From the IMG/VR virus record IMGVR_UViG_3300049216_000067: a stretch of DNA of 64,000 nucleotides; one strand, written 5' to 3'. This document shows positions 1 to 64,000 of this stretch, piece after piece. Within the stretch, counting starts at the first letter, position 1, and every line of letters starts with the position of its first letter. Under the pieces are notes generated by a model. That model did not search any database and was not told where the DNA came from. It worked only from the letters and a program-made list of their open reading frames with translations. Source of the stretch: a virus. The position numbers and the translations under genes are program-made.

Positions 1-297
1 GTTAATTAACTTCCTTTCAATGTTGCCATTAACTACGCCCATTGTACCATTTGTAATATGAATTACAACAGCACTTCTGAAATGCAGCTTGTAGATATTG
101 CCGTTATTTATAGGAATCGCAAAACAAATTTCAAAGCGAGTTCCGACTGTAATGGGAAAATTTGGAAGAGATAAACATGCGCCACCACCAGCACTAACGT
201 TTAGAATGCGTCCAATAGATCGCATGTTTCCATGTCTAGCTACAACAAGAATTGAATTAGTGGTTTTACGTCGTTGGTTGTAGCGTTTTTCTATCAT
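1..297 (-). CDS. PilZ-domain protein (c-di-GMP receptor fold), runs off the window end; absent from ORF track
   Basis: Manual translation MIEKRYNQRRKTTNSILVVARHGNMRSIGRILNVSAGGGACL...; RxxxR (RYNQR) and (D/N)xSxxG (NVSAGG) motifs at PilZ spacing. Confidence 0.75.
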   Translation of the reverse strand, partial: MIEKRYNQRRKTTNSILVVARHGNMRSIGRILNVSAGGGACLSLPNFPITVGTRFEICFAIPINNGNIYKLHFRSAVVIHITNGTMGVVNGNIERKLIN

Positions 298-372
298 TGG
301 TGCTCTGTTGCAGATTCGAACTGCATTCTCTGACTTACGAAATCAGCACATCTCCTGTTATGTTTACAGAGC
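298..372 (-). tRNA. tRNA-Thr(CGU)
   Basis: Cloverleaf, loop UU-CGU-AA, encoded CCA. Confidence 0.9.
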
Positions 373-379
373 GTTTCAT

Positions 380-386
380 TATTTAG
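380..386 (-). promoter_or_regulatory. Putative late promoter (CTAAATA)
   Basis: Variant of T4 late TATAAATA just upstream of tRNA-Thr/PilZ gene. Confidence 0.45.
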
Positions 387-393
387 TTTAAAA

Positions 394-609
394 TTGACTG
401 CTCATAGCCGCTGTTCTGTTTCTAATCTATCATTTCTCTAAGCCTTAACCCGATCTTTGCTCCTATACCTTCGGAAACGATCTGTTTAAGTTGCTCACCG
501 CCGTTTACGGTATCAGTAGTACAAACGTCTTTAGACTTCTACAGGGTATCGGTGAGCAGCGAACTTCCTCGATGGGTCTCCTTACCCTCCGCGATAGATC
601 GACAGTCAA
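394..609 (-). ncRNA. rnpB: Minimal bacterial-type RNase P RNA (catalytic domain, reduced S-domain)
   Basis: GAGGAAGUUCGCUGCUC and ACAGAACAGCGGCUAU align to CR-I/CR-V with compensated P4; P1, P2, P3, P5, P6, P15 with GGU, P16 and AGAGAAAUGAU (CR-IV) identifiable. Confidence 0.9.
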
Positions 610-613
610 ATCT

Positions 614-796
614 TTAAACTGAAAACTCGTTTAATAGTTTACTTTCTGTAACTACTCTACTGCGAACCCAACTTTCAAAGGTTGGTGGCGTACCAGCATA
701 GGACATAAAAGCCTTTCGATATTCAGAAAGAAGTCTCATATGTTCATCTGAAGTCAATTGAATGTCTGGTTGTTCGTCAACAATCTTAATCGCCAT
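614..796 (-). CDS. Hypothetical protein
   Basis: ORF; start reassigned to MAIKIV after AGGAG. Confidence 0.6.
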   Translation of the reverse strand: MAIKIVDEQPDIQLTSDEHMRLLSEYRKAFMSYAGTPPTFESWVRSRVVTESKLLNEFSV

Positions 797-1139
797 CTTT
801 ATCTCCTGCTTTGATTTTCTCTTTGTCGATTCTAGCTCTTTCTTTATCGACAATTCTCTGCATTTTAACAAGATCGTTTTTCGCTTTCTCTAAAATAGAA
901 ATAGCCTCGTTGATCTTGTCAATTTTTAAACTGTCCACCTCTTCATAACTTTCAAAATCCCAATTGATTACCCTATTGCAGTCACCGAGAGACATATTGA
1001 AATCAATTTGAAGATAGTCTTTATCGGGTGTTTTACCCTTCTTAACTTTCACATAACCTTTATATCGTATATAGCTACCTGTCTCAAACTGGTCGATGAA
1101 ATCGCCACCGGTCGTTTTAAATAGGATATTTTCATCCAT
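786..1139 (-). CDS. Hypothetical protein
   Basis: ORF; start MDENIL with AGGAG RBS. Confidence 0.65.
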   Translation of the reverse strand: MDENILFKTTGGDFIDQFETGSYIRYKGYVKVKKGKTPDKDYLQIDFNMSLGDCNRVINWDFESYEEVDSLKIDKINEAISILEKAKNDLVKMQRIVDKERARIDKEKIKAGDKDGD

Positions 1140-1521
1140 CACTTGTCTCCTGTTCTTCGTCTGGAAGTATAGCATTTTTATCTACTTCTTTCCAGAGACC
1201 GTCGTCTTTCACTTCGACTTTAATCTTGCGCATTTGGCGTTCTACATTGTCCTGAATGACTGCTTCTTGACCAGTTCTCTTTAAGAATTCCAAATGACGC
1301 CAGTCTTCAAACTTCTTGGTCTTTGCCATGCGCTCAAACGCAAGAGAACGGTTCTGGTGCTGACTTCGATGATCTTCAGCATAACCGTGGGCACCTGAGG
1401 CACGATGGGTGCAATGGACCGCAGAATTGGTTTTATTCTTCTTTTGACCACCGTTGCCGGTGCCGCGAGTGTATGACCAATCGGATGCGGTAACGGAGAA
1501 TACTAATTCACGCTTACTCAT
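1132..1521 (-). CDS. RF-1 domain GGQ peptidyl-tRNA hydrolase (ArfB/PrfH-like)
   Basis: RGTGNGGQKKNKTNSAV..H...RSQHQNR motif set. Confidence 0.85.
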   Translation of the reverse strand: MSKRELVFSVTASDWSYTRGTGNGGQKKNKTNSAVHCTHRASGAHGYAEDHRSQHQNRSLAFERMAKTKKFEDWRHLEFLKRTGQEAVIQDNVERQMRKIKVEVKDDGLWKEVDKNAILPDEEQETSDG

Positions 1522-1792
1522 GTTTTGCACTCAAATTTAATTCTTGCATATATTCGTCAGAATATTTTGCATTCACTGTAAAGATTGATCCTGCTGATCT
1601 GCTCATTGGTTGCACAGCAGCCAACTCGATCATTTGTTCGCGAAATTTCTTTTTAATGAATTCGTGTAGTTTCTGTCGAGTTTCCGGAGTATTTGGCATC
1701 CCTACGAAATCTTCAAAACAAGTCGGATTAGAAGCTATGATTTCATAGAATTCATCAGCATCTAAAGTTTCGGATTCAGTTTCTTTTTTCAT
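1514..1792 (-). CDS. Small protein containing a gp23-like VQPM segment
   Basis: ELAAVQPMSRSAGSIFTVNAKY resembles DVCGVQPMTGPTGLIFAMRSKY of gp23 in this window. Confidence 0.6.
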   Translation of the reverse strand: MKKETESETLDADEFYEIIASNPTCFEDFVGMPNTPETRQKLHEFIKKKFREQMIELAAVQPMSRSAGSIFTVNAKYSDEYMQELNLSAKHE

Positions 1793-1953
1793 TGTTTCAC
1801 CAGATCACGAATGTATTTTTGATACTCAATCGGTTTAGCTAAAAAGCTTTTATAGAGAGCTAAACTTTCACCTTTTAGAAGAAACTGGAGACCACGATGC
1901 TCCATCATGACAAAACGGCAATCAAGATTTATATTTACTTGAATTGCGTACAT
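1789..1953 (-). CDS. Hypothetical protein
   Basis: Start moved to MYAIQV to avoid overlap with tRNA-Ser. Confidence 0.5.
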   Translation of the reverse strand: MYAIQVNINLDCRFVMMEHRGLQFLLKGESLALYKSFLAKPIEYQKYIRDLVKQ

Positions 1954-1957
1954 AGAT

Positions 1958-2045
1958 TGGCGGGTAGCAGAAGAATCGAACTCCAACACCTTTCGGCGTC
2001 CCTTTCTTTAGCAAAGAAGCCTGGTTCCAAACCAGATTACTACCC
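1958..2045 (-). tRNA. tRNA-Ser(GCU)
   Basis: Long variable arm, G73, CCA. Confidence 0.85.
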
Positions 2046-2058
2046 TAATCTCCTATAT

Positions 2059-2649
2059 TTAGTTCAACTTGTAAGCTGGATTTTTCCAGACCCTCGATGA
2101 CTTAGGAATCTTCGAAAGCAAATATTCCATCTGATCGTACAACACTTTATGGTTGTCCAAAAGAAGCTTTTCCTGCAAGTTAGGTGCATACGGAACATAC
2201 AACAATTGCATACCTGCTTGTTCCGGTGTCCTGTCTGCTTTACCGTGATTACATGACTTGCAAGCAGAAACAGTGTTCACCCAAGTGTGACGACCACCAT
2301 GAGACTTAGGAATCACATGGTCAATAGTCAACTGATTGTACTTGAATTGAATTCCACAATATGCGCAGATGTAAGCATCACGAGCATAAAGAATATCACG
2401 CTCAGCATAAATCGTTTCTCGTGTGTAGAAATCTCGTCCAAACACAGGACCGTCAACCATAATGATTGAAGAGACTTCAATCTTTGATCGTTCACCCTTA
2501 GAATTCATGCCACCATAGAAAGTGTGAACAGGAGAACCAAGATTACAGATGACCTTACCCAAAGCGTAGTAACGCGCAGACTCTTCTTCGAGTCCGGTCC
2601 ATTCGCGTGGGTTTCCTGATTTGTCAACAACGAGAACTTCTTTCGACAT
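2059..2649 (-). CDS. HNH endonuclease
   Basis: RD.YICAYCG, TIDHVIPKSHGG, NTVSACKSCNHGK. Confidence 0.9.
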   Translation of the reverse strand: MSKEVLVVDKSGNPREWTGLEEESARYYALGKVICNLGSPVHTFYGGMNSKGERSKIEVSSIIMVDGPVFGRDFYTRETIYAERDILYARDAYICAYCGIQFKYNQLTIDHVIPKSHGGRHTWVNTVSACKSCNHGKADRTPEQAGMQLLYVPYAPNLQEKLLLDNHKVLYDQMEYLLSKIPKSSRVWKNPAYKLN

Positions 2650-2704
2650 GTTCTAACTCCTTCACTCACAAGTGCATGATTTATTTAGGAACAAGATTCT
2701 AAAT

Positions 2705-2779
2705 TGGAGTACTGGACTGGATTCGAACCAGCATGGGACTATTTTGCAGACAGCCGCGTGACCTTTCCGCCACCAGTAC
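2705..2779 (-). tRNA. tRNA-Cys(GCA)
   Basis: Cloverleaf, U73, CCA. Confidence 0.9.
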
Positions 2780-2801
2780 ATTCGTAAGGAGTATAACTTT
2801 G

Positions 2802-3122
2802 TTATCGAGCTATGACAAGGTTCTTTGGAGGGACTTCAATTTTCGTCTTTCCATTGATCTTGTTGTAATGAGCTAGAATCTGATCTTCTGGCTCAGTAAT
2901 GTAGACAATCTTATCTTCAAGAATTTCAATCTCTTCTTTTGCCAAAGTTCCCCATGGAATGAAAGCAAACATGATCTGCGTCTTACCGGCTGCATCAGGT
3001 GGTCCCTGCTGTGGGATAACAAGAATCGCATCTGTAAGTGAATAACCTGTTTTTAAGGTTTGAACAGTTGCAAGTAATTCTTCACCAGTAACAAGCTTGA
3101 TTAATTTGACGCTAGATTCCAT
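2802..3122 (-). CDS. Conserved T4-like phage hypothetical protein (Sm-like fold likely)
   Basis: VKLIKLVTGEELLA...FIPW...Y pattern typical of T4-like phages. Confidence 0.6.
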   Translation of the reverse strand: MESSVKLIKLVTGEELLATVQTLKTGYSLTDAILVIPQQGPPDAAGKTQIMFAFIPWGTLAKEEIEILEDKIVYITEPEDQILAHYNKINGKTKIEVPPKNLVIAR

Positions 3123-3146
3123 GATAATTCCTTTAGGTAAAGCTTT

Positions 3147-3169
3147 ATTATACAGTATTTTTGTTTAAT
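3147..3169 (-). promoter_or_regulatory. Promoter ATTAA-N12-TATAAT
   Basis: Member of recurrent promoter class (see findings). Confidence 0.6.
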
Positions 3170-3176
3170 AAGAAAT

Positions 3177-3252
3177 TGGAGCGGATGAAGGGACTCGAAC
3201 CCTCGACATCTTCCTTGGCAAGGAAGCGCAATAGCCGCTATGCGACATCCGC
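3177..3252 (-). tRNA. tRNA-Gly(GCC)
   Basis: Cloverleaf, CCA. Confidence 0.92.
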
Positions 3253-3258
3253 GTAAAC

Positions 3259-3333
3259 TGGTGCTCCAACACAGAATCGAACTGTGACTTGGTCCTTACC
3301 AAGGACCTGTAATAACCATTTTACTATAGGAGC
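3259..3333 (-). tRNA. tRNA-Thr(GGU)
   Basis: Cloverleaf, CCA. Confidence 0.9.
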
Positions 3334-3391
3334 GATACATTCAGATTATCCTTTTAATTGCGACTGTTTCCCCCCCCCCCCGCAATGGATT

Positions 3392-3465
3392 TGGTGGTCG
3401 TACTAGGAATCGAGCCTAGGTATCTTCCATGTCATAGAAGTGTTCTACCATTGAACTATACAACC
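3392..3465 (-). tRNA. tRNA-Val(GAC)
   Basis: Cloverleaf, variant T-loop, CCA. Confidence 0.85.
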
Positions 3466-3473
3466 AAAACCGT

Positions 3474-3650
3474 TTAGTGAAAGCCGTGCAAATACGGCAA
3501 CAGTTGGACTACCAACCATATGACCAACGCAACGATGGCAACACCGTTTAGAATTTGCTTGAACGTTTCCTGCAAAGGAGCCTTATTGACAAGCCATAGC
3601 AAAAAACCTGCAACAAAAATCACAATCAAAATGTGGATAATGTCCACCAT
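3474..3650 (-). CDS. Small two-helix membrane protein (Thivi_2564-like)
   Basis: Two hydrophobic segments; GGAG RBS. Confidence 0.65.
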   Translation of the reverse strand: MVDIIHILIVIFVAGFLLWLVNKAPLQETFKQILNGVAIVALVIWLVVQLLPYLHGFH

Positions 3651-3683
3651 AAATTTCTCCATTGTAAATTAAACGTTCGAAAT

Positions 3684-3759
3684 TGGTCCCCTTGCCAGAA
3701 CTCGAATCTGGAATAAAACGTTCGTAGCGTTTCGTGATATCCGGTTTCACCACAAGGAG
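3684..3759 (-). tRNA. tRNA-Arg(ACG)
   Basis: Cloverleaf, CCA. Confidence 0.9.
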
Positions 3760-3840
3760 AGATACTGGTTACGTTTCCAGTTCATGTAGGATCATCTGGT
3801 TTGCCTAAGCCTAACAGATAAACACTCGCCATGACGATTT

Positions 3841-3913
3841 TGGTAGCGGTCGCTGGTAATGCTCCAGTTCTACAGGTTATGAGCCTGTCGTCAACTTTTT
3901 CGACTTCCCCGCT
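3841..3913 (-). tRNA. tRNA-Met(CAU), atypical
   Basis: ACAGG-CUCAUAA-CCUGU arm, CCA; non-canonical T-loop and acceptor mismatches. Confidence 0.7.
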
Positions 3914-3925
3914 ATAATCTTTATA

Positions 3926-4246
3926 TGATGTTTGGTGCTGATTTTTCGAGTAGTTGTCAAGCTACTATCTTTCTTTTTAGGTCCGGTGGGTTTATGACTT
4001 ACACATCTCCACTCTGTTGCAACAAAGTTTCGCAGATATGAGAGGAATTTTCCTCCAACGTAGTCGTCTTCTGACTGTTTATGGTCTACCAACTACGCAG
4101 CGATCACAGGCGGGTTCCGTCTTTTTCCTGTTACTTTCTGTCATTACCTTACCTAATCATACTCAAACCTTCTCGACAGCCCGTGAGAAGTACCTTCCTG
4201 CCGAAGAACGCAGTTTATCAGTCACAAAAAACCAACCCAAACATCA
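3926..4246 (-). ncRNA. Unassigned ~320-nt structured RNA
   Basis: ~22-bp terminal helix plus multiple internal hairpins; sits between two tRNA genes. Confidence 0.7.
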
Positions 4247-4254
4247 CATTAAAC

Positions 4255-4329
4255 TGGTGGTGATACTGAGAATCGAACTCAGATCTATGGCTTATGAGAC
4301 CACTGCCCTAGCCGTTGGACGATATCACC
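4255..4329 (-). tRNA. tRNA-Met or Ile2 (CAU)
   Basis: Cloverleaf, CCA. Confidence 0.85.
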
Positions 4330-4420
4330 GTAAATTGTTGGGACCTATCGCTGCCCGTGCGAGTATTTTACGAATAATACCATTCGTCTCTACAAACACT
4401 GACGCTCGTTGAGAAGTAAT

Positions 4421-4496
4421 TGGTGGAACTGGTAGGAGTCGAACCTACATCTCGTCCTCTTCAGGGACACGCTAAAGCCACCTCAGCTACAGTTCC
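4421..4496 (-). tRNA. tRNA-Phe(GAA)
   Basis: Cloverleaf, CCA. Confidence 0.9.
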
Positions 4497-4501
4497 AAAT
4501 T

Positions 4502-4578
4502 TGGTGCCCAATGAGGGAGTCGAACCCTCAAAACCCAGCTTCTTAGACTGGTACGTATGCCAATTCCGTCAACTGGGC
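4502..4578 (-). tRNA. tRNA-Leu(AAG), short variable loop
   Basis: CCAGU-CUAAGAA-GCUGG; Leu-type D-loop GGAAUUGGCAUAC. Confidence 0.85.
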
Positions 4579-4587
4579 AAATAAAAT

Positions 4588-4664
4588 TGGTGCGCCTGAC
4601 AGGAGTCGAACCTGCAAGATTTTGGTTCTAAGCCAAACATGTTTGCCAATTTCATCACAAGCGC
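4588..4664 (-). tRNA. tRNA-Leu(UAG), short variable loop
   Basis: Cloverleaf, CCA. Confidence 0.88.
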
Positions 4665-4670
4665 ATAATT

Positions 4671-4756
4671 TGGCGGAAAGCTGACGAATCGAACGCCACA
4701 AGTTTCCCTGCGATGTGCTTTCTAGACACTCAGAGACCCAGTCTCTATAACTTTCC
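4671..4756 (-). tRNA. tRNA-Ser(AGA)
   Basis: Loop CU-AGA-AA, long variable arm, G73 CCA. Confidence 0.82.
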
Positions 4757-4760
4757 AAAT

Positions 4761-4846
4761 TGGCGGAAGTGTGACGAATCGAACGCCACTAGCGAACCAG
4801 CGATCAGTTTTCAAGACTGCCCTCATCCCAGACGAGATACACTTCC
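4761..4846 (-). tRNA. tRNA-Ser(UGA)
   Basis: Long variable arm, G73 CCA. Confidence 0.88.
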
Positions 4847-4851
4847 AAAAT

Positions 4852-4927
4852 TGGGGCGGCTAACGGGACTTGAACCCGTACTGACTCTTTCACAGAGAGT
4901 GGTGCTAACCATTACACTATAGTCGCC
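4852..4927 (-). tRNA. tRNA-His(GUG)
   Basis: G-1:C73 pair, CCA. Confidence 0.92.
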
Positions 4928-4933
4928 ATAAAT

Positions 4934-5007
4934 TGGATCATCCTCTAAGATTCGAACTTAGGTCACTACTTTCAGAGAGTAGGGTACTGCCGCTGTACGA
5001 AGGATGA
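4934..5007 (-). tRNA. tRNA-Gln(CUG)
   Basis: U1-A72, cloverleaf, CCA. Confidence 0.9.
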
Positions 5008-5014
5008 ATAAACT

Positions 5015-5089
5015 TGGTGTTCCTAGAGGGAATCGAACCCTCGTCGTGGGACTGAGAAACCCACATCCTAGCCTCTAGAAGATAGGAAC
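5015..5089 (-). tRNA. tRNA-Glu(CUC)
   Basis: Glu-type D arm, loop UU-CUC-AG, CCA. Confidence 0.82.
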
Positions 5090-5094
5090 AAATT

Positions 5095-5202
5095 TGGCCC
5101 CTCAGAATGGATTTGCACCACCTTCGTCGGCAAGGACGACGCTCTTTTAAATGATCCACCCGGACATGTGATCAAACAATCTTCTTTTGAGCTACTTCGG
5201 GA
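5095..5202 (-). ncRNA. tRNA-like RNA with hairpin inserted in D-loop
   Basis: GCUC/GAGC D-stem enclosing ~40 nt, CGUCG/CGACG arm, T-like arm, GCCA end. Confidence 0.55.
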
Positions 5203-5250
5203 AATAAAGAAAGACATTTTGGCTCTAATTGCCTGGTGTGTTTCACTAAA

Positions 5251-5324
5251 TGGTCAGGATAGCAGGAGTTGAACCTGCGCCGCGAGCTTCCAAAACTCGA
5301 ACGCTACCGTAACGCTTTACCCTG
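5251..5324 (-). tRNA. tRNA-Pro(UGG)
   Basis: C1-G72, CCA. Confidence 0.88.
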
Positions 5325-5395
5325 AGATGCGTGAATGACCTGGGTCAATCACGACTTTTGTGTCCCGCTTAGATTTGTCTAGCGGCTCGCACGTT

Positions 5396-5472
5396 TGGTG
5401 CCCAATGCGAGAGTCGAACTCGCAAAACCGAATTTTTGAGATTCGTATGTATGCCAATTCCATCAATTGGGC
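5396..5472 (-). tRNA. tRNA-Leu(CAA), short variable loop
   Basis: Cloverleaf, CCA. Confidence 0.88.
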
Positions 5473-5482
5473 GAACTTAAAT

Positions 5483-5558
5483 TGGATCACCGTGTACGAT
5501 TCGAACGTACATTTTCCTCGTTCAAAGCGAAGCGTCCTACCAATTAGACGAACAGTGA
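5483..5558 (-). tRNA. tRNA-Gln(UUG)
   Basis: Cloverleaf, CCA. Confidence 0.9.
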
Positions 5559-5565
5559 ATAAACT

Positions 5566-5640
5566 TGGCGATCCCAAGGAGAATCGAACTCCTACTTTCT
5601 CTTAGACAGAGAGAAATCATAGCCATTAGATCATGGGACC
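5566..5640 (-). tRNA. tRNA-Asp(GUC)
   Basis: Cloverleaf, G73 CCA. Confidence 0.9.
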
Positions 5641-5646
5641 ATAAAG

Positions 5647-5721
5647 TGGTACGTCTACACGGACTCGAACCGCGATTCTCCGCTAATCAGGCAGATGTCT
5701 TTGCCATTGGACGATAGACGC
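5647..5721 (-). tRNA. tRNA-Ile(GAU)
   Basis: Cloverleaf, CCA. Confidence 0.88.
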
Positions 5722-5724
5722 ATA

Positions 5725-5877
5725 TTAAAGTGAAAGCAATTCTCGTAGAGAATTAAATCTCTTTCCTGATTCATCAAGAAAGTAGACTTGGACAGTTTTT
5801 CCACCATCAACGACTGTGCATCGAGTGATGTGTTTACCGTCTACTACGATTGGATATTTTCTAGTGATCTGAGCCAT
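5725..5877 (-). CDS. 50-aa protein inside tRNA array (not in ORF track)
   Basis: TAAGGAG RBS; MAQITRKYPIVVDGKHITRCTVVDGGKTVQVYFLDESGKRFNSLRELLSL fills the inter-tRNA gap. Confidence 0.65.
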   Translation of the reverse strand: MAQITRKYPIVVDGKHITRCTVVDGGKTVQVYFLDESGKRFNSLRELLSL

Positions 5878-5897
5878 GAGAAAATCTCCTTACTGAT

Positions 5898-5973
5898 TGG
5901 TGGGTCCTGTGGGGTATGATCCCACATCTCTGCGCTTAAAAGGCGTGACTCTTTCCATTTGAGTTAAGGACCC
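5898..5973 (-). tRNA. tRNA-Lys(UUU)
   Basis: Cloverleaf, variant T-loop, CCA. Confidence 0.85.
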
Positions 5974-5977
5974 GAAT

Positions 5978-6025
5978 TGGAGCGGCACCGACAGGTTAGT
6001 GTCGTAAGCTCTAGAACCGTGCCGC
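5978..6025 (-). ncRNA. 48-nt tRNA minihelix-like RNA with Gly-type acceptor
   Basis: GCGGCAC/GUGCCGC + UCCA, CGACA/UGUCG stem, no D or anticodon arm. Confidence 0.6.
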
Positions 6026-6031
6026 ATAAAG

Positions 6032-6106
6032 TGGTTGACCCTGAGAATTTCGAAATCTCGACTTTTGCCGTGTAAAGACAACGCTCTGCCTCTGAGCTAA
6101 GGGTCA
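6032..6106 (-). tRNA. tRNA-Val(UAC)
   Basis: Cloverleaf, CCA. Confidence 0.88.
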
Positions 6107-6112
6107 ATAAAT

Positions 6113-6188
6113 TGGTGTCCCGAACAGGAATCGAACCTGTACCTTAACGCTTAGGAGGCGTAAACATTATCCATTGTGCTACCGGGAC
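6113..6188 (-). tRNA. tRNA-Arg(CCU)
   Basis: Cloverleaf, CCA. Confidence 0.88.
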
Positions 6189-6193
6189 GTAAT

Positions 6194-6276
6194 TGGCTCT
6201 CTCGGAAGGATTCGGACCTCCATCACTTACCGTTCGCGAAAACGGCAGTAAGCTCTCGATATTGAGCTACAAGAGA
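6194..6276 (-). ncRNA. tRNA-like RNA with elongated anticodon arm
   Basis: Normal acceptor/D/T arms, GCCA; arm UUAC-UG-CCGUU-UUCGCG-AACG-GUAA. Confidence 0.6.
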
Positions 6277-6283
6277 ATAAACT

Positions 6284-6367
6284 TGGTGGCTCTGATGGGA
6301 TTTGAACCGCATAGCCTTCTGGTTTGATGCTATCTAACCTGACGCTCTACTATTGAGCTACAGAACC
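6284..6367 (-). ncRNA. tRNA-like RNA with enlarged anticodon loop
   Basis: Acceptor GGUUCUG/CAGAGCC, ACCA; GGUU-AGAUAGCAUCA-AACC arm. Confidence 0.6.
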
Positions 6368-6372
6368 GAAAT

Positions 6373-6447
6373 TGGAGCGGAAGACGAGACTCGAACTCGT
6401 ATACTCTTGGTTGGAAGCCAGGGGCACAGCCTTTGTACCACATCCGC
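6373..6447 (-). tRNA. tRNA-Gly(UCC)
   Basis: Cloverleaf, U73 CCA. Confidence 0.9.
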
Positions 6448-6453
6448 ATAAAT

Positions 6454-6528
6454 TGGTACTCCGTAGGGGTGTCGATCCCCTTCCTACGCCTTGAAAGGGC
6501 GTCGATCTAGCCGGTAATCTAACAGAGC
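6454..6528 (-). tRNA. tRNA-Glu(UUC)
   Basis: Cloverleaf, CCA. Confidence 0.88.
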
Positions 6529-6722
6529 ATAATCCGATATTTTAGCGTCGGCTTTAGCGCATTTTTGGGGCAGACCTAAGTCTAACCACTCCACCATCTA
6601 GTTTTTGAAAACTAGAAAATTAAAATGTGATCTACTCACCCTCTCACCATACTGAACCGAGAGAGGCTACGAAATGGTTCAGCCTGGATAGCTACTTGTA
6701 GATCTTTGCTATCGTATGATCG

Positions 6723-6798
6723 TGGTCAAGGTGGCGAGACTCGAACTCGCGATTCCATGCGCCCAAGGCATGTGGTATAGCCGCTAACCGACACCCTG
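6723..6798 (-). tRNA. tRNA-Pro(UGG), second divergent copy
   Basis: Cloverleaf, CCA. Confidence 0.9.
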
Positions 6799-6904
6799 AA
6801 AATATATTGAACCGGTTACGTCATCCGGTGTTGCTTGCGGCAACCGTAATGCCCACTCCTGCCGGGTGGTGGGCTGTCTCTACCCGCAAGATAGAGACTT
6901 TGTT

Positions 6905-6983
6905 TGGTGCCTCCAGCGGGAGTCGAACCCGCAAGTAACCCGCGTTTTAAGTGCAGTGCATATGCCAATTCTGCTACAGAGGC
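6905..6983 (-). tRNA. tRNA-Leu(UAA), short variable loop
   Basis: Cloverleaf, CCA. Confidence 0.85.
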
Positions 6984-6987
6984 GATT

Positions 6988-7083
6988 TGGTAGTCCCACC
7001 AGGACTCGAACCTGGATCATGCGGTAATCTGCCGCCAAAGCCACTTTATAAGGGTGGTGTTTTAACCATTAAACTATAGGACC
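6988..7083 (-). tRNA. tRNA-Ile(UAU) with long variable arm
   Basis: Loop CU-UAU-AA; variable arm GCGG-CAGAUUA-CCGC; CCA. Confidence 0.82.
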
Positions 7084-7088
7084 GAATT

Positions 7089-7179
7089 TGGTGGTGCATC
7101 CAGGTAACGATCCTGGCTAGGCTTATTAGGCTCACCGGTTTTACAGACCGGTCCCCATCCTTAAGGGTTTTACTGCACC
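7089..7179 (-). tRNA. tRNA-Tyr(GUA)
   Basis: Long variable arm, CCA. Confidence 0.85.
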
Positions 7180-7186
7180 ATAATTT

Positions 7187-7261
7187 TGGACCCGCTGGCC
7201 GGATTCGAACCGACGTTCATTGAGGTAGAAGCTCAAGGCACATCCTCTATACCACAGCGAG
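7187..7261 (-). tRNA. tRNA-Arg(UCU)
   Basis: Cloverleaf, CCA. Confidence 0.9.
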
Positions 7262-7593
7262 ATTATTTCTTTCTTCGTAGTGTACGATAGCGTGACAATT
7301 GGCACGCAGCACAACGCACTTCGCGATTTCTTCTTTCATCCTATGAATTGAATAGCCTTGCTTATGCATTTGGCTAATTTCAATATCTTTTTGTGATGGA
7401 TCAGAATGATGAAATTGCAATGTTGCCGGATGATTTTGTCCACATTTAGCGCACATTAAATTTTTTTGAATTCTTGAATCCATTCTTTCAATATAGATCG
7501 TCTTTCTTTGATTTTAGAGATTGCATGTTGTTGGTTCTTAGCGTACCAATCTCTACGAGATTGTCTGACTTTTTTTATATTTCTTATCGACAT
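7247..7593 (-). pseudogene. Small HNH-family endonuclease, frameshifted in an A7 run
   Basis: MSIRNIKK...EWIQEFKK joins CAKCG..LQFHH..ANCH frame if one A is added at 7461-7467. Confidence 0.65.
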
Positions 7594-7595
7594 GA

Positions 7596-7629
7596 CTCCA
7601 AACCTTATTTTGTTGTTTGGAGTATTTAG
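7596..7629 (-). promoter_or_regulatory. Late promoter plus RBS-occluding hairpin
   Basis: CTAAATA followed by CTCCAAAC-N11-GTTTGGAG ending 2 nt before ATG. Confidence 0.6.
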
Positions 7630-7706
7630 TGGCAGGTTGTGACGGTGACGATCCGCCTTTGATAGTTTTGGAGACTACGGTCTTAGCCAACGTAGACGAA
7701 CAACCC
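7630..7706 (-). tRNA. tRNA-Trp(CCA)
   Basis: Cloverleaf, G73 CCA. Confidence 0.88.
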
Positions 7707-7712
7707 ATAAAT

Positions 7713-7787
7713 TGGTGCTCTCACTCGGAATCGAACTGAGTTCTCAGGCTTACAAAACCCGTGCATCGCCAACAATGCTTTGAGAGC
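7713..7787 (-). tRNA. tRNA-Thr(UGU)
   Basis: Cloverleaf, CCA. Confidence 0.9.
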
Positions 7788-7827
7788 GTAACGACGGTTC
7801 TCTACTCTAGTACCGACAACACGTATT

Positions 7828-7901
7828 TGGTGGACCGTGAGAGAATCGAACTCTCAATAGTGACTTGCAAGGCCACTGTTATCCCATTTAACTAACAGCC
7901 C
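7828..7901 (-). tRNA. tRNA-Ala(UGC)
   Basis: G3-U70, CCA. Confidence 0.92.
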
Positions 7902-7907
7902 AAATTT

Positions 7908-7983
7908 TGGTGGGTCCGCAGGGATTTGAACCCTGATCGTGCTCCTTAAGAGGGAGATATAATAGCCGTTATACGACAGACCC
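7908..7983 (-). tRNA. tRNA-Lys(CUU)
   Basis: Cloverleaf, CCA. Confidence 0.9.
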
Positions 7984-8048
7984 GAATAAGACCATAACAA
8001 TCCGCGCCAGGGTGAAGCGTTTCTAATGTTATGGATAAAACCCTGCAA

Positions 8049-8119
8049 GATCCTTGACAGGAATTGAACCTGCTTCTCCCGATTCAAATTCGGGCGACTT
8101 ACCGTTTGTCTTCGAGGAC
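8049..8119 (-). tRNA. tRNA-Gln(UUG)-like, no encoded CCA, possibly degenerate
   Basis: CCCGA-AUUUGAA-UCGGG, good T arm, one acceptor mismatch. Confidence 0.6.
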
Positions 8120-8250
8120 AGATCTTTTTTACGTGTTAGTCTCACGATCCGGACTCGGACATTAGGATTCAATAATGGAACTGTTGGCACATACGATGAC
8201 GAGTCGATGTTTAGGTTGTCAGCCTTAGTCAACAGTTCCGCGTTAATTTT

Positions 8251-8322
8251 CTCCAGCACAAGGAATCGAACCTTGCCACAAATCGTTAACAGCGATCCCG
8301 CACACCTTGCGCGTCTACTGGA
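8251..8322 (-). tRNA. tRNA-Asn(GUU), no encoded CCA
   Basis: U1-A72, G73, loop CU-GUU-AA. Confidence 0.85.
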
Positions 8323-8340
8323 ATAAATCGAAAATAAAGT

Positions 8341-8467
8341 GCGGGTGTCCTGGGCCACTAGACGAAGGCTCGCCGGTCGCGTGCGTGAGCACTTGAATCT
8401 CGGTACGTTTTCGAGAGCCGGTATAGATGAACCTGTTGGATTCGAACCAACGTTCCCCGCGTTAGAG
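8341..8467 (-). ncRNA. Circularly permuted tRNA-like element (3' half precedes 5' half; CUA anticodon loop)
   Basis: 8467-8427 = anticodon loop, GCGGG, T arm, AGGUUCA; 8372-8341 = CGAGCCU, D arm, CCCGC; both cross-stems pair. Confidence 0.75.
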
Positions 8468-8643
8468 TTTCCCTGCTTTACATCGTGTTTCCCTAATAGG
8501 TACTTAACAATGCTGGACACGTTTTAGTCCAACCTGATTTAGGTGGTGAGGGCGACCAAGGTCATTCAATGGAATCCAAAGAATGCTTGAGAAATTGATG
8601 CTGGCTTCACGAGTTTCCTCGACGGATTTCCAGCTTCCAAAGT

Positions 8644-8675
8644 AAAAAGGCCACGCTTTGGCAAGCGATGGCCTT
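8644..8675 (-). terminator. Intrinsic terminator-like hairpin upstream of tRNA array
   Basis: AGGCCAUCGCUU-GCCA-AAGCGUGGCCU then U run. Confidence 0.6.
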
Positions 8676-8832
8676 GTAATCTTGTTCCAGCGGTTCCATG
8701 GGAAGGAGTGACCGCGTGCCTAGCGTGCAAGAACGTTGCACGAGTTGCGTAGTGGAAGCGGGGATACAGCTGAACCTCTTCGGTTCGAAGGCTTATCTGC
8801 CTGAGATACTTCTACTACCTCTAATGCTTACT

Positions 8833-8874
8833 ATCTTAGATTATTTAATCTTTAATAGCAAGTCTCATATTTAT
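8833..8874 (-). promoter_or_regulatory. Tandem promoters for RNA region (ATAAATA late-like; TTGCT-ATTAA-N13-TAAGAT)
   Basis: Motif matches in AT-rich intergenic DNA. Confidence 0.55.
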
Positions 8875-8916
8875 CTTCTAATTTCGAAAAGACTAACTAT
8901 TAAGAAAATTTATTTT

Positions 8917-9099
8917 CTAATAGTCATCCTCTTCATCAAAATCGTGATCCCCTAGAACGTCGTTCATTGTAAACCGTTGACGACGATATGGTTCTTTTGG
9001 AACACGGACCTCATTACTACGAGTCTTGGTCTTTTTGCTGCCACGATTTTGTCGTGACGGCTTAGTGAAATCATCTTTGTCTTCGTCTCTAAAAGCCAT
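8917..9099 (-). CDS. Hypothetical protein
   Basis: ORF, co-oriented. Confidence 0.55.
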   Translation of the reverse strand: MAFRDEDKDDFTKPSRQNRGSKKTKTRSNEVRVPKEPYRRQRFTMNDVLGDHDFDEEDDY

Positions 9100-9100
9100 A

Positions 9101-9325
9101 TTAGTGCTTTACAGGACCTCCGATTCTAGCCAAGTCTTCTGCCTCCTGAGCCATAAATCCAATTAAAAATCGTACAAACTGCTTATCTTCCAATTTTTCC
9201 AGATTCTCTGGTTTGATGTAAGCCCATGATTGTCCTACATAAACACAATAAGCCTTTAAGGTCTCATCGTATCTGAAGAAACAACCGAGTTCTTCCACAA
9301 GGTTAGATGCGTCTGTAACTTCCAT
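9101..9325 (-). CDS. Hypothetical protein
   Basis: ORF, co-oriented. Confidence 0.55.
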   Translation of the reverse strand: MEVTDASNLVEELGCFFRYDETLKAYCVYVGQSWAYIKPENLEKLEDKQFVRFLIGFMAQEAEDLARIGGPVKH

Positions 9326-9357
9326 GGTTGATATATTAAAACACTTCTAATCTAAAG

Positions 9358-9858
9358 TCAAACAGTTTCTGTTCCGGCAGGATAATGCTTCTTTTGAGGG
9401 GCAACTGGGGCTGTCGGCGTTCCCGGTGCCTTACAAACTACGCTAGCAATACTAGCACTTCTAGTTCCTGGCGTAATTACAATTGTGTCATCTGGGTTTA
9501 CATCTGAAGCTAAAATTTTACCGTCTCTGTCAAATATGTAGATGTACAAATAGGTGCTCTTCATAGCAACACAATCAATTTGCTGTTTTGTAACTACAAC
9601 TTCTACTTCGTCATCTCTCTTGGTAACAAGAGAAATAAAGAAACTAGCTTTACCATCAACAAGCTTAATACTTGTGACATCAATAATTAAAACACCATTA
9701 GAGTCCGTGTAGAGCGGAAAGAACTTATCGTTTCCATTCGGAACGGCATCCTTAGGCAATTCTTCGATGGTCTTAGCGGTAGATTCTTTCTGGACATGAC
9801 CTTGAGCGATTCCGAAACTAAAAAGCGAAATTAGAGCAAATAAAGCTAGTGTTTTCAT
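9358..9858 (-). CDS. Secreted protein, surface-adhesin E-like
   Basis: Signal peptide; IDVTSIK, QIDC, TPGT...VVC pattern. Confidence 0.55.
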   Translation of the reverse strand: MKTLALFALISLFSFGIAQGHVQKESTAKTIEELPKDAVPNGNDKFFPLYTDSNGVLIIDVTSIKLVDGKASFFISLVTKRDDEVEVVVTKQQIDCVAMKSTYLYIYIFDRDGKILASDVNPDDTIVITPGTRSASIASVVCKAPGTPTAPVAPQKKHYPAGTETV

Positions 9859-9890
9859 GTGGAATCCTCAGGGTTATTAAGTATATATGA

Positions 9891-10214
9891 TCATCGACGG
9901 TTCTTGTAACGTTCCTCTAATTTTTTAACATTAGCACGAATAATTTCCTGCCCTTCGATCCCATGACGATAAGCAATCATCATCAAATAATATTGAACGT
10001 CACCTAATTCCTTGATCAACTTTTTCTTGTCAACTTTAGTGACAGATCCTTGATCACGCTGCGCTTTTTTAAGAAGTTCTGTGACTTCACCGGCTTCACC
10101 TGGAAGACCTAAAGACATGACAAAGTCATCAGCCAAACTTAATTTCTTTTTCTTGTCAGTCCACATGCTTGCGACCCAAGCCTGGTATTCATTCAGAGTC
10201 ATTTCTTTTTTCAT
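9891..10214 (-). CDS. MazG-like nucleotide pyrophosphohydrolase
   Basis: LGLPGEAGEV..KK, KELGDV.YY, NVKKL..RY. Confidence 0.85.
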   Translation of the reverse strand: MKKEMTLNEYQAWVASMWTDKKKKLSLADDFVMSLGLPGEAGEVTELLKKAQRDQGSVTKVDKKKLIKELGDVQYYLMMIAYRHGIEGQEIIRANVKKLEERYKNRR

Positions 10215-10489
10215 GTGTGACGCACCTTTGGTTTGAATTTCATATAACTATCACGCTTCTTCATGCTGGCCTCACCTAATCGATATAATTTTTCTTCCTC
10301 TTCTGGAGAAATTTGCATTTCTTCAAACAACATAGCAACTACGGCTATAACATCCATGATTTCTTCTTTGAGATGAGCAATTCTTTCAGGTGTTTCACCA
10401 AAACGCATGATCTTGCTTTTAGCTTTAATGACCTCTGAACATTCCTCGGCCAAACATTCCATCAATTCTTCTTTCGCATTGTGAATCAT
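10211..10489 (-). CDS. MazG-like (all-alpha NTP-PPase) protein
   Basis: EECSEVIKA..K..RFG, EEIMDV. Confidence 0.7.
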   Translation of the reverse strand: MIHNAKEELMECLAEECSEVIKAKSKIMRFGETPERIAHLKEEIMDVIAVVAMLFEEMQISPEEEEKLYRLGEASMKKRDSYMKFKPKVRHT

Positions 10490-10530
10490 GTAATCTCCAT
10501 AATTGAATCAATATTCTGCGCTATAGTTTC

Positions 10531-10866
10531 TTAAGACACAACATTCATAACATGAATGCTCCACAGATCAACAATAATTGTGATGCCAACAAGTCCCCAT
10601 AGCGCATACACAACAAAATCTCTAGTTCTACGATTTGAACGGTAGTAAACCAATATAACCGCGCCAAACAATGCCCATAAAGTAAAAATTTTCCAAGCTA
10701 ATAGCACCCAGACAGTTTGAAACACTGTAAGTAACCAATGATCTATTGGATTGGCTTCGGCATCAAATCCAGCAATTGAAATGATGTTTCTTGTGATAAA
10801 AAAATCAATGATGAAAAAGAAAGCTAATGACAACATTGCCGTAACGTATTGTCGAGCTATATTCAT
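10531..10866 (-). CDS. Membrane protein (DUF5658-like)
   Basis: Three hydrophobic helices, D..T and EANP motif. Confidence 0.6.
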   Translation of the reverse strand: MNIARQYVTAMLSLAFFFIIDFFITRNIISIAGFDAEANPIDHWLLTVFQTVWVLLAWKIFTLWALFGAVILVYYRSNRRTRDFVVYALWGLVGITIIVDLWSIHVMNVVS

Positions 10867-11135
10867 AGTCCAACCGGATTTTCATTATTGGCTTTAGGGA
10901 CACATTCTACGCGACAGTAGACTGCTGTCGTCATTGGTGGTTTAGAACCAGGTGCCCAATATCGGCTAGATGGGGTAAAAATTGATACTGGCTTACCGTT
11001 TCGGTCGAACCAGCCGGTACTTTCTTCTGAAGTTATATAACAGTTACAATTCACACAAGTCCACACCGTATTTGATGTGGCAACATAACTAAATTCTTTC
11101 ACGTTTATTCCTTTAATTTTCCCATCTGTATGCAC
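10863..11135 (-). CDS. Hypothetical Cys-containing protein
   Basis: CxxC and CxxxC motifs. Confidence 0.45.
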   Translation of the reverse strand: MHTDGKIKGINVKEFSYVATSNTVWTCVNCNCYITSEESTGWFDRNGKPVSIFTPSSRYWAPGSKPPMTTAVYCRVECVPKANNENPVGL

Positions 11136-11628
11136 AGAACATGTTGTAAATACCTTCTGAACGACCGTATGCCTCGACTTCCCAAGGTGAATTGTAATAA
11201 TCCCAATCCATTGTCTTGGATGTTGAAACTAGATACAGCTTGCCGTGAAAGCGAGATTGAATCCCGTTCGCATAGTCAAACAATTCACCATTCAAATACT
11301 GCTTCACATGGACCAATTCGTGTGAAAGCATCACTAGAAAATCGCGCATCCTATAACGCAAACTTCCTGATGATTTGATAGATGATTTGTTGATGTCGAT
11401 TGTAAACTTTCTACGTCCCTTGACTCGACCTTCATCACCCATCCAAGCACTACATTCTTCGAACTCTTCTTGCTGATCAACAGGTAGATCTGAAATATTA
11501 ATAGCAGTAAGTTTAATATCTGCCTTTTTAAGTTTTTCTTTGGACACCAAGTGGCCTAAAGTAAATGCCACAAACTCACGGATATAGGCACGCTCTTCAT
11601 GATTATCTATTCCTTTAATAGTTAACAT
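11113..11628 (-). CDS. Putative zinc metallopeptidase
   Basis: HELVHVKQY and PWEVEAY. Confidence 0.75.
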   Translation of the reverse strand: MLTIKGIDNHEERAYIREFVAFTLGHLVSKEKLKKADIKLTAINISDLPVDQQEEFEECSAWMGDEGRVKGRRKFTIDINKSSIKSSGSLRYRMRDFLVMLSHELVHVKQYLNGELFDYANGIQSRFHGKLYLVSTSKTMDWDYYNSPWEVEAYGRSEGIYNMFCAYRWEN

Positions 11629-11667
11629 CAGGGGTTGCCTCGTATGGGTAATACCCTATTTACGATA

Positions 11668-11973
11668 TTACCCCAAGAGCATTGATTTCGCTGGGGAATA
11701 TTGGAACCCAGCAAGTATTACGGATTTGACCGAATTGACCTTAAAGGATCTCCAATCATTTTCTTCAAGATCCCAGACCACAAATGTGGTTGCTTTTGCA
11801 TCAAGATCTGAAAGGTCCTCAGATTTGTCTGAAACGGTTTTTTCCGGAAGGTAGGCGTTCTGTAGGGTACACTTCATAAACCGCTCTGAGCCGTCCTGCT
11901 TCGTAAATACGACGGTTACCTGAGCATTGCGTAGGAGTTGACCGAGTTGAGAAGCGTTGATCTTGGTGGACAT
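11668..11973 (-). CDS. SH3/WYL-like beta-barrel protein
   Basis: VVFTKQDGSERFMKCT...VWDLEENDWRSFK. Confidence 0.75.
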   Translation of the reverse strand: MSTKINASQLGQLLRNAQVTVVFTKQDGSERFMKCTLQNAYLPEKTVSDKSEDLSDLDAKATTFVVWDLEENDWRSFKVNSVKSVILAGFQYSPAKSMLLG

Positions 11974-12002
11974 AGGATCTCCTTAATAAGTCACCCTATT
12001 AT

Positions 12003-12551
12003 CTACTTTGATTCCTTAATAGTAAAGGCGTATTTGATCAGGTACCAGGCGTCTATTATGTCAGATGTTGGATTGGTTCCTGGCTTTCCTAGAATTGATA
12101 AGTCCGCACCGGTTTCTTTGACGAAAGCTTCGTGCATTTGGATTTTATCAGCATTGCCTTTACCGGTAGCAAATTTTTTCAAGACTGTAGGTGGGACTAA
12201 AAATAATTTGTGATCAAGCGTCCATAGTTTGTGTTTTAGAAGTCCTGTATTTTCACCAATTTGAAACACCATTCCTTTCGAACCCATACTGTAATTTTCA
12301 ATGTAGGTTTCAGCATTGGCAGCTTCCTTGCTAGCAATCCTGATGAAATGGTTACTGATATTGTTGTGACGTTGCTCTGGTGTAAACCAATCAAAATGCT
12401 GAGATCCGATAATCTTACCGTTCAAGAACACATCTTCATGTTTTTTCTTGTCAGAAAGAAACCAGATCTTAGCATTGGCCCATGTGGCATCTGGAGCGAT
12501 GCACATTGCCGGTGAAGTCATAGAGTAATCGAAAGATATCTTATTCGTCAT
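12003..12551 (-). CDS. RuvC-like Holliday junction resolvase
   Basis: FDYSMTSPA, IENYS, KKFATGKGNADK, DIIDA; start reassigned to MTNKISF. Confidence 0.75.
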   Translation of the reverse strand: MTNKISFDYSMTSPAMCIAPDATWANAKIWFLSDKKKHEDVFLNGKIIGSQHFDWFTPEQRHNNISNHFIRIASKEAANAETYIENYSMGSKGMVFQIGENTGLLKHKLWTLDHKLFLVPPTVLKKFATGKGNADKIQMHEAFVKETGADLSILGKPGTNPTSDIIDAWYLIKYAFTIKESK

Positions 12552-12735
12552 CGTCTGAACGATAACTATCAAATTCCTCGTCTTCGTCAGCGTTATCTGC
12601 CTCTTCAATTGTTTCACCACAGAATGCACAATGTGATGGGTCACCAGAGACACCATGCTTAGCAAACCTAATCGTGTATTCTGAGTCACAATTCTCACAG
12701 ATGATGCTGAGACTCTTTTTCTTTTCAATTGCCAT
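12541..12735 (-). CDS. Zinc-ribbon protein
   Basis: CENC...CAFCG, acidic tail. Confidence 0.65.
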   Translation of the reverse strand: MAIEKKKSLSIICENCDSEYTIRFAKHGVSGDPSHCAFCGETIEEADNADEDEEFDSYRSDDDE

Positions 12736-12744
12736 AATTTATCC

Positions 12745-14676
12745 TTAAAGTTCGCAAACACCGCTTACACATGCAAGTGTTTTTGTATTTTCAGTATTGT
12801 CTTGCTCTTCTTTGAATTGCTTCCAATCAAAATTAACGTTTTGAGTAGCTAACAATTCATTGTACTTGGCTTCATCAATTTCCTCATACGGAGCCTGACG
12901 GTAAGTACCGGTGTCTCTTGGCAAGAATGAAACACCTGATAATCTATCAATATGTTTGTAAACCCAAGAACCAACTTCTAGCCATTCATCTTCACCAACA
13001 TATACGGTTATTGATGGCTTGTGTTCACACCAGTTGTCTTGAAAAACAAGCCAATGTTCAAGCTGCTGAATAGCAGTCATATCTTTAACAAATCTACTAC
13101 CTTCAGGTGCTTTCATTGGGAATGAAAATACCCATGAAGACTTGTTGTAGAAATCCTCTTCAGCCTTGTAACCGTTGTCCATCATGAACTGACCCAGTGG
13201 ATCGGTTTTTCCAAGTCTTACTCTACGTATATAGTACGGAGCGTAACGTGGGTGAATTCCAGATGCAGAATCAACCAGCTGAGAGACAGTGCCAGATGGC
13301 TTGACGCATGTAATAGCTGCTGAATGTTCGATATCCAAGTAATCAGCAAATTCAATGTTGGTCTTCACTGCTAATTCACGCAAATCTTTCAATGTCGGAG
13401 CAAGGTTTGCGTTGATTCGGCCTGTCAATCCAGCACCAGGAAACGGGCCATAATCATTACCATTCAATAAAGAATGATCCATGATGCCAGTCAAGCTAAC
13501 ACCCAACAATCTTTCTTCTTCGGTGTTCTTTTTCCACTTCTTGTTGATGTAGCGAAAGTCAGATACCGTACTCTGCAATGTTCCAAGGATCGTCGCCAAA
13601 CGCACCTTACGAGACAAGTCTTCTTTGGTGTCAGTTGCTCGAACAACCACTTCGGTCAAGTTACAAAACTGATATGGACGAAGAATGATTTCAGAACATG
13701 GGTTAGTACCGTAGTCTATATCCGGATCACGACGACCATACTGTGCAGCAATAAGCTGTGATGCCTTACGAGAAAAAATTCCTCGCTCACCAGAATGAGA
13801 ATTGTAAAGAGCCAACCATTCAGCCATGAACGTACCTATATCCGGCTTATCTTCATAGACTGCGCTGATATTGGCAAGTGCGCGCTGATTGTTATCGAGC
13901 CACCAGTTACCTGACTTGGATAGACGCATTTTATCGTCATTCAAATCAGTGAGGCTAATCAAAGCAGAACGACGGACACCACCGGACACGATTACATCAG
14001 CAACTTTACAGACAAGATCATGACACTCAATTGGCGTCAGTTTACGACCTTTAGCTTTGTTGAACAAAATGATCGCAAATTTCAAAAGATCCACTAATGG
14101 TTCTGGTCCGCTAGCTCTTCCTCCAAAAGTTTTGAGCCTAGCACCAGCTGGGCGCAAGAGACTGACATCCCATTTCGCAATCTTTCCAGAATATAGGAGT
14201 GATATAAATTCACGAAAGCCAGATGCCCATCCAAGTTTGGAGTCCTTAAAGACAACGGTGGTATCTGTTTCGTGGAGTTCATCTGGTACCTCAGGAAGTT
14301 TATTTGTGTAACGAGATTCAACACTAAATCCAACACCGCAACCACAGCTAAGCAAATACATGATTTCATCAAATGCTTTTTGACTATCGATTGGAAGGTA
14401 TGAGCAATTATAACCAGCAACTTGATCCTTCTCTAAAGCAGGACCAGCAGTCATCAAAGATCTCATAGATGGCATAACTTCAAGATTCAAAATAGCTGAA
14501 CGAAGTTCGTCCCATGGAATCTTTCTTGAACCTGTTTTGGTGCGAGCCTTAAAAAAATCTATGTAGCGATCTACAGTTTCTTCCCAGGTTTCTCTTCTTC
14601 CTAAATCGTCGCGGTAACGAGCGTAATGACCGACATGAATAAACTGTTGATAAATGGTAGGCAACTCAACCGCCAT
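12745..14676 (-). CDS. nrdJ: Class II (adenosylcobalamin) ribonucleotide reductase
   Basis: NPCSEI, KPSGTVSQL, HKPSIT, C-terminal CVSGVC; no adjacent beta subunit. Confidence 0.85.
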   Translation of the reverse strand: MAVELPTIYQQFIHVGHYARYRDDLGRRETWEETVDRYIDFFKARTKTGSRKIPWDELRSAILNLEVMPSMRSLMTAGPALEKDQVAGYNCSYLPIDSQKAFDEIMYLLSCGCGVGFSVESRYTNKLPEVPDELHETDTTVVFKDSKLGWASGFREFISLLYSGKIAKWDVSLLRPAGARLKTFGGRASGPEPLVDLLKFAIILFNKAKGRKLTPIECHDLVCKVADVIVSGGVRRSALISLTDLNDDKMRLSKSGNWWLDNNQRALANISAVYEDKPDIGTFMAEWLALYNSHSGERGIFSRKASQLIAAQYGRRDPDIDYGTNPCSEIILRPYQFCNLTEVVVRATDTKEDLSRKVRLATILGTLQSTVSDFRYINKKWKKNTEEERLLGVSLTGIMDHSLLNGNDYGPFPGAGLTGRINANLAPTLKDLRELAVKTNIEFADYLDIEHSAAITCVKPSGTVSQLVDSASGIHPRYAPYYIRRVRLGKTDPLGQFMMDNGYKAEEDFYNKSSWVFSFPMKAPEGSRFVKDMTAIQQLEHWLVFQDNWCEHKPSITVYVGEDEWLEVGSWVYKHIDRLSGVSFLPRDTGTYRQAPYEEIDEAKYNELLATQNVNFDWKQFKEEQDNTENTKTLACVSGVCEL

Positions 14677-14739
14677 GATTGTTCCTTTGTATTGTTTTGG
14701 TGATGGTTATATAGGTGCGTGAAAAAATTAAGATGGAAG

Positions 14740-15438
14740 TTATTGATTCCTCAACTCATCGAACGCAGCTATCGTAACTGGAACAATTGGCTTAATTAAT
14801 TCTTTCATAGCTTGAGCATAAACTCTCACTTCATGTTGGGCATGATCGTGATCACGAAGAACGATAAAATTGTTTAATAGATTATGAAGATTTACAGTAG
14901 CAAACATTTTTGAATAAGAATTCACAGGGAGAACACCACGAGCTAACTCACGAGGAATGCCTCTATCGATCATACCTTTGTATGCTACAAAAGCTGCATT
15001 ACATTGAGTATCAATCATAATCCTAGCCATTTCAGCAAATGGGTTTTGTTCATTTGTACGCATTTGTTTGTTAGATGATGATTGTGTAGTGATCTGCTCC
15101 AATTCAGGAACATAGTAACCCATATCTAATTCAGTGTATCGGGCACTGACTTCATTGTATGACCATGTGCGATGACGATGCCATTGTCTAAACACAAAAA
15201 TTGGTGCCTTTACTTCGAACGTAAATGTCACAGATTCAAAAGGAGATGTATGGTGGTTCTTCATCAAATAATGAATCAGCTTAGCATCTTTACCAATAGC
15301 TTCATCACCTTCAGGTTCACGCCAATCAGCGTCGTATGATACGCGAGCAGAACGAACTATAGATAAATCATTACCCATGTGATCAACTAAACGAACGTAA
15401 CCGCCATTCAATACTTCAATTTTGTCTTGCATCTTCAT
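14740..15438 (-). CDS. thyX: Flavin-dependent thymidylate synthase
   Basis: HTSPFE, RQWHRHRTWSYNEVSARY. Confidence 0.95.
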   Translation of the reverse strand: MKMQDKIEVLNGGYVRLVDHMGNDLSIVRSARVSYDADWREPEGDEAIGKDAKLIHYLMKNHHTSPFESVTFTFEVKAPIFVFRQWHRHRTWSYNEVSARYTELDMGYYVPELEQITTQSSSNKQMRTNEQNPFAEMARIMIDTQCNAAFVAYKGMIDRGIPRELARGVLPVNSYSKMFATVNLHNLLNNFIVLRDHDHAQHEVRVYAQAMKELIKPIVPVTIAAFDELRNQ

Positions 15439-15441
15439 TCC

Positions 15442-16179
15442 TTATAATCTTTCGGCATCAATAAAAACATAATTGATGTAGGTGTTAGCTATAAACAAGT
15501 AACCAGTACTCTCCATAATTTGCCTTATTTTTAAGCCATTTCCAGGTTTTATAGTCTCACTGACTTCGATCTGAATTATGAATGGCCTATAAGCATTATA
15601 GTTTATCGCAGCCAAAATTTCTACGTCTGGACCTTCAACATCTATCGACAGATAGAACAATTGATACCTGTTATTAGCCATTTCCATAATTTCATTAATG
15701 TTAACGGCTTTCACTCTTCTTTCAAAAGATTTCAAACCCTTGTTCATGAATCTTTGTATAAAATCTGGATCTGTACTAGATAACTCATTAGCTTCATCAC
15801 AAATAACCATATCCATGTGAGTAGAATCATCAGCAACACATGCTGCTTCGACAACCGTATCACCTTCTCTGAATTTTCTTAAATCAGCAGCAAGTTTAGG
15901 ATTAGGTTCGACTAAAATTCCACGAGAACCGTATTTCTGTCTTATAAGATAAGTTGAACTAGTTGCTATAGGATGATTTGCACCTATCTCCACATAACCA
16001 AAACTCAGTGGGCCGCTTCTCATGGCATAAGCATCTAACAAAGACATCACGATTATATCCTCGTATTTTTGCGAATACGTAGTATGCAACCACGGTGTAA
16101 TAGTTGGAGCAACTTGCTGAAGATTTTCTACTTCTTCATAAACAAAGGGATTGACTATTTGTTTTAGCATTTTTTCCAA
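15442..16179 (-). CDS. FkbM-family methyltransferase
   Basis: VEIGANHP, GILVEPNP, LSIDVEG. Confidence 0.85.
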   Translation of the reverse strand: MEKMLKQIVNPFVYEEVENLQQVAPTITPWLHTTYSQKYEDIIVMSLLDAYAMRSGPLSFGYVEIGANHPIATSSTYLIRQKYGSRGILVEPNPKLAADLRKFREGDTVVEAACVADDSTHMDMVICDEANELSSTDPDFIQRFMNKGLKSFERRVKAVNINEIMEMANNRYQLFYLSIDVEGPDVEILAAINYNAYRPFIIQIEVSETIKPGNGLKIRQIMESTGYLFIANTYINYVFIDAERL

Positions 16180-17213
16180 GAACTCATTTTTAATTGAGCT
16201 TCTAATCCTCTAAAAGTGTTTTCATCAATCATTTCTTGAATTTGTAAAGTAGTCATTCCAGAAAGAAATGCTTCATTGATATCTTTGCCTGGAAACGATT
16301 CAGGTAAAAGACACACATCAAAACCTTCGTCAATTGAATCTTCAATGATATTAACCAATTGTTTGTTACGTGGCTCTTTATCGAATACCAACACCGGATA
16401 AACACCAAAAGTTTCGTATACCCATTTAGCTGTACCATTCAAATTAGAGTCACCAGAAGCAATTGCGTTAGGCAAAAACATACTATCGAACTCGCCTTCG
16501 GTAAGATAAACTTTCTTCCCAAAATCAACTCGATTTATATTAAATACCTTACGATATTCGGCAACTTTTACTTTAAGGTATCTCTGTTTTGGATCGGCCT
16601 GAAATGAGCGTCCACACACGTTCACAATGTATCCTGCCCTATCAGTGTAGAAAAATACAACACGAGGATCATTTTCTTTTATTTTATCTTTGCCGTGCCA
16701 TGGAAAAGTTTCATCCAAAAACATTTTGAAATCATCAGCAAAGAAAATCTCTTCCCAAAATTCAACTGGAATTTGACGAGCCGCGATGTAGGCACGAGCA
16801 AAATGATCTTCAGGAAGATCCACTATTCTAGGAAGATCAATATGATGTAATCCAACTGGATTGTGATCTAATTTCAATTCTTCTGTTGGTTCAGAGACAG
16901 GAGTTTGCCCAACTACATTATATTTACCATCTGCTTCAAATTTTTCCATGACGTAATCTTTGTACATCAATGGATCTAGAAATTTTAGAAAATTGTGAAA
17001 GTTGGTACTGACGTTACAGTTCCAACATTTGTACCCATACCCGTTATAGTCCTGAGCCTTGAATACGTAGCCGCGAGCCTTCAACGCATTTTTCTTAGAA
17101 TCACCACAAAACGGACAACGAAAGTTGTATAGGTCTGTAGATTTTTCTTTGAAAAGTTGAAGTCTTGCAGAAGTTAAAAGCAGGTATTTACGATCAAGAT
17201 ATAGGCTCATCAC
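16164..17213 (-). CDS. gp61: DNA primase
   Basis: RCPFCGDS zinc finger, EGEFDSMF, KDINE. Confidence 0.93.
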   Translation of the reverse strand: MMSLYLDRKYLLLTSARLQLFKEKSTDLYNFRCPFCGDSKKNALKARGYVFKAQDYNGYGYKCWNCNVSTNFHNFLKFLDPLMYKDYVMEKFEADGKYNVVGQTPVSEPTEELKLDHNPVGLHHIDLPRIVDLPEDHFARAYIAARQIPVEFWEEIFFADDFKMFLDETFPWHGKDKIKENDPRVVFFYTDRAGYIVNVCGRSFQADPKQRYLKVKVAEYRKVFNINRVDFGKKVYLTEGEFDSMFLPNAIASGDSNLNGTAKWVYETFGVYPVLVFDKEPRNKQLVNIIEDSIDEGFDVCLLPESFPGKDINEAFLSGMTTLQIQEMIDENTFRGLEAQLKMSSWKKC

Positions 17214-17245
17214 AACATGATATGATAAATTTCTTTAATACTCAA

Positions 17246-17770
17246 TTAGCCGTTGGCAGTTATACCTAACAATGATGTCAGCAATCCCCATTTGTGGAAC
17301 ATCAAACCACCAAGGATAGCCGTTGCAAAAGCAATGTATTTCCAATTGTCCACAAGAAATTTAAAGACTTTGAACTTTCCATCATCTTTAGGATCTACTA
17401 TTTCAGGTTTTGGTGCGCTTGCCTGAATTTCAACAATAAGATCTTTCTTAAGTTCCTCTAGGAACTCCCTACGTTTCTCGTCCTGGTTATCGATTTTCTC
17501 TTCAATTTCAACCATGAAATTATCAAGCTTTTGGTTGATATCTTTAAGAGATTGTTCGACATTCATGTTTATTTTTTCCTGTGTCCTTAAGCGGTCCTCA
17601 TAGATAATGATATTACGATTCAATGCCTCGATATGGGTTTCTGCCCTATCGATTACATCTTCCATTTTTTCCAATGATTTGGTTTGAATGGAACTATCTT
17701 TGCTTAGAACAGCAACACCTGTCTCCAAAGTATGAATGCGTTCTAGTTCATTACTTGGCATTAGGGTCAC
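17246..17770 (-). CDS. Coiled-coil protein with C-terminal membrane anchor
   Basis: Composition. Confidence 0.6.
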   Translation of the reverse strand: MTLMPSNELERIHTLETGVAVLSKDSSIQTKSLEKMEDVIDRAETHIEALNRNIIIYEDRLRTQEKINMNVEQSLKDINQKLDNFMVEIEEKIDNQDEKRREFLEELKKDLIVEIQASAPKPEIVDPKDDGKFKVFKFLVDNWKYIAFATAILGGLMFHKWGLLTSLLGITANG

Positions 17771-17930
17771 CAGGTTTTTTAATAGTTTGTAGATCTGGTA
17801 ATGGTGCTAACAAATTGGCAGGAGCCGTTGGCATCGTATACACAGGGACAAGTTTAGTTGTCTGACAACCTGTGATAGAACTCAAAAACAAGATTGAAAA
17901 AACCATCCAGTAAAAAATACGACCTTTCAT
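17751..17930 (-). CDS. Outer-membrane spanin lipoprotein (not in ORF track)
   Basis: MKGRIFYWMVFSILFLSSITG-CQTT...; lipobox, Pro-rich, directly after i-spanin. Confidence 0.75.
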   Translation of the reverse strand: MKGRIFYWMVFSILFLSSITGCQTTKLVPVYTMPTAPANLLAPLPDLQTIKKPGDPNAK

Positions 17931-17931
17931 T

Positions 17932-18498
17932 TTATTTGTCCTTCTTGTTCTGTGCAGCTACAGCGGCTTGTTGTTTCGTGTACCAATCCTGCCAGCCTTG
18001 TGCGACTGCTTTGTATTGAAGACAGATACCATAGTTGGCATTATCGACGTTCAACGCATCAACAGCTGAAACTCCAGAAGGTGTTGTGTTAGCAGCTGCC
18101 GTTGGATCAATGTTTAGACCTTGAACGGATGAATTGAACGAACTAACCCAACCTTCGCTAAGGATAGTCTTGATATCTGGAACATTCTTAGTAATAACAT
18201 CGGAATTGTCATGAACCACTTTAGTGATCACTTTGACTCTATCCACGTATTGAATTTGTACTTTAGTGTTTACGCCAGTTGATATCTCATGTAATTCAGC
18301 ATCGTCCTTGTTCTTTTGAACGATGTAAGCGTTAATCTCTTTTTGTGCTTCAGCTTCAACCTTGTTATGAAACCAAATTTTACCCCAAAGTAGCAAACCA
18401 CCCAATAGGATAACTCCAGCACCGATCAAATAGTAGGATGGGATCAGTTTGATAGCTGCGCCAAAACCGTCCTTAAGAAGCGTAGTTAAGATACTCAT
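17932..18498 (-). CDS. Inner-membrane spanin (Rz-like)
   Basis: N-terminal TM helix, helical periplasmic part, NYGIC...WQDW. Confidence 0.72.
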   Translation of the reverse strand: MSILTTLLKDGFGAAIKLIPSYYLIGAGVILLGGLLLWGKIWFHNKVEAEAQKEINAYIVQKNKDDAELHEISTGVNTKVQIQYVDRVKVITKVVHDNSDVITKNVPDIKTILSEGWVSSFNSSVQGLNIDPTAAANTTPSGVSAVDALNVDNANYGICLQYKAVAQGWQDWYTKQQAAVAAQNKKDK

Positions 18499-18779
18499 GT
18501 CTTCTCCGTACCAGAAGTGACCTGATCACCACCATTTGATAATGGTTGCTCTGTCGTTTCTTTAATTTTAATAGATGCGCCACCACCGGCAAGAATGCCA
18601 CCAAATGCCATACCAAAATTGATCATGTTGAATGATGATGGTAATAAAATTGTGGTGTAAATGACTAGCCCAAAGAATAGGAGCGTGCCCATAACCCACA
18701 AAATGCGGGCAGGATCGAATGATATACCGTCTTTTTCGGTAACAATATCTTTAATAACACGCTTGGATAAACGAAACAT
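18495..18779 (-). CDS. Putative holin
   Basis: 94 aa, two TM helices, between endolysin and spanins. Confidence 0.65.
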   Translation of the reverse strand: MFRLSKRVIKDIVTEKDGISFDPARILWVMGTLLFFGLVIYTTILLPSSFNMINFGMAFGGILAGGGASIKIKETTEQPLSNGGDQVTSGTEKT

Positions 18780-18782
18780 GAC

Positions 18783-18807
18783 AACTCCTAATCTAGGAGT
18801 TATTTAG
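18783..18807 (-). promoter_or_regulatory. Late promoter plus SD-sequestering hairpin of holin
   Basis: CTAAATA then ACTCCTA-GAT-TAGGAGT covering AGGAG. Confidence 0.7.
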
Positions 18808-18818
18808 GGTCCCGTAAC

Positions 18819-19298
18819 TTACTGACCCAGAACGTAATGGTTGTACTTTGCTATGAAAGTATCGTGGGTAGCAGCGCCTTGTGGGGTGTTATACCATTGT
18901 TTATAGTATGCCCAAATAGCTTCTATGTTGTTTGCATCCGGCAATGCGCCAGGTTTACGTGCGTAATGGATACGAGCCATACAAACACTATATGGATCAT
19001 TATAGATCATGTCGTCAGCTGTGCCTTGATGCCCACCATTATAGTTCTTGATTTGAAAAGCAAGAGTTGCGTGATAAGCAAGGTAATTTGTCCAAATATC
19101 GTTAAAATCTTCAGCTTCCATTTGAAAGATTCCACGAGCCGGTCCACCACCACCCTGAACGCGATACATGCCAAAATTACTTTCATTAGCACAAGTAGCT
19201 AACAAAAGTTCTTCGGCGTTAGGTGAATATAAACCGATTGGCGTAAGAGTTGATTGAATTAATGAGCGTAGATTAGCTACGACTAATGGGCTATTCAT
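18819..19298 (-). CDS. Putative endolysin (lysozyme-like fold)
   Basis: T.A.ES, GPARGIFQME, YYKQWYNT..G; lysis-cassette context. Confidence 0.65.
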   Translation of the reverse strand: MNSPLVVANLRSLIQSTLTPIGLYSPNAEELLLATCANESNFGMYRVQGGGGPARGIFQMEAEDFNDIWTNYLAYHATLAFQIKNYNGGHQGTADDMIYNDPYSVCMARIHYARKPGALPDANNIEAIWAYYKQWYNTPQGAATHDTFIAKYNHYVLGQ

Positions 19299-19783
19299 TT
19301 CTTGTAACGCTCAAGAGAATTTTTCTTAATTTTCTTTTTGATCTGAAAAGCATAATTAGTTGTTGCGTCTGCTGGTGCAACACCGGCTACTGCGCCACCA
19401 CCTACTGACATAGCAACATTTTCTTTGACATTTGTTTTCTTAGCATTGTATGAAAAATAATCATCACCACCGCCCTTGTTCTTAGGGTCTAGTTTGTGCT
19501 GCATTTTAGACTTTACTGTGTTTTGTAATTGACGATTTGCTGAATATTCAGACTCTTTACCTTCACCAATACCAGTTGGAGATGGTCCAGTAGTGTGTCC
19601 GTGGACTACACTAGGGCGGCGAGAAGAATTTGGACGAGTGACAGTCTTTTGCTTACCGACACCAGCTACACCACCAATGGTAGGTCCACCGGCTTGAGTA
19701 TTTTGTGCTTTCTGTTTATTAGAAACAGGAGAGGAATTCTTACTGGCTGTCTTGCCTAGAATCTTTTGCTTTATTTCGGTCAT
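19295..19783 (-). CDS. Basic low-complexity protein, possible internal virion protein
   Basis: Composition. Confidence 0.55.
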   Translation of the reverse strand: MTEIKQKILGKTASKNSSPVSNKQKAQNTQAGGPTIGGVAGVGKQKTVTRPNSSRRPSVVHGHTTGPSPTGIGEGKESEYSANRQLQNTVKSKMQHKLDPKNKGGGDDYFSYNAKKTNVKENVAMSVGGGAVAGVAPADATTNYAFQIKKKIKKNSLERYKK

Positions 19784-20171
19784 TGTTTAATGCTCTTAAA
19801 ATTTCAACTACTTTCTGATCCAACCCTATGGTGTCCGTTTCAATGGTCAATCCGCGAACACCTTGGATCTGCTTAGGTAGCAAATTCAAAAACAACAAAA
19901 AAGGCTTAATGACCTGCCAATCTTTTTGATCTAACTTCAACCAAAGTAATTTGGATGATGCTTCGATCCCAAAAACATTATAAAATATAATCAAATGATT
20001 CAACAAAAGTCGTTCTTTCAACAAACCTGTTGAATGATACTTAGTCAACAATCGCTTGATGTACAAAATTCTATTCAAATCTTCATCAAACTCAGCTTGT
20101 ATAGCAAACGGTTTTTCGTAAGCTTTAGCTGCATAAAGAATGTAATTCTCGTCAGTCAAGTCATTGATCAT
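19740..20171 (-). CDS. Conserved T4-like phage hypothetical protein
   Basis: EFDEDLNR..YIKRL, LKERLLLNHLIIFYNVFG. Confidence 0.75.
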   Translation of the reverse strand: MINDLTDENYILYAAKAYEKPFAIQAEFDEDLNRILYIKRLLTKYHSTGLLKERLLLNHLIIFYNVFGIEASSKLLWLKLDQKDWQVIKPFLLFLNLLPKQIQGVRGLTIETDTIGLDQKVVEILRALNNDRNKAKDSRQDSQ

Positions 20172-20183
20172 ATAAAATTCAAC

Positions 20184-20711
20184 TTAAACGTCTGGTGGAC
20201 CATCATCTAAACCACGTTCACCTTTGGTCTTACGAGCTATAACTTGAGCCGGTGTTTCATCAGGAATTTCTGGATACTCTCGATCATCAGCAATTTCCAT
20301 GACTTCAGACAACTCATCTTCGTTGACTAACTGTGCATAACATTCAAACAAACCTTCAAAATCTTTATCGCAAACCATGTACAAATAAATGTCACTGATA
20401 TCACCATGCGCGTCCTCGACATGAAATATGTATTCACCATCAAAAGGTGCTGCATACATGTCAGGAGCAAGAGGATTAGTAACACCGGCTAAAATAGCTG
20501 GACCCTCTTCTGGGGTCATGCCGTTTTTACCTTCAATGTCAATATGAGGAAGAGTAATACCGTGAAGATCTAGAGCGCCGCGAACAGCTTGAACAAAAAG
20601 AATCGGAGCGACAAAACGCTTAGCAGTAATGTCGTCAAGCAAAGTGTTCAATCTATGAACATCTGTTGTCTCGTCATAAAATTCTGGTTGACTATTTACA
20701 AACTCTGTCAT
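20184..20711 (-). CDS. Hypothetical acidic protein
   Basis: ORF. Confidence 0.6.
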   Translation of the reverse strand: MTEFVNSQPEFYDETTDVHRLNTLLDDITAKRFVAPILFVQAVRGALDLHGITLPHIDIEGKNGMTPEEGPAILAGVTNPLAPDMYAAPFDGEYIFHVEDAHGDISDIYLYMVCDKDFEGLFECYAQLVNEDELSEVMEIADDREYPEIPDETPAQVIARKTKGERGLDDGPPDV

Positions 20712-21223
20712 TTCGTATATCCAATTTCCTCAAGCTGTCTAATCGTATCTTTTGCGCTAATGTGAAGGACTCCGATTCCACCAGCTTTGATCCATTCTTC
20801 GATGTTTTTATCCTTATCGTCAATTAAAACATTGGGATACATCGTTGTCTTATTTAGGGCAAACTTTTGCTTCTCGACACGAGCCACGACATGAAACCTA
20901 TTGTCAGGAACCATCATGTGAGTCTTGTTCCAAATCTTTTTTCCTTTAATAGCAACCTCAATAGCAGATTTACCCCATTGAGGGTATGCCGTCAAAATAT
21001 GAGGGTTCCAATATTTGACGAAACCCCACAATTCATCATAGTCCTGCATAGGTTCAAGCTGAGACCAAAATTCAACTGTGTCACATGCTTCAGAATAAGC
21101 TTGATTTCTCTTATTCTGCCCAAAATCTTCAAATTCCTTTCCGTCGATGTCGTAACCGATTCGCCTGGAAGCTTCCTTATGAAAATCCACTAACACACCA
21201 TCCATATCCACATACAAAATCAT
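20708..21223 (-). CDS. HAD-family 5'(3')-deoxyribonucleotidase
   Basis: YVDMDGVLVDF, LIDD, W..AGG.G. Confidence 0.85.
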   Translation of the reverse strand: MILYVDMDGVLVDFHKEASRRIGYDIDGKEFEDFGQNKRNQAYSEACDTVEFWSQLEPMQDYDELWGFVKYWNPHILTAYPQWGKSAIEVAIKGKKIWNKTHMMVPDNRFHVVARVEKQKFALNKTTMYPNVLIDDKDKNIEEWIKAGGIGVLHISAKDTIRQLEEIGYTK

Positions 21224-21234
21224 AATATAACCTC

Positions 21235-22113
21235 TTATTTCTTACGGTCTCCGCTTGGAGTCGTCTTATTCCAATTTTTATCTTTCTCACCAATAACAGG
21301 TTCAGTGATAATCCTATGCGCTGGCTTTCCAGTAGCCGTTGTACCGCGAACCTTGCCAAGGTACTTACGAGCAACCTTTCCGGTTCCTGGGCCTTTAGCG
21401 TTCGTTCCACGGACCTTCTTGGCTTCATTGTTGCCGTCAACATCTTCCTTTTCACCGACCTTCAATTCTTCTTTCACAGGAACGCAATTAGGTACCTTCT
21501 TGCCGTTCTTTTCCTTTTCACCAACTTGCTTATACCCTTTCCAACAAGGGTCTTGTTCGTTGATGAATTCTTCGAAAATTGAATCTAAGTCACTAAGCGA
21601 CATTATAACATCACTTTCATAAGTCGTGCTAGCATTAGGTATAGTATCTCTACGTAACTTCTTGTTCATATTGGTTTTCTTTGTTCCTGCTGGGACTGGA
21701 AGTGACTGAGCATAATTGTTATTTCCAGTGTTTGGTGCTCCACCGTCGTAGGCTTCTGCCTGTGGCTTCAACAATGAATTACCACCTGAGTTCTTCATAC
21801 GACGCTTTAAACCTTTAACAGTGTTATCCAACTTCACCTTAGGATCTTTGATCTTTTTCATGTCTGCACGATGATTGGTCATCAAATCGTCAGACGATTC
21901 TTTAAGTCTACCATTATCAGGTGCTGAACCGGGATAGGTAGTCCTATCACCAGGAGTCACTTTTGGCTTGGGAAAAGGTACCCTGACTGTTTTGTTTAGA
22001 CCACGAAAATCCTTTCCCTCAGCAGAGAATGATTTTACATTGTCAAGATCAGTCGTTTGGTCTTTAATTGCTTGACCACGAATGTCAGCTAATTTTTTAG
22101 GTGTTGTTGGCAT
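21235..22113 (-). CDS. Putative internal head protein
   Basis: Charged low complexity; PCWKGYKQVG..VPNCVP module. Confidence 0.6.
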   Translation of the reverse strand: MPTTPKKLADIRGQAIKDQTTDLDNVKSFSAEGKDFRGLNKTVRVPFPKPKVTPGDRTTYPGSAPDNGRLKESSDDLMTNHRADMKKIKDPKVKLDNTVKGLKRRMKNSGGNSLLKPQAEAYDGGAPNTGNNNYAQSLPVPAGTKKTNMNKKLRRDTIPNASTTYESDVIMSLSDLDSIFEEFINEQDPCWKGYKQVGEKEKNGKKVPNCVPVKEELKVGEKEDVDGNNEAKKVRGTNAKGPGTGKVARKYLGKVRGTTATGKPAHRIITEPVIGEKDKNWNKTTPSGDRKK

Positions 22114-22270
22114 TCTTCTTCTGGCGAATTTGTTCTTCTACAGCCTTAAGGTTACGAACCAATGGTGTATTACGATTCAATCCACCTGGATCGATTGCAT
22201 TGACACGTTGTACGTCATGAACCAACCTGTTGTGGTACGCTTCTAGTTCTTGGAGTGTTTTTTCGGTCAT
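22097..22270 (-). CDS. 57-aa hypothetical protein (not in ORF track)
   Basis: MTEKTLQELE...; fills gap, AGGA RBS. Confidence 0.5.
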   Translation of the reverse strand: MTEKTLQELEAYHNRLVHDVQRVNAIDPGGLNRNTPLVRNLKAVEEQIRQKKNANNT

Positions 22271-22271
22271 A

Positions 22272-23513
22272 TTATTTCCTACGAATATCTTTCAATGATT
22301 TTGGAGTGGTTTCTTCTTTATAAGCTGTCAATCCGATACCACCGCTCGGAACTGCGCCCATCCTGCCGTCAAAATAATCACCAGGTGGTCTTGCACCTTT
22401 CGCTGGACGATCTTTACGATACTTCACACCTTTGGCTTGGGTCTGAGTTACTTTAATTTCTTGATTGCTTTCACTGACTGGTTTAGCACACTTACAGATA
22501 GCAGCATTAGCTTTGGTTGGCTTGCCAGCTTTCTCTGATTCGTCATTATGGCAAGCTTGAAGCGCACTATGTGCGTCACCTTCATGCTCCCAAACTGTTC
22601 TATGCTTTCCTTCTTTTGCTGCTGGGCAACCTAATTTGTGTACACGGTATGAACAGTTGTTGTGGCTAAAAGTAATAAGATGTTTCTCGGCACTTTCAAC
22701 TACCTCACGAGAGGTTGCTTTGTTTCCTGGTACAGCGATACCACCCTTATACTTGTCGCCCTGAGAAACACCTTTCTTGTCTTTCTTCTGGGCAATCATG
22801 TCTACAATTGTTGGAAACTCTTTTTCAAATAAAATATCAACATCTTCACGAATATTAGATGTATCGTTTTGACCTTCTAATGGGACAGGTTTCTTCTTTC
22901 GTAGAACGTTGAATGATCCGTCTTTGACTCGTTCATAGCCAGCTGGAACGTCATGGCCACCCTTAGGTTCACCACCAACTGGCTTAGGTACTTTTGGGGA
23001 ACGGATACCCATTACCGGCTTTTCAAAATACCCTTCAACCAACGTATTCAATTCTTGGAGCCAAGAAACAATTTGCGCCTGAGTTTCTTCATTGGCTTTT
23101 ACAAAATCGTTAGAATTATCGAATAGGAAGAACCCTTCTCCGAATAGATCCTTAAACTCGTGCATTGACTTGATGGATTCTTCGTACCTGGATGCACGAC
23201 GAGATTCGAGGATGTTTCCTGAACGTAGGAAAGATGCTTGATTGTCTGTGTATACGAAGACCATGGCAGTCTGATAGCCCATCGCTTCAAGGACTGCTTT
23301 TGATGTATGAACGTGAGTATAAGATTCAGCCGTGCCATTAACGATCAACGGTCTACCATCTATAGTTTCAACGTTTTTGTTATGGGCGATTGCGTCAATG
23401 AGTTTCGCTAAAGGAAACTCTGTGGCACCAGACTCTTTAAGAGCCGTGCGTAATAGGAAATCCTTACCGGAACCAGGACCGCCTACTAGAAATACTGCAT
23501 TATAATTTTCCAT
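22272..23513 (-). CDS. P-loop kinase-like domain protein with long C-terminal extension
   Basis: AVFLVGGPGSGKD Walker A. Confidence 0.7.
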   Translation of the reverse strand: MENYNAVFLVGGPGSGKDFLLRTALKESGATEFPLAKLIDAIAHNKNVETIDGRPLIVNGTAESYTHVHTSKAVLEAMGYQTAMVFVYTDNQASFLRSGNILESRRASRYEESIKSMHEFKDLFGEGFFLFDNSNDFVKANEETQAQIVSWLQELNTLVEGYFEKPVMGIRSPKVPKPVGGEPKGGHDVPAGYERVKDGSFNVLRKKKPVPLEGQNDTSNIREDVDILFEKEFPTIVDMIAQKKDKKGVSQGDKYKGGIAVPGNKATSREVVESAEKHLITFSHNNCSYRVHKLGCPAAKEGKHRTVWEHEGDAHSALQACHNDESEKAGKPTKANAAICKCAKPVSESNQEIKVTQTQAKGVKYRKDRPAKGARPPGDYFDGRMGAVPSGGIGLTAYKEETTPKSLKDIRRK

Positions 23514-23596
23514 GCTTCCTACTCTGTGAAGAAGTGCCGGGAGATTACAAGTTTCCCGGCTAATTTTGTTATTGTCTTTTAGTTATCGTTATTCGA

Positions 23597-23776
23597 TTAA
23601 AGCTTTGAGACGACAGTGTTTGCAACTGCCTTTTCTGCATCGGTTGCTGCTGCCTTAACGTCAGCTTCAACACCAGCAACAACTGTTGCTCCAGTTACTA
23701 CCTTACCTGACTTCCATAGCTTGTAAGCTACAACAGCGGCTAGGACCAAAACACCTGTAATTATTAAACCTAACAT
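23597..23776 (-). CDS. 59-aa membrane-anchored protein (not in ORF track)
   Basis: MLGLIITGVLVLAAVVAYKLW...; AAGGA RBS and late promoter. Confidence 0.6.
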   Translation of the reverse strand: MLGLIITGVLVLAAVVAYKLWKSGKVVTGATVVAGVEADVKAAATDAEKAVANTVVSKL

Positions 23777-23804
23777 GTTAATTTCCTTTTGTTATTAACT
23801 AACG

Positions 23805-23812
23805 TATTTATA
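23805..23812 (-). promoter_or_regulatory. T4-type late promoter TATAAATA
   Basis: Exact consensus, intergenic. Confidence 0.75.
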
Positions 23813-23826
23813 CTATTAAAATATGA

Positions 23827-24036
23827 TCAAGAACGTATGCTGACACTATTGGCTGAGTTTTCAGATTGGATCATTTTGATGATAGTTTCAGTTAGCTGAA
23901 GATCCCTACGGATATACTCCAGTTTTGTTTCCAACTCTTCTTTTTTCTTAAGGTACATAGCTAACTCCTTCAACTGGCGTTCGCGTTGTTCTTTAACATC
24001 CGAAAGAAGAATGATTCTAGATTTCTCTGTTTCCAT
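23827..24036 (-). CDS. Hypothetical coiled-coil protein
   Basis: ORF. Confidence 0.55.
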   Translation of the reverse strand: METEKSRIILLSDVKEQRERQLKELAMYLKKKEELETKLEYIRRDLQLTETIIKMIQSENSANSVSIRS

Positions 24037-24044
24037 CCTTTGAT

Positions 24045-25466
24045 TTATACAATTTCTCCAGTCTCAGTATCAACATCTTGATTGTTACCTATATTCTTAA
24101 ACTTGTCCCACATGCTGCCACCCGTTCTAGTTGGTGTAACCTGCTGGTAACCAATGTCTTGGTTGAGTGTCTGACCAGAATCTTCAATGTCGTAAAGCTT
24201 CATCTTTCCATAGTTAACACCAACTAAGAAACGTTGATTTTCATTCACATCAGTAGATCGACTTGCCAGCTTCTTGACTGCTAATTGGTTTTGAGCACGA
24301 AGTTGATCATTTGTTGTGACTACCCATAATTCATCCACAGTGGCCGGTAGACCAAACGATTCAGAAGTAGCATCCATGTCAGGGTCACTGTCTTTAAAGC
24401 CAGCACGAGTGATCTGAGTCGCGCTAACGATAGGACATTTGATTTCACCGGCAAGACCACGCAATTCTTCAGCTATGCTCTTAACGTAGGTATAACTGTT
24501 TACGTTGTTTCCTGGTTTGTAACGTGAAGAAGTACAAATGTTCAAATAATCGACAAAAATCACATGTGGCCTAAATTGTTTCTTAAGAAGAAGTTCGTTC
24601 AACAAAGCACGGAAATGATTCACGTTAGCTGTTGCGGTTGGATACTCTTTAACAATCAATCTACCTTTAATAGTTTCCCTCATACTAGCTATTTTACGAT
24701 CATAGTTTTCTTTAGGAAGATCCACAAGATTCTTAATTGTAATATCAAGAAGGTTAGCATCGATTCGCTGTGATATTTTTTCTTCAGCCATTTCCAATGT
24801 AATGTACAAAACATTGTATCCCTGCTCAAGGTAACCGGCTGCGAAGTCACACATGATCAATGATTTGCCAACTTTAGGCCCAGCTAAAATGACATTCAAA
24901 GTCTTAGATTCTAAGCCGCCACCCGTAGCAAGATTGAATTTTTTGTTTGAAAGAGGAAGCTTTGTATTTTTACGATGATAGTATTCGTAACGTTCATCAG
25001 CATCCTCAATGTAATCATGACCAACATTTGGGTCAAAGCTGACAGCAAGTGCATCAGTCAATAATTGAGGAATACTACCTTTGTCTTTTTTGCTCTTGCC
25101 ACCCATGATCTGAATAGATTCATGAATAGCATTATGGAGTGCTTTCTCCTGACAAAACTTTTCCGTTTCGAAATCTAACCAACCTATATCGTCTTGTATT
25201 TCATTTTTAGAAATATTGTCTAGAAGTAACTCTACCTGTTCGATATCACTTTCAAAGATATCGGTACGGTGATTGATAGCAATCCAAAGAGCATCCGTTG
25301 ACGGAGGCATCTTGTATTTTTCAACGTGGTTTGCTAATTCGGTGAATATAATTTGTTCGGCGCGAGACTCGTTAAAATACTCAACTTTCAGATACGGTAG
25401 GGCCTTTCTTAGAAACGGTTCGTTCTTCAATAGGTTCCTCAAAATACACACTTCCATCCGTATCAT
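24045..25466 (-). CDS. gp41: Replicative DNA helicase
   Basis: LAGPKVGKS, LYITLEM, VKEYPT, SESFGLPAT. Confidence 0.95.
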   Translation of the reverse strand: MIRMEVCILRNLLKNEPFLRKALPYLKVEYFNESRAEQIIFTELANHVEKYKMPPSTDALWIAINHRTDIFESDIEQVELLLDNISKNEIQDDIGWLDFETEKFCQEKALHNAIHESIQIMGGKSKKDKGSIPQLLTDALAVSFDPNVGHDYIEDADERYEYYHRKNTKLPLSNKKFNLATGGGLESKTLNVILAGPKVGKSLIMCDFAAGYLEQGYNVLYITLEMAEEKISQRIDANLLDITIKNLVDLPKENYDRKIASMRETIKGRLIVKEYPTATANVNHFRALLNELLLKKQFRPHVIFVDYLNICTSSRYKPGNNVNSYTYVKSIAEELRGLAGEIKCPIVSATQITRAGFKDSDPDMDATSESFGLPATVDELWVVTTNDQLRAQNQLAVKKLASRSTDVNENQRFLVGVNYGKMKLYDIEDSGQTLNQDIGYQQVTPTRTGGSMWDKFKNIGNNQDVDTETGEIV

Positions 25467-25812
25467 CGCTCAATACCTCTTTCTTCAAATCATTAAAATT
25501 GGTTTGTGCATCTGCAATACAGATGAACAAAATCTCACCCACTAACTTGGAAAACTCTTCACCGTAATAAGAAGCGTGCGTACCAGGAATCTTTTTGATT
25601 ATTTCGTGATCGAATTTGGTCTTACCGTAATCATCCAGGACTTTAATGTCCTTTACAGTGAAGACTGTTCCCTTGTACGCACCTTCTAAAACCTCTATTG
25701 GAAGCAATCCATTATACTCGTCGGCAATCCTAAAGAACTTATCTTTTTCATATTTCTTTAGCTTTAAAATAATGAGGATGTCTTCTAATTTCTTATGAAG
25801 ATATCTTTTCAT
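25381..25812 (-). CDS. gp40-like protein
   Basis: Position between uvsX and gp41 as in T4; weak sequence resemblance. Confidence 0.5.
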   Translation of the reverse strand: MKRYLHKKLEDILIILKLKKYEKDKFFRIADEYNGLLPIEVLEGAYKGTVFTVKDIKVLDDYGKTKFDHEIIKKIPGTHASYYGEEFSKLVGEILFICIADAQTNFNDLKKEVLSDDTDGSVYFEEPIEERTVSKKGPTVSES

Positions 25813-26903
25813 TATTCGTCTCCATCCTCAATATTAAGATCCTCATAGCCTTGATACATTGAATCGCCAGTCAAAGCGTATGTGTCTTTGATCCAATCTT
25901 TGAATTTTTGATCATTCAAAATAGGTGTCCAAAACTCTGCGCAATTCATGTCTGCTTTGCGCCATAGCTTATCTTCAACTTCACCGGTCTCCATGTCTAC
26001 ACGCGAATACCAACCAGGCTTAGGTTTAGTTACATGACCTGATTCAATAGCAAGATCTTTTAGTCCAGAAAATTGGCTGATGCCACCGTCGAAACGTACT
26101 TCAATTGGAATCTTAGATTTTTCTTTGACGAATCTAGACTTCTCAACATTGATAATAAAATCGTAACCAAGAATTTCAGTTTCACCTTGTTCTTTTTCTT
26201 GTTGACGACCAATGATGAATGCACTATCTGCGGAATACAAAGGTCCAGTACCACCACTAATAATGGCCTTCGGGTACATTCCTTGTTCCATGTAGATATG
26301 CATTACTACATGCATTGGAATATCTTTAAGATTCAAATGTGGGGTAACCATACGGAACAAAGATTTGATTTGTTTAGCGCGAGTCATGTCGGTGACTGAC
26401 TTCTGGGCTAATGCATCTTCTACTTCTTTCTTAGAAGCTAGATTACCAACAGAATCTATAGCAATGAATAATTTGTCGCCACGTTCCACTTCCTGAAGTT
26501 GAGCCATGATATCAAACTTCAATTGCTCAACATCTGTAAGCGGACTATGAACAACACGAGACATATCTATACCAAATGCATCAAAATATGTTTTACCCGT
26601 TCCAAATTCGGAATCGTAAAACAAACATACACCATCTGGATATTTTTCTTGATAAGCCTTAACCATCATTAAAAGAAATGCCGTCTTAAAATGTTTAGAT
26701 GGACCGGCCCAAAGAGTCAAACCTGGTGAGATACCACCATTAAGATCTGCTGATAGTGCCACATTAAGAATAGGAATTTCTGTTTTGATTTGATCTTTCT
26801 TATCGAAGAACTTTGAGTCAGACAGAATGGCTGATTCTTTGATTGTTGAATTCTTCTTGATTTTGTCTAGGAGTTTGTTTGGTTTATTTTGCTTGTTTTC
26901 CAT
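25812..26903 (-). CDS. uvsX: RecA-like recombinase
   Basis: AGPSKHFKT, FYDSEFG, DSVGNLASKKE. Confidence 0.95.
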   Translation of the reverse strand: MENKQNKPNKLLDKIKKNSTIKESAILSDSKFFDKKDQIKTEIPILNVALSADLNGGISPGLTLWAGPSKHFKTAFLLMMVKAYQEKYPDGVCLFYDSEFGTGKTYFDAFGIDMSRVVHSPLTDVEQLKFDIMAQLQEVERGDKLFIAIDSVGNLASKKEVEDALAQKSVTDMTRAKQIKSLFRMVTPHLNLKDIPMHVVMHIYMEQGMYPKAIISGGTGPLYSADSAFIIGRQQEKEQGETEILGYDFIINVEKSRFVKEKSKIPIEVRFDGGISQFSGLKDLAIESGHVTKPKPGWYSRVDMETGEVEDKLWRKADMNCAEFWTPILNDQKFKDWIKDTYALTGDSMYQGYEDLNIEDGDE

Positions 26904-26907
26904 AGTC

Positions 26908-26952
26908 GTTCCTTCTAATAAGAAGGAACATTATAGCAAAAATATGGTTAAT
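26908..26952 (-). promoter_or_regulatory. uvsX promoter ATTAA-N12-TATAAT plus SD-sequestering hairpin
   Basis: GTTCCTTCT-TATT-AGAAGGAAC upstream of ATG. Confidence 0.65.
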
Positions 26953-26955
26953 ACT

Positions 26956-29601
26956 CTACTGGAACAGATGCTCTAAAGATCCTCTTTCCTCTAGTTCCCA
27001 CCCAATGGCCTCAGTGACACGTTCTATTTGCACAAGATAATTCTTATTGAACATTGCTTCATAATCAATACTATCGTCCACTTCAAACTCTTTAGGAATC
27101 ACTGTCGTAAACGACACGACATCGGATTGAAGCTTGTTGGGTTCTTTCAAGTAAACGTACTTAAGTTTTTCACCTTCTTTAATAGATTGGTACTTTCTCG
27201 TAAGATCTTTCCTGATTAACCAACGATTAAAGACGATAGCTCCCTTCACATGTGCTGGGGTCTTATTTCGAAAAATAATTTCGGTACTGTTGGAGCCATC
27301 ATATTTCTCTAATCCGTGCATGCCCAATGGTGCAGCAATATCTTGTACCGGAAGGTTAAAGAATTCCTTACGAAACTTCTCATTGAAATCACGAAGTTCT
27401 TTAATAGTTCCACCATTAATAATAAGTTCGAAAGCTTCTTTTGCTGCCTTACGACAAGCACCTGGAGTAGATGACTTGATAGCTGCCATGCCGGTAATCT
27501 TAAGCTTTGGCTTGGCGTACTGCACACCCTCCATGTTGTAAATGTTCAACATGTAATGCTTCTTCTTGACCCAGATGGCGCGATCTACCAAAGCTTCACG
27601 CTTCATTTCTAGCTTCTGTTCGTAAGCATTGGTATAGTCAGCTAGTTCCTGGCAAAAAGCCTTCACCTGAGGCGCTATAACCTTCTCGCAGACCTTATCC
27701 AAGTGTTCTATGACCTTTCCCGGCCCCATAGCTTTCTGCTGCTCAGGCGTGTACGCAGCGTCTACAATCGCCTTAAAGGTGACATAGACCGAATCGGTAT
27801 CACTAGCAATGACATAGTCACCATTGGTCTGACCTGTACGGTTATTAATAAACTCATTAAGTCTCTTCTGAATGAACTGAACAGATAGACGAGCAGATGT
27901 AGTGATGGCTTCAGCCAAACGAACATCAAAGAATCGGAAGTATTGATTTCCAACGGCACCGAAAGCTGAGTTCAACTGAATCTTCTTGGAAGCCTGAAGG
28001 TTGTTATACTTTGTGATCAAAGCTTCAATCTTCAATCTTTCCTCAGGGTCGGTAGTCTTTTCAAGAAGCTTTTTCTGCTCAGTCATTTTCTTCTTGTAAG
28101 CAGCACGATCTTTGTACATTCGGTCCATGATATCCGGCAAGAATCCACGAACATTCGTCCTAAAGAACTGACCATTAGGCGTCAACGTGACTTTCTCGTC
28201 TTTAAGAATATTAGTGTCGTAGATCTTTTCTAGCATACACTCGATATTGTCGGTATTTTTACCAAAGTTACATTTTTCAAACCATGCCAATAGAAGATCA
28301 CTGAACTCTTCAGGATGAAGCAATGTTTCAGGAGAGATATTAAACATCATGATCAAATGAGGATAAAGGCTAGTAAAGTCGAATGAAGCGAGCCAATGGT
28401 ACATACCGGCTTTAGGCTCTTTAACGTAACCACCTATGAACTGTTCGCTCTTAGGATTCTCCTTCTTGGGAGGCATCATGATACCTTTGCGCTTAAGTTC
28501 GTTCATGACAATCGTATCCCACATACGAACCTGTGAGAACACATCCTCGAAGTTGACGCGAGCATCGTAAGCGAGAGTCACAATCTGTTCGATCAAAGCA
28601 TTCTTTGCTTCGATCTTCATAACCAATTCAACGTCACCAATGTTGTAATCGATGAACTTTTGATAATTCTTAACAAATAGGCTGTACAAATCTTCGTATT
28701 CAGAATAGTCGATCTTTTTTGATCCGACTTCCACGCTACCAATATAATCTAACTTGTATGACTCTTGACTTGGGTTTGCAGAAAACTTGATGTACAAATC
28801 AATGTAATCAATCATAGCGACACCGGAAATCTCGTGATAACAGATTTCGTCTGTGCCAACTCTAACATTGCGTTTTCTGACCCAACCCCACGGTGATAAT
28901 TGCTTGATTAAATCCTCACCATCGGAACCCATGAATAATCGTTCCATACGATTGATCATGTAAGTAAAGTCGAACCCTGCACTGGGATTACCCATACGCA
29001 ATGAACGACAAGCATTCCATCCAGTAACAATGTCCGGATAATGCTTCTTCCATAGCTCCATGAACTTACGAATTAGATCTTTTTCATCTGCGCAATGAGT
29101 GTAAATGACATCTTCACGAGTTGTCGTAAACATTTGATCTGAACCGTTACCATAACCAAACACATAGAACTTACCGGCAACATGGATAGTGATGGCTGTT
29201 ATAGGCTCATTGGCCTGTTCAGGCTTAGGAAATCCATTTTGAGAACCAACCTCAATATCGATATAGGCTACGACAATGTCAGAGAACTTAAACTCAATGT
29301 CATTAGTGTAAAAATCAGAAATGAAAGAGTATTCATGACGATTATCACCATACAATTTGAATCCAGGAATGTGCTGATACTTTTTCCTAAACTCTTTGTG
29401 TGCGTTGATATCTTCAAAAGATACCTCGTCTAGTGGTTGACCAGAAAGGGTCTTGTACGGTGACTGATAGTTCTTAGAAACCGTATATAGACGAGGTTGA
29501 TATGGAAGGCGCTTCCTTACGCGCTTCCCATCCACGACACCACGGAATAGAACATTATTCCCGTAGTGCTGGACGTTTGTATAGAAATTTGTAGACTTCA
29601 T
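26956..29601 (-). CDS. gp43: Family B DNA polymerase
   Basis: DIEV exo, SFDFTSLYP, KIQLNSAFG, SDTDS. Confidence 0.97.
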   Translation of the reverse strand: MKSTNFYTNVQHYGNNVLFRGVVDGKRVRKRLPYQPRLYTVSKNYQSPYKTLSGQPLDEVSFEDINAHKEFRKKYQHIPGFKLYGDNRHEYSFISDFYTNDIEFKFSDIVVAYIDIEVGSQNGFPKPEQANEPITAITIHVAGKFYVFGYGNGSDQMFTTTREDVIYTHCADEKDLIRKFMELWKKHYPDIVTGWNACRSLRMGNPSAGFDFTYMINRMERLFMGSDGEDLIKQLSPWGWVRKRNVRVGTDEICYHEISGVAMIDYIDLYIKFSANPSQESYKLDYIGSVEVGSKKIDYSEYEDLYSLFVKNYQKFIDYNIGDVELVMKIEAKNALIEQIVTLAYDARVNFEDVFSQVRMWDTIVMNELKRKGIMMPPKKENPKSEQFIGGYVKEPKAGMYHWLASFDFTSLYPHLIMMFNISPETLLHPEEFSDLLLAWFEKCNFGKNTDNIECMLEKIYDTNILKDEKVTLTPNGQFFRTNVRGFLPDIMDRMYKDRAAYKKKMTEQKKLLEKTTDPEERLKIEALITKYNNLQASKKIQLNSAFGAVGNQYFRFFDVRLAEAITTSARLSVQFIQKRLNEFINNRTGQTNGDYVIASDTDSVYVTFKAIVDAAYTPEQQKAMGPGKVIEHLDKVCEKVIAPQVKAFCQELADYTNAYEQKLEMKREALVDRAIWVKKKHYMLNIYNMEGVQYAKPKLKITGMAAIKSSTPGACRKAAKEAFELIINGGTIKELRDFNEKFRKEFFNLPVQDIAAPLGMHGLEKYDGSNSTEIIFRNKTPAHVKGAIVFNRWLIRKDLTRKYQSIKEGEKLKYVYLKEPNKLQSDVVSFTTVIPKEFEVDDSIDYEAMFNKNYLVQIERVTEAIGWELEERGSLEHLFQ

Positions 29602-29873
29602 TAAGTAGCTGAAACTGCTGCCGTTGTGTTAGCAATATCTTCCTTCAATTCAGCAACCACTTCTCTTGCTAGACGTTGAAGCTTGAAACCCTTGTGATGA
29701 CCATGAGCGTCAATAAAAAGCATGCGTAGAGCACGCTCATATCCTTCTGGGCCTGCGCCCTTAAACATCTGACGTTGCTCTTTGTTATAAGTCGATAGCG
29801 GTGACTTGCTCAAAGAAATAAACCTTCCCAAATTACGTGGAAGTGTGCTGTTGAAGCTCGACCTGTTCGCCAT
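29601..29873 (-). CDS. Hypothetical protein
   Basis: ORF with GGAG RBS. Confidence 0.55.
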   Translation of the reverse strand: MANRSSFNSTLPRNLGRFISLSKSPLSTYNKEQRQMFKGAGPEGYERALRMLFIDAHGHHKGFKLQRLAREVVAELKEDIANTTAAVSAT

Positions 29874-30597
29874 TTTTATCTCCATCATTTAGTAGTTGAT
29901 CACATTTACGCATAAATCTTTCTGGTTGACCCTGTAGACGAACCTGGAAGTTATGCCAGAAAGTCTCTTCACCTGTCACAGGATCACCAAACGTCGTACC
30001 CAAACCGTATCGCGGCATTCCATCAGCAAGTGCCCATCCAGTAGGTGCCTCATCTGGCGCTGCCTCAAACTTGAGTGGCATGTACTTAATAACCTTGATT
30101 CCCTTTTTTTCTGAAATCCAGGTGTATTCTTCACCCACATCAGACCTTGATGTTTCCAGAGCAGAAGGTTTACCGATAGTCAAAAAAGTAGACGTACTGA
30201 TTGCCATTGCACTGGGTGCGACAAAAGTATGTTGACCGTTTTGAATATGGTTGGTTCTTTGAATATTACCAACGATAGCTCCATTATAGGCTTGCTCCAC
30301 ATAAAGATCAATGGCTTTATCGTTTAATGGAACAGCGTCAATATCCAAGAAAAACATTACATCGAAATCATACTTCTTGGCGATTCGACCAGCAAACTCT
30401 GGGCGTACATCTACACCGTTCATATGCCATGCACAATCCATAGAAATACCGTGACGTAATGTTGTCATCAACTGAAAAAATTGGTGACCGCTTTTATTAT
30501 ATTTTTCTACAACGGCTCGCTGTCTTTGAACAGCTTCCATTGGAATATTGTTCATAAAAAATGAGAAGATGCCAGCTTTGATCATTATTTTCTCCAA
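29833..30597 (-). CDS. Glycosyltransferase-like protein (GT-A)
   Basis: FFLDIDAVP DxD motif, SDVGE. Confidence 0.6.
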   Translation of the reverse strand: MEKIMIKAGIFSFFMNNIPMEAVQRQRAVVEKYNKSGHQFFQLMTTLRHGISMDCAWHMNGVDVRPEFAGRIAKKYDFDVMFFLDIDAVPLNDKAIDLYVEQAYNGAIVGNIQRTNHIQNGQHTFVAPSAMAISTSTFLTIGKPSALETSRSDVGEEYTWISEKKGIKVIKYMPLKFEAAPDEAPTGWALADGMPRYGLGTTFGDPVTGEETFWHNFQVRLQGQPERFMRKCDQLLNDGDKNGEQVELQQHTST

Positions 30598-31358
30598 GGA
30601 AATCCATTTGGGTAACGTTGCTGCATAATTTCGTTACCGCGAGCAAAGAACTCACCAGAAACAGAAAGATTAGTACTATCGACAGTATAATTCACCGTGT
30701 ACTTACCTGTACCAACACCTTTAGTAGCCTGATTCAAAACATGAACCAACGCACGATCAACTTCTGGCACTCCTGGTTCACGAGCTTTACGGTGCCAAAT
30801 AGGTGAAACATAAACAGCAAGTTTCTTTTGAATAAAATAACAATTCACATCGACCAGACGATCATTTGCATTGATGACTGTTGGATAATCTGGACCTAAA
30901 CTTTCACAATCATCATTACAAAGAATAACACCATTTTTGTCTACGATCTTGCGTAACGAATAAGCCCAACCAGTTTGATTTTTATGAATAGCTTCTAAAC
31001 AATCGTTTATATGATATTCATCAATAGTATTATCATCATCTAAGAACATCACATATTCACCGTCAGCCAGATATGTTCCGGCTGCGTACATACGGTGGCC
31101 ATTCCAACGGTCTTGACCTACAGAGAAAGGTAACTCAATTAATTCCACATCTTTATATAAAGAATATTTGTCACGACCACTAATCATGTCATAAGGAATG
31201 TGTTGAAATAATTTCTTACTAGATTCCGGTCCATCAGCAAAAATAAGATGCTGAATCTTAGCCACACTGGGGCCAGTTTGTTTTGCTACAGACTCAATAC
31301 AATTGATAATTGATTCACGGCCCGTTGAGGCAGTAATAACAGTTACTTGTGTATACAT
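30585..31358 (-). CDS. Glycosyltransferase family 2
   Basis: VTVIT..GR, SVAKQT, YVMFLDDDN. Confidence 0.85.
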   Translation of the reverse strand: MYTQVTVITASTGRESIINCIESVAKQTGPSVAKIQHLIFADGPESSKKLFQHIPYDMISGRDKYSLYKDVELIELPFSVGQDRWNGHRMYAAGTYLADGEYVMFLDDDNTIDEYHINDCLEAIHKNQTGWAYSLRKIVDKNGVILCNDDCESLGPDYPTVINANDRLVDVNCYFIQKKLAVYVSPIWHRKAREPGVPEVDRALVHVLNQATKGVGTGKYTVNYTVDSTNLSVSGEFFARGNEIMQQRYPNGFPWRK

Positions 31359-31471
31359 TACGATTTACCACGAATAGAACGCTGATGCGCTGCCCATCTC
31401 TTCAAACGCTTTTTAGATCCACGCTTAGCTCGGCCTTTTCCACGCTTGTTCAACCCAGTCCCACTGCTCAT
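31358..31471 (-). CDS. 37-aa highly basic peptide (not in ORF track)
   Basis: AAGGAG RBS; MSSGTGLNKRGKGRAKRGSKKRLKRWAAHQRSIRGKS; TAATG coupling to next gene. Confidence 0.6.
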   Translation of the reverse strand: MSSGTGLNKRGKGRAKRGSKKRLKRWAAHQRSIRGKS

Positions 31472-31700
31472 TGTAAAACTCCTTCCTATACCAACAGTCC
31501 CAGAGTTTTTCTGGAACAGCATTTAAAATAAATTCACCACTAGTAGCCAATGAGGGACCGTATCTCAATGGATATACATTATACGGTTCACACTCATATT
31601 TAAAGCCATTGTCGGTGAGTTCAGTAACCTTAATCCACCCAGGTGGTGTGCCTGTTTTGGAAACAAACTTATCACCGACTTTTACATTATCAAATATCAT
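31425..31700 (-). CDS. Hypothetical protein
   Basis: ORF. Confidence 0.55.
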   Translation of the reverse strand: MIFDNVKVGDKFVSKTGTPPGWIKVTELTDNGFKYECEPYNVYPLRYGPSLATSGEFILNAVPEKLWDCWYRKEFYNEQWDWVEQAWKRPS

Positions 31701-32629
31701 TATTTACCCTTATAAGTTCCATCTAGAACGGCTACTCGGATAGTTTCATCAAAATTCACATTCTTCGTATTCATTGCAGACTTCATCATTGTGACCGTTT
31801 CACTTACAGTGTTGTATCCAGAACTAAATGATGCACCGGTTGCAGACAAACTCATTGAGCGACCACGAGTTATTCCATATGAACCACCTGTCTTAATAGC
31901 ATCTTGGTTTGCACCCAAGAACAAGAAATCCCAATTGTAAGTATCTGTTTGTTCTTTGATCTTAGCTGTAATTTGCTCGTGGTTATAAGTTCCACTAGAA
32001 TTTTCTTCACCATCTGTAAGAATAACAAAAATTACTTTTTCAGGACGTTCGTTTTCAGGCATTGCTGCCAAACGTCTACCGGTTTCATCAATTGCATGAC
32101 CAATTGCATCAAGCAACGGTGTGTTCGTATCACAAAAATAATTGCTTGTAGAAAGGTTTGGTATTTCCTTCAAATCCAAAAATTCATAAGTTGGCATCAC
32201 TGTAACTGGTCTAATCACTGTTGGTGACAAATTCAAAATGCTCGATACATTAACTGAAGATGATGCAATAGAAGCTGGACCAGATATCATTCCTTCTGTA
32301 GTAGTAGCAACACCAATACTTACAGATTGAGGTTGTGCAGAACCGGCTGCTGTACTAGTTGCAGTAAAAATAGAAAAAGAATTAGCTTGACCAGTTGGCA
32401 TAGGACTAGAAGGAGTCGTAACAGGAACAGCATTCAGTATTCCACATCTCCATACGTTATTTCTGTTAGTTTCACCGCTGAATTGGTAAAGAGAAAACGT
32501 CATCTTACCTGGATCTTCCTTCTGTTTTTCAAGAAAGGTATTAAATCCACCAATGGTGTCATTTCGTAAATGCGCCATGGAACCAGAATTGTCCAAAACA
32601 AAAGAAACGTGTGTGTAATTCTTATTCAT
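31700..32629 (-). CDS. vWA-domain protein with Ser/Thr-rich insertion
   Basis: DNSGSM, TPLLDAIG, ILTDGEENSS. Confidence 0.85.
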   Translation of the reverse strand: MNKNYTHVSFVLDNSGSMAHLRNDTIGGFNTFLEKQKEDPGKMTFSLYQFSGETNRNNVWRCGILNAVPVTTPSSPMPTGQANSFSIFTATSTAAGSAQPQSVSIGVATTTEGMISGPASIASSSVNVSSILNLSPTVIRPVTVMPTYEFLDLKEIPNLSTSNYFCDTNTPLLDAIGHAIDETGRRLAAMPENERPEKVIFVILTDGEENSSGTYNHEQITAKIKEQTDTYNWDFLFLGANQDAIKTGGSYGITRGRSMSLSATGASFSSGYNTVSETVTMMKSAMNTKNVNFDETIRVAVLDGTYKGK

Positions 32630-33465
32630 TATTCTACCTCAAAGCTAAAGTTGATATCGAACGCCCTATTTTCAGGGTAGACGTTCGGATCGTTTGTATA
32701 CCCACGGGGATTGCAGTAAACCTGACATCCTCCGACTATATAGTTAAATGTGTCATGGGTGTGACCGTGAACCCAATGTTTGATTTGGGTGTTATCAATA
32801 ATCAATTCACTGAGATCACTGCTGTATGCATAGTTCAATGGACTATCACCATATTTAGGGTGAATAGACAAATATGATGGTGTGTGATGAGTCATCATCA
32901 AAAAGTTTTTTTCTTGGTTTGCGTCCAACGCCATTTTCAATGCCTGAAGAGTATCCTCATGCTCTATAACAGAATCTTCTGGTGTAAATCTCAAAGAATT
33001 GCTATACGGGCCGACTGTTTTACCGTTTACAATACAACCACAAAAGTCACTCATTCCTTGTTTAGAAATAATCATAGAAACAGGATTCCTGTTCTTAAAA
33101 TTTGTCCATAATGTCGCACCAAAAAGTAGTGTCTTATCCGTCAAAGCAACAGTTTCTTTGTTTAGTAGTCGAACGTTTTTCCAGCGATTCAAAAAATCTT
33201 GAAGAATTATAAAAGTAGTTTGAAAATCACCATGGTAATGCTCATGATTCCCCATGATGTAATAAGTGTTCTTAAACTTTACTGAGCATTCACCAAAAAA
33301 ATCTTCAAATTCTTTACGAATCCTTTTGGATTTCTTATCCGTTCGATTGGGATTGCACAATGCTGCTAAACTGATATCTCCAGACAAAAGAAGAGTCTCA
33401 CCGCTCGGTAAAGGCGGCATTCGGCAAAACTCAAGATGTAGATCGCTCATTAGATGTATTTTCAT
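32629..33465 (-). CDS. Calcineurin-like metallophosphoesterase
   Basis: SDLHLE, GDI, GNHE, HGHTH. Confidence 0.9.
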   Translation of the reverse strand: MKIHLMSDLHLEFCRMPPLPSGETLLLSGDISLAALCNPNRTDKKSKRIRKEFEDFFGECSVKFKNTYYIMGNHEHYHGDFQTTFIILQDFLNRWKNVRLLNKETVALTDKTLLFGATLWTNFKNRNPVSMIISKQGMSDFCGCIVNGKTVGPYSNSLRFTPEDSVIEHEDTLQALKMALDANQEKNFLMMTHHTPSYLSIHPKYGDSPLNYAYSSDLSELIIDNTQIKHWVHGHTHDTFNYIVGGCQVYCNPRGYTNDPNVYPENRAFDINFSFEVE

Positions 33466-33689
33466 TTCTTTTTGCGCTCTTCAACAAGACGAAGAACTTC
33501 AAGTTGTTCATCTTTTTCCATTTGATCCCATTTAGCAATTTCATCCAGTTTACGAAAACAACCACCACAATAACCTGTCACACTGCTAACACCGCATCGG
33601 TTAGTGCAAGGACTTACTGGCTCTGGTACTGGATCATCCCAAACACTTTTCAATTTAACAACTTCTATCGAATGGTCTAACTTTAACAT
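33462..33689 (-). CDS. DUF1289-like Fe-S/Zn protein
   Basis: SPC..C...C.GC.R..DEI..W. Confidence 0.7.
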   Translation of the reverse strand: MLKLDHSIEVVKLKSVWDDPVPEPVSPCTNRCGVSSVTGYCGGCFRKLDEIAKWDQMEKDEQLEVLRLVEERKKK

Positions 33690-34497
33690 TAGATTCGTCA
33701 AACATTTGTTTTGAAATTGCAAATTCTCTTTCAAATCTAGGATTGATTTTTGTGTCATACACAATCTCTTTAACCCCAGTTTGTATCAATAAACAAGCAC
33801 AACTGGTACAAGGAAACAGTGTCGTGTAAACTACATCCAAATCCCTAACACCGTTCGCAAAAGCTATCGCGTTAGCCTCAGCATGAATTACAAAATTATA
33901 CTTATCGGGTCTTTCCCATCTTTCAGGAATGGTGTCGTCCACCATAAAAGGCATACCATTGTATCCTGTAGACACTATTCTCTTATTTTTAACCAAAATA
34001 GCACCAACTTTTGTTGAAGGATCTTTTGAGCGAGTGGAAGCCAAAAGAGCTAAATCCATAAAATATTGATCCCAAGAAGGAATTTTATCACTATGTTTTT
34101 GTAAATAAACTTTAGCATTAATTAGTGTTGACACGTTTTCTTTCAACATACCTATAGCAGTATTACAATGACCACATAATAATGCTCGAACCTTTCCAGT
34201 CTCGTGATCGTGATCTACGCACAGTTTTCTAACTGCATCAGATCCACGCATCTTTCTAAATTCAGGTTTTTTACAAATAGCACACACCCCACCCTGATTC
34301 AGAAACATTTCATTGTATTCTGCATCAGTTAATTTAGTATGAAACTCATTACTTCTTTTGTTACAATTCTTACATCTCCATATACCATCTTTAGATTTTA
34401 CAGGATGTTTAGTTTCAAACTCATCACCGCAAGATCCACATGTAAGAATTTGTATTTTTCTTTTTGAATGGTTATTTCCACTCCAACCATTAACCAT
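33655..34497 (-). CDS. Endonuclease VII-like domain fused to dCMP deaminase
   Basis: QGGVCAIC, VDHDHETGKVRALLC..CN; then WDQYF, SKDPSTKVGA, HAE, PCxxC. Confidence 0.85.
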   Translation of the reverse strand: MVNGWSGNNHSKRKIQILTCGSCGDEFETKHPVKSKDGIWRCKNCNKRSNEFHTKLTDAEYNEMFLNQGGVCAICKKPEFRKMRGSDAVRKLCVDHDHETGKVRALLCGHCNTAIGMLKENVSTLINAKVYLQKHSDKIPSWDQYFMDLALLASTRSKDPSTKVGAILVKNKRIVSTGYNGMPFMVDDTIPERWERPDKYNFVIHAEANAIAFANGVRDLDVVYTTLFPCTSCACLLIQTGVKEIVYDTKINPRFEREFAISKQMFDESNVKVRPFDRSC

Positions 34498-35026
34498 TTT
34501 TAATCCTTTGTTTTTCTAAGTAGATATCGTGCCTAACGATGTCTGCTGTTGTTCTATCTGGCCAGAAACCCCAAAAGCCTTTGTTGATTGTCTTTCCGCG
34601 TGTAAAAAGTGTCCAAGTTTTACCAGGCTTTGGTATCTCAACCCAATGTAAATTTGCTGGAAGTAGGAAACTCTTTCCAAGATCTTTGTTGTACCACTGA
34701 CGCATAGTTCGACAATTTTGATACTTAACCGTACCTGGACCCATCCATTTTGTTCCCCATGGGGAATGCGCCCAGTAACCACCTTTCAAAATGACGGTGA
34801 AATACCAATCCCAAGGATGTGTATGAAACACATCATCATCTGATCGTATGAACTGATGGAGGAATGTATTGTAAGGGATGTCTTCCCTTACCCCAGTCGC
34901 TTTCCTAGCGTCGCCATCAGGATAGGCAAGGTAATAGCGCGTAAGATACGGATCTACTCCGTCTCTGTCGTAGATCACCAGTTTTCGGCCATTAGCTTCT
35001 AGCTTGTTCAGCAACCATTGGAACAT
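34490..35026 (-). CDS. Cupin-like phage protein
   Basis: FLHQF..SD, H.HPW, ILKGGY, H.VE, WTLF. Confidence 0.65.
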   Translation of the reverse strand: MFQWLLNKLEANGRKLVIYDRDGVDPYLTRYYLAYPDGDARKATGVREDIPYNTFLHQFIRSDDDVFHTHPWDWYFTVILKGGYWAHSPWGTKWMGPGTVKYQNCRTMRQWYNKDLGKSFLLPANLHWVEIPKPGKTWTLFTRGKTINKGFWGFWPDRTTADIVRHDIYLEKQRIKNG

Positions 35027-35070
35027 CGAACACCTATTAATGAAGTGTTAACAGTATAGCACAAGGTGCC

Positions 35071-36462
35071 TTAATAACGTAATTGTGTCATCAATTCTGT
35101 CAGATATTCTTTATGTTTTTCATAGAAAACTTTGAATGTCGTATCCCTCAAAGAGTCTTGAAAGACACATATTGACCTAGGCAAGACATCGAAGAAATAC
35201 CACAAAGTCTTTTCATCGATCTGTGCCATTTCAGACTTCAACATGTGGTAGTGCTTCTTTAATTCTAAGGCAGTCTTGAATGGTTGATGAATAGCTTTGA
35301 TGTGTTCTGGATCTATTTCATAGCTTGAATCGAATTTAGCTATAGGTAAACCGTTGACCAATCGAATCTCATCCATCATTCCGTGGTCAGCACAATTAAA
35401 GATTTCCAACAATAAATTGGTACCCCTGGCGTTCCCACTATAATCTTTGTTAAACCAAGTAAAATTCTTTGGAATAGGAATGTCATTGCGATGATCGAAA
35501 TGTAGAATCTCGATATCAAACACATGGTGTTGTCCGATCATGTTCCAAGTCCTACCCGTACTAGAGATATCGACCAGAATGTAATTTTCCGGAACATGCG
35601 ACTTGATGTACTGAACAGCCGCTTTAGGATCTTTGTATGCTGCCCGACGACTAAACGGTAAGTAATAAGATGCTTCACTAAAGTAAGTATTAAAGATCTT
35701 GTAGAACAGTTGGCAGTCTCGACCCAGGAATACGGGTTTCCTGTTTGGATGTTTCCTACGCAATAACTCACAGCAGACGAAAATCCAAGGAAGGTTTAGC
35801 TGATTAGAGACTGTGAAGATTTCGGCAAAATGCTCATGATTTCTAAGCCTGGTTTCGCGCACCAGCATGGACAATTCCCTGAGACCTTTAGCCTCAAGTT
35901 CTTTTTCCATTTTGGTCTGTTCTGATTTAACATAATGGACGACTTTAAAGCCTTCCTGGGCGGCTAGCTTGATGTCGGCATGCCCATTATCCCCTGTGTG
36001 ACTTTCTAGGCTCAGATGCCCTCTCATTGCCTTCCAGAATACTCCATGCTGCTTGTCAGCGAGGGAAGCATGAATAGTGACTTGTTTGTCCAATCCACAC
36101 GAGCGAACAAGACGAAGGATATCAGCAGGAGGTAGGTACATATCACTAACGAGAAGATCACCATGACTGACTTGTTCCATGGTTTCTTTAATCGGAAAAC
36201 AGACATCTTCTTCATATTGAACCTCGTACTCCATCATCTGATCAATTAAATGGTGCGGAATGACGCCACGGTTGGCTAATTGAGTATAGATATTACGCAA
36301 TGGACCATAGTTGCATTGCTTTCGATGGAATTCAAAATTAGGTATATCGATCTCTTCACCCATCTTTTTCCAAATGGTATCAGATCGAACATAGCGACGA
36401 GCTATTAAAGTATCAAATACGTCCCAACTTTTAATTTGATTTCTCCATCCCACCTGTAACAT
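35071..36462 (-). CDS. HAD-superfamily hydrolase, polysaccharide-locus type
   Basis: SWDVFDTL, VSDMY, HTGDN..AD, FLGRD. Confidence 0.7.
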   Translation of the reverse strand: MLQVGWRNQIKSWDVFDTLIARRYVRSDTIWKKMGEEIDIPNFEFHRKQCNYGPLRNIYTQLANRGVIPHHLIDQMMEYEVQYEEDVCFPIKETMEQVSHGDLLVSDMYLPPADILRLVRSCGLDKQVTIHASLADKQHGVFWKAMRGHLSLESHTGDNGHADIKLAAQEGFKVVHYVKSEQTKMEKELEAKGLRELSMLVRETRLRNHEHFAEIFTVSNQLNLPWIFVCCELLRRKHPNRKPVFLGRDCQLFYKIFNTYFSEASYYLPFSRRAAYKDPKAAVQYIKSHVPENYILVDISSTGRTWNMIGQHHVFDIEILHFDHRNDIPIPKNFTWFNKDYSGNARGTNLLLEIFNCADHGMMDEIRLVNGLPIAKFDSSYEIDPEHIKAIHQPFKTALELKKHYHMLKSEMAQIDEKTLWYFFDVLPRSICVFQDSLRDTTFKVFYEKHKEYLTELMTQLRY

Positions 36463-36491
36463 GTGATGGGATCACATGATGTTTATGCATA

Positions 36492-36905
36492 TTAAAGTTT
36501 CTTCTTAGTTCCTATGCTGTACTTGGCAACAAGCTGCCAATCAGCTTTGTCTTTGAAAGAGATAATCTTGATCTGAGACAATGGAGCTAAATCGGTTTCT
36601 GGAATCTCAGGAATGATTGTTAATAGTTCCCATTGGGCTAAAAGCTTGGCAATCGTATTACGACGTTGATAGTCATTCTCGGTAATTGTAGATGGCTTAC
36701 CATCCAAAGCGAATAGCTCTTTGAAATGAACTATGGAATAGCGACCTTGCTTATGGAGAATATGTGCAGACTGGTAAAGGATGTTTTCGTTCTTGGCAGC
36801 AACACCAATACGGGTCAACGATTCACGGATAATGTTGAAACTATCCGGCTTTGTCAAAGTCACTTCTAGGCCCACGCCCTTAAATAAATCATCCATGTTC
36901 TTCAC
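36492..36905 (-). CDS. regA: Translational repressor
   Basis: LYQSAHILHKQGRYSIVHFKELFALDG. Confidence 0.95.
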   Translation of the reverse strand: MKNMDDLFKGVGLEVTLTKPDSFNIIRESLTRIGVAAKNENILYQSAHILHKQGRYSIVHFKELFALDGKPSTITENDYQRRNTIAKLLAQWELLTIIPEIPETDLAPLSQIKIISFKDKADWQLVAKYSIGTKKKL

Positions 36906-37269
36906 TCGCTTCTAAAATTTTTCTAATCATGTCCAACTGGTTAGTATTTAGGATCTTCAAAGCGTCTCTGGCCTTGGTTTCATTATAATTAAAATACTTT
37001 TTAACCAATTCAACATCTGCCTCCTTAGCATTCTTATTCCATTTCACATAGGGTCTTCGCTTAGAAACCAATCCGTTGAAATAGAAATCATACTGCGCCT
37101 TCTTCGGAAGGTCAGGATACTTGTTCATCTCAACGGCAAGAAAGATGCCGTCCTGATGGTTACTAACAACCTTGTTCACAACGTATGCGTTGTAATCCTT
37201 CTCGTCCTCTAAGCAATACTTTTTCGTCAAAAGTAGCGAAGGAATAATATCTTTGAATAGGTCAGCCAT
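36889..37269 (-). CDS. gp62: Clamp loader small subunit
   Basis: Motifs and synteny. Confidence 0.9.
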   Translation of the reverse strand: MADLFKDIIPSLLLTKKYCLEDEKDYNAYVVNKVVSNHQDGIFLAVEMNKYPDLPKKAQYDFYFNGLVSKRRPYVKWNKNAKEADVELVKKYFNYNETKARDALKILNTNQLDMIRKILEASEEHG

Positions 37270-37645
37270 TTTGAGTTCTCTTTAAATATTCTCTAGCCAG
37301 TTCAACACCTGGTAGATTGTCACCCAACCTTGAGATGCCGACATTGCAGGGAGTGCAAATCCAACCTCTGACTTTATTTGTGTCGTGATCGTGATCGACA
37401 ACCAAAGCATCGGTAATTTTGTAACAGCATTCACAAGCTTCAGGTTTAGGACGAATATCTTTTTTCAAATCAAATAAAACGTTAGTAAGTTTCTTTTCAC
37501 ATTCTCTACAGTATGTGTAGACCCTAGCCTGTTTCCTACCTTCTTGTCTTTTTCTGAATAAGTCTACGGACAAACTCCTTTTACATTCTGGACAAAATTT
37601 TGTTTCTTGATTTTCTTTTATTCCTAATAATTTTGCCAAAGACAT
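37262..37645 (-). CDS. Endonuclease VII-like homing endonuclease
   Basis: LVVDHDHDTNKVRGWIC..CN. Confidence 0.85.
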   Translation of the reverse strand: MSLAKLLGIKENQETKFCPECKRSLSVDLFRKRQEGRKQARVYTYCRECEKKLTNVLFDLKKDIRPKPEACECCYKITDALVVDHDHDTNKVRGWICTPCNVGISRLGDNLPGVELAREYLKRTQNG

Positions 37646-38589
37646 TATTTTACCTCACATTCAACCATCACCTCTGTCAAGTAAGCAGCAAGATTGATTT
37701 CTTGATCTAAACAAGATGTGGCCTGAAAAAGATACCTACCGGTAAGGACAACCAGAACAGGAAGTGATTTTGGTTTAAATATCTCTTCCATTTTGTCGTA
37801 GAGTGCCCTGATCACGACAAGTGAATCATTATCAGAATTCGTAGCTACCCACTTACGAAGACCGGCAAAATTCTGAGTCTTTAAATACCCAATCATTTCA
37901 TCGATCTTGGCATCTGAAACTTGCGACAAAATCTCTTCTGTGATTGCACCGTTCTTAGATGCAAACTTCTGAAGTTCGTTGAGAATTTTGCGATAGTCTG
38001 GAAAATACTTTTTAATGAGTTGTCCGACAACGGGTTTCTCAAACTCAATTTTCTCTTTGGATAAAATTTCTCCAACACGAGCATTAAATGCTTGTGCCAT
38101 CAAAACCTTTTCTTTAGCTTGTAATTTAAACTCGATAGTAGCACATCGACTATGGATGGCTTCAATGATTCGATTCTTGTAGTTGCATGTAAAAATGAAA
38201 GAACAGTTGACACTTAGTTCTTCAATAACACCACGAAAAGCTAACTGAGCGGCGCTCGTCAAATTGTCTGCCTCATCCACGATAATGACTTTGCGGCCAC
38301 CTGTGAATGATACAGATGAACCAAAGCCTTGAATTCTTGTGCGAAGAATATCAACACCGTTCTCAAGCGAGCCGTTGATGAAGATATAATCTGCACCTAT
38401 TTCATCGCACAATGCTTTGGCAACAGAAGTCTTACCTGTTCCAGTAGAACCAGTTAGCAAAAGATTAGGAATCTCTTTCTTATCAACATATGATTGAAAT
38501 GTTGCTTTTAACGCATCGGGGATGATGCATTCGGAGACTTTGTGCGGTCGATAGATCTCAGACCAAAGTATTTCACCTTGACCAATCAT
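37645..38589 (-). CDS. gp44: Clamp loader large subunit
   Basis: W.E.YRP, GTGKT, DEAD, SRC. Confidence 0.95.
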   Translation of the reverse strand: MIGQGEILWSEIYRPHKVSECIIPDALKATFQSYVDKKEIPNLLLTGSTGTGKTSVAKALCDEIGADYIFINGSLENGVDILRTRIQGFGSSVSFTGGRKVIIVDEADNLTSAAQLAFRGVIEELSVNCSFIFTCNYKNRIIEAIHSRCATIEFKLQAKEKVLMAQAFNARVGEILSKEKIEFEKPVVGQLIKKYFPDYRKILNELQKFASKNGAITEEILSQVSDAKIDEMIGYLKTQNFAGLRKWVATNSDNDSLVVIRALYDKMEEIFKPKSLPVLVVLTGRYLFQATSCLDQEINLAAYLTEVMVECEVK

Positions 38590-38604
38590 AATATATTCTC
38601 CGAA

Positions 38605-38976
38605 TTATTTAGTAATGGTATTCGCTCGGACTACTTCCCGTATAGCGTTTTCAATTGTGTGCTCAGGAACGACAGGGGTTTCTACTGTGTATCCTCTGTT
38701 CTTCAATTCCCAAATCATGTTTTGAACTTTACGTTCTTCTTTTTCTCTTTCTAATTTCCGTTGTACCCAATGTGAAGCAGTAATTGGGTTATGATCTTCG
38801 TCACCAAGATCTTCAGGATACTTACTACGAAGAAATTCATTTACATCAAGTACACTATTGTTTACGCTTTCGATCAAACCTATTACACGCTTTAGGGCTT
38901 TCTCTAATTCAACAAGCTTATCGGCTGTCAAATCGACATCGACCGGAGGAGCGCAAGTACAATTATTACAACTCAT
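38605..38976 (-). CDS. Hypothetical protein
   Basis: ORF. Confidence 0.6.
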   Translation of the reverse strand: MSCNNCTCAPPVDVDLTADKLVELEKALKRVIGLIESVNNSVLDVNEFLRSKYPEDLGDEDHNPITASHWVQRKLEREKEERKVQNMIWELKNRGYTVETPVVPEHTIENAIREVVRANTITK

Positions 38977-38985
38977 GACTATTCC

Positions 38986-39666
38986 TTAACCAAACGTAGT
39001 GTACTTAGGATCTGGCGCAATCCAATACTGAAGATTTCTCTCCATGTTTGAAAACAACGCAAACCCACCAGTAGAAATTTTGACCTTATATTTACCTGGA
39101 ATAACTTTGATATTTTCGTTTCTCAATACAAAGTTAAATTTGCTGTTTGCAACTGCATCAATGGTAACGTAGGCGCTATCTACAATCTGTCCTTTGATAT
39201 CAACGGCATTGATTGTGACATTTTCACCAGGCTCACCTTTGATGACGATGTGTGGACACTTTAAAATTGATGACACGTTGAAAATCCATTTGAAAACATC
39301 CTGTTCAAGAATGAACTCCATTTCAATGTTTTTAATTGGAATGCTTTTATCTGGTGGAGAAATGATAAAAGAAGGTGATGTAAAACGCTGACGTATACGA
39401 CCCTTACCATTCAGTCCAACAAAAACCAGGGACTCATCTTCGACTTCAACTTCCGGATTAACCTTGTTCAAAGAAATCAAAGCCAACATTCTATTCAAAT
39501 CATAGATGCAAAACTCTTTTTCAAAATCTTCTGTGATTTCAGCTACGGCTAAGATGTCCTTATCTTTAGACATGGTACGTAGGACCTTACCTGGCTTAAA
39601 AGCCATACCAGTATTGATGGTGGAAAAATTGCCTAGCAACTCAATGAAGTTCGCGCTTAATTTCAT
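38986..39666 (-). CDS. gp45: Sliding clamp
   Basis: MKLS..NFSTIN, IYDL, YWIA. Confidence 0.93.
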   Translation of the reverse strand: MKLSANFIELLGNFSTINTGMAFKPGKVLRTMSKDKDILAVAEITEDFEKEFCIYDLNRMLALISLNKVNPEVEVEDESLVFVGLNGKGRIRQRFTSPSFIISPPDKSIPIKNIEMEFILEQDVFKWIFNVSSILKCPHIVIKGEPGENVTINAVDIKGQIVDSAYVTIDAVANSKFNFVLRNENIKVIPGKYKVKISTGGFALFSNMERNLQYWIAPDPKYTTFG

Positions 39667-40316
39667 AATATACTTTCTCTTAATTGTTTTGCTCTAGTTA
39701 AATTTACTATTTCTATTATTTTACGCTTTAGTTCTATAAGAGTCCCATTATTTCCAATGTCCCATTTGATTAATGGATGACCAATCCAATCACGTTCACT
39801 AGGGTGAACATTCTTAAGAAGTTCTGGCAACTCTGAACTTGAATCGTGATTTAAATTCCAATCATATGCTGTCATGAAATAATTAGGTTCAGGACCGCGA
39901 TTAATCCTCATAATGATTGCACCGGCTGCATGCAATGCTTCTATTTCATTCTTGAATCGAACATCAGTGACGACATAGTCATTTGGCGCATCATCTGCAA
40001 TTCTTTTCAAACATGATGCTGTCCAAAGCGGTTCACCAAAAACATTTCGACCGGCTTCTGTGCCCATCAACTGAAGAGCCAAACGTGGTGAAAAAGGTTT
40101 ACCTAGAACTTTAGACCAGTATTCATCCGGCACTTCTCTCCAGGCGCGATCTTCTTTAGTTGTACCTTCTAACTTTTTTCGATCCCAACCAAACATGATT
40201 GAAACAGCATCTTTTAATGGCTTGGCAAAGCTGTCTTTTTTGAATCCCATTTCAACTAACATGTCACCAACAGTGTCTTTACCAGATCCAGCAAAACCAA
40301 CTAAACCTATAATCAT
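39663..40316 (-). CDS. gp1: Deoxynucleoside monophosphate kinase
   Basis: G..GSGKDT, FAKPLK, LQLMGTE, DVRF.NE. Confidence 0.9.
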   Translation of the reverse strand: MIIGLVGFAGSGKDTVGDMLVEMGFKKDSFAKPLKDAVSIMFGWDRKKLEGTTKEDRAWREVPDEYWSKVLGKPFSPRLALQLMGTEAGRNVFGEPLWTASCLKRIADDAPNDYVVTDVRFKNEIEALHAAGAIIMRINRGPEPNYFMTAYDWNLNHDSSSELPELLKNVHPSERDWIGHPLIKWDIGNNGTLIELKRKIIEIVNLTRAKQLRESIL

Positions 40317-40456
40317 AAAGGATCTCTCTTTGAAGCTATTGCAACTGGAAAGTTTTTAGCCTTATCCCAACTATCCTGAACTTCCTTTTGTGTTTGAGCA
40401 CGAGGCGGGTCGCCAGGAATTGGTCCTTTAGCGGGTGTCTTCGCCTTTTCAACCAT
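40313..40456 (-). CDS. 47-aa hypothetical protein
   Basis: Start MVEKAK coupled to upstream stop. Confidence 0.45.
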   Translation of the reverse strand: MVEKAKTPAKGPIPGDPPRAQTQKEVQDSWDKAKNFPVAIASKRDPL

Positions 40457-41433
40457 TAAAGATTTCCAACCAACTGTGCGACAGCTGCCATGTTTCCTTG
40501 GAAAGCATAGGTTCCAACATGGAAGGTACGCATCCATGGGCACAGCCAAATTTCTCCACCCATATTGCGCCACTGTTGGCAGAAAAAGTAATCTTCTGAT
40601 AGGTAACGATCAGAGCCACCAACATCGATCACATCATCTTTCTTACAATCACCGAGATCATCAACTATCGTAATTGATCTCTTACGGTCAATGATACAGT
40701 CGAAATAAGCGTGAATATAACGTGAACCGTCAAAATGTGCTTGACCGACATGATCAGGCTTGTATGAATACTCAGGGTATTGCTTAGCCCAACGAACAAA
40801 CACTTCTCTCTTGATCAACATGTAACCGGTACCAATTTCCATTACTTTCAAAGGTTCACCGACATTGAATTGAGCAGTTCCTGCTACTGGATTGAATACG
40901 TAGTCACCGATTGTTTGTTCAATTTCCTGAACAGTTAGTTCTGGTGGAACTTCCAAAGCTGTTTGTAACTTAGATTGATCGGCATTAGGATCTGCCATCA
41001 AAGCTAGATTCTCAGCACCAATAATGGCATTCTTCTTTTCGACCTCTGAGATGATCATATTGCGGCGCTTGATTGCCTGGATAGCTGAACCCCACTTGAT
41101 AGACTTCTTCGGATATGGGGCACCTACAATGTCCTTATCGAGTGCCATTAAAGCAATGACATCTTTAGGATCAAAATGAATGTCAGCATCAAGGAACAAT
41201 AAATGCGTGTAACCTGAACGAAGAAATTCGTCTACAAGATAGTTACGTGCCCTGGTAATCAAGCTTTCATTGAAAATGAAGCTGAACCTATTCTCCATGC
41301 CGTATTGGGTACACATTCCTTGTAGGTCAAGGCATGCCTTCATGTACATTCCCAAACAGTGCCCACCGTACATTGGTGTTGCGATGAAAAGTTTATTTTT
41401 TCTTAGTTGTTCGACACTGATCTGTAGTTGCAT
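40456..41433 (-). CDS. Glycosyltransferase-like protein (GT-A)
   Basis: IATPMYGG, NESLITRARN, FLDADI, LSEDYFFC. Confidence 0.75.
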   Translation of the reverse strand: MQLQISVEQLRKNKLFIATPMYGGHCLGMYMKACLDLQGMCTQYGMENRFSFIFNESLITRARNYLVDEFLRSGYTHLLFLDADIHFDPKDVIALMALDKDIVGAPYPKKSIKWGSAIQAIKRRNMIISEVEKKNAIIGAENLALMADPNADQSKLQTALEVPPELTVQEIEQTIGDYVFNPVAGTAQFNVGEPLKVMEIGTGYMLIKREVFVRWAKQYPEYSYKPDHVGQAHFDGSRYIHAYFDCIIDRKRSITIVDDLGDCKKDDVIDVGGSDRYLSEDYFFCQQWRNMGGEIWLCPWMRTFHVGTYAFQGNMAAVAQLVGNL

Positions 41434-41504
41434 TATAGGACCTTTTTATTGTTGTCAGAATTCTAGGTACTATTATTGTCTAATTCGCTTTAATTGTCAA
41501 ATAG

Positions 41505-41537
41505 AAAACCCAGGACGCACGGACGCGCCTGGGTTTT
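41505..41537. terminator. Intrinsic terminator (possibly bidirectional)
   Basis: AAAACCCAGG...CCTGGGTTTT. Confidence 0.7.
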
Positions 41538-41728
41538 GATCTACTAGGTTTAGAGCAGTGCTATAAGGAACTGACGCCTTTATGCATCTGGCAATACCTT
41601 TTCTTGGGCCGGTGCAATATCACCCAGTGTAAGTCCTGGTTCTTATGCTCCGTTTTCACTTTTCTTACCCTATGCAATTTTAATTTACATTAATATTAAA
41701 TGACTTGAGTTACTTCATAATTGCTCCT

Positions 41729-43051
41729 TTAGTCGTCATCTCCAGTATCAACATCATTATCCATATCATTCACGCTGTCAACTATTCTCTTAACAATATC
41801 GTCTAACAAATCATGCTTAGCATTAATAATATCACCGGCTCTCACAACAACATTTTGTCCCATGACAGTTACGGTGCGGTCACCTGTCTTAGGGTCTGGC
41901 TTACTAACAGCTACAGCAACTTTATGCTTAGAAACGACTGAAGCGATGTTTCTTGCATCAGCAAACACAACCAGGCCCGTAGGGTTCTGTAAATTGGACT
42001 GTGCGGTCGCAGAGGCTGCTTTTGCTCCTGCTGCCTGTGCTGCTGCCTGTGCTGCCTTACGCTTGGCTACGAGGTCATTAGACGCATTGGATACGTCGTC
42101 AGGCAGTGGTTTAACATCAGCTTCACCAGGCTCAACAATCTTCTTGTCCAAATCTGGATCGATCTTGCTATAGAAATCCATAAAAGCTGTCTTGATTTCT
42201 TCGTCAAAACGATTCAGACACAATTCGATTGCCTTGCGACGATTCCTAAAGATTGAATATGCCTTGACAATGTGAACCAAACGACGAGTTGTGATCACTT
42301 CGTCGGTAGCACCTTGCTTGTATGATTGTCTTAATAGTTCTGCCCATTTCACGAGATTAGCAGAAAACTTGGCCGTATTCATACCAGGAGTAGTTTCCAA
42401 TGAATTGAACATGTTATTAAGAATCACACGTTCAGTCTTTTCAGACGGATAGTCTTGTTCGACAGTAATAGCAAAACGTTCAAGGAACGCCTCATTCAAA
42501 ACGTTGGCACCAATGAATTTGCCATCGTTTGAACCCTTACCTTTGGTGTTGGCAGTCGCCATGACATTGAAACCAGGTGCTGGTGGAATGAACTCACCAC
42601 GCTTCTTGTTAAAATAGCCGACACCCTCAAGGATCGGCTGTAGGCAAAGCAATCGCTCGCTGCCCAAATCGACTTCGTCTAGCAATAGGAGAGCGCCCCT
42701 GCGAAGGGCAACCAACACAGGACCGTCGCGCCATACCGTATTACCCTCGATCAGTTCATAGGCACCAATCAAGTCGAATTCGTCTGTCTCTTTTGTGATG
42801 TTGACACGGATGTACTCGCGCTTAGCCTGAGCACATGCTTGTTCGACCATCTTTGTCTTGCCATTACCAGACAAGCCGGTGATGTAGACACTGTAGAAAA
42901 TCTTCTTCTCAATGATGCTTTTAAGGTCATTGAAGAAGCCAAATGGAACATAGAGAGGATCGATTTCCGGAATGAAATCATCTTCCAAAGTCTTGGTCGC
43001 ATGACCTTTTGCTTCAGACTCAATTTCTAATGCTTCCACTTTTTTCTCCAT
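41729..43051 (-). CDS. MoxR/CobS-like AAA+ ATPase
   Basis: GLSGNGKT, LLLDEVD, ATANTKGKG, AFLERF. Confidence 0.88.
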   Translation of the reverse strand: MEKKVEALEIESEAKGHATKTLEDDFIPEIDPLYVPFGFFNDLKSIIEKKIFYSVYITGLSGNGKTKMVEQACAQAKREYIRVNITKETDEFDLIGAYELIEGNTVWRDGPVLVALRRGALLLLDEVDLGSERLLCLQPILEGVGYFNKKRGEFIPPAPGFNVMATANTKGKGSNDGKFIGANVLNEAFLERFAITVEQDYPSEKTERVILNNMFNSLETTPGMNTAKFSANLVKWAELLRQSYKQGATDEVITTRRLVHIVKAYSIFRNRRKAIELCLNRFDEEIKTAFMDFYSKIDPDLDKKIVEPGEADVKPLPDDVSNASNDLVAKRKAAQAAAQAAGAKAASATAQSNLQNPTGLVVFADARNIASVVSKHKVAVAVSKPDPKTGDRTVTVMGQNVVVRAGDIINAKHDLLDDIVKRIVDSVNDMDNDVDTGDDD

Positions 43052-43069
43052 AATATAATTGACCTTATG

Positions 43070-43098
43070 AGTGTATCACAATTCTTAAGAATGTAAAC
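43070..43098 (-). promoter_or_regulatory. T4 early-type promoter GTTTAC...TACACT
   Basis: Matches T4 early -35 GTTTAC with 17-nt spacer. Confidence 0.6.
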
Positions 43099-45477
43099 CT
43101 ATTCTGCAATATCTGCTGCAAATTCTTTAATAATCATCTTTGAATTCATTTTCCTTTTCTGATGATCAATGAAATTCTTACCCATATCAGCGGCAGAATA
43201 ACCAGGATAGTAGCCCATATCACCGCGATAAGTCATCGTCTCAGTGTTAACATAATAATAGTTATCATAACCAAGGTTAGGTACTGAAATGTAGCCATTG
43301 GCATCCAAAAACTTACTATGCTCAGTAATATTTTTCTTCAGATCAACATTGCCTATTAGCCTCTGTCGAATATGACTATATGTGGCGAAATAATAACCAA
43401 TGTGACGGCAATTGGTGGTCTCTGCAACAAGTCTGGTAAGTGCTGTCTGGTAAGACAGTATGTTCTTGTTGTCGGTTAGCACGCCAATCTTAGAATTGAA
43501 ATCTCTGACACCAATACGAGTCTTGGTGAGTTCATCGTAAGGAACAGAAGAATAATTCTCACCATTGCGAATGTCACCATAGCCATCACCATCGGACAAA
43601 TAAATCACATTGGTGATATCAACGTGATGTTTATTCTTAAACTCATCAATGATGTACTTAGATGCCACCAAGGTCTCGTTAAACGGTGTACCACCTAGTT
43701 CAAAACCACAAGCTGTTATGTTTCCCTGATAGGTAGGTTCATTAAAGCATGCGCTAGATTGTGGATCACGATCACGATGATTACTAATCTGTGCAATGAC
43801 ATTGAGCATTGTAAATGCTTTCTTGTACGCATTACCGCTAAGGCTAGAAGAAATCAAATGTCTCAAATTGAAATGACTATCACCAAAAGTGAATCCACCA
43901 TTGACAGGTGTAAACATCATTTTAGAGTTCACACCAAAATTGTAGCTATGTATATCACCAAAGCCGTATACGTCGAACGGGATACCAATACGACGACAGA
44001 AAGTGCAAAGAATCAACACTTGTTCAAGAATTTCACGGACAAGCATTGACATAGATCCACTAAAATCTAAAAACATGATCATGCCGTGAGACTTACCCTT
44101 AGTAATAGTGGTCACCTTGCGAAACACATCCATCGTCAACTTGTAGCGAGACAATTTCTTATCGTCCAATTCACCAGTCTTAGCAGTCAATTGGCGAGCG
44201 TATTGATTGGCATTCTTACGCATCTCGAATTCTTTCACGAGCATCCCAATGAAACCTTTGTTGCGCTTATGGAAAGCCGCATTGAGGCCACTGGATACTT
44301 CAGAGTAGTTCATCGGTGCTTTAACATTAGTCAGTCCGCGCGGATTACTGTTTTGGAACTGAGCAACAATAGAGGTTTCATACTTACCGACAACCATCTT
44401 ATGAGGGACAATAATCGTCTTGAGATTCGCCTTAGGAATATCAAGGTATAGGATGCCCTCGCCATGTTCATTAACTAGATCTTTTTCCTGTTCACGAAAA
44501 AAATCGTCAGTCTCAGACGTAGGTTCTTCGTTTATCTCATCTTCATTTTTACCGGCATTCTTACCACCAGGTTTTTGATTATCATTCTCTTCAGATTCAT
44601 CATCAGATTCTGATTCACCTTCTCCATCCTCAGAGTCACCGTCAGAATCGTCTGATTCATCGGTGCCATCACCTGAGCCACTATCGTTTTCATCAGAATC
44701 GTCAGAGTCTCCAGACTCATTGTCCTCAGAGTCACCATCCTCAGAATCATCGTCACCTTCATCTTTAAATTTATCTTTGGACTTCTCTTTAGACTTTTCG
44801 GACTTATCTTTTTTTGACTTGTCCTTTTCGCCTTTGTTATCGTTCTTGTTCTTCGTCTTCTCAGGTTCTTTGAATTTGGCATAGTCATAGATATCACGAG
44901 CAAGCTGAGCAGCTTCTTCAAAGGTTTCAATGTTCTCAGCACGGTCAACAAATACCTTTTCTTCTTTGTCGAAAGAAATATGTAGATGGGCACCAACTTT
45001 GAAAAATAGATTGATACGGTCGATCAAGCGCAAGCTTGAGTAGTCACCTTTAAGCCTAGAAACTCCGAAAAAGTCGCGTTCATGGAGTGACTTGTAGGCT
45101 TCCGCAAACGGACGACGCAAGCCTGGATACTTACGTTTGATGATTTTCTCGATTCGAGCATCTTCAACGACGTTCAAAAAGCTTTTAATTTTAGGACGAG
45201 ACTTGTCCTTAGCGTCATTGGTGATCGTGTCATGCCAACCCAAAAGCGGCGTGTTGAGTGCATGACTAATTTCATGACCCATAAGCAAATCGTAAATGTT
45301 GCCGTCCATCTCTTGCCAAACGGGACAATGAAGGACACGATTTTTTAAATCAAACTTAGCCGTCTTGATTGGACGGTGACGGACACTGATATTTTCAGTA
45401 GCCATCAACCTGGCTAGGTTGGACTTGTTTTGACTGAGAGTCGGCTTGTCGCGACTTCCAGAATCAAGCTTTTTCAT
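43099..45477 (-). CDS. CobT-like metallopeptidase/vWA protein
   Basis: HEISH, NVVEDARIE, acidic linker, DFSGSM, LSDG. Confidence 0.82.
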   Translation of the reverse strand: MKKLDSGSRDKPTLSQNKSNLARLMATENISVRHRPIKTAKFDLKNRVLHCPVWQEMDGNIYDLLMGHEISHALNTPLLGWHDTITNDAKDKSRPKIKSFLNVVEDARIEKIIKRKYPGLRRPFAEAYKSLHERDFFGVSRLKGDYSSLRLIDRINLFFKVGAHLHISFDKEEKVFVDRAENIETFEEAAQLARDIYDYAKFKEPEKTKNKNDNKGEKDKSKKDKSEKSKEKSKDKFKDEGDDDSEDGDSEDNESGDSDDSDENDSGSGDGTDESDDSDGDSEDGEGESESDDESEENDNQKPGGKNAGKNEDEINEEPTSETDDFFREQEKDLVNEHGEGILYLDIPKANLKTIIVPHKMVVGKYETSIVAQFQNSNPRGLTNVKAPMNYSEVSSGLNAAFHKRNKGFIGMLVKEFEMRKNANQYARQLTAKTGELDDKKLSRYKLTMDVFRKVTTITKGKSHGMIMFLDFSGSMSMLVREILEQVLILCTFCRRIGIPFDVYGFGDIHSYNFGVNSKMMFTPVNGGFTFGDSHFNLRHLISSSLSGNAYKKAFTMLNVIAQISNHRDRDPQSSACFNEPTYQGNITACGFELGGTPFNETLVASKYIIDEFKNKHHVDITNVIYLSDGDGYGDIRNGENYSSVPYDELTKTRIGVRDFNSKIGVLTDNKNILSYQTALTRLVAETTNCRHIGYYFATYSHIRQRLIGNVDLKKNITEHSKFLDANGYISVPNLGYDNYYYVNTETMTYRGDMGYYPGYSAADMGKNFIDHQKRKMNSKMIIKEFAADIAE

Positions 45478-46202
45478 TAGCCACCCAATGGCGCTGTGCC
45501 AAGAAGATCAATGTTCATTGACTCATAGCTAGGAATTTCGATCTTGAGATCAGGAATGCTGAGATTGATTTGCTTCTCCAATTCCGCAACACGACGCTCT
45601 TCAATGACTTTTTGCATTGCCTGATTAATGATCTGCTGCTTTGCATGCGCCTGTCGCTGACGTTCCAATTTCTTCAAATTGGTCTTGACCTTGGACTTAG
45701 CTTTGTCAAGCGTGTAACGATCCACTAGACTAGTGTAGACAATGCCGTTCAAATGATCCAACTCATGAAGAAAGGTGCGAGCGGTCAAACCACCAAAGGT
45801 TTCACGATGAATCTTCCCTAACATGTCCTGATATTCAACTTCAATGGTGTCGGGACGATTGATCTTGAGATACATTCCTTTAAAGCTAAGGCAACCTTCT
45901 TCAAAGGAGACCATACCGGTTGTCGAAATAACTTTGGGATTGAAGCAAGCGTACCCTTGACCGTTAGGGGCACCCATAACGAACACACGATGAAGTAGAC
46001 CACACTGAGGTGCGGCCAAACCAACACCACCATGTTGCATCATCGTTCGAATGAGACCAACAGCCAAGCTGGCTGGATTGACAGAAAGAGATTCGAAATT
46101 GAACTCTGGTGTGACCGTATGCAATACATCGTCATATTTGTCTACCAGCGGATAGATCTGGTATTCGACTTCCGTTCCATCTGACATTTTTTCTAAAGGC
46201 AT
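45477..46202 (-). CDS. def: Peptide deformylase
   Basis: GVGLAAPQ, EGCLS, HELDHLNG. Confidence 0.95.
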   Translation of the reverse strand: MPLEKMSDGTEVEYQIYPLVDKYDDVLHTVTPEFNFESLSVNPASLAVGLIRTMMQHGGVGLAAPQCGLLHRVFVMGAPNGQGYACFNPKVISTTGMVSFEEGCLSFKGMYLKINRPDTIEVEYQDMLGKIHRETFGGLTARTFLHELDHLNGIVYTSLVDRYTLDKAKSKVKTNLKKLERQRQAHAKQQIINQAMQKVIEERRVAELEKQINLSIPDLKIEIPSYESMNIDLLGTAPLGG

Positions 46203-47876
46203 TTAGGTCTCCAATTCGACTATTTCTGAAAAATTGTTTCGCTTCTCAAAACGTATAGTGGCATTAAAACGGTCATGAAGCAACTCTCTATGACTTATAA
46301 CAAAGACATTAGTGCCTTCTGGTAAAGTGGCCAAGATTGAAAGTACCAGATCAGCACCCAAACCGTCAAGAGAGCTATCAAAGATTTCGTCCATAATCAA
46401 TAAGTTAGTATTCATGCTATTTTTAAGCTTGGCAACAGCCCTCCAAGCGAACAGTAAAGCAATGTCGATTTTTTGTTTTTCCCCTTCGGAAAAAGAATCA
46501 TATGTAAAATCGTCTCGATGGCGGGATTTGATCGTTTCATTGAATTCTTCATCGAGTTCAAATGAGATGTGAAAATCCATGGCAGAAAGATACTTATTGA
46601 CCAAACTGTTGATTACCGGAAGGTACTGCTTGATGATCTGGGCCTTGATACCACCATCCTTGAGTAGACCGACCGCTGCTTGATAGTAAGCCTGATCTTC
46701 CAGCAATTGATTTCTTTCATTGTTGAAAGCATCCAATTCATCGTGAAGTTTCTTTGCTTGATTCATCATGTCATCGCTTAGCACGTTCTTAGCTTGGAGT
46801 GCAAGAATCTTCTTACCGTTTTTCATGATCAAATCATTGTTTGTCTTTACCTGATATTGTAAGTCATTCTTTTGCTTAAGTAGCTCACCGACATACTGCT
46901 GCTTCTCTTTCATAGCAGTAAATTGTGCCTGGAGTTCTTTCAATCCGGTTTCACGCTTCTCAATATCTTGAAGAAGATTTCTCATGGTGGTTTCACGAAA
47001 ACTTTCACTGATAGACTGCTTACATGATGGACAATTATCATTGACCTGATAGAACTTCAATTCTTTTTTCTTGTCATTGATTTTCGTATCAATCTTCATA
47101 CCCAATGATTGCAATGCTTGTACGTCACCGACACTGGTATTAGCAATGAGTTCATCAACGTTAATAATTTTAGTTGCCAAGTCGGCATTAGCTATTTCTA
47201 GCTTTTTGATTTCATCATTGAAATGATTAATCTCTTCCTGATTGTTCTTTTCGGCCTCTTTCACGTAAGACTCATGCAATGAGATCTTAGACTTAGCATT
47301 GTCGATGTTGTACTTGTTGCTGATTACATCTTCTTTGACTTTAGTAAACTGATCTTTAGCAATCTTGTTCATTGATGAAAATATTTCGATATCCAAAAGA
47401 TTCTCAATAATATTGCGACGATCTGCGCTCTTCAACTTCATGAAAGGAACAAAACTCTTTGATCCAAGGATCACAATTTGAGTGAAAGCCTTGTGATTAA
47501 ATTTCAATATGTTGTTCTCTAAGTGACTCTGGTAGTCGCCACTGATTGCATCCTGTTTCTGTAGTTCGCCGTCAATATAGACTTCAAATATATTCGGTCC
47601 AATACCACGAATAATCTTGAATGACTTGGGACCAATAGAAAATTCAAGTTCTACTTTAAGACCCTTACCATTAATTGAGTTGACAAGATTTGGTTTGTTG
47701 ATATTTCGAAACGGCTTACCAAACAGAGCAAACGTCAACGCATCGAGCAGGGTTGATTTGCCGTGACCATTCTTACCAACGATCAACGTAGTAGCGTTCT
47801 TATTGAGAACCACTTCATTCCAGGCATTGCCTGTTGAAAACAGATTCATCCACCTAATTACTTTAAAGACTACCAT
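46203..47876 (-). CDS. gp46: Recombination endonuclease ATPase subunit
   Basis: GKNGHGKST, CPSC hook, FSEGEK. Confidence 0.95.
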   Translation of the reverse strand: MVVFKVIRWMNLFSTGNAWNEVVLNKNATTLIVGKNGHGKSTLLDALTFALFGKPFRNINKPNLVNSINGKGLKVELEFSIGPKSFKIIRGIGPNIFEVYIDGELQKQDAISGDYQSHLENNILKFNHKAFTQIVILGSKSFVPFMKLKSADRRNIIENLLDIEIFSSMNKIAKDQFTKVKEDVISNKYNIDNAKSKISLHESYVKEAEKNNQEEINHFNDEIKKLEIANADLATKIINVDELIANTSVGDVQALQSLGMKIDTKINDKKKELKFYQVNDNCPSCKQSISESFRETTMRNLLQDIEKRETGLKELQAQFTAMKEKQQYVGELLKQKNDLQYQVKTNNDLIMKNGKKILALQAKNVLSDDMMNQAKKLHDELDAFNNERNQLLEDQAYYQAAVGLLKDGGIKAQIIKQYLPVINSLVNKYLSAMDFHISFELDEEFNETIKSRHRDDFTYDSFSEGEKQKIDIALLFAWRAVAKLKNSMNTNLLIMDEIFDSSLDGLGADLVLSILATLPEGTNVFVISHRELLHDRFNATIRFEKRNNFSEIVELET

Positions 47877-48921
47877 TCTGTGCCTTGTCGTATATCTGTC
47901 TCATGACAGATTTCATTTTAGTTTTATCCAATGCCATATCGACAGCATCAACATATTTTTCCAATAGGACATGAGTTTGCTCGGCCTGATCGACATTATC
48001 AGTCAACGTCTCCGCGACCTTGTAATCAGTAAAGTCTTCAACAATGTTCAAATCAGCCGGTTCATGTTCATAAAAGTTGTTGATGAATCGATCAAACAAC
48101 ATGTGACTGTTTTTCTTTTTAACGACTACTTTGACATACTTGTCTTTAAATTCAGCATAGTCCTTGGCATCAATCGTATTGATATTTTCATTAGTATCAT
48201 CATAAGCTACTTTGTAGAACATCTTGTGTGGATTCTCTATAAATTCTAATGTCCTCGTTTCCGTATCGAAGATGTGGAAGCCACGCGGATCATCGAAGTC
48301 TGCCCATGTCATTTCGTATGGTGAACCGACATAAAAGATATGTCCATCACTTGAACGGTGATGAAAGTGACCGCTGATGACCATATCATACTTTTTCAGT
48401 TCATCTCTGTTCATACCGTGAATACAAGGAACACCTGCATCCATTTCGAAACCAGTCAATTCAAAATGACCGAAAGCTATCTGAGATCTAGACTCAGCAA
48501 TAAGCTTATTCGTCTCAGCTTGATTATCTGCACAAATCCATGGGAAAAAATCCATACCATCAATAGTTGTCGGTTTATCAATGATGGTAATGTAATTCTT
48601 GTAGTCGGACAACAGCAGCCGTGGGGAATTAATTTGCAGAGTATTCTTGTAGTAACAATCATGATTCCCAATATAGGTAATCATGTGCATATTTTGATCA
48701 TATAAACTATGAAAGAAATACTCGCGGGCGCGATTCAAACTTTGAAAATTAATAAATTTACGACGGTCAAATAAATCACCAGTCTGGATAATATCCCTAA
48801 TACCAAGTTTTACTATAGTTGCAAAGAAAGTTTCTTGATAGAACTTAGCAAAGTTGTCGTGGAAATGCTGGCTATCATTACGACATCCAAAGTGAGTATC
48901 ACCTAAGATTGCATACTTCAT
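47863..48921 (-). CDS. gp47: Recombination endonuclease nuclease subunit
   Basis: GDTHFG, GDLFD, GNHD, GHFH. Confidence 0.95.
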   Translation of the reverse strand: MKYAILGDTHFGCRNDSQHFHDNFAKFYQETFFATIVKLGIRDIIQTGDLFDRRKFINFQSLNRAREYFFHSLYDQNMHMITYIGNHDCYYKNTLQINSPRLLLSDYKNYITIIDKPTTIDGMDFFPWICADNQAETNKLIAESRSQIAFGHFELTGFEMDAGVPCIHGMNRDELKKYDMVISGHFHHRSSDGHIFYVGSPYEMTWADFDDPRGFHIFDTETRTLEFIENPHKMFYKVAYDDTNENINTIDAKDYAEFKDKYVKVVVKKKNSHMLFDRFINNFYEHEPADLNIVEDFTDYKVAETLTDNVDQAEQTHVLLEKYVDAVDMALDKTKMKSVMRQIYDKAQNGSL

Positions 48922-49280
48922 TCTTTAATCTCCAAAATCTTGATGCCTAAATCAGCGCATTGCTTTTTCATGTTGGCAGTACCTGTGCCGCCAGGAAAGG
49001 CAATCAAGAGTTTCAATCCGGACGTTGCCATCTCTTTGTTTCTGAGATGACCAGCTGCCTTACCGTAGGTGTCCCAATCGGCTTTGTAAATCTCATATTG
49101 GTCTGGAGGAAGAGTATCAGCGGCCCAGGTGCGAGCATGTTTGTCAGCACCGCGAGCACAACCCACCACAAGAAACATCTTGTCTTCTAAACGACTATAG
49201 GCCAAGTCTAAAACATGTCTAACCTTGGCTTCGTTGGCGTAGTCTCGACCACCTGTTATTCCAATGCGGATTTTCTTCAT
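48918..49280 (-). CDS. SLOG-family protein (DUF2493/YspA-like)
   Basis: ITGGRDY, GCARGAD, ADW..YGKAAG..RN, AFPGGTGT. Confidence 0.85.
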   Translation of the reverse strand: MKKIRIGITGGRDYANEAKVRHVLDLAYSRLEDKMFLVVGCARGADKHARTWAADTLPPDQYEIYKADWDTYGKAAGHLRNKEMATSGLKLLIAFPGGTGTANMKKQCADLGIKILEIKE

Positions 49281-49287
49281 CCAAACA

Positions 49288-49869
49288 TTATATGCTTAAT
49301 TGAGTAAAAACTCCATAGTAAGCAGTACCATAGCAGCCTTGCTCGGCTAATTTGACGGTAGAACCTTTGGCACCAATCCATTTATTAAGATTAGCTTCTG
49401 TGAGTTCATGAGGATGACCATCATGGGCAGGAATATCGATCCATTCAAATAGTCTTAAAATTGGTGCAGCAGCAAAGGCATTCTTGATGATCTTTTCTGG
49501 ATCGATAGCATGTTGCATGCAGTTGTAGATCCAGACTTCATCATAATGTCTTAAAGCTAAACCGTTTTTAGCGATATCTTCACCTGGCATGATAACCACA
49601 GTGATATTCATAAGCTTGTATCGATCAACCGTCCATTGTGGATAGGCAATCGGATCAACAACCGTTCCACGCTTTAATCCTTTAGTCTTTAACAGCATTG
49701 ACGATGGTCCACCACCGATATCCATGATGATCTTATTATGGACAGGAAAGGAATAGTGTTCACGTTGAAGACCCATGTACTTGGCATACACGTAGTGCTT
49801 CTGGTCTTCATCGAAGGTGTTGCAACAGTTGCCCCAGTAATCTTCTTCGAACTTATAATCTTCACTCAT
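49288..49869 (-). CDS. Class I SAM-dependent methyltransferase-like protein
   Basis: MDIGGGP, VVDP, NCMQH..DP. Confidence 0.75.
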   Translation of the reverse strand: MSEDYKFEEDYWGNCCNTFDEDQKHYVYAKYMGLQREHYSFPVHNKIIMDIGGGPSSMLLKTKGLKRGTVVDPIAYPQWTVDRYKLMNITVVIMPGEDIAKNGLALRHYDEVWIYNCMQHAIDPEKIIKNAFAAAPILRLFEWIDIPAHDGHPHELTEANLNKWIGAKGSTVKLAEQGCYGTAYYGVFTQLSI

Positions 49870-50476
49870 TGGTTTCTTCAATAGATTCCAGAGATACTTC
49901 ATCTTCCATGGCTATCTCCAATCCCTTTTTCTTTTTAGGAAGCGCCTTCTTGGCTTTAGCACGTTCCTGAGATTCTTCATACTTACCAATGAAGTCAGTG
50001 ATGTTCTCGTATAGCTCAAACTGTTCACCTGGATTGTCTTCATCACTGTATTCGGCATCGTGAAGGACACCGGCTTGCTGTGTAGCTTTGTATTTGATGT
50101 AGAGATGCTTCTTTTCACGTTGGATTCTACGAACAAACGCATAAAAAGTAATTTTAGAAAAGTAAGCAAATGGATACTTGGACTTCTTAGGATCAAAGTT
50201 ATCAAAGTACATAATACAATTTTCAATAGCATCACCAATCATGTCTGCTTTGAAAGTGTATTGACTAAAATTAGGCTTATGTGAAAGATTAATAGCAATC
50301 AATTGAATTTGTTTGCCAATAGAATCAGGAATCTTTGGTTTAGGTAACTTGGCTCTCTTAGCTGCTCGACACTCTTTACGATATTGAGTGATAGCTGCCA
50401 ACATTTCTTTGTTGTTGACATATGGAGTTGTATCTTTGGATGTGGTGCTTAGTTCTGGGATGAACTTGGATGTCAT
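49862..50476 (-). CDS. gp55: Late-transcription sigma factor
   Basis: YVNNKE, PNFSQYT, DAIENC, PFAYF. Confidence 0.93.
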   Translation of the reverse strand: MTSKFIPELSTTSKDTTPYVNNKEMLAAITQYRKECRAAKRAKLPKPKIPDSIGKQIQLIAINLSHKPNFSQYTFKADMIGDAIENCIMYFDNFDPKKSKYPFAYFSKITFYAFVRRIQREKKHLYIKYKATQQAGVLHDAEYSDEDNPGEQFELYENITDFIGKYEESQERAKAKKALPKKKKGLEIAMEDEVSLESIEETNE

Positions 50477-50579
50477 TATGAAAGACCTTTATTATTTTTA
50501 TTGTGGTCACGAAATTCATAATGAATAGAAACCGTCTAAGTAACTATAATACCTAATAGGATATTAACACTTATATTTC

Positions 50580-50905
50580 ACTGATGGTCATAGGATTAAC
50601 CTAGCAAACTTAATTGCAGTTAATCTCAGGACCAGGAGTGACATTTCACTAGGGTTCTTAGGTACAACCCCCAACCTGCCGACAGGACTACTTAATGGCC
50701 TTCAGAACTCTGACCAACATACTTCGGGTTTCCTGTCTACTTGAGTCCCTAGCGTGTGTGTATGTAACCCTTCTCACGCATGTAAGATCCAGACGAACGG
50801 CTTTCACGGATAATCTGGAAATCTCTCGATCTGCAATCGAGCGTCGTATGGCAAGGTATGTTTGGTTCGATGAACCGGTGCTCAAAGGCTAGTTGTATGC
50901 TTAAT
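50580..50905 (-). ncRNA. Putative structured RNA / long leader upstream of gp55
   Basis: No credible ORF, upstream promoter 50914-50942, multiple hairpins. Confidence 0.45.
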
Positions 50906-50942
50906 ATAAACTTATCTTAACAAACACTTTCTTTAATGTCAA

Positions 50943-51119
50943 TTACTTCTTGACTTGCTGTCTCGTAATGAACGGTGTAATAGCAGTTCCATCCTTGGCC
51001 TTCACTTCGACGTACTGGCCAGGTGTAAGAGTTGCCATGATATGGATTCCGTCCAAAGCCAAAAGTTCAAGAACTTCACCTTGGGTCGATTTGTTTTGTA
51101 TGTAGATTGAGGCTGTCAT
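50943..51119 (-). CDS. 58-aa hypothetical protein (not in ORF track)
   Basis: MTASIYIQNK...; AAGGA RBS, overlaps uvsW stop. Confidence 0.55.
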   Translation of the reverse strand: MTASIYIQNKSTQGEVLELLALDGIHIMATLTPGQYVEVKAKDGTAITPFITRQQVKK

Positions 51120-52645
51120 TTTGGGTCCTTTAATTCTATTGCGTAGTGTGAAGTATTAAACTTCTCATTGGTGTAAAGCTTCATTCGCTTGACGTAGTGG
51201 TCAAGTGTGTAGTTGAAATCGTCTCTTGCATTTTCTCTAAAGTCGTCTGCGATATCGTACAACGTAGCGGTTGTTTTCCCATCTCCAAGACCGAGAGAGC
51301 GTCCAATACTTTGTAATGTTCTGATCTTCGCTTTTGTAGGTGTGGCGAGAATGATGTTGTGTAGGTTGCGGATAGTAATTCCGGTACTGAACACAAATGA
51401 TCCCACGATAATAGCATCTCGTTCACCGTCAACGATTCTACGGATTTCTTCTCGGACATCGGTTTCCGTAGTACCATTAACAAAGTATACTTTTCTTGCA
51501 CTTCCATTCAATTTATCCTTAATAAGATCGTATATTATACGACCATGTTTTTCATAATGAAACATCAACAATGTATTACCTTCGAGAGAAATGGCTAGAT
51601 TTCGAATAAATCGATTCCTAGGAAGGTAATTGATTATATAGTCCATCTCTGCTTTATAACCGGCAGCGGCACTGATTCCGGAAACCAATAGTCTGACTTT
51701 ATCTTTGGTACCGATAGGGTATTTAAGAACAAGACTTTTAATAGATAAAGTAGCAATGTGTCCATCATCCATTAATTTCTTGGTTGTGGTTAGTTTTGAA
51801 ATAGGACCAAAATAACCTTCAACCTTAAGATTATTCACATCCTCTTCATGGGTCGTACCTGTAGTTGCCAATCGATAAGATGCATTGACGCATCTTCCGG
51901 CAACCTTACCTATCTCGGAAGCTGAAAATGTATGGGCTTCGTCGCCTATAATGTAGTCGAACTGTTCAAAGAACGTATTAGGCAGCTTATAGAGGCTTTG
52001 CCACGTAGATATCAAAAGTTGAGTGCCTGGGAGCACCTGATTGCTATAACCTTCGTAAAGCCTCTGTACGCGGTCCTGTACCGGCCATTGGTTGGCGCTA
52101 GAGTAATCCTCGAAGTCCGTGTACATCTGCTCTACGAGGCTTGTGGTAGGAACCACGAGCAATCCCCTAGAACATTTACTGCCCAGTAAATATCGAACGT
52201 AACCATAAATCATGTAGCTTTTACCGGATCGAGTCGGACTGATCATGGTTAAACGTTTGTAACGAATAGCTTTGGCTAAACCGATTTCTTGATATTCCCT
52301 GGCTTCAAGTGATTCACCACGACTGTGGATATTCAAACTCTTAAGAAACTCTTTGGCTTCTAATCTTGAAAAATCGTTGTATAAGAATATTTCCCGGTTG
52401 AATCCAATTGTATACTTACGTTCCCTGGCAAAATCAAACAGGTATTTGAGCAATCCGCTATAGAGGTATCGAGTTCGAAGATTGTATAGACGGACGTATC
52501 CATCCCAGCCTTTTCTTCCACCTGGTGTGAATTGAAAGTTTGGTTTTTGAAATTTGAAGAATTCACTGAGTTCTTTTTCGATGCCTGGATCTGCTGTAAC
52601 TTTCGTGTAAACTTCATTAATCTTTTGAAGTTGAATGTCCGTCAT
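51116..52645 (-). CDS. uvsW: SF2 RNA-DNA/DNA helicase
   Basis: SPTRSGKS, DEAH, LQSIGR. Confidence 0.93.
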   Translation of the reverse strand: MTDIQLQKINEVYTKVTADPGIEKELSEFFKFQKPNFQFTPGGRKGWDGYVRLYNLRTRYLYSGLLKYLFDFARERKYTIGFNREIFLYNDFSRLEAKEFLKSLNIHSRGESLEAREYQEIGLAKAIRYKRLTMISPTRSGKSYMIYGYVRYLLGSKCSRGLLVVPTTSLVEQMYTDFEDYSSANQWPVQDRVQRLYEGYSNQVLPGTQLLISTWQSLYKLPNTFFEQFDYIIGDEAHTFSASEIGKVAGRCVNASYRLATTGTTHEEDVNNLKVEGYFGPISKLTTTKKLMDDGHIATLSIKSLVLKYPIGTKDKVRLLVSGISAAAGYKAEMDYIINYLPRNRFIRNLAISLEGNTLLMFHYEKHGRIIYDLIKDKLNGSARKVYFVNGTTETDVREEIRRIVDGERDAIIVGSFVFSTGITIRNLHNIILATPTKAKIRTLQSIGRSLGLGDGKTTATLYDIADDFRENARDDFNYTLDHYVKRMKLYTNEKFNTSHYAIELKDPK

Positions 52646-52778
52646 TTACTTCCAATTCGTCATCAAGAGGATCACTAAGACCGGCAGCACCGCCCAAACT
52701 ATTGGTAAGAAATCTTGCAATTATGAATGACACAAGAAGTGTAAATATGACTCCGCATCCGAATCCTAGTAAGAACAT
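52617..52778 (-). CDS. Small membrane protein
   Basis: N-terminal TM helix. Confidence 0.5.
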   Translation of the reverse strand: MFLLGFGCGVIFTLLVSFIIARFLTNSLGGAAGLSDPLDDELEVNDGHSTSKD

Positions 52779-53227
52779 TATTGTCCCCTTATAAATTTTT
52801 CCCAAGCCATGTATTCACGTAGCTGGAACGTCCTTGAATTAAGCTCTTTACAAACAGCCGTACAAAATGAAATGGCTTCTTCGTTAGCAATCATATTTTT
52901 CTTCAGATCGATCAAATCTTGATCAGCGTCAAGATAGGCACTTAGATCTGGTTTGTTTACCAGTGCTGGAAAAGCTTTCCAACCTTTTTCTTTAAGAACA
53001 TCAGTGCCGTTCAAACGCCCTGAATAGTATTCGACTTTCAATTTCTTCAATTGATCAAAGTCAAATTTCTTCATTTTAAGAGAAACGGAGTGAGCCGTTA
53101 TTTGAGTCACGTATTTAGAATGCAGAACAGGAATTCTTACGATTTCTAGTTGTGGATCTGTAGTATTAATGACTGAATCGGCTTGCCATTCTTCTAATAG
53201 TTTTTCTAATGATATGCATTTCATCAA
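52778..53227 (-). CDS. uvsY: Recombination mediator
   Basis: IP.LHSKY, YYSG, W.KF..G; synteny. Confidence 0.88.
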   Translation of the reverse strand: MMKCISLEKLLEEWQADSVINTTDPQLEIVRIPVLHSKYVTQITAHSVSLKMKKFDFDQLKKLKVEYYSGRLNGTDVLKEKGWKAFPALVNKPDLSAYLDADQDLIDLKKNMIANEEAISFCTAVCKELNSRTFQLREYMAWEKFIRGQ

Positions 53228-53254
53228 GACAGTATATCACAAATAACTTTAATA

Positions 53255-53806
53255 TTATACCTGTCTGTTGATTTGCATCATTGTAAATCTGAAAGATGCT
53301 GTTGCTGTGATAATCGTAGATGCATCTACTTTAGTGCTTAGTTGGATACCGCTCAAACTCTCTGGAAACATCTGTGTAAAGCTAATAGAAAGAATTGGGT
53401 TGTTTTTGTTGGTCAAGATCGTCAATGTGCCGTCAGAATATTGTGGCTGCTTGGAAGCGATCTGAAGACGTTGTTGCATTGAAAGATTCTTGTATTCTTG
53501 GAAACTTTCCGGAATACCTATACCTTTCAACCAGTCTTGGACACTGGTGTATGACCATAGGGCCTCATCGACAGCAAAGGTCATTGTCAAAGCTTCGTAG
53601 ACGGTCTTGTTGCCTGGAAGAGGCGCATTTACGAACGGAGTATCTTGATTCGCTGCGGCTACCCTAATGCCTGGAATGTTGACATCTTGAAGGAAAAATT
53701 GAACGTAAGGGAGCCTAGAAAAAGTCATCTGAAACGTGCTTGATTGAAGCAAGTTTTGATCAGTTGGATTGGCATTAATGCCAGCAATTAAGGGTGTTAT
53801 ACTCAT
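53255..53806 (-). CDS. gp3: Tail completion and sheath stabilizer
   Basis: N.LQ...F, VNIPG, FPESLSGI; synteny. Confidence 0.85.
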   Translation of the reverse strand: MSITPLIAGINANPTDQNLLQSSTFQMTFSRLPYVQFFLQDVNIPGIRVAAANQDTPFVNAPLPGNKTVYEALTMTFAVDEALWSYTSVQDWLKGIGIPESFQEYKNLSMQQRLQIASKQPQYSDGTLTILTNKNNPILSISFTQMFPESLSGIQLSTKVDASTIITATASFRFTMMQINRQV

Positions 53807-53810
53807 CCCC

Positions 53811-53818
53811 TATTTATA
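53811..53818 (-). promoter_or_regulatory. Late promoter TATAAATA
   Basis: Exact consensus upstream of gp3. Confidence 0.75.
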
Positions 53819-54806
53819 GGGCTACTCCGAACTCCTGTAATTTACGGTGCATTTTCATAATAACACCGTGCATGATGTCCATCTGCTTGTCAAAGCGTGC
53901 CCCAAGGTAGATCTTTGATAGGTCGAGATATTGAATCTCATCATCCTCAAAACCGAATCCAACCCCAGGAATCGCTGAATCGATCTGTGGATCTCTACCG
54001 GTAGGAGGAATCTCTGTGTTATACCAAACCGCCCAACGACGCAAATCTTCCAAAGTCGCAGCAAAATTCTTTTTCCTTAATTCTGTGTGAATGCTTGCCA
54101 ACTGAAAGAATGTTCTGACACGCCCAAGATCGGCTTTGTTGTTTGCTTTTGCTGCGTTCCTAGTCAACTGTCTGTAATGGTTCAGAACAGCTTTTGATGT
54201 TATTTGCTCAACACTACGAATAGGAAAATGATTGATCCTAATACCTGAATAGTAGTCAGGTACAATCAAACCGTTATCTAGTCTTTTCCACTCATGATTA
54301 CCATGCGTGATCTTCACATGTGGCGCACGATTCCGATCAATGATCGCTTTGTAAGTAATATGATTCTCGTTTTCCAATGGATTGAACACGGTGTATAAAG
54401 GGTTTTTGTGTTCAAAATAATCCAAACTTGTCGGCACCCAAGATCGCCACATGGCCTTTGGAACAAGGTGTTTTGGTGTTCTCTCTAATTTCTCTAGGAT
54501 ATCGTCTTTGGTCTCTTCGAGAAATTCATCAGCATCCAAAAACATAAACCAATCATATTGACCATTGGCATTGATGGATCGAAGGGCATTCGTGACTAGA
54601 CCGTCCTGATTGTAGGTGTTATCACCATCAAATGTGGTGCTAATTGGTAAACCTTCTTGTTTGAGTTTATTGAGAATGTAAGCGGTCGCATCAACACTGT
54701 TGTTGTCAATGATATAAATGTGATCGAAAATACGACTGTTGATTCGAACAAACAACTCAATAATATCGCATTCATCACGGACCTGTGTGATGCAAGCTAT
54801 TTTCAT
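53814..54806 (-). CDS. Glycosyltransferase family 2
   Basis: VRDECDII, IDNNSVDAT, FLDADEF, HFPIRS. Confidence 0.85.
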   Translation of the reverse strand: MKIACITQVRDECDIIELFVRINSRIFDHIYIIDNNSVDATAYILNKLKQEGLPISTTFDGDNTYNQDGLVTNALRSINANGQYDWFMFLDADEFLEETKDDILEKLERTPKHLVPKAMWRSWVPTSLDYFEHKNPLYTVFNPLENENHITYKAIIDRNRAPHVKITHGNHEWKRLDNGLIVPDYYSGIRINHFPIRSVEQITSKAVLNHYRQLTRNAAKANNKADLGRVRTFFQLASIHTELRKKNFAATLEDLRRWAVWYNTEIPPTGRDPQIDSAIPGVGFGFEDDEIQYLDLSKIYLGARFDKQMDIMHGVIMKMHRKLQEFGVAL

Positions 54807-54988
54807 TAGAAACGATAGTTTTCCCAAACCTGAACGATTAAATCGGTTTCGCTCTGTTTGAATGTGGTAATAGTGTAATAGTCTTTGTATGGGTAGGAAG
54901 ACTCTATCTTCGCCAACCCAGATGTGATTTCATCCTTAATAGTTGATCGGATCAGAAAAGTTTCACGGAGACGATTCAGATTGTACAT
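54806..54988 (-). CDS. Hypothetical protein
   Basis: ORF, coupled. Confidence 0.5.
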   Translation of the reverse strand: MYNLNRLRETFLIRSTIKDEITSGLAKIESSYPYKDYYTITTFKQSETDLIVQVWENYRF

Positions 54989-55200
54989 TATAATCTAGAC
55001 CACTTCTTGTGTAGATACCACTGTATGGCTATGATGGTAATTAAAACACCAGTCCACATTATTGGAAAATGGAACCAGCACAGAACACAGAACCAGAACA
55101 AATCTATGATTGTCCACGCAATGACAAGGTCTTTTAACTCATCAGCGCGTTTTAGTATCTGTCTGATGCCAGCAGCTATATTTTCTTCTTGATCATTCAT
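54988..55200 (-). CDS. Small membrane protein
   Basis: Two hydrophobic segments. Confidence 0.5.
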   Translation of the reverse strand: MNDQEENIAAGIRQILKRADELKDLVIAWTIIDLFWFCVLCWFHFPIMWTGVLITIIAIQWYLHKKWSRL

Positions 55201-55553
55201 TGTGTTTCCAACCAATGTTTAATATGAGCAACGACGCCGTTGGGACTGGCGTGTGCATAAATCATTCCGGGTTTATTGAGCCAAGCTGGAGATACTTGCA
55301 ATGAATCTAATTCAATATTGCCATTGTTTTCGATGTGGAATGTAAATCTACGCATGATGCGTATTGGCTTACCGTCATCGTATGTTTTGATGGTCTGAGT
55401 CATGTGATCGACATCATTGCACGAGACTATCAGCACACCAGGAGGCATCACAGTTGTGTCTAATTCCAATAGATTTGGAGCACCGAATTCTTTGTGAATG
55501 GAATCAGCCAGTTTCGTCAACTGATGAAATAGATACTCGTTCTCTAAGCCCAT
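55197..55553 (-). CDS. Hypothetical protein
   Basis: ORF with upstream promoter. Confidence 0.55.
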   Translation of the reverse strand: MGLENEYLFHQLTKLADSIHKEFGAPNLLELDTTVMPPGVLIVSCNDVDHMTQTIKTYDDGKPIRIMRRFTFHIENNGNIELDSLQVSPAWLNKPGMIYAHASPNGVVAHIKHWLETQ

Positions 55554-55607
55554 ATTAATTCTCAAATATTAAGATACTCATATTATGGGCTTTATATTCT
55601 TAATAGT

Positions 55608-56135
55608 CTATTTGGCGTATCCATTAGGGAATTTTGGTCTGTTGGTACCGTTCAGGCGCGGACCAACCTTATTGATTCTACCGCGCCTCCAACCTTCCGG
55701 AATGAAGCCGTCTCTACATTGCATAGATGTGATTCCATCGGTTATCCAGAAGAAACCATTGTTGTGAGTGTGACCTATCATCCAAGGAAGAGGTTTGCCT
55801 TTCTTAGCTTTGGAAATAGCCTCAGCTATCTCTGGTGTGCATGGATGTCCGTCGCCTCCAGGAGTCATATTATAGCCACCACCGTAGCTTCTATATTCAG
55901 CTATAAAATATTTCTCCATTTCCTTTGCTGATAACTCATCAAATGCAGTGAAGATATGATCAACAATGAAAGTTGACCAACCATGTTTTCTTATAGATTG
56001 ATGAAGTATATAAAACGAGCCACCTTTAGCAGAACTTTGATGTGCTGCAAGTCTCTGGGTTAGGCTAGTGGACGTTATACCGACATAAATCTTGCCGGTG
56101 TTCCTGTTTGTCAGACGGTAAATGATATAGTGCAT
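55608..56135 (-). CDS. GIY-YIG (Seg-like) homing endonuclease
   Basis: IIY...YVGIT, R...H, E, GYNMT.GG, NUMOD-like tail. Confidence 0.88.
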   Translation of the reverse strand: MHYIIYRLTNRNTGKIYVGITSTSLTQRLAAHQSSAKGGSFYILHQSIRKHGWSTFIVDHIFTAFDELSAKEMEKYFIAEYRSYGGGYNMTPGGDGHPCTPEIAEAISKAKKGKPLPWMIGHTHNNGFFWITDGITSMQCRDGFIPEGWRRGRINKVGPRLNGTNRPKFPNGYAK

Positions 56136-56150
56136 TTTCTATGTATGCAC

Positions 56151-56178
56151 AAACAAAAACGGCCCCTTTCGGAGCCGT
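56151..56178 (-). terminator. Intrinsic terminator after gp23
   Basis: ACGGCTCC-GAAA-GGGGCCGT-TTTTGTTT. Confidence 0.85.
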
Positions 56179-56202
56179 CTAAGTTGGTTATCAAAGTATT
56201 AA

Positions 56203-57555
56203 TTATTTCAAATTAATAACAATGAACTTCCTGTAGTAGCAGTTGGTGTTAGCTGTGATAGCACCAAGTTGCTGGTTAGTTCCACCTGCGTATGGGTTTG
56301 CAACCAAACCGTAACGAGTCTTGAAGCCGATCTTTGGCTGGAAGGTGTTAGGGTCGATAGCACGAACCATCTGAAGAGGAACGTAAGGGCAATAGAACAA
56401 TCCTGCGTCGTATGCAGTTTGACCCTTGTAACCAACGGTTACGTAGTCAGCACCAGATACAGAGTAAGGATCGGCATAAACTTTCATACGACCGAACAAG
56501 GTACCGCAGAAAGTGTTGCCACTGTCGTCTACGTTCAAGTTGGTGTTGTTGGTCAATGCAGACTGGTAATCAAGCAAACCACTCATTGCCAACGCAGATG
56601 CGATGTCAGTAGAGCAGATAAGCATGTTACCCTTACCACGCCTAGTGTCCTTACCAATCTTGTTTGCTTCACGCTCAATTTGCATGATCAAAGACTTGTA
56701 AGTTTCAACCTGCCAACGGCCTGCGGTGTCACCACCAGTCAATGCAAGGTTGTAGATACCAGCGACGTTAGAACCGAACTGCGCACCAACGTTAGCTGTT
56801 GCGTAGATTGTACGGATAACTTCACGGTTGATTTCGGCCAAAATTTCGGTTGAAAGAATGTTGCTCAACTCGGTTTCTGCGTCAAGACCGTGAATTGCCT
56901 TCAAGTCTTGTGCAAGTTCCAAGGTGTAATCAGACTTCAAACCACGAGTGTTTGCAGTAACTGTAACCTTTTCGATGCTGAAACCCATGGTTCCCCATGC
57001 GTATGCACCGCCAAGATCTTCACCAACACCTGTTGGGAAACCGTAACCAGTGTTAGCCAAGCCAAAGCTTGAGTTTGCTGGGTTGGTGTTCTGTGTACCG
57101 TCAAATGGACTGAAGGTACCGTTACCAGACACCTGGTTGTTTGCTTCGTTGTACAAAGCTTCAACACCGAAGGTGGTGTCGTTAGCAAGGGTGTACTTAG
57201 AACGCATTGCAAAGATCAAACCTGTTGGACCAGTCATTGGCTGAACACCGCATACGTCGTATGCGATCAAGTTAGGCAAAGACCTACGAACAAGAGAGAT
57301 CAAGATTGGGTCGAAACCGGCTACTGGACCAGCTGCTGCGGCAGAACCGCTGTAACCACCAGTACCTGCTGCCATTGCTGGAGCAGTTTCTGTCAAGAAT
57401 CCGTTGTTAATACGTGCTTCTTCACGAGCAGCCTTTTCTTGGTTTTCAAGAATAACGGCAGTGACGGCACGACGGTACTTGTCACCAATTGGTGCAAGAC
57501 CTGGGTGGTCCATAACTGGAGACCACTTCTTTTGTAGATTTTCTGAAAGATACAT
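56203..57555 (-). CDS. gp23: Major capsid protein
   Basis: LVRRSLPNLIAYDVCGVQPM, ELAQDLKAIHGLDAE, FQPKIGFKTRYG. Confidence 0.98.
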   Translation of the reverse strand: MYLSENLQKKWSPVMDHPGLAPIGDKYRRAVTAVILENQEKAAREEARINNGFLTETAPAMAAGTGGYSGSAAAAGPVAGFDPILISLVRRSLPNLIAYDVCGVQPMTGPTGLIFAMRSKYTLANDTTFGVEALYNEANNQVSGNGTFSPFDGTQNTNPANSSFGLANTGYGFPTGVGEDLGGAYAWGTMGFSIEKVTVTANTRGLKSDYTLELAQDLKAIHGLDAETELSNILSTEILAEINREVIRTIYATANVGAQFGSNVAGIYNLALTGGDTAGRWQVETYKSLIMQIEREANKIGKDTRRGKGNMLICSTDIASALAMSGLLDYQSALTNNTNLNVDDSGNTFCGTLFGRMKVYADPYSVSGADYVTVGYKGQTAYDAGLFYCPYVPLQMVRAIDPNTFQPKIGFKTRYGLVANPYAGGTNQQLGAITANTNCYYRKFIVINLK

Positions 57556-57576
57556 TTTTGTTTTCCTCTATCGCAA

Positions 57577-58791
57577 TTAAAGTTGAGTCCTAGAAATAGC
57601 ATTTACATAAGCGTCCATAAGAGGGGAATTTTCCGTCTCGTTCTGGGCAGGAACTTCACTTTCTGCTAGAGCAATAGAATTAACTGTTGCTGGTTGCTGA
57701 TTGTCCTGCTTCACCTTGTTGAAATAGCTCTCACGAACTACGGTCAACTTTTTCTTGTAATCGTCTTCTGTGACGAACTCAACTCCCTCTGCGAGAGTCT
57801 TTACCTTGACTGCTTGTGTGGCGGTGAGACCTTCACAAACCTTAACAAGGATTTCTTCCTTCTTTGCTTCGTTGATCTTCTTTCCAAGATCAATTTGTGC
57901 ATTGATGCTGTTATTTAGCTTTTCTGTAAGTTCTGCAATTTCTTGTGTCAAGCTTTCAACAACATCTACCTTCTCAGAAGGCAATTCGATGTAGTGATCT
58001 TCAAACAAATTCTTCAAACCGCTAAGAAAATCTTCAACGATTTCGGCTTTCAAACCAGACTCAATAGCAACTTGATTTTCTTCCTTCCATTCGTTGACCA
58101 TAGCGTCTAAATATTCTTCGACCTGTTCTTCCATTTCAGCAGTGATTTCTTCAACAGATTCTTCTGCTGCTGCAATGATTTCGGCTTCAAGTTCTTCTGC
58201 AACCATAACGGCACGGGCAAGAACTGCGGCTTCAAAAATAGTGGTAAGCTTGGTCTTGAAAGATTCAGAGAATGTTTCGCCAGAAAGAATCGCATCGATA
58301 TCTTCCTTAACGTCCTTTTCCTTCATCTTTTCTTTCATTCTGGCAACTTTTTCTGCCTTTGCTTCTGCAAGCTCTTCGTCAGTAAGTTCAAATTCTTCCT
58401 TAGTAGGATGCATGTATTCATGACCGGCAGTAGATACGCCTTCGCCATTGTTTTCATCTGGAGATGTATGTGCGCCAGCACCTTGAAGAGAAGCTTTTGC
58501 AGCTGCTTCACGACCACCACCGGCAATCTTCAAATCGTGCATTGGCTCATTGCTATCTTGTGTAGCAGATTCGCCAGGAGGTGTTGCAACACCACGGTGT
58601 GCAGCGGTTACCTTACCAATCTCATTGCCCTGTGGGTCCTTATGAGTTGCACCACCAAGATCTACACGACCTTGTGCTTGTGGTTGCGGTCCACGTACCG
58701 TTTCAAGGTCTTGCATAGGCATTCTTGGAGAATCGGTACGAGACTTGTTTAGTACTTCTGCTGCTGCTTCGGTTAGTGACTTGTGAGACAT
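57577..58791 (-). CDS. gp22: Prohead core scaffold
   Basis: TIFEAAV, W.EENQVAIESG, synteny. Confidence 0.92.
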   Translation of the reverse strand: MSHKSLTEAAAEVLNKSRTDSPRMPMQDLETVRGPQPQAQGRVDLGGATHKDPQGNEIGKVTAAHRGVATPPGESATQDSNEPMHDLKIAGGGREAAAKASLQGAGAHTSPDENNGEGVSTAGHEYMHPTKEEFELTDEELAEAKAEKVARMKEKMKEKDVKEDIDAILSGETFSESFKTKLTTIFEAAVLARAVMVAEELEAEIIAAAEESVEEITAEMEEQVEEYLDAMVNEWKEENQVAIESGLKAEIVEDFLSGLKNLFEDHYIELPSEKVDVVESLTQEIAELTEKLNNSINAQIDLGKKINEAKKEEILVKVCEGLTATQAVKVKTLAEGVEFVTEDDYKKKLTVVRESYFNKVKQDNQQPATVNSIALAESEVPAQNETENSPLMDAYVNAISRTQL

Positions 58792-58818
58792 ATTTTAGAA
58801 CTCCTTGGAATACGGGTT

Positions 58819-58826
58819 TATTTATA
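58819..58826 (-). promoter_or_regulatory. Late promoter TATAAATA
   Basis: Exact consensus upstream of gp22. Confidence 0.8.
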
Positions 58827-58848
58827 CTTTTGAATTTCAGGGGATTAT

Positions 58849-59301
58849 CTATTTCTTCATCCCAGCGGAAATCAATTCGCCGTGATTTGATGGTAGGCCA
58901 CCATTAGCTATCGTCTTACCCTTTATCCAAGGGATTTGCTTGTTTCGCTTGTGCCAATTCTTAATCTTTTCTATAGCCTTTACGGACATTCTGGTTCCTG
59001 TTCTATCAGGAATCATGTTATCTTTGTTTGTTAATTCATAGTTTGGATACATCAATCTGAATCGTTCTATACAGAATTTCTCTAGTTTCAAAGCTTCTTC
59101 TGAAGACAACTCGGTGGCTACAAATTCGACTCGATGTTCAAGTTCCAAAGATCTAATAGTATTAATAATTCTACATTTATCCTTATTGTGCTTATCTCTT
59201 GTTCTGCCATGTACAAATGCTCTATCGCCAGTTCCTTTACCAAAGTAGAATGGGACATCATTGAATGGCTCGACTAGAGCGTATACATAACAATCATTCA
59301 T
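58849..59301 (-). CDS. GIY-YIG-family endonuclease
   Basis: YVYAL..PFYFGKG..R, EAL.LE, LTN. Confidence 0.8.
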   Translation of the reverse strand: MNDCYVYALVEPFNDVPFYFGKGTGDRAFVHGRTRDKHNKDKCRIINTIRSLELEHRVEFVATELSSEEALKLEKFCIERFRLMYPNYELTNKDNMIPDRTGTRMSVKAIEKIKNWHKRNKQIPWIKGKTIANGGLPSNHGELISAGMKK

Positions 59302-59948
59302 TAAAGCTTGCTCAAATAATTTTGCATGATAGACAAAGCAACTTCTTCTAATTGATGTTGTTTAGCTTCTTTGATTGTCTTATTCATTTCAGCAATATCC
59401 GCCTCGACAATCACCCCATTAGCCCATATCCATTCGCGACCTTCCATCATGGCATTTACAAAAGCATCTGGAGCAGAAGGATCTGAAACAATATCACCGG
59501 CAGTAGCAAGGTGATAATCACTTTGGACGATGTTCAAACCATTAGATTCTTTAAGAGATCCCATACCACGGGTTGAAGTACCAAATTGAACGTTGTCATC
59601 AATTAAATGTTTGACGCATTCACCCATTGGGGTGCTAAGGATCTTAGAGCGACCGATCCAATTGTATTTGTCTTCTTTCAAAGAAAGGATTTTGTGGCTA
59701 GCACGATCATAATTAATAGTTGGGCTAGTTGGGTGACCTAATTCACCAACGGCACGGTTAGTGTCGATCATTTCTTTAATATAACGGTCAACTTCTGGCT
59801 TAAGGCTTTCGTACTTGTACATACGATTGTTTCTATTGCGTACTTCAGATTGAATATAGATACCCTCAATAAAATACTGCTTAGGTTTACCGTCCTTACC
59901 TTCTTCGATAAGAACTCTTGAATCGAATGCTTCTGTTAATAGTTTCAT
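59301..59948 (-). CDS. gp21: Prohead protease
   Basis: GELGHP, STRGMGS, DIVSDPSAPDAFV. Confidence 0.95.
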   Translation of the reverse strand: MKLLTEAFDSRVLIEEGKDGKPKQYFIEGIYIQSEVRNRNNRMYKYESLKPEVDRYIKEMIDTNRAVGELGHPTSPTINYDRASHKILSLKEDKYNWIGRSKILSTPMGECVKHLIDDNVQFGTSTRGMGSLKESNGLNIVQSDYHLATAGDIVSDPSAPDAFVNAMMEGREWIWANGVIVEADIAEMNKTIKEAKQHQLEEVALSIMQNYLSKL

Positions 59949-59950
59949 TT

Positions 59951-60214
59951 TTACAATCCCAAGCTATCCCTGCGTTTTAAACTTCTTAATCTTTTGATCA
60001 ATGATCTAGCGGCTTTTGCCCTTCTCTTCAACTTACCTTTTCTTGCACCCATTCTTCTATGTAGTTTTTCTGCGGCAGACATACGTACCAACTTACCACC
60101 ACGCAAAGCGTATCCTTTGACACCACTTCTCTTGATGTTTCGTTGTATCTTTCCACCACGAATACGCGATCTGATTCGCTTTATCCTGGCTCCTGCATGT
60201 GCCTTAAAACTCAT
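59951..60214 (-). CDS. Basic prohead core protein (gp68-like)
   Basis: Arg/Lys-rich, VRMSAAE, position before gp21. Confidence 0.7.
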   Translation of the reverse strand: MSFKAHAGARIKRIRSRIRGGKIQRNIKRSGVKGYALRGGKLVRMSAAEKLHRRMGARKGKLKRRAKAARSLIKRLRSLKRRDSLGL

Positions 60215-60603
60215 TTCAAAACCTTTCGAACTATTCCAATAGTGCCTTTCTTGATACCTGAAGAAATGCCCCTGCTAATAAGGTTATAAACACCTTGTCC
60301 AGCTAGACTATTTTTCTTAGCAACCTTCTTTGGTTTAGCTATTTTGACTGGTTTTGGTTTCGGTAATTTAACTACACTAGCTTGTTTTTTAAGCTTAGTA
60401 GTTGCTTTCCTAACACCTGCCAATCTCTTCTTCAACTTACCTTTATGATAAGCATTAGCTTCAATATCTTTCTTCGGAACCTTTTCCTTAGCTGATGCAT
60501 GATGAGCAATCTCTTTGCTAGACTTTTTGATGTAAGAAGCAAGTGTTGTTTTGCTTATTTCATCTAGCCTATCTTCTCTGAGATATGCCCTAAAAAGTTT
60601 CAT
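60211..60603 (-). CDS. Internal head protein
   Basis: CTS-like MKLFRAYLRE; LDEISKTTLASY module. Confidence 0.65.
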   Translation of the reverse strand: MKLFRAYLREDRLDEISKTTLASYIKKSSKEIAHHASAKEKVPKKDIEANAYHKGKLKKRLAGVRKATTKLKKQASVVKLPKPKPVKIAKPKKVAKKNSLAGQGVYNLISRGISSGIKKGTIGIVRKVLK

Positions 60604-60605
60604 TG

Positions 60606-61103
60606 TTAAGCTGGCTGCTTAGCCAATCCAAAGAAGTTATCGTTGTATTGTGCGTAAACATTTGCGTAACCACCACCAGCACCACCTTCTTTAATCAATG
60701 TAAGGATCAAAGAGAATGAGTCGAACGGTTCAGCGCCTTCGATAAACAAGTTGATATCACCACTGCCACCGGCAAGGTTTGCAGTGTTTGATGCAAGAGG
60801 GTTTGGCATGTAGGCAACAAATTGGCTAGATGTTTTACCACCCAAAATCAACATATCGTTGTTTGTTGCTGCTCCACCAGCTGCCCATTGAATAGAGCAA
60901 TATCCGTTAGCAAAACCTGCTGCGTACTGCACGGTTGTTGCTGAAAGAATGCAAGGCAAACTAGAGTTTGCATAGCTGAGTGTATTAGCTTGAACGATCT
61001 TGGTGTTACTGTTAGTTGCAGCGGTAAAATAACCGACAACCTTGACCACAGTCTTATCACCTGTATCAAACAAAATTTGAACTTCTGGTACGTTTGGTGC
61101 CAT
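60606..61103 (-). CDS. Putative structural protein
   Basis: Head-gene cluster; beta-rich composition. Confidence 0.6.
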   Translation of the reverse strand: MAPNVPEVQILFDTGDKTVVKVVGYFTAATNSNTKIVQANTLSYANSSLPCILSATTVQYAAGFANGYCSIQWAAGGAATNNDMLILGGKTSSQFVAYMPNPLASNTANLAGGSGDINLFIEGAEPFDSFSLILTLIKEGGAGGGYANVYAQYNDNFFGLAKQPA

Positions 61104-61104
61104 G

Positions 61105-62316
61105 TTATTTTCCTACCTTCATATGTTTAGCGATGAATGCGCTAATCTTTTTGATTCCGCTAGCACCACTATTTATTAAGCTTTCTATCTTCTTCTTGTT
61201 CTGACGATTGACCTTACCGTGAAGGTGCATTACTTGATGCGCTGTTGGATGATCGATCATTGCTGTTGAACCATCTCTGAAACGAACAGTTGCAGGATGT
61301 TGTGTTTTCATAATAGTATGCAAAGAATGAATTGTTGCTTCCATAATAGTATCGTTTTCAACTTCTTCTTTTTTTATTTTGTTGATAGCACGATAAAATC
61401 CAAAAGCTCTTTGTGTTTCTCTTCCTTTCCTATCTTTACCGTGTGCATCAAGGTTTTTGTGGATGTATGATTTGAGAGTTTTCTGTGAAAGTTCATTAAC
61501 AATCTCTTCACCCAATGGGTTTAACGTCTTTCCGTGCTTTTTTATGTGACCAGCAAGAGCCTTTTTGGCCCAGTCTAGACGCTGTTTTGCTGTGTCAAAA
61601 TTGTCTTCTTGACGAGAAAGATCACGCTTGAACATTGCACGTTCTTTGCGAATCTTTTTAAGTTCAGGTGACATGGCTTCATCAATACCGATTTGAGTTT
61701 CTTCAAATTTAGTATTAAGTTTGTGTACCAATGTGGCTATTGCTTTACCTTTTTTATCACCATCATTTTTACCGTGAACGGTCCAAGCCGCATAGCTAGA
61801 ATTAGCCTTATGCGCTTTTGGGTTTTCTTTTACGCGAAGATGTGAATACCTATGACCCAAACCTGCATTAATATCTCGTGAATCTTTCCCTAAATCCCTA
61901 ATTTCATCTATAGTCATCATTGATTCTGCTGTCAATTCGTGACCCTTATAAACTCTCTTATTGCCTTTAACATCAGAGAATTCGACAAAATGCTTGTTTG
62001 GATCTTTAGAGAAATGTCCAGTGACGGCACCAACTTCACCATGATATTCATCATCTGGTTTGTTGATTCTTACTTTAGTAAATTTTGGATGAGTTTCTTC
62101 TGAAGTTGTTGCTATGTTTGTGTGCTTTTTACCCAACTGACCAGGTGTGTAAGGAATAGCTACATCGATCTTCAAATTGTCATTTGTATATTGAGCTATA
62201 CTTTGACCACCAGGAAATGTACGAATAGCTTTACGACGCAACACTAGCATTACCGGTGGGTCGTTAAATGCTGTTGATTCGGTTATTTCCTTGAGTAGAT
62301 CGCTGAATTTCTTCAT
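61105..62316 (-). CDS. Internal head polyprotein-like protein
   Basis: CTS-like MKKFSDLLKE; VNELSQKTLKSY module. Confidence 0.65.
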   Translation of the reverse strand: MKKFSDLLKEITESTAFNDPPVMLVLRRKAIRTFPGGQSIAQYTNDNLKIDVAIPYTPGQLGKKHTNIATTSEETHPKFTKVRINKPDDEYHGEVGAVTGHFSKDPNKHFVEFSDVKGNKRVYKGHELTAESMMTIDEIRDLGKDSRDINAGLGHRYSHLRVKENPKAHKANSSYAAWTVHGKNDGDKKGKAIATLVHKLNTKFEETQIGIDEAMSPELKKIRKERAMFKRDLSRQEDNFDTAKQRLDWAKKALAGHIKKHGKTLNPLGEEIVNELSQKTLKSYIHKNLDAHGKDRKGRETQRAFGFYRAINKIKKEEVENDTIMEATIHSLHTIMKTQHPATVRFRDGSTAMIDHPTAHQVMHLHGKVNRQNKKKIESLINSGASGIKKISAFIAKHMKVGK

Positions 62317-62318
62317 GG

Positions 62319-64000
62319 TTACTCGTGAACTTCATCCCTGTGGTGTGCTTCCCAATGGGCAGCTGCCTGATGACGATCATGTGTGGTAAACATGTGATGC
62401 CATGCAGTGTGCTTATCGCCATGTTGTTTGTGATAAGATTGTGCAGCACGGTCAGCGTGATACTTCCAAAGTTTTTTTGCCTTTTCTGGATCGTAAGAAC
62501 CTTTCTTGGCTTTCTTTTTCAAATTAGAAATAATTGGCTGATGAGAACTGTGGTGCAAATGAGCATCATAGTCGGCATGAAGCACAAGTTCATGTGCAGC
62601 ATCTGACATTTCTTCGGTGATGGTTTCTTCTTTTGCTAATCTTTTATGATTTGTAGCTCTAAGAATTCCCCTATACCTTTTGCTAAATTTGTGCAAATGC
62701 TTGTTTGCTTCTTCACTTCCATGTTTAGATCTCATATGATCGACCTGACGATCTCCCATATCAGAAGCTGCATTACGAACGTAAGAAGCTAAAGTAGTTC
62801 TTGAAAGTTCATCGATAGTTTCAACACCTTCACCAACGTGAATAGGCATTGTTGAATAAACACCATGTTCTTTCTTTACATCAAATAGACCATGTGTTTT
62901 GCCTGAGCTAGGATCTTTAGCATGAAGATGTGCGTTGGCACCACGAAGAATTGTTTTAATTTTGTGACCACGAGATTGTGCGTGGTTAAGAAACTCATCT
63001 TGTGTGTGGAAAGCTTGATCGGCTTCGTAAATCAATTCAAAAAGACCTTCATCAATTTCTTCTTTTACAGACTTAGCGACACCATTGAAACGCTTTTCTT
63101 CTTTGCCGTTTAAAGGACCTGAACCAGACTTCAATTGATTGAGTGCTTTTTCACGATAAGACTTAAGAACTTTCTTTGAAAGTTCGCTTAATGGTTGTAC
63201 TTCTTCCTTGACATCATGTTCACCTTTTGAATGTATTCTTGTTTTCCAAGCATTGTTTGGATGATCGTCACGGCTAGGGTCTAATTTGTATTTCATAAGA
63301 CCAGATGGTCCAATGTTGTTGCGAACCTGACGAAGAGCGGCAGTGTCATCACCATGAGTGTGACCCTTTTCCCAATCAGTGTTTAACTTGTTTTTCCAAG
63401 TGCGACCGTGCTTTGTTGCATAACGGTGTAATGCTGCATGATGTTCTGGACCAAGTTCTTCAGTAAAGTACTCAGTACCTTCGTTCTGCTTGTCGTATTT
63501 TTTCTTAAACTTAAAACGTGCGGCACGCTTGCCCTTACCGTGTTCCTTGTGGTTTGGCTCATGCTTCTCGGTTTCTTCAGCCTTCAAACCGACTTCATCG
63601 GCACGAATGTTCTTACGACCTTTGATACGACGCAATGCTTTCTTCAAAGCTTCAACATAAGAAGATGTTTGGCTAGATGGGGCAGCTTGTGCTTTACGTT
63701 CAGCAGCAGCAATAGCCCTTTCAAGCTGTTCCTTACTGTCAGTGATCTTTTCGTTAACCGTTGTTTCTTCCTTAGTCAATTTCTTAGTAGCTGTTTCGAT
63801 ACCATTTTTACGCTTATCGGCCCACTTTGTTGATCTGTCATGAGCATAAATTGATTTAGCTTTTCCTTGTGCCCATCCAGCGCTATGAACTTCATTAGCG
63901 GACTTGTTGATGTAAGAACCGAGAGTCTTTTTGCTCAATTCGTTGATTGTGTCTTCTTTGATAGAATGCACTACGCCCTTTTGAAGTGTCGTGTTAAAAC
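62319..64000 (-). CDS. Internal head polyprotein-like protein, 5' end outside window
   Basis: Frame open to window edge; three E-L-S-x-x-(T/V)-L-x-S-Y modules. Confidence 0.65.
   Translation of the reverse strand, partial: FNTTLQKGVVHSIKEDTINELSKKTLGSYINKSANEVHSAGWAQGKAKSIYAHDRSTKWADKRKNGIETATKKLTKEETTVNEKITDSKEQLERAIAAAERKAQAAPSSQTSSYVEALKKALRRIKGRKNIRADEVGLKAEETEKHEPNHKEHGKGKRAARFKFKKKYDKQNEGTEYFTEELGPEHHAALHRYATKHGRTWKNKLNTDWEKGHTHGDDTAALRQVRNNIGPSGLMKYKLDPSRDDHPNNAWKTRIHSKGEHDVKEEVQPLSELSKKVLKSYREKALNQLKSGSGPLNGKEEKRFNGVAKSVKEEIDEGLFELIYEADQAFHTQDEFLNHAQSRGHKIKTILRGANAHLHAKDPSSGKTHGLFDVKKEHGVYSTMPIHVGEGVETIDELSRTTLASYVRNAASDMGDRQVDHMRSKHGSEEANKHLHKFSKRYRGILRATNHKRLAKEETITEEMSDAAHELVLHADYDAHLHHSSHQPIISNLKKKAKKGSYDPEKAKKLWKYHADRAAQSYHKQHGDKHTAWHHMFTTHDRHQAAAHWEAHHRDEVHE

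Follow-up and report, generated by a model that had tools for sequence, protein, structure and literature searches.

We propose that positions 298-8830 of the window (the whole 64,000-nucleotide stretch of viral DNA analyzed here) are a tRNA and stable-RNA region in which a type-A RNase P RNA, reduced to its catalytic domain, matures a large tRNA array, and that the remaining parts do not form one obligate system with it. We consider this reading probable. The window comes from a T4-like phage of moss metagenomes, with a genome of ~170 kb as estimated from its close relative L002, and 298-8830 is the stable-RNA region of this phage. The major capsid protein shares ~60% identity with those of T4-like cyanophages, and the replication genes match phage families. 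All parts of the 298-8830 region lie on the minus strand.

The core of the region is a co-directional array of 36 decoding tRNAs (298..8323, minus strand), identified using ARAGORN, Rfam, and lowered thresholds. ARAGORN, which the original prediction had proposed for defining the canonical set, returned 33 tRNAs at default settings, all on the minus strand between positions 2705 and 8323, and 32 of these 33 encode their CCA end. Three further genes were gained through Rfam or lowered thresholds: Thr(CGU) (298-372), Ser(GCU) (1958-2045), and a deviant Tyr(GUA) (7089-7179) that occupies the site of the canonical Tyr tRNA in L002. Each of the 36 genes forms a cloverleaf with a 7-nt anticodon loop, and together they cover all 20 amino acids, as had been predicted, with every sense codon box readable. 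The predicted total of 38 tRNA genes is reached only by including a second Gln(UUG)-like tRNA (8049-8118) and a tRNA-like RNA with a CAU anticodon loop (3841-3914), both described below. Inspection of the sequences found initiator features in no tRNA of the array. Some tRNAs of the array have unusual D and T loops, and class-I-like Leu tRNAs are also present.

Several ORFs are interspersed with the tRNA genes, all on the minus strand. An HNH homing endonuclease is encoded at 2059..2649, in DNA alignable in at least 10 other loci carrying the ribozyme, and a second HNH gene (7247..7593) is split over two reading frames, with a 78-amino-acid ORF whose match is limited to the C-terminal half of phrog_2255. 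A 106-amino-acid ORF (2802..3122; phrog_527, weak DUF6561 match) and a small hydrophobic ORF of 62 amino acids (3474..3662; phrog_23151) are conserved in the relatives L001 and L002, where the DNA of a 129-amino-acid ORF of no known family (786..1175), located between the ribozyme and a gene for a GGQ protein, is also alignable. Upstream of the array lies a conserved structured leader (8640..8850) whose 3' end is an intrinsic-terminator-like hairpin. Contigs from RNA libraries covered six short stretches of the array only, with the ribozyme and the tRNA mimics outside them, and may derive from contaminating DNA.

The mini RNase P RNA (392..618, minus strand; ~220 nt) sits at the downstream end of the array, its 3' end 19 nt upstream of tRNA-Thr(CGU). 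Searched against the Rfam RNase P clan (CL00002), it gave no match even at E values up to 10; nevertheless, the RNase P RNA predicted for this region is borne out by family membership, covariation, and a covariance model. The RNA contains P1, P2, P3, P4 with its bulged U, P5, the P6 pseudoknot, P15, and P16/17. Instead of the specificity domain (P7-P14), the 49 nt between the P5 strands form a small conserved hairpin stub, and P18 is missing from the window copy. In P4, AGU(U)CGCUG pairs with CAGCGGCU; one of these pairs is U·G because the P4 strand is GAGGAAGUUC instead of the bacterial GAGGAAAGUCC. The P6 pseudoknot, which joins J5/7 to the P17 loop, reads AUACC/GGUAU in the window and GAAGC/GCUUC in L002, and other lineages have different complementary 5-8-mers at the corresponding positions; the P6 length statistic is a modest excess over shuffles (6.4 vs 5.0). 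Between the 3' strands of P16 and P15, L15 contains GGGUU, collinear with E. coli GGGUA, and across 36 sequences G160 and G161 of its GGU are at least 90% conserved while T162 is invariant. Collinearity with E. coli rnpB extends over the whole 3' half (L15 GGGU, J18/2, P2, ACAGAA, P4, P1). The element at 392-618 is a genuine RNase P-type RNA and would be catalytic.

To identify relatives, IMG/VR was scanned with one pattern built from the CR-I and CR-V motifs of the window copy. The scan returned 64 stretches, against an estimated chance expectation of ~3-6, and 62 of them, mostly inside tRNA arrays, align as one family with 50 distinct forms. Because the seed sequences were gathered with a window-derived pattern, the fixed motif positions are circular evidence, whereas the variable positions are not. 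Across 36 sequences, 81.7% of cells were paired compared with 59.8% in shuffles, and the covariation score was 0.534, compared with 0.154 in shuffles and at most 0.133 for slid partners. The core helices P1, P2, P3, P5, P15, and P16 occur in canonical order, with double changes in 37 of 44 pairs. P4 was 99.7% paired across the 36 relatives; at its four free pairs, 143 of 144 cells were paired, with four pair types in all and 3-4 per pair. A covariance model built without the window scored 392-618 at 130.8 bits (E 8e-37) and the L002 copy at 77.7 bits. In addition, four relatives (L059, L048, L060, and L073) gave sub-threshold Rfam RNase P matches of 25-49 bits (thresholds 60-84), including L059 against RNaseP_arch (48.9 bits, E 4.6e-11) and L048 against RF02357 (30.9 bits). 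In the family as a whole, a conserved hairpin of 35-50 nt replaces P7-P14. By these sequence comparisons, the mini RNase P RNA is a widespread phage family, and our literature search found no paper describing it.

The genomic context of the family is consistent with a role in tRNA maturation. tRNAs are present at 53 of 63 ribozyme loci, always on the same strand as the ribozyme, and lie within 150 nt of it at 32. In two other lineages, tmRNA genes adjoin the ribozyme. CCA is encoded by 56% of the tRNAs at ribozyme loci, compared with 98% at the few loci without a ribozyme; since CCA encoding does not track the ribozyme across phages, contact with an RCCA end cannot be a general substitute for the specificity domain. 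A search for RnpA (PF00825) found none in five related phage genomes, four of them at least 98% complete, while the control search recovered it in 10 of 14 bacterial genomes. Any protein partner would therefore come from the host.

The phage RNA shares with bacterial type-A RNase P RNA (E. coli M1 RNA, rnpB; RF00010) the order P1, P2, P3, P4 with bulged U, P5, P6 pseudoknot, and P15-P17, as well as the conserved sites GAGGAA (CR-I), GCAA...AAACAG (J5/15), GGGU in L15, AGA.AAUGA (J18/2), and ACAGAA...GGCU.A (CR-V). It differs in being about half the size (~220 nt vs 377 nt in E. coli), in replacing the domain for tRNA-elbow recognition with the hairpin stub, and in being phage-encoded with no rnpA partner found; the window copy in particular lacks P18 and an Rfam match. 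The type-T RNase P RNA of Thermoproteaceae (RF02357), reportedly described by Lai et al. in 2010, is said to be ~200 nt long and to have lost nearly all of its specificity domain. Both are natural RNase P RNAs without most of this domain; however, type T is cellular, essential, and served by archaeal protein subunits, whereas the phage family has the bacterial-type L15/P15-P17 arm and P6 and is additional to the host enzyme. In phage T4, tRNA genes cluster with the stable RNAs rnaC and rnaD, to which no function is assigned, and with the homing endonuclease SegB. T4 encodes 8 tRNAs and depends on host RNase P. The window shares with T4 a tRNA cluster containing extra small stable RNAs and a homing endonuclease, but its tRNAs number 36, and it additionally contains a ribozyme gene and a 325-nt RNA. 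The tRNA sets of T5-like phages act as counter-defence against tRNA-cleaving immunity through decoding tRNAs with altered anticodon loops (PMC10264068, PMC11555353); they resemble the window array as large repertoires that could replace depleted host tRNAs, but no ribozyme or non-decoding mimic is involved in them. Finally, theta ribozymes (minimal HDV-like) lie beside phage tRNAs and have been proposed to process them (PMC10879173). These are small and self-cleaving, acting in cis at tRNA 3' ends, whereas the mini RNase P RNA is of a trans-acting type and would act at 5' ends.

Interleaved with the decoding tRNAs are the mimics and the large non-coding RNA that had been predicted from the window, and four of the mimics hold up as real structures. 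The RNA at 6194..6276 is tRNA-shaped and CCA-ended; its acceptor, D, and T arms are intact and its folding z-score is -2.1, but a bulged 9-bp helix forms the anticodon arm, and the loop has 6 nt rather than 7. A second CCA-ended body (6284..6367; Rfam tRNA, 50 bits; z-score -2.3) has intact acceptor and D stems, a bulged T stem, and an anticodon loop of 11 nt instead of 7 nt. A 48-nt acceptor/T-arm minihelix (5978..6025) ends in UCCA and has neither a D nor an anticodon arm; its L002 counterpart (5628-5674) has an identical 14-nt linker and retains G1-C72, C2-G71, G3-C70, and U73, with compensatory changes at the remaining positions. The fourth element (8341..8467) consists of complementary tRNA halves in swapped order, a 3' half, a 54-nt linker, and a 5' half with 91% identity over 33 nt to E. 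coli tRNA-Glu genes; this element, like that at 5093-5240, folds no better than shuffles. The Gln(UUG)-like tRNA (8049..8118), without CCA and with an acceptor-stem mismatch, is probably a degenerate copy. The non-canonical CAU tRNA-like RNA (3841..3914), whose D loop has 5 nt and whose T loop reads AGCAUUA, shows compensatory changes in L080 and L002, and L057 also matches it. Next to it, the large RNA (3923..4249; ~325 nt) is closed by a 25-bp long-range helix; of its 93 predicted pairs, 30 show compensatory changes in L002. No Rfam family matches this RNA, and any reading frame is broken by indels relative to L002. Co-conservation, which the original prediction had named as a check, is partial: relatives keep only the minihelix, the large RNA, and the CAU tRNA-like RNA, while the swapped halves and both remodelled tRNA bodies have no detectable counterpart in L002.

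Two translation-related proteins were also part of the predicted module, and both are present. The GGQ protein encoded among the tRNA genes (1132..1530, minus strand; phrog_3122) has an RF-1 domain (Pfam RF-1, E 9.5e-14, 51.8 bits vs a cut-off of 35) with the NGGQ motif. As a small RF-1 GGQ domain protein it resembles ArfB and PrfH, but it falls short of both families (ArfB NF006718, 29.1 bits vs a cut-off of 100, over residues 16-41 only; PrfH TIGR03072, 50.4 bits vs 166.65). Moreover, the basic tail of ArfB inserts into the empty mRNA channel, whereas the last 45 residues of the phage protein are net acidic (7 K/R, 13 D/E). The peptide deformylase, elsewhere in the window (45477..46202, minus strand), scores 107.4 bits against TIGR00079 (cut-off 103.95) and has all three catalytic motifs (GVGLAAPQ, EGCLS, and HELDH). 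Of five ribozyme-carrying phage genomes, three encode an RF-1 protein and two a deformylase; two complete genomes with the ribozyme have neither. Conversely, a 100%-complete 90-kb genome with a GGQ homologue has no mini RNase P RNA.

It could be argued that tRNAs, mimics, ribozyme, GGQ protein, and deformylase constitute one integrated system that replaces the host tRNA pool, with the tRNA-like RNAs acting as decoys that divert anticodon nucleases or other tRNA-targeting defences. Every part is indeed present and co-oriented, the GGQ gene has stayed linked to the array in three lineages (window/L001, L002, and L080), compensatory changes conserve the minihelix and the CAU tRNA-like RNA, tmRNA genes stand beside the ribozyme elsewhere, and countering of tRNA-cleaving defences by phage tRNAs is known (PMC10264068, PMC11555353). 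We nevertheless regard such a system as improbable: co-occurrence across genomes fails in both directions, the locus DNA examined at ribozyme loci L014-L076 contains no GGQ gene, the deformylase is 37 kb away, and three of the mimics have no detectable L002 counterpart. The parts are neighbors, not an obligate system, and only the association between tRNAs and RNase P RNA is general. The original description of the module as self-contained is likewise overstated, since a near-complete decoding set and an RNase P-type RNA of its own are present but no initiator tRNA and no RnpA protein were found.

A reading with appreciable support, although we place it somewhat below an even chance, is that most mimics are decaying tRNA copies and recombination debris, generated by homing endonucleases and tRNA-tRNA recombination and without function of their own. 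L002 has a truncated tRNA-Ile(UAU) copy beside the intact gene, a related strain joins across several spacers, and the array contains two HNH genes, one of them broken; the Gln(UUG)-like copy, the shuffle-like folding of 5093-5240 and 8341-8467, and the host-type tRNA-Glu half of the latter, missing from L002, fit the same view. On the other hand, helices of the minihelix and the CAU tRNA-like RNA are kept through compensatory changes in distant relatives, and both remodelled bodies retain CCA ends, intact acceptor and D stems, and negative z-scores. As for the ribozyme itself, it might serve as a sponge or competitor, capturing host RnpA or blocking host RNase P and thereby shutting down host tRNA and RNA maturation. 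The need for a host protein partner and the retention of the bacterial RnpA contact regions (P2-P4 and J18/2) agree with this, but the L15 GGGU, the P6 pseudoknot, the P15-P17 arm, and the P4 bulged U, all of them conserved or covarying, would be superfluous in a sponge, and a processing role fits the same-strand position inside tRNA arrays at 53 of 63 loci. We therefore think a sponge very unlikely.

Under the preferred reading, a tRNA region matured by its own mini RNase P RNA, the array would be transcribed as long precursors, and the ribozyme would cut the 5' leaders off both the phage tRNAs and the CCA-ended tRNA-like RNAs, probably together with host RnpA, a partner that we infer because no phage rnpA was found. 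The substrate would be held through its acceptor stem and a contact between the L15 GGU and RCCA rather than through the tRNA elbow, and with CCA already encoded, 3' trimming would be sufficient. The resulting tRNA set would sustain phage translation, with the GGQ protein and the deformylase acting as independent helpers. More tentatively, large phages may use such a stripped-down RNase P, without elbow recognition and working with host RnpA, to mature arrays whose odd tRNAs, minihelices, and other CCA-ended tRNA-like RNAs may be poor substrates for the host enzyme. If this is the case, phage tRNA supply would not depend on host RNase P levels or be affected by their shut-off.

At its downstream end, the tRNA array carries a mini RNase P RNA (392-618, minus strand) that consists of the catalytic domain only. 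Two minus-strand motifs of this RNA, GAGGAAGUUCGCUG and ACAGAACAGCGGCUAU, have GAGGAAAGUCCGGG and ACAGAACCCGGCUUAU as their respective E. coli counterparts, and the pairing of the two motif strands forms P4 with its bulged U. The P5 strands are separated by just 49 nt, which form a hairpin stub conserved throughout the family described below. Apart from lacking P18, the 3' half of the phage RNA is collinear with E. coli rnpB; the comparison is confined to this half, as the 5' half was misaligned by MAFFT.

To identify relatives, we searched IMG/VR with one pattern built from the two motifs, leaving four positions free; it matched 64 stretches (chance expectation ~3-6 by our own estimate). Two of these resemble coding sequence, and the remaining 62 form a single alignable family with 50 distinct forms and a strongly conserved core. 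A diverged copy is also present at 10751-11009 of L002, the nearest long relative of the window phage (a 166.7-kb IMG/VR contig with a completeness rating of 98%), where both strands of P1, P2, P4, P5, P6, P15, and P16 are altered in step relative to the window; a rigid P4 scanner missed this copy and was set aside. Covariation was analyzed over 36 sequences and 44 pairs assigned by hand: 81.7% of cells were paired (59.8% when shuffled), and the covariation score was 0.534, as compared with 0.154 for shuffles and at most 0.133 for slid partners. At the unconstrained P4 pairs, 143 of 144 cells were paired, and each lineage has its own complementary 5-8-mer in the P6 pseudoknot. A covariance model built from 35 relatives, with the window left out, scored 392-618 at 130.8 bits (E = 8e-37), its sole match in the window, and the L002 copy at 77.7 bits; in E. 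coli rnpB its best match was correctly placed at just 8.5 bits. The RNase P RNA of the original prediction is therefore borne out by family alignment, covariation, and covariance model, despite the silence of Rfam, whose RNase P models matched no part of the window, even when short segments were searched with E allowed up to 10. Rfam RNase P models did give sub-threshold matches to four relatives, the best being to the related locus L059 (RNaseP_arch, 48.9 bits, E = 4.6e-11). The phage ribozyme is a variant of RNase P RNA, a known kind of ribozyme.

Of 63 ribozyme loci, 53 also contain tRNA genes, which always share the ribozyme's strand; in 32 of these, the nearest tRNA is at most 150 nt away. 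In the window, 19 nt separate the end of the ribozyme from tRNA-Thr(CGU). Ribozyme-bearing contigs reach sizes of up to 494 kb, and a copy that is not annotated is present in a 735-kb uncultured phage in GenBank. Searching prokaryote genomes with the same pattern gave 40 matches, approximately the chance number by our own estimate, three of which score as the phage family, all on short MAG contigs. A full-text literature search for virus-encoded RNase P RNAs returned no report of one; RNase P RNA is generally viewed as a ribozyme universal to cells. The phage model also gave full-length matches of 23-37 bits to elements of ~205-230 nt in Micrarchaeota and uncultured-archaeon MAG contigs (L086, L091, L093, L094, and L100), possible small RNase P RNAs from DPANN archaea. 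Two further phage lineages have tmRNA genes at most a few kb from the mini RNase P RNA (ribozyme loci L033, 1261-1644, which equals L076, 4710-5091; and L067, 5069-5412); no Rfam match to tmRNA was obtained in the window.

No RnpA gene was detected in five ribozyme-bearing genomes by a search that succeeded in control bacteria. As the bacterial catalytic domain together with RnpA reportedly cleaves pre-tRNA, according to work of the Pan laboratory, it is reasonable to infer that the phage ribozyme borrows host RnpA. We also considered whether an encoded CCA stands in for the lost S-domain, and rejected this as a general explanation: 56% of the tRNAs in ribozyme loci encode CCA, versus 98% in loci without the ribozyme, the latter side comprising few loci.

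ARAGORN at default settings predicted 33 minus-strand tRNAs within 2705-8323; many lie just 4-10 nt apart, and 32 of the 33 encode CCA. Rfam or lowered thresholds added three more on the same strand: Thr(CGU) (298-372), Ser(GCU) (1958-2045), and a deviant Tyr(GUA) (7089-7179), whose matching position in L002, after Arg(UCU), is occupied by a canonical Tyr tRNA. The resulting 36 decoding tRNAs cover all 20 amino acids; the 38 originally counted correspond to these plus a CCA-less Gln(UUG)-like copy (8049-8118, minus) and a CAU tRNA-like RNA (3841-3914, minus). Judging from the sequences, initiator features (for example, a 1-72 mismatch or three G-C anticodon-stem pairs) are found in neither CAU species, and therefore the set, described as self-contained, provides decoders for all 20 amino acids but is not fully self-sufficient.

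Several array tRNAs have unusual features. The four Leu-anticodon tRNAs (4502-4578, 4588-4664, 5396-5472, and 6905-6983, minus) are all 77-79 nt long, with an 11-nt D loop and a short variable region, and three of the four Leu tRNAs of L002 are of this kind; a long extra arm is normal in bacterial Leu tRNAs. A long tRNA-Ile(UAU) of 92-99 nt occurs in five phage lineages, namely the window (6988-7083, minus, with a ~25-nt stem-loop in its variable region), L002 (6460-6555), and the related loci L003 (11200-11295), L004 (3732-3823), and L008 (1831-1929). In addition, A is found at position 34 in Leu-AAG (4502-4578), Ser-AGA (4671-4756), and Arg-ACG (3684-3759), all on the minus strand; in most bacteria, A34 is limited to Arg-ACG.

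The large non-coding RNA was likewise confirmed. It spans ~325 nt (3923-4249, minus) with a consensus fold of 93 pairs, 30 of which are kept via double changes in L002, including the 25-bp closing helix, and 1-2-nt indels relative to L002 rule out a protein-coding sequence. It matched no Rfam family, and a pattern search of IMG/VR and JGI metagenomes placed it solely in the window's own lineage. The CAU tRNA-like RNA lies directly 3' of it; its D loop is 5 nt long and its T loop reads AGCAUUA. Its counterpart in L080, another related locus, has identical loops and compensatory changes in the acceptor, anticodon, and T stems. A Gly-type minihelix (5978-6025, minus) has a counterpart in L002 that shares the 14-nt linker, G1-C72, C2-G71, G3-C70, and U73, with compensatory changes in both helices; a descriptor search for it gave 15 matches versus 2-8 in shuffled sequence, too weak to claim family members outside the window and L002.

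Two remodelled tRNA bodies (6194-6276 and 6284-6367, minus) fold as cloverleafs (z-scores -2.1 and -2.3) whose acceptor and D stems are intact, the second having a bulged T stem; no counterparts were found in relatives. The mutually complementary swapped tRNA halves at 8341-8467 (minus) fold no better than shuffles, are not present in L002, and resemble E. coli tRNA-Glu genes in their 5' half (91% identity across 33 nt); they may be recombination debris. Since L002 holds an obvious truncated tRNA copy and a related strain in another moss metagenome bridges several array spacers, some of the mimics are probably decaying tRNA copies. Phage tRNAs as counter-defence have been published (PMC10264068, PMC11555353); a decoy role of these mimics is unsupported. 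Contigs 90-99% identical from another moss metagenome bridge or replace 4249-4499, 6800-6957, 7189-7701, 8169-8251, and 1482-1795, indicating that close strains differ in tRNA and spacer content. Two spacers (6799-6904 and 5325-5395, minus) form clean hairpin sets (z = -3.85 and -3.55 versus shuffles); no homologues of either were found, and 6799-6904 is skipped in a related strain.

The GGQ hydrolase and the peptide deformylase are both present, the former as ORF 1132-1530, with an RF-1 domain and GGQ (phage family phrog_3122), and the latter outside the array at 45477-46202, so that all parts listed in the original prediction exist. We rejected an ArfB identity for ORF 1132-1530, which scores far under both the ArfB and the PrfH cut-offs and has an acidic rather than basic tail. 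Whether the parts constitute one co-inherited system is a different matter. Three lineages (the window together with the related locus L001; L002; and L080) have the GGQ gene linked to the array, but no ribozyme was found within 10 kb at eleven other GGQ loci, nor anywhere in a complete 90-kb genome carrying the GGQ gene, and the gene is in none of the fetched DNA of ribozyme loci L014-L076. Among five ribozyme-bearing genomes, RF-1 is present in three and deformylase in two, and two complete genomes have neither. From this patchy co-occurrence, we conclude that the parts are neighbours from a translation toolbox of variable content: only the link between tRNAs and RNase P is general, and the reading as a single system is unsupported.

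The array also contains two HNH endonuclease genes, one split by a frameshift and one intact (2059-2649, minus). The intact gene is alignable at the nucleotide level in at least 10 other mini RNase P loci (E down to 1e-50) and looks like a mobile gene travelling with tRNA arrays. A weak PilZ-domain ORF (1-297, minus) begins directly after tRNA-Thr(CGU), and a 92-aa ORF (1514-1792, minus) faintly matches the N-terminal part of the Gp23 capsid family.

All long ORFs of the window are on the minus strand. DNA polymerase, helicases, and ribonucleotide reductase match phage families, and the major capsid protein matches phrog_138, with ~60% identity to T4-like cyanophage capsids. No close relative was found among 50,697 deposited phage genomes, and the similarity of the array to known phages by megablast and blastn was limited to single tRNAs; window DNA is present in several moss metagenomes. 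RNA evidence comes from two runs, apparently one data set deposited twice. The RNA-library contigs are identical in sequence to the window and fall on six short stretches (2507-2657, 3589-3739, 4541-4745, 4780-4930, 7431-7680, and 8669-8849), leaving ribozyme, large RNA, and mimics uncovered, and one contig bridges three adjacent tRNAs; DNA carry-over is possible for all of these. A promoter scan gave matches below chance. Just upstream of the array is a GC-rich structured stretch (8640-8850, minus) ending in a terminator-like hairpin, alignable with L002 1507-1831, on which the deepest RNA-library contig (8669-8849) falls.

The conserved 325-nt RNA, the Gly-type minihelix, and the odd CAU tRNA-like RNA are concrete targets for small-RNA sequencing, and the negative result on co-occurrence portrays the translation-related genes of big phages as a shifting toolbox with no single system. 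Because Rfam misses the family, the mini RNase P RNA would be useful as a marker for the annotation of phage tRNA arrays. As a bacterial-type RNase P RNA family of ~200-260 nt with no specificity domain, it would offer a ready-made minimal ribozyme for studies of structure and mechanism, and it would show phages taking over tRNA maturation besides tRNA supply.

Follow-up and report, generated by a model that had tools for sequence, protein, structure and literature searches.

The stretch of DNA analysed here (referred to as the window) comprises 64,000 nucleotides of the IMG/VR virus record IMGVR_UViG_3300049216_000067. It encodes a DNA polymerase, a ribonucleotide reductase, a DnaB-like helicase, an SbcC-like protein and a gp23-like major head protein, along with RegA, a clamp-loader subunit, endonuclease VII, UvsY and GIY-YIG/HNH endonucleases. 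Judged by this gene set, the window belongs to a T4-like phage. It is absent from a collection of 50,697 phage records searched by blastn, where only the window tRNAs have matches. An island of 33–36 tRNA genes occupies positions 301–8323. The 3' CCA is encoded in 30 of the 31 tRNAs found there by Rfam, and the tRNAs are spaced by leaders of only ~6–10 nt. On the minus strand a non-coding gap of 241 nt (373–613) lies between an 85-aa ORF (614–871) and the gene of tRNA-Thr(CGU), and it is in this gap that the RNA described below is found (Table 1). The original prediction placed the RNA at the end of the tRNA array. It is indeed close to that end but does not form it, as one more tRNA gene of the island, that of tRNA-Thr(CGU) (301–372), still lies downstream. 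No promoter-like site is present near the RNA gene, so its expression would depend on read-through transcription.

Table 1. Features of the predicted RNase P RNA and of its immediate surroundings in the window. Sequences are given as read on the minus strand; R1, R2 and the 20-sequence alignment are described in the text.
Feature	Positions	Strand	Remarks
Predicted RNase P RNA core, P1 5' strand to P1 3' strand, 216 nt	394–609	minus	sole match of R1 and R2 in the 64-kb window; RNaseP-T match at 395–608
Candidate full extent with longer P1	385–620	minus	620–612 (AGUUUAAAG) complementary to 393–385 (UUUUAAACU) with a 2-nt bulge
tRNA-Thr(CGU)	301–372	minus	Rfam tRNA, 49.5 bits; missed by ARAGORN; CCA encoded; 21 nt downstream of the core
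P1 5' strand, UUGACUG	603–609	minus	all 7 P1 pairs change on both sides in 20 relatives; 93% of cells paired
P1 3' strand, CAGUCAA	394–400	minus	partner of 603–609; helix 1 of the 20-sequence alignment
P2 5' strand, AUCUAUCG	592–599	minus	6 of 8 pairs covary; seven variants, each complementary to its own partner
P2 3' strand, UGAUAGAU	425–432	minus	begins within AAUG of the J15/2 motif
P3 hairpin	570–591	minus	6 of 7 pairs (helices 3–4) covary
CR-I and P4 5' strand, GAGGAAGUUCGCUG: AGU, bulged U (562), CGCUG	557–570	minus	pairs with 413–406
P5 5' strand, CUCACCG	550–556	minus	anchor-register and 20-sequence pairing checks
P6 pseudoknot 5' strand, AUACC	545–549	minus	100% paired in A4 and A6, with covariation at 4 of 5 pairs
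Stub replacing the specificity domain, 44 nt, two small hairpins	501–544	minus	helices 9–11 of the 20-sequence alignment
P5 3' strand, CGGUGAG	494–500	minus	anchor-register and 20-sequence pairing checks
J5/15, CAA	491–493	minus	opposite GCAA of RF00010 in the alignments of relatives; constant except for CGA in a few members
P15-P16-P17 arm	444–490	minus	P15: ten variants, 30/30 cells paired; P16: 4/4 pairs covary
P6 pseudoknot 3' strand, GGUAU, in the P17 loop	465–469	minus	pairs with 549–545
J15/2, CR-IV-like, GCUUAGAGAAAUG	431–443	minus	CuAGAugAAUG matched in the RF00010 alignments of relatives
CR-V-like ACAGAA (419–414) and P4 3' strand CAGCG-GCU (413–406)	406–419	minus	ACAGAA is exactly the RF00010 consensus

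Relatives of the RNA were collected from IMG/VR, from JGI metagenomes and from one cultured phage, ~40 loci with ~30 distinct sequences in all. The contigs carrying them are viral and 20–416 kb long, and most of the members are located inside dense tRNA arrays. An exact-word scan revealed L001 (IMG/VR contig, 13,992 bp), whose copy departs from the window RNA at 1 of 216 positions, in a loop, whereas the ORF beside it is more diverged. Comparison of the RNA with its flanks thus indicates that the RNA gene is under selection. The syntenic element L003 (166.7-kb contig) was reached through the neighbouring RF-1-domain protein (74% protein identity); the sequences of its P1, P2, P3, P4, P5, P6 and P16 differ from those of the window and yet still pair. 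The model R1, built of the window and L001 with nested helices only and with P4 and P6 left unpaired, scores L003 at 51 bits (E 4e-15). Further members were added by motif scans of IMG/VR and JGI metagenomes, and L021 was added by a pattern scan. The model R2, composed of five members of the window's clade only, gives a graded series of scores: 233 bits for L052, 220 for L040, 146 for L038, 94 for L073, 78 for L056, 76 for L070, 63 for L042, 54 for L050, 51 for L043 and 41 for L021. The member from the cultured Stenotrophomonas phage vB_SmaS-DLP_6 (DLP6; KU682439.2) was reached by blastn with L050 as a query; it is unannotated, has a length of ~243 nt, occupies ~105775–106017 just upstream of tRNA-Arg and scores 83.7 bits (E 1e-25). 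Only the L050 query found it: blastn of the window element, L044 and L042 against the same 50,697 phage records gave no match. The family forms a series from ~300 to ~149 nt, L050 being the smallest (~149 nt), and some of its copies are split by a homing-endonuclease insert, as in L053, which is interrupted by a GIY-YIG ORF. Two candidates were discarded, namely L015, which matched by chance within a GC-rich coding region, and a spurious 12-bit match at L004 that sits within the RF-1 gene.

Reading of the minus strand together with a script check located each of the originally proposed helices at its expected position. The RNA is closed by P1, P2 and P3. Complementarity beyond the core and the P1 of L040, which is an uninterrupted helix of 19 bp, suggest that the RNA may span ~385–620. 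P4 is formed by residues 565–563 and 561–557 pairing with 413–406 around the bulged U562, and the CR-I-like motif GAGGAAGUUC at its 5' strand can be placed on GAGGAAAGUCCGG of the RF00010 consensus in a gap-free alignment. At two positions of P4 the CR-I of the window departs from the bacterial consensus (AAG-U-C to AGU-U-C), the pairing being compensated. P5 leads into J5/15 with its conserved A (A248 of E. coli in class A); the CAA of this junction (493–491) corresponds to E. coli C247–A249. The following arm is composed of P15 (CUUAA 490–486 with UUAAG 448–444), P16 (482–479 with 455–452) and P17 (476–473 with 463–460). The internal loop L15 has GGGU (451–448) in its 3' strand, and the CGGGU to which this belongs aligns to CGGGUa of RF00010. 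The P15-P16-P17 arm, the GGU of L15 and the contact of P6 with the P17 loop together represent a class A feature. P18 is absent, as GGC runs straight into UUAGAGAAAUG (443–431); in the alignments of the relatives the 24-position P18 block of RF00010 is collapsed to 0, and L003 and DLP6 carry an insert at this site. In the window RNA the specificity domain (S-domain; P7–P14) has given way to the stub at 544–501, and its CR-II/CR-III elbow module has no counterpart. The two hairpins of the stub flank an internal loop, GGAG ... CGUUnnnAC, that is conserved across the clade. P4 crosses P2, and P6 crosses both P5 and P15, so that P4 and P6 are pseudoknots. Single-sequence folding of the window RNA gives an MFE z-score of -0.69, which is unremarkable because the fold is built on two pseudoknots.

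The compensatory changes among the relatives demonstrate, at the level of sequence, that this fold is real, both pseudoknots included. Three alignments were analysed, none of which was fitted to P4 or P6 since neither pseudoknot was modelled. In A4 (plain MAFFT, 5 sequences) 94.2% of the cells are paired versus 30–42% in slid controls, and 25 pairs change on both sides. The corresponding values for the model-based A6 (10 sequences) are 93.9% versus 31–43%, with 50 of the 65 pairs changing on both sides, and for the model-based A7 (20 sequences) 91.7% versus 31–46%, with 53 of 65. The observed values were attained by 0 of 500 shuffles for A4, A6 and A7. For P4 the paired fraction is 100% in each of these alignments, and 5 of its 8 pairs covary in A7 (144 cells). 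The register proposed originally for this helix, i.e. 3 bp, the bulged U and 5 bp, is fixed, as in E. coli, by covariation at pairs 46–203 (G-C, A-U and C-G in A7) and 47–202 (U-G and C-G). P6 is likewise 100% paired in A4 and A6, where 4 of its 5 pairs covary and the variants AUACC/GGUAU, GUUUC/GAAAC, GGAAC/GUUCC, GAAGC/GCUUC and GAGAC/GUCUC occur. On A7 only 59% of P6 is paired, because the unmodelled loop columns are out of register in the distant members; the 149-nt L050 retains this loop-loop pairing as CCUGAC/GUCAGG. Covariation of P4 and P6 among homologs, to which the original prediction had tied its fate, is seen for P4 in A7 and for P6 in A4 and A6. Registers were also fixed by sequence anchors alone, the strands being picked without regard to complementarity. 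P4b then occurs in 8 variants and pairs in 39 of 40 cells (59% with swapped partners); for P15, which occurs in 10 variants, the count is 30 of 30 (41% with swapped partners).

Rfam does not recognize the window RNA: nothing reaches gathering, and positions 250–750 give nothing at E<=10. The best of 4227 families on 385–620 is RNaseP-T (RF02357), with 15.1 bits and E 0.25 over 395–608; this family is truncated likewise, yet its gathering score is 60 bits and the window RNA is not a member of it. For RF00010 (gathering score 100 bits) there is no window match at gathering or at E<=10. The relatives behave differently. The members of group B match RF00010 from end to end with scores just under gathering (L044 99.2, L021 94.7, L047 92.3 and L051 88.9 bits) and E-values from 1e-29 to 3e-26, L021 having 3e-28. 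L050 and L043 match it with 50.9 bits (E 3e-13) and 44.1 bits (E 6.5e-11), respectively. Thus, of the check by covariance models that accompanied the original prediction, the part concerning the window itself failed and the link to RF00010 was obtained through the relatives. In the alignments of group B to RF00010, P18 is deleted and P12–P14 are shortened; the larger relatives possess ~90–130 nt at the position of the stub, partly aligned to P7–P11 of RF00010, and in the alignment of L050 the S-domain columns are deleted. The same L021, L050 and L043 are found by R2 with E-values of 4e-11, 5.5e-15 and 3e-14. L044 is weak in R2 (16.9 bits, E 0.0014) but carries the same motifs. Since R2 represents the window's clade only, and the members it finds match RF00010, this two-step profile chain establishes, on sequence grounds, the homology of the window RNA to RNase P RNA. 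By these profiles and its helices, the window RNA is a miniature form that derives from the class A RNase P RNA of bacteria. The central proposal, a phage-encoded RNase P RNA in which the catalytic domain (C-domain) is retained and S-domain and P18 are gone, is hence upheld by the covariation and by the relatives matching RF00010.

The motifs involved in binding of substrate and metal are kept in the window RNA: GAGGAAGUUC with its bulged U, CAA, GGGU, UUAGAGAAAUG and ACAGAA. Across the family the bulged U of P4, the adenosines of J5/15, the GGU of L15, J15/2 and ACAGAA are invariant or covary correctly. A bacterial catalytic domain together with RnpA cleaves pre-tRNA. Loss of the S-domain from bacterial P RNAs removes the contacts to the T-loop and elbow, which costs much of the affinity. 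As the original prediction anticipated, no RnpA is encoded in the window: PF00825 is absent from its 41 ORFs of 85–190 aa. PF00825 was also not found in the records of L003, L021 and L034, and two of the relative genomes are 98–99% complete; use of the RnpA of the host is consistent with this absence. The preserved core contacts, the CCA-encoding tRNAs and the lack of any RnpA found in the phage together suggest that the RNA probably works as an RNase P RNA with host RnpA.

The RNA would be co-transcribed with the minus-strand tRNA island and freed in part by an RNase P cut at the tRNA-Thr just downstream. The gene-to-tRNA spacing is 21 nt in the window, ~8 nt in DLP6 and ~9 nt in L021, so that cleavage by RNase P at this place would help to form the 3' end of the RNA. 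Host RnpA would be bound through the intact catalytic domain. The 3' RCCA of a pre-tRNA is expected to dock on the GGU of L15, and with use of the P4 metal site the RNA could cut the 5' leaders of the densely packed, CCA-encoding phage pre-tRNAs. The likely benefit is an extra or host-independent capacity for tRNA maturation during infection. It was also suggested originally that loss of the S-domain suits tRNAs with non-canonical T/D-loops; the window tRNAs do not support this, as 32 of 36 have the canonical UUCRA T-loop and 35 of 36 have G18G19.

Two other functional explanations have to be considered. The RNA may be a non-catalytic look-alike that serves as a decoy or sponge for RnpA or for pre-tRNAs and so redirects or throttles tRNA maturation of the host. 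All the RnpA-binding regions of the C-domain (P2/P3, P15, J15/2 and CR-V) are kept, as such a decoy would need, no RnpA gene was found in the phage, and the RNase P-like RNA of camelpox virus is inactive and has been discussed as a possible decoy (PMC3001073). However, a decoy needs only the protein-binding surface, and in this family the contacts to substrate and metal are conserved as well across ~30 diverged members. Moreover, the phage's own tRNAs encode CCA, and throttled RNase P would hurt a phage that brings 33–36 tRNA genes with it. We therefore regard a decoy as unlikely.

Alternatively, the RNA could be an active RNase P that works independently of host RnpA, either as RNA only or together with the so far unrecognised product of a neighbouring phage gene, e.g. 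one of the small conserved upstream ORFs. The order RF-1-domain ORF, 129-aa ORF and RNA is kept in L003 (74% protein identity), and P0001 and P0002 are without a Pfam family. The archaeal type T RNase P uses proteins other than RnpA (PMC7191817). On the other hand, most of the family members are situated between tRNAs with no conserved protein neighbour, and the loci L004–L014 of the RF-1 protein have no RNA copy within 4 kb. Bacterial C-domain RNA by itself is a poor enzyme at physiological salt, which also makes an enzyme of this kind improbable. That a host rnpB was captured and is now decaying as a pseudogene, or that an unrelated structured RNA resembles RNase P by chance, would agree with the silence of Rfam on the window and with the MFE z-score of -0.69 but is highly improbable. 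Both the covariation and the profile chain contradict it, as every helix shows compensatory changes, two pseudoknots included, the L001 element is near-identical while its flanks diverge, and graded relatives reach RF00010 at E 1e-29.

A working RNase P RNA with host RnpA thus remains the preferred interpretation. It may be extended further, and we give about even chances to the following view. Large phages would possess their own working RNase P, the smallest natural one of the bacterial type, which would dispense with the elbow domain, rely on the contact of 3' CCA with L15 and use a borrowed or a phage protein. It would keep up the tRNA supply under conditions in which the RNase P of the host is limiting, switched off or the target of a defence system, and the halves of split copies might reassemble via P1, P2 and P4.

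RNase P RNA is one of the two universal ribozymes and has been treated as cellular and organellar. A full-text literature search found no description of a phage-encoded RNase P RNA. What is new here, as far as sequence can tell, is a bacterial-type RNase P RNA that is encoded by a virus and has neither S-domain nor P18. A conserved phage family would give RNase P RNA a viral branch, and tRNA-rich phages would bring with them, besides tRNAs, a function in tRNA maturation, provided that the RNA is catalytic as its motifs suggest. The natural series of cores from ~300 to ~149 nt offers a direct test of how much RNA is needed for recognition and catalysis of pre-tRNA. Rfam is silent both on the window and on DLP6, and since genes of this family escape standard annotation, a ribozyme may have been overlooked in thousands of phage genomes. 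A ready system for experiments is available in DLP6 with its host, Stenotrophomonas maltophilia D1571.

Comparison with class A RNase P RNA (RF00010; M1 RNA/rnpB of E. coli, 377 nt) reveals the same order and pairing of P1–P6, P15, P16 and P17, including the bulged U of P4. The window has GAGGAAGUUC where the RF00010 consensus has GAGGAAAGUCC, with the changes in P4 compensated. Further along the molecule, GCAA-P15-AAACAG of the window corresponds to GCAA-P15-AAAUAG of the consensus, CGGGU-U-P15' to CGGGU-a-P15', UUAGAGAAAUG to CuAGAugAAUG, and ACAGAA-P4'-GGCUAU to ACAGAA-P4'-GGCUUA. The main difference is in size. Class A RNAs are ~350–400 nt long and the window RNA 216 nt, as P18 is missing and P7–P14 together with CR-II/CR-III are replaced by the 44-nt stub. 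Class A RNA removes the 5' leaders of pre-tRNAs together with RnpA. The window RNA is encoded by a phage in which no rnpA was found.

Type T RNase P RNA of Thermoproteaceae (RF02357; Lai et al. 2010, cited in PMC7191817) is likewise natural, ~200 nt long and devoid of nearly the whole S-domain. Nevertheless, the window, L052 and L040 score only 15–20 bits with this family, for which gathering is set at 60. The type T RNA belongs to archaea and acts with archaeal proteins, whereas the phage RNA has the bacterial L15 GGU and P15-P16-P17 arm. This arm, and the grouping of the phage RNA with relatives that match RF00010, indicate that its reduction was independent of that of type T.

Engineered P RNAs consisting of the catalytic domain only are laboratory deletions, in contrast to the phage family, which is natural and virus-encoded. 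The P RNA of Mycoplasma fermentans, which is without P12 (PMC8172020), is also reduced, but it is cellular and keeps most of the S-domain, while the phage family goes down to ~149 nt (L050). The engineered and the Mycoplasma RNAs demonstrate that pre-tRNA can be cleaved by a bacterial C-domain with RnpA, the mechanism suggested for the phage RNA. The same study (PMC8172020) deals with diverged RNase P RNAs of CPR bacteria and not with those of phages. The stable RNAs C and D of phage T4 (rnaC/rnaD) resemble the phage RNA in being small and in their location at the end of the tRNA cluster of T4-type phages. They were considered as degenerate relatives and rejected, the best R2 score in this region of T4 being 7.6 bits, on a tRNA. 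The RNase P-like RNA of camelpox virus, which showed no processing of pre-tRNA in vitro (PMC3001073), is also encoded by a virus and is similar to RNase P RNA in secondary structure. Camelpox virus, however, is a eukaryotic virus without tRNA genes, whereas the assignment of the phage RNA is supported by covariation, by the links to RF00010 and by the presence of putative substrates next to its gene.

An unannotated member of the miniature RNase P RNA family is present in the genome of the cultured Stenotrophomonas phage vB_SmaS-DLP_6 (DLP6), scoring 83.7 bits with R2, the covariance model built from five members of the window's clade with P4 and P6 left unpaired. It is flanked by a hypothetical CDS on one side and by tRNA-Arg(CCG) on the other, and an additional hairpin is inserted at its P18 site (between P15 and J18/2). 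No match at the site of this RNA was reported by Rfam.

The P18 site is likewise the break point of a family member that lies in two pieces on the metagenome contig Ga0058863_10146724 (L053). The pieces are separated by ~640 nt harboring a homing-endonuclease ORF, and the strands of P2 as well as those of P4 are still complementary across the insert, at which no group I intron was found by Rfam. In another relative (L032) the S-stub, the short S-domain replacement, has about 140 nt inserted into its first hairpin; outside this insertion the RNA is intact. One of the larger family members (L021) carries a tRNA T-arm-like sequence in the variable part of its S-domain region.

Three tRNA-like genes of the window were detected by Rfam and missed by ARAGORN. 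Of the 31 window tRNAs, all encode CCA except one of these three (8049-8119). With 92–96 nt the tRNA-Ile(UAU) is unusually long, both in the window and in several related phages, DLP6 among them; this points to an insertion that is conserved, or to a long extra arm. On related viral contigs tmRNA-like genes and amber-reading tRNAs with CUA anticodon occur near the RNase P-like RNA; the tmRNA-like call on L063 overlaps with two tRNA-Lys genes.

Features of the window and of related loci (L numbers; L054, DLP6 genome)
Feature	Location	Strand	Remark
DLP6 family member	L054:2306-2548 (KU682439.2 about 105775-106017)		R2 match
Split family member	L053:348-1184		two pieces
5' piece	L053 about 348-500		through P15 3' strand
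3' piece	L053 about 1140-1184		UUAGAGAAAUG...ACAGAA...GCUAU
GIY-YIG ORF	L053 551-1150		199 aa, within insert
Member with insertion	L032:3234-3535
T-arm-like sequence	L021:200-225		GGUACGGGUUCAAAUCCGUC
tRNA-like gene	window 301-372	-	Rfam only
tRNA-like gene	window 6287-6367	-	Rfam only
tRNA-like gene	window 8049-8119	-	Rfam only
tRNA-Ile(UAU)	window 6988-7083	-	long
tRNA-Ile(UAU)	L003:460-555		long
tRNA-Ile(UAU)	L004:5200-5295		long
tRNA-Ile(UAU)	L054:1269-1360		long, DLP6
tmRNA-like genes/CUA-anticodon tRNAs	L073:5069-5412, 9933-10005; L066:1869-1941; L063:5794-6091
PilZ-like ORF	window 1-297	-	22.7 bits (cut-off 22.5)
RF-1-domain protein	window 1132-1530	-	PF00472, E 1e-13
HNH endonuclease ORF	window 2059-2649	-	within tRNA island
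GIY-YIG/NUMOD3 homing endonuclease	window 55608-56135	-	close to head gene

Immediately downstream of tRNA-Thr lies an ORF that weakly matches the PilZ domain and is truncated at the window edge. The tRNA island itself also encloses the gene of a small protein that has an RF-1 domain and a GGQ motif. This protein is carried by 13 related viral loci as well and resembles a peptidyl-tRNA hydrolase or an ArfB-type rescue factor.

Follow-up and report, generated by a model that had tools for sequence, protein, structure and literature searches.

A compact structured RNA in the tRNA array of an uncultured T4-like myovirus

In the 64,000-nt stretch of viral DNA analysed here (the window), the minus strand between positions 3923 and 4249 carries the gene of a ~327-nt RNA, a length that includes the whole of its terminal helix P1. 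We consider it probable (roughly 0.6) that this RNA is a previously uncatalogued, compact and pseudoknotted stable noncoding RNA, which would be freed from a tRNA precursor and act in trans. The first-pass annotation of the DNA had placed a highly structured RNA of ~320 nt at positions 3926-4246. The MFE structure of the minus strand, the consensus fold and the covariation bear this out, with a small correction of the extent: the terminal helix proposed at that stage is present, comprises 25 bp and runs 3 bp past the ends reported before.

Genomic context and relatives

The window stems from an uncultured T4-like myovirus that encodes a gp43-type DNA polymerase, a gp23-type major head protein, a DnaB-like helicase, a ribonucleotide reductase and an SbcC-like subunit. 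The identity of its polymerase to those of cultured phages does not exceed 42%, the cyanomyoviruses being nearest. ARAGORN located 33 tRNA genes at positions 2705-8323, all of them on the minus strand. The RNA gene has the same orientation as every tRNA in the window, and the abundance of G-U pairs in the fold settles that its strand is minus.

Two relatives were found in viral contigs via a nearby HNH protein: L001 with 96.5% identity across the RNA and L002 with ~70%, the latter a contig of 166 kb. A degenerate pattern based on the invariant 3' hairpin retrieved the metagenome sequence QGNH01001285.1 (L019), whose locus begins inside the RNA and is without the 5' third. L001 and L002 keep the order tRNA(CAU)-RNA-tRNA(CAU) or tRNA-like element, and L019 shows the downstream half of it.

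The RNA fills the spacer 3' of tRNA-Met(CAU) and 5' of an initiator-like CAU cloverleaf, with gaps of 5 nt on the upstream side and 9 nt on the downstream side (Table 1). Its position between two CAU tRNAs, as described earlier, is correct, with the qualification that only the upstream tRNA is canonical; the downstream element is degenerate in the window, and a canonical CAU tRNA (51 bits) occupies its slot in L002. The element starts with GCGGGG, contains a CUCAUAA anticodon loop and an A1-U72 pair, and has stems that we take to resemble those of initiator tRNA. Its D loop comprises 5 nt without GG, and its T loop reads AGCAUUA. ARAGORN and Rfam miss the cloverleaf because both loops are non-canonical. 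Covariation of its T stem is seen in both L001 and L019.

We found no conserved ORF in the RNA stretch. The ORFs vary by lineage and their products cannot be aligned, in agreement with the earlier statement that a credible ORF is lacking. No partner protein adjoining the RNA gene was evident.

Table 1. Coordinates of the RNA elements, flanking tRNA genes and long tRNA-Ile genes (positions in the window unless a locus is named)
Feature	Position	Strand	Remark
Upstream tRNA(CAU)	4255..4329	minus	canonical, 62 bits; complete
P1, 5' strand	4225..4249	minus	25-bp terminal helix; pairs with 3948-3923; shifted register in L002
P2 hairpin (P2a + P2b)	4192..4222	minus	loop 4207-4203 UCUUC, engaged in PK-B
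P3 hairpin	4169..4190	minus	4 of 6 pairs compensatory; loop 4179-4175 CUGUC, engaged in PK-A
Junction strand UUUGAGUA	4160..4167	minus	invariant
P4-P5-P6, 5' strands	4140..4156	minus	long-range, close inner five-way junction; 8 of 14 pairs compensatory
Junction strand AGAAAGUA	4132..4139	minus	invariant
P7 hairpin, 16-nt loop	4106..4131	minus	4121-4117 GACGG pairs with P3 loop (PK-A)
Junction strand GAUCGCU	4099..4105	minus	UAUCGCU in L019
P8 hairpin	4058..4098	minus	bulges GGUAGA (4090-4085) and GUCA-GAAGA (4075-4067)
P9 hairpin, A-rich 5-nt loop	4041..4056	minus	
P10-P11 hairpin	4002..4040	minus	apical loop self-complementary
P6-P5-P4, 3' strands	3977..3998	minus	partner of 4140..4156
Junction strand GAAAGAU	3967..3973	minus	invariant
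P12 hairpin, loop CUUGACAA	3949..3966	minus	loop invariant
P1, 3' strand	3923..3948	minus	internal ACCA not kept in L002 or L019
Downstream initiator-like cloverleaf, CAU loop, ACCA end	3841..3913	minus	fold; slot conserved in L002
Long tRNA-Ile(UAU) genes	window 6988-7083 (minus); L002 8334-8429; L007 11200-11295; L008 3732-3823; L012 1831-1929		ARAGORN

Secondary structure

The minus strand folded with an MFE of -96.6 kcal/mol (z = -3.5), and none of 100 shuffled sequences was as stable. The plus strand folded less well, with z = -1.9. The L002 homologue, folded alone (z = -3.2), took up this architecture too, and its terminal helix was long and free of interruptions. RNAalifold, applied to the three full sequences, gave 12-13 nested helices. 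All internal stems that had been listed from the window, namely CUUCUC/GAGAAG, ACAGG/CCUGU, CGUAGUUG/CGACUACG, GAGGAA/UUCCUC, CAUAUCU/AGAUGUG, ACUUUGUU/AACAGAGU and AGUAG/CUACU, are part of both the MFE structure and the RNAalifold consensus. The suggested long-range pairing UAGGU/ACCUA is real as well; five of the nine pairs that it forms jointly with a neighbouring GGU/ACC stem show compensatory changes. The other long-range candidate, GACUG/CAGUC, can form in every sequence, yet it has zero covariation and clashes with the better-supported P2a and PK-C (see below).

In this fold, P1 seals both ends of the molecule, and a five-way junction within it bears P2, P3, P12 and the long-range stem P4-P6. 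The latter closes a second, inner five-way junction, from which P7, P8, P9 and P10-P11 emanate. Of the two bulges in P8, GGUAGA is near-invariant (GGUAGU in L001), and the 3' bulge GUCA-GAAGA serves as the docking site for the loops of P2 and, as a candidate, P12. The 5' strand of P8 together with its bulge (4085-4094, minus strand) reads AGUUGGUAGA, which is presumably the same string as one that is common in tRNA D loops, and AGUCGGUAGA in L002. This segment may be derived from a tRNA or may mimic a D loop.

Covariation and conservation

Covariation was evaluated on a four-row alignment (A5) of the full sequences from the window, L001 and L002 and the partial sequence from L019. It rests on about three independent lineages because the L001 copy is so similar to that of the window. 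For the nested fold, 94% of the cells in A5 pair, and 34 of the 93 pairs are changed on both sides. Slid controls, in which the 3' partners were moved by 1-3 columns, yielded 2-7 two-sided changes, and 0 of 500 shuffles matched the observed value. Even at 96.5% identity, L001 and the window differ in P2 and P8 through compensatory exchanges. The 'broken' look of P1 in L002 is spurious and arises from MAFFT, which misregisters the outer half of the helix in that sequence.

Window and L002 are identical at 53% of the helix positions and at 73% of the unpaired positions. About 40 junction nucleotides are invariant, their strands being kept while the helices drift. Fixed junctions combined with drifting helices are the mark of selection for an RNA fold and not for a protein or DNA site.

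Loop-loop contacts

We examined every column pair of the alignment for stacks that pair in all sequences; two covarying helices between loops emerged. PK-A connects the loops of P3 and P7 and changes from CUGUC/GACGG to CCAUA/UAUGG; two of its pairs are compensatory, and a third differs on one side only. PK-B connects the P2 loop with the 3' bulge of P8 and changes from UCUUC/GAAGA to CCUUC/GAAGG, with one compensatory pair. Shuffling of the unpaired columns produced a mean of 0.1 such stacks, and a stack with at least two covarying pairs occurred in 0.4% of the shuffles, a level at which PK-A is significant only after post hoc removal of two weak inner P3 pairs, one of which is broken in L002. 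Beside PK-B, the GUCA of the P8 bulge can pair with UGAC in the P12 loop. This candidate, PK-C, is invariant in all four rows, and the P12 loop probably pairs with the 9-nt bulge of P8. The contacts suggest a picture of the RNA as a closed globule, in which the 5' hairpins would be clamped onto the core domain.

With PK-A, PK-B and PK-C added, 95% of the cells pair. The homologues collected since the first annotation establish that the fold is conserved, with 37 of 105 pairs changed on both sides versus 2-7 in the slid controls. This covariation largely refutes the notion that the stretch has no function and represents decayed tRNAs, a chance structure or a short protein gene. One could invoke the D-loop-like string AGUUGGUAGA in P8, the degenerate tRNA-like elements in the array, and the existence of ORFs of 71 and 53 codons; however, neither ORF is conserved, no tRNA match was obtained in the RNA stretch at E<=10, and the 37 compensatory pairs and invariant junctions argue so strongly against it that we regard a lack of function as extremely improbable.

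Covariation does not separate contacts within one molecule from contacts between copies. The RNA might accordingly self-assemble through L3-L7, L2-P8 and L11 contacts between molecules, giving dimers, rings or cages in the manner of ROOL, GOLLD, manA and phi29 pRNA. Homo-oligomers held together by kissing loops occur among phage RNAs near tRNA islands (PMC12286853; bioRxiv 10.64898/2026.07.01.735769). The apical loop of P11 (4017-4022, minus strand) is palindromic in both lineage groups despite its changed sequence (UUGCAA and CGGCCA), which may be taken as a hint, but no more, of a homodimeric kissing loop. Two palindromic 4-mers among ~7 loops would, however, arise by chance with p~0.03, a rough estimate rather than a computed value, and all contacts are sterically plausible within a single molecule. 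We therefore consider self-assembly unlikely.

Distribution

A blastn search with the window and L002 versions against 50,697 cultured-phage records gave no match, and sequence look-ups of the stretch did not hit another genome. Four DNA patterns run on viral contigs returned only L001 and L002 together with nine chance matches, which were rejected by R1, a covariance model of the 194-nt core only. One pattern scan of metagenomes yielded only L019 and L018, the latter being the contig of L001, and the scan of genome contigs gave 0 matches. R1 detected no RNA in 11 loci with a GGQ protein, with the filters off too. Distant relatives of a 106-aa DUF6561-like protein encoded in the array are present in at least 71 viral contigs, and none of these contains the RNA according to R1 (71 loci, 653 kb). 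Neither the patterns, applied to viral, metagenome and genome collections, nor R1, applied to ~1 Mb of related phage DNA, revealed a fifth lineage. We conclude that the family is real and, as far as exact-pattern scans and a model of the core can detect, rare. This rarity allows for a lineage-specific or dispensable role, and the occurrence in four lineages limits both the generality and the statistical depth of the results.

Comparison with known RNA families

Searches of Rfam 15 at gathering thresholds returned tRNAs only, and at E<=10 the isolated stretches of the window and L002 gave nothing credible. GOLLD, ROOL, RNase P, tmRNA, SRP, 6S, introns, HEARO and the known ribozymes were excluded on this basis. 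The comparison with GOLLD, ROOL, tmRNA and introns, which the first-pass annotation had proposed as a check, was thereby carried out and matched no family. Its suggestion of 'a new or reduced large ncRNA class' divides into two parts. A new class is supported by the covariation and the negative Rfam result, whereas a reduced GOLLD or ROOL is unsupported because not even a partial match to RF01998 or RF03087 was obtained.

GOLLD and ROOL are phage RNAs located near tRNA islands that form RNA-only cages, and GOLLD env-38 lies downstream of tRNA-Met (PMC12286853). GOLLD (RF01998) resembles the present RNA in being large, ornate and pseudoknotted and in occurring in phages and prophages near tRNA islands (PMC12286853). 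The location typical of GOLLD is found here too, as the RNA resides inside the 33-tRNA array directly after tRNA-Met. Many GOLLD members, however, exceed 800 nt, whereas the window RNA has ~327 nt and shows no sequence or structure match. ROOL (RF03087) likewise occurs in phages and prophages near tRNA islands, has multiple pseudoknots and is without a known protein partner (PMC12286853). It comes from rumen and Lactobacillales phages, whereas the window RNA belongs to a T4-like lineage, has about half the ROOL length and does not match the model. Both families are thus longer, as had been remarked at the outset, and the likeness to them is one of genomic setting and ornateness rather than of homology.

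The T4 RNAs rnaC and rnaD (species 1 and 2) are also stable RNAs, encoded in a tRNA cluster on the tRNA strand beside a homing endonuclease gene. They comprise 139 and 119 nt, and rnaC ends with a tRNA-like T arm. Homology was rejected, since the R1 core model detects nothing similar within the tRNA region of T4. Bacterial RNase P RNA (RF00010/RF00011) is similar in size, in the terminal helix joining both ends, in its purine-rich invariant junctions and in its tRNA context. It was discarded because neither model matched and a P4 helix from CR-I (GGAAAGUC-type) and CR-V (ACAGAA...GGCUUA-type) is missing; the only conserved long-range stacks in the RNA are PK-A, PK-B and PK-C, and P4 motifs are absent from it (they are present at 394-609, see below).

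A tmRNA was dismissed in view of the negative ARAGORN and Rfam results and of the 3' ACCA, which is not conserved in L002 or L019. A group I or II intron gave no Rfam match either, and the RNA is intergenic next to a complete tRNA(CAU). HEARO or an IscB omega-RNA was rejected as well: Rfam showed no match, and the nearby 196-aa HNH protein contains only HNH domains and is encoded 1.3 kb away, behind five tRNAs. We conclude that the RNA is a new family among the structured RNAs of phage tRNA islands.

An RNase P-like RNA in the same phage

A 216-nt segment at 394-609 on the minus strand of the window contains the RNase P P4-type strands GAGGAAGUUCGCUG and ACAGAACAGCGGCUAU (CR-I/CR-V type), which covary with those of a copy in L002 (~12640-12890). 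It is almost without a specificity domain and went undetected by Rfam at E<=10. Judging from these sequence features, the phage appears to have a minimal RNase P RNA of its own, which occurs together with the 327-nt RNA in the window, L001 and L002.

The co-occurrence and the near-absent specificity domain of the RNA with covarying P4-type strands raise the question whether the 327-nt RNA supplies that domain in trans or acts as a cofactor of the miniature RNase P RNA. In the L002 version of the 327-nt RNA, we noticed by eye the sequence GUAAGGGUAGAAAGU, which we take to resemble CR-III of RNase P. This stretch, however, is partly made up by the covarying helix P6 and differs in the window. 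Moreover, the 327-nt RNA matched no RNase P model at E<=10, its two five-way junctions are unlike the P7-P14 topology, and covarying complementarity between the two RNAs was at the level of shuffles (4 matches versus 1.6 expected). Such a partnership is in our opinion very improbable.

Biogenesis and possible role

According to our preferred model, the 327-nt RNA would be transcribed within a polycistronic tRNA precursor. In L002, tRNA-Phe and tRNA-Met lie directly upstream of the RNA and only 5 nt apart, so that there is no space for a promoter of its own, and no terminator-like site was found on the minus strand of the window between 3650 and 4400. The ends would then be generated by 'tRNA punctuation'. 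Processing of the tRNA-Met 3' end would set the RNA 5' end, 5 nt away, and an RNase P cut at the 5' end of the initiator-like element would set the RNA 3' end, 9 nt away. The downstream element is thus a probable RNase P site fixing the 3' end. In the window lineage it may serve mainly as a processing signal because its D and T loops have decayed.

In the eukaryotic nuclear MALAT1-mascRNA system, a tRNA-like element is the signal for 3'-end processing. The arrangement predicted here is similar in that a non-decoding cloverleaf, placed just 3' of a long structured RNA, would enable RNase P to fix where that RNA ends; it differs in that the element derives from an initiator tRNA and is a normal tRNA in one lineage.

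Once released, the 327-nt RNA would be expected to persist as a stable particle because both ends are buried in the 25-bp helix P1, and to work in trans, not as a regulator in cis. Its constant position directly upstream of an initiator-type CAU element would also be compatible with a cis-acting 5' leader that affects the folding, processing or amount of the downstream tRNA and is degraded later. tRNA leaders, however, are normally short and unstructured. The 25-bp end-sealing helix and the closed globular fold are traits of stable RNAs, and we detected no pairing between the RNA and the tRNA-like element. We hold the leader model for very unlikely.

Few RNAs are both large and tightly folded and have many invariant nucleotides in their junctions. 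In the past, such RNAs have proved to be ribozymes, riboswitches or, lately, RNA-only cages. The ~40 invariant junction nucleotides are indicative of a pocket for specific binding or catalysis, and the extent of this core favours a specific partner or a chemistry. By analogy with GOLLD and ROOL, a role in the tRNA and translation take-over module of the phage appears most likely because a full tRNA set, the RNase P-like RNA and a protein with a GGQ/RF-1 domain (encoded at 1132-1530) are all nearby.

A bolder reading, which we put forward tentatively as a minority view, is that the 327-nt RNA is an active machine and not a passive stable RNA. It would either assemble into a multimer through its covarying kissing loops and the palindromic L11 loop, like a small version of GOLLD or ROOL, or serve as a ribozyme or cofactor alongside the phage RNase P RNA lacking a specificity domain, with the full tRNA set of the phage as its substrate. 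If this were true, the virus would carry an RNA-only module for tRNA maturation and handling. That the RNA is a ribozyme with a novel chemistry of its own, for instance on tRNAs, is suggested by analogy, since its complexity (13 helices, 2-3 tertiary pairings and the invariant junctions) is on the scale of large ribozymes. No known ribozyme family matches, however, and the context suggests no reaction besides tRNA processing, which makes this quite unlikely.

In any case, the RNA adds to the evidence of undescribed structured RNAs in phage tRNA islands. With ~330 nt, it is compact enough for cryo-EM and chemical probing and offers a tractable case for elucidating the role of such RNAs.

Additional features of the tRNA array

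Between the tRNA-like element and tRNA-Arg(ACG), an 82-nt spacer (3760-3840, minus strand) shows a weak fold (z = -1.9). In L002 and L019, tRNA-Arg lies directly at the matching place, and the spacer may represent the remains of a tRNA gene or some other small RNA. The array further contains an HNH homing-endonuclease gene at 2059-2649 (minus strand, 196 aa), comparable to segB in the T4 tRNA cluster, and the embedded gene of the 106-aa protein at 2802-3122 (minus strand), whose match to DUF6561 is weak. The tRNA-Ile(UAU) genes called by ARAGORN in the window and in several related phage loci measure 92-99 nt (Table 1). They are ~20 nt longer than normal and may contain an intron or an extra arm.

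Follow-up and report, generated by a model that had tools for sequence, protein, structure and literature searches.

The tRNA array and its surroundings

The stretch of DNA analyzed here, referred to as the window, is 64 kb long, occurs in sequencing runs of moss and peat metagenomes, and carries a T4-like phage gene set that comprises the Gp23 capsid protein, a scaffold, a prohead protease, a family-B DNA polymerase, UvsX and UvsW, together with a clamp, a clamp loader, a gp46/47-like nuclease, an RNR and a thymidylate synthase. As the first-pass annotation had correctly stated, gp43 ends in TAG; in the window, TAG is the stop codon of 5 of the 72 minus-strand ORFs. At 33655-34497 (minus strand), a single ORF joins an endonuclease VII domain to a dCMP deaminase domain, an unusual fusion.

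Approximately 36 tRNA genes, identified with ARAGORN and Rfam, form an array on the minus strand between positions 301 and 8323. Directly 5′ of the first array gene, tRNA-Asn, and 3′ of a conserved leader lies the segment considered here (8467-8341, minus strand, 127 nt), which is hereafter called the permuted element. The CCA end is encoded in 34 of the 36 listed array tRNAs; it is not encoded in the permuted element, in tRNA-Asn or in the tRNA at 8049-8119. The latter gene (minus strand) is recognized as a tRNA by Rfam with 50.7 bits and is missed by ARAGORN, and its loop AUUUGAA would give the anticodon UUG; in a second strain, represented by a contig from run X7, it is heavily changed with several insertions, and the spacer at 8169-8251 is replaced by 71 other letters. 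Two further members of the array, both on the minus strand, are over-long, with additional nucleotides within or close to the anticodon or variable region: an 81-nt tRNA-like gene at 6287-6367, called by Rfam and missed by ARAGORN, and a 96-nt tRNA-Ile(UAU) at 6988-7083. In the region 250-750, searched with Rfam at E up to 1, the sole match is the tRNA at 301-372, with none at 394-609.

The array also contains protein-coding genes. A stand-alone RF-1/GGQ-domain protein of 132 aa (PF00472, E 9.5e-14), encoded at 1132-1530 on the minus strand, looks from its sequence like an ArfB- or peptidyl-tRNA-hydrolase-like rescue factor, and an HNH homing-endonuclease gene is found at 2059-2649 (minus strand), whose product could drive rearrangements of the array.

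The leader upstream of the permuted element shows zero changes between the two strains compared below and is also present in the closest complete relative, and no promoter was found between the terminator-like hairpin at its upstream end and the element. Within the leader, positions 8576-8639 (minus strand) bear a weak, sub-threshold likeness to the DUF3085 RNA motif (17.1 bits, E 1.6), with GCUGG/CCAGC placed around a CGAG-GAAA-CUCG hairpin and the same letters in both strains. Upstream of the terminator, a metatranscriptome contig of 182 nt, recovered in the same form from runs X12 and X13, spans exactly 8669-8849 (minus strand), which is the only part of this region that the contigs of these two runs cover. 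The segment is conserved with the relative, has no credible ORF and is accompanied by a sigma-70-like site at 8868-8840; it may represent an abundant small RNA or the leader of the tRNA array.

Anatomy of the permuted element

The permuted element presents tRNA positions 32-73, then a 54-nt two-hairpin linker, and then positions 1-31 (Table 1). The segments that the first-pass annotation had listed are all present on the minus strand where it had placed them. The linker hairpins are UCUCG-AAAACGUAC-CGAGA and GUGC-UCAC-GCAC, both inside CCGG/CCGG. All 33 pairs of the proposed structure are standard, and the acceptor stem comprises six pairs and a C1/A72 mismatch.

Table 1. Segments of the permuted element and adjoining features, in order of transcription
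Feature	Position	Strand	Remarks
Conserved leader	8468..8667	minus	from terminator-like hairpin (8667-8654) to permuted element
CUCUAAC, anticodon-loop positions 32-38	8461..8467	minus	single-stranded 5′ end; U33, CUA at 34-36, A37
GCGGG, anticodon-stem 3′ strand	8460-8456	minus	
GAAC, variable loop	8455-8452	minus	4 nt
T arm, GUUGG-UUCGAAU-CCAAC	8435..8451	minus	Rfam tRNA model positions 44-63, 13.8 bits; unchanged in X7
AGGUUCA, acceptor 3′ strand, with discriminator U73	8427..8434	minus	CCA not encoded
Linker capping the acceptor stem	8373..8426	minus	54 nt; two hairpins inside CCGG/CCGG
CGAGCCU, acceptor 5′ strand, with U8 and C9	8364..8372	minus	
Glu-type D arm, GUCU-AGUGGCCCA-GGAC	8363-8347	minus	
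A26	8346	minus	
CCCGC, anticodon-stem 5′ strand	8345-8341	minus	3′ end of element
AU-rich trailer, ACUUUAUUUUCGAUUUA	8324..8340	minus	17 nt; spacer motifs as after other array tRNAs
tRNA-Asn(GUU)	8250..8323	minus	next array gene after the element; CCA not encoded

The break falls exactly between positions 31 and 32, and the missing halves leave no trace. Neither flank completes a tRNA, so that the element consists of two orphan halves, the 3′ one first and its matching 5′ one after it. The sequence after C31 was considered as a leftover anticodon loop and ruled out, because it matches the usual spacer motifs of the array; a function of the plus strand was likewise ruled out, because the G-U pairs become C-A mismatches there.

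tRNA type and predicted fold

As written, the permuted element is called neither by ARAGORN nor by the Rfam tRNA model (RF00005), in which the T arm alone scores and reaches less than half of the gathering score of 29. Once the two halves are put back into tRNA order, ARAGORN recognizes a 73-nt cloverleaf with the anticodon CUA, which together with the standard pairing bears out the earlier description of a permuted Glu/Gln-type cloverleaf broken at 31/32. Glutamate-type traits are seen in the D arm, in the variable loop of 4 nt and in the residues U13, G22 and A46, and the nucleotides involved in tertiary contacts are all present (U8, A14, G15/C48, G18-G19 and the T loop UUCGAAU). Bacterial tRNA-Glu(CUC) genes come closest among the matches listed, and it is mainly position 36 that sets their loop, CUCUCAA, apart, while the phage's own tRNA-Glu genes are far less similar; A72 and U73 are shared with the two tRNA-Gln genes of the phage.

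In both strains, the energy of the cloverleaf differs from the minimum free energy by no more than 1.0-2.3 kcal/mol, and pair probabilities are 0.91-0.99 in both linker hairpins. The fold energy of the element is no better than that of shuffled sequence (z = -0.44), a score that was set aside because tRNAs often behave in this way.

Comparison between strains

A contig from an independent sample (run X5) is identical to the window across 7900-8525, and a contig from another study (run X7, 2017) carries a diverged copy of the permuted element that is ~93% identical. Misassembly, which had been raised as a way in which the element might prove spurious, is rejected by the unchanged copy in the one and the diverged copy in the other.

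Within the 127 nt, X7 differs from the window by eight substitutions and one 2-nt insertion, and 0 of the 33 pairs are broken. In the first linker hairpin, both sides of one pair are altered (C8413 to U and G8401 to A, turning C-G into U-A), and A8411 to G lies in the loop of the same hairpin. The insertion is located in the D loop before G18-G19, position 1 changes from C to A where it was already mismatched with A72, and position 74 changes from C to U. A26 becomes G and G44 becomes A, so that the tertiary pair 26/44 between the two halves turns from A/G in the window to G/A in X7. The sole change in the anticodon loop is C38 to A. The CUA triplet, whose conservation the first-pass annotation had proposed to check, is thus kept in the one diverged copy, and a single change among seven loop nucleotides is uninformative on this point.

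The pattern of changes was evaluated with 200,000 simulations of eight substitutions and one insertion. The probability of no broken pair was ~0.03, and that of no broken pair with at least one two-sided change was ~0.004, statistics that concern two sequence variants and nine changes in all. The test is fair because the 33-pair structure was written down ahead of the X7 data. The long-range stems (acceptor and anticodon) are simply unhit in X7, for which the probability alone is ~0.18. Between the strains, the element diverges by ~7% compared with ~1% in 8468-9100, and immediately downstream (7989-8251) one tRNA and the spacers have been replaced or strongly altered. The element therefore belongs to a mosaic block and is, within it, relatively well preserved. 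From these sequence comparisons, the permuted element looks selectively maintained.

Distribution in relatives and other genomes

The closest complete relative is an IMG/VR contig (G001, also L003) that is 98% complete and whose RNR is 82% identical. It has the same leader, and its array starts with tRNA-Asn, with neither the permuted element nor a counterpart of it. The element is consequently dispensable for the lineage, and represents either a lineage-specific gain or a loss in the relative. The leader motif was found in this relative only, and for a neighboring protein of 166 aa only one near-identical cluster was retrieved.

No other copy of the permuted element was found in INPHARED or IMG/VR. 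The INPHARED phages gave only partial matches, to ordinary tRNAs, and the IMG/VR pattern scans returned one ordinary tandem tRNA-Glu pair and nothing else; neither an intact tRNA carrying the anticodon arm of the element nor a Glu-type D arm with CUCUAA after it was present in IMG/VR. Ordinary tRNA pairs were among the matches listed in the metagenome scan. Exact copies of either half are absent from 185,579 species genomes, and an intact parent copy was found neither there nor in the window, the relative or IMG/VR. A strict structural scan of 1.39 Mb (the window and 166 loci) recovered the layout almost only at tandem, complete and identical tRNA-Glu genes, in addition to three weak matches (L039, L047 and L060).

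Junction signals and processing enzymes

In permuted tRNA genes of algae and archaea, the leader and trailer form a bulge-helix-bulge (BHB) motif. No such motif is present at the junction of the permuted element: the best leader-trailer duplex has -6.5 kcal/mol against -6.4 +/- 1.8 kcal/mol for shuffled sequences, and the trailer is unpaired in a 197-nt fold. A cmscan search of 8200-8700 revealed no ribozyme or other Rfam family in the flanks. The first-pass annotation had proposed a search for RNA ligase and Ro genes, and none coding for an RNA ligase, RtcB or Ro60 was found among the ORFs scanned in the 64-kb window; PDB sequence searches with three unannotated window proteins identified no ligase, and a 463-aa window protein looks HAD- or glycosyl-related and not Ro60-like. 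The relative G001 has neither TROVE nor RtcB; its search for Rnl1 gave no match, but the control also matched nowhere. No nuclease is known to make the exact 5′ end at C32. A splicing endonuclease is not known in bacteria (10.1101/312249).

Interpretation of the permuted element

One explanation is that the element is a non-functional remnant, either a single period of tandem identical Glu-type tRNA genes that survived deletions or a one-unit circle that was re-inserted, so that the 3′ part of a first copy, a spacer and the 5′ part of a second copy would now be drifting together. Tandem identical tRNA-Glu genes with spacers of 41-52 nt (and 104 nt) are common in bacteria and gave the same signal in the structural scan, and the length of the linker is close to that spacer range. 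The nearest complete relative has no such element, the element diverges more than its flanks, it has no encoded CCA compared with most of the listed array tRNAs, and it comes with no promoter and no junction signal, all of which is consistent with decay. These observations have to be set against the changes in X7, which spare every pair and include a compensatory pair within what would be mere spacer as well as the 26/44 swap, against boundaries that are exact with all tertiary nucleotides intact, and against the lack of an intact parent copy in the collections searched. On balance, we regard a remnant as rather unlikely; if the element is only that, it shows a route from tandem tRNA genes to permuted tRNA genes and YrlA-like RNAs.

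The first-pass annotation had suggested a permuted amber suppressor activated by ligation and RNase P, or a new Y-RNA-like mimic. For the former, RNase P and 3′ processing would excise the linker, cuts would be made at 32 and 31, and a phage Rnl1-like ligase or host RtcB would close the loop to yield a Glu/Gln-type tRNA(CUA). The permuted cloverleaf with CUA stands, and C32-U33-CUA-A37 is found in both strains, with C38 to A giving the commonest 32/38 combination; moreover, A72 and U73 match the phage tRNA-Gln genes, the break is exact, the trailer resembles the spacers where other array tRNAs receive their 3′ ends, and a circularly permuted tRNA can be sealed by RtcB in vitro (PMC10159003). 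The ligation step, however, lacks support, since a decoding suppressor needs exact cuts before C32 and after C31 as well as a ligase, and no such structure (BHB or flank helix), ribozyme or enzyme gene was found in the flanks or the window, nor would the known bacterial enzymes provide the splicing cut; the loop, which is open in the gene, is itself uninformative on selection for the triplet. A true permuted suppressor is therefore improbable, and a split-order suppressor that is active only after linker removal and ligase sealing, with readthrough dependent on RNA repair, is very improbable; if true, it would be the first case of a permuted tRNA gene with a decoding function among bacteria and their phages. 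The second suggestion fits the topology best, although not as membership of the YrlA family. A Ro60-dependent YrlA-type Y RNA would have the same order of parts (T arm, closed acceptor stem, D arm), and Y RNAs have been described in phages (PMC4201824), but the YrlA covariance model gave no match on 8200-8700 at E up to 10 (cmscan), the Ro60-binding motif GNCGAA(N0-1)G is absent from the minus strand at 8250-8700, no terminal helix extends past the 5-bp anticodon stem, and no TROVE gene was found in the scanned window ORFs or in the 98%-complete relative. This possibility is largely refuted and extremely unlikely.

We favor, with a probability of about 0.45, the explanation that the permuted element is a functional, non-decoding tRNA mimic with a "nicked tRNA" topology, possibly in two pieces after opening by RNase P. 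The anatomy of the sequence, its presence in two diverged strains and the structure-preserving changes are directly established, and because the second strain keeps the element with fold-preserving mutations, it is probably a working tRNA look-alike. The modeled topology is that of a tRNA nicked at the anticodon loop, which is also that of the YrlA tRNA-like domain minus its Ro60-binding handle. The element would probably be transcribed together with the minus-strand tRNA array, and its RNA is predicted to fold into an L-shaped tRNA body in which the two-hairpin linker caps the acceptor stem, the anticodon stem forms the open end, and the seven "loop" nucleotides dangle as a 5′ tail. As in the YrlA of M. 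smegmatis, RNase P may cut at the acceptor end, after which 3′ trimming and the addition of CCA would leave a two-piece molecule. This cleavage may be disfavored by the mismatch at 1/72 and by pairing of leader with trailer beside the acceptor stem (PMC9433436), for which G-1/U73 and G-2/C74 are candidate pairs. Such a mimic would act through proteins that recognize the shape of tRNA or damage to it, including processing enzymes, anticodon nucleases and repair or sensor proteins.

Comparison with known permuted and split RNAs

The literature searched reports permuted tRNA genes exclusively from one archaeon, a small number of algae and viruses of those algae, with no bacteriophage example; the only permuted tRNA look-alikes it describes in bacteria are the Ro60-bound Y RNAs. 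The permuted element stands first in the tRNA operon of a T4-like phage in at least two strains and consists of a permuted tRNA body that is independent of Ro.

YrlA RNAs resemble circularly permuted tRNAs with a closed acceptor stem and possibly derive from dimeric tRNA precursors (PMC4201824; 10.1101/312249); in M. smegmatis, the YrlA acceptor stem measures 7 bp, RNase P cleaves the RNA, and CCA is added to it (PMC4201824; 10.1101/312249). Like YrlA (RF02553), the permuted element is a single transcript with the T arm, then a capped acceptor stem, then the D arm. Unlike YrlA, it has no Ro-binding terminal helix beyond the anticodon stem, which it keeps in full along with all seven loop nucleotides, and its linker is a 54-nt two-hairpin unit whereas that of YrlA is a small loop.

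Permuted tRNA genes are described in Cyanidioschyzon merolae, in some green algae and their viruses, and in Thermofilum pendens, where a BHB formed by leader and trailer is cut by the splicing endonuclease and a ligase seals the circle (Soma et al. 2007; Maruyama et al. 2010; Chan et al. 2011, as cited in 10.1101/312249). The permuted element shares with these genes the placement of the 3′ half upstream of the 5′ half on one strand, the short intervening sequence at the acceptor end, and the canonical tRNA obtained when the halves are joined. It differs in that its flanks pair at chance level and its bacterial host has no known enzyme of this kind, and its break at 31/32 is the stem-loop boundary, unlike that of the algal and archaeal type.

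The pieces of a two-piece tmRNA remain paired after processing. As in two-piece tmRNA genes, the T arm and the acceptor 3′ strand come before an excised intervening segment, which is followed by the acceptor 5′ strand. In contrast, the permuted element has no tag reading frame or pseudoknots, its D and anticodon stems are complete, and its acceptor (C1/A72, G2-C71, A3-U70) departs from the alanine-type acceptor of two-piece tmRNA; ARAGORN found no tmRNA in the window.

A further comparison is provided by an engineered circularly permuted tRNA that imitates a nicked tRNA; the repair regulator RtcR binds to it, and RtcB is able to seal it in vitro (PMC10159003). As in this RNA, the acceptor end of the permuted element is closed, and the molecule starts and ends in the anticodon region, in imitation of a tRNA after anticodon-nuclease cleavage. 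The engineered molecule is a synthetic RNA that carries a tetraloop and has ribozyme-made 5′-OH and 2′,3′-cyclic phosphate ends, whereas the permuted element is natural. If real, the element would add to the set of phage tRNA-like RNAs and would be a natural case of the nicked-tRNA shape that is sensed by bacterial RNA repair, raising the question of whether, where tRNA cleavage is contested, phages deploy mimics of damaged tRNA or tRNAs that depend on ligation.
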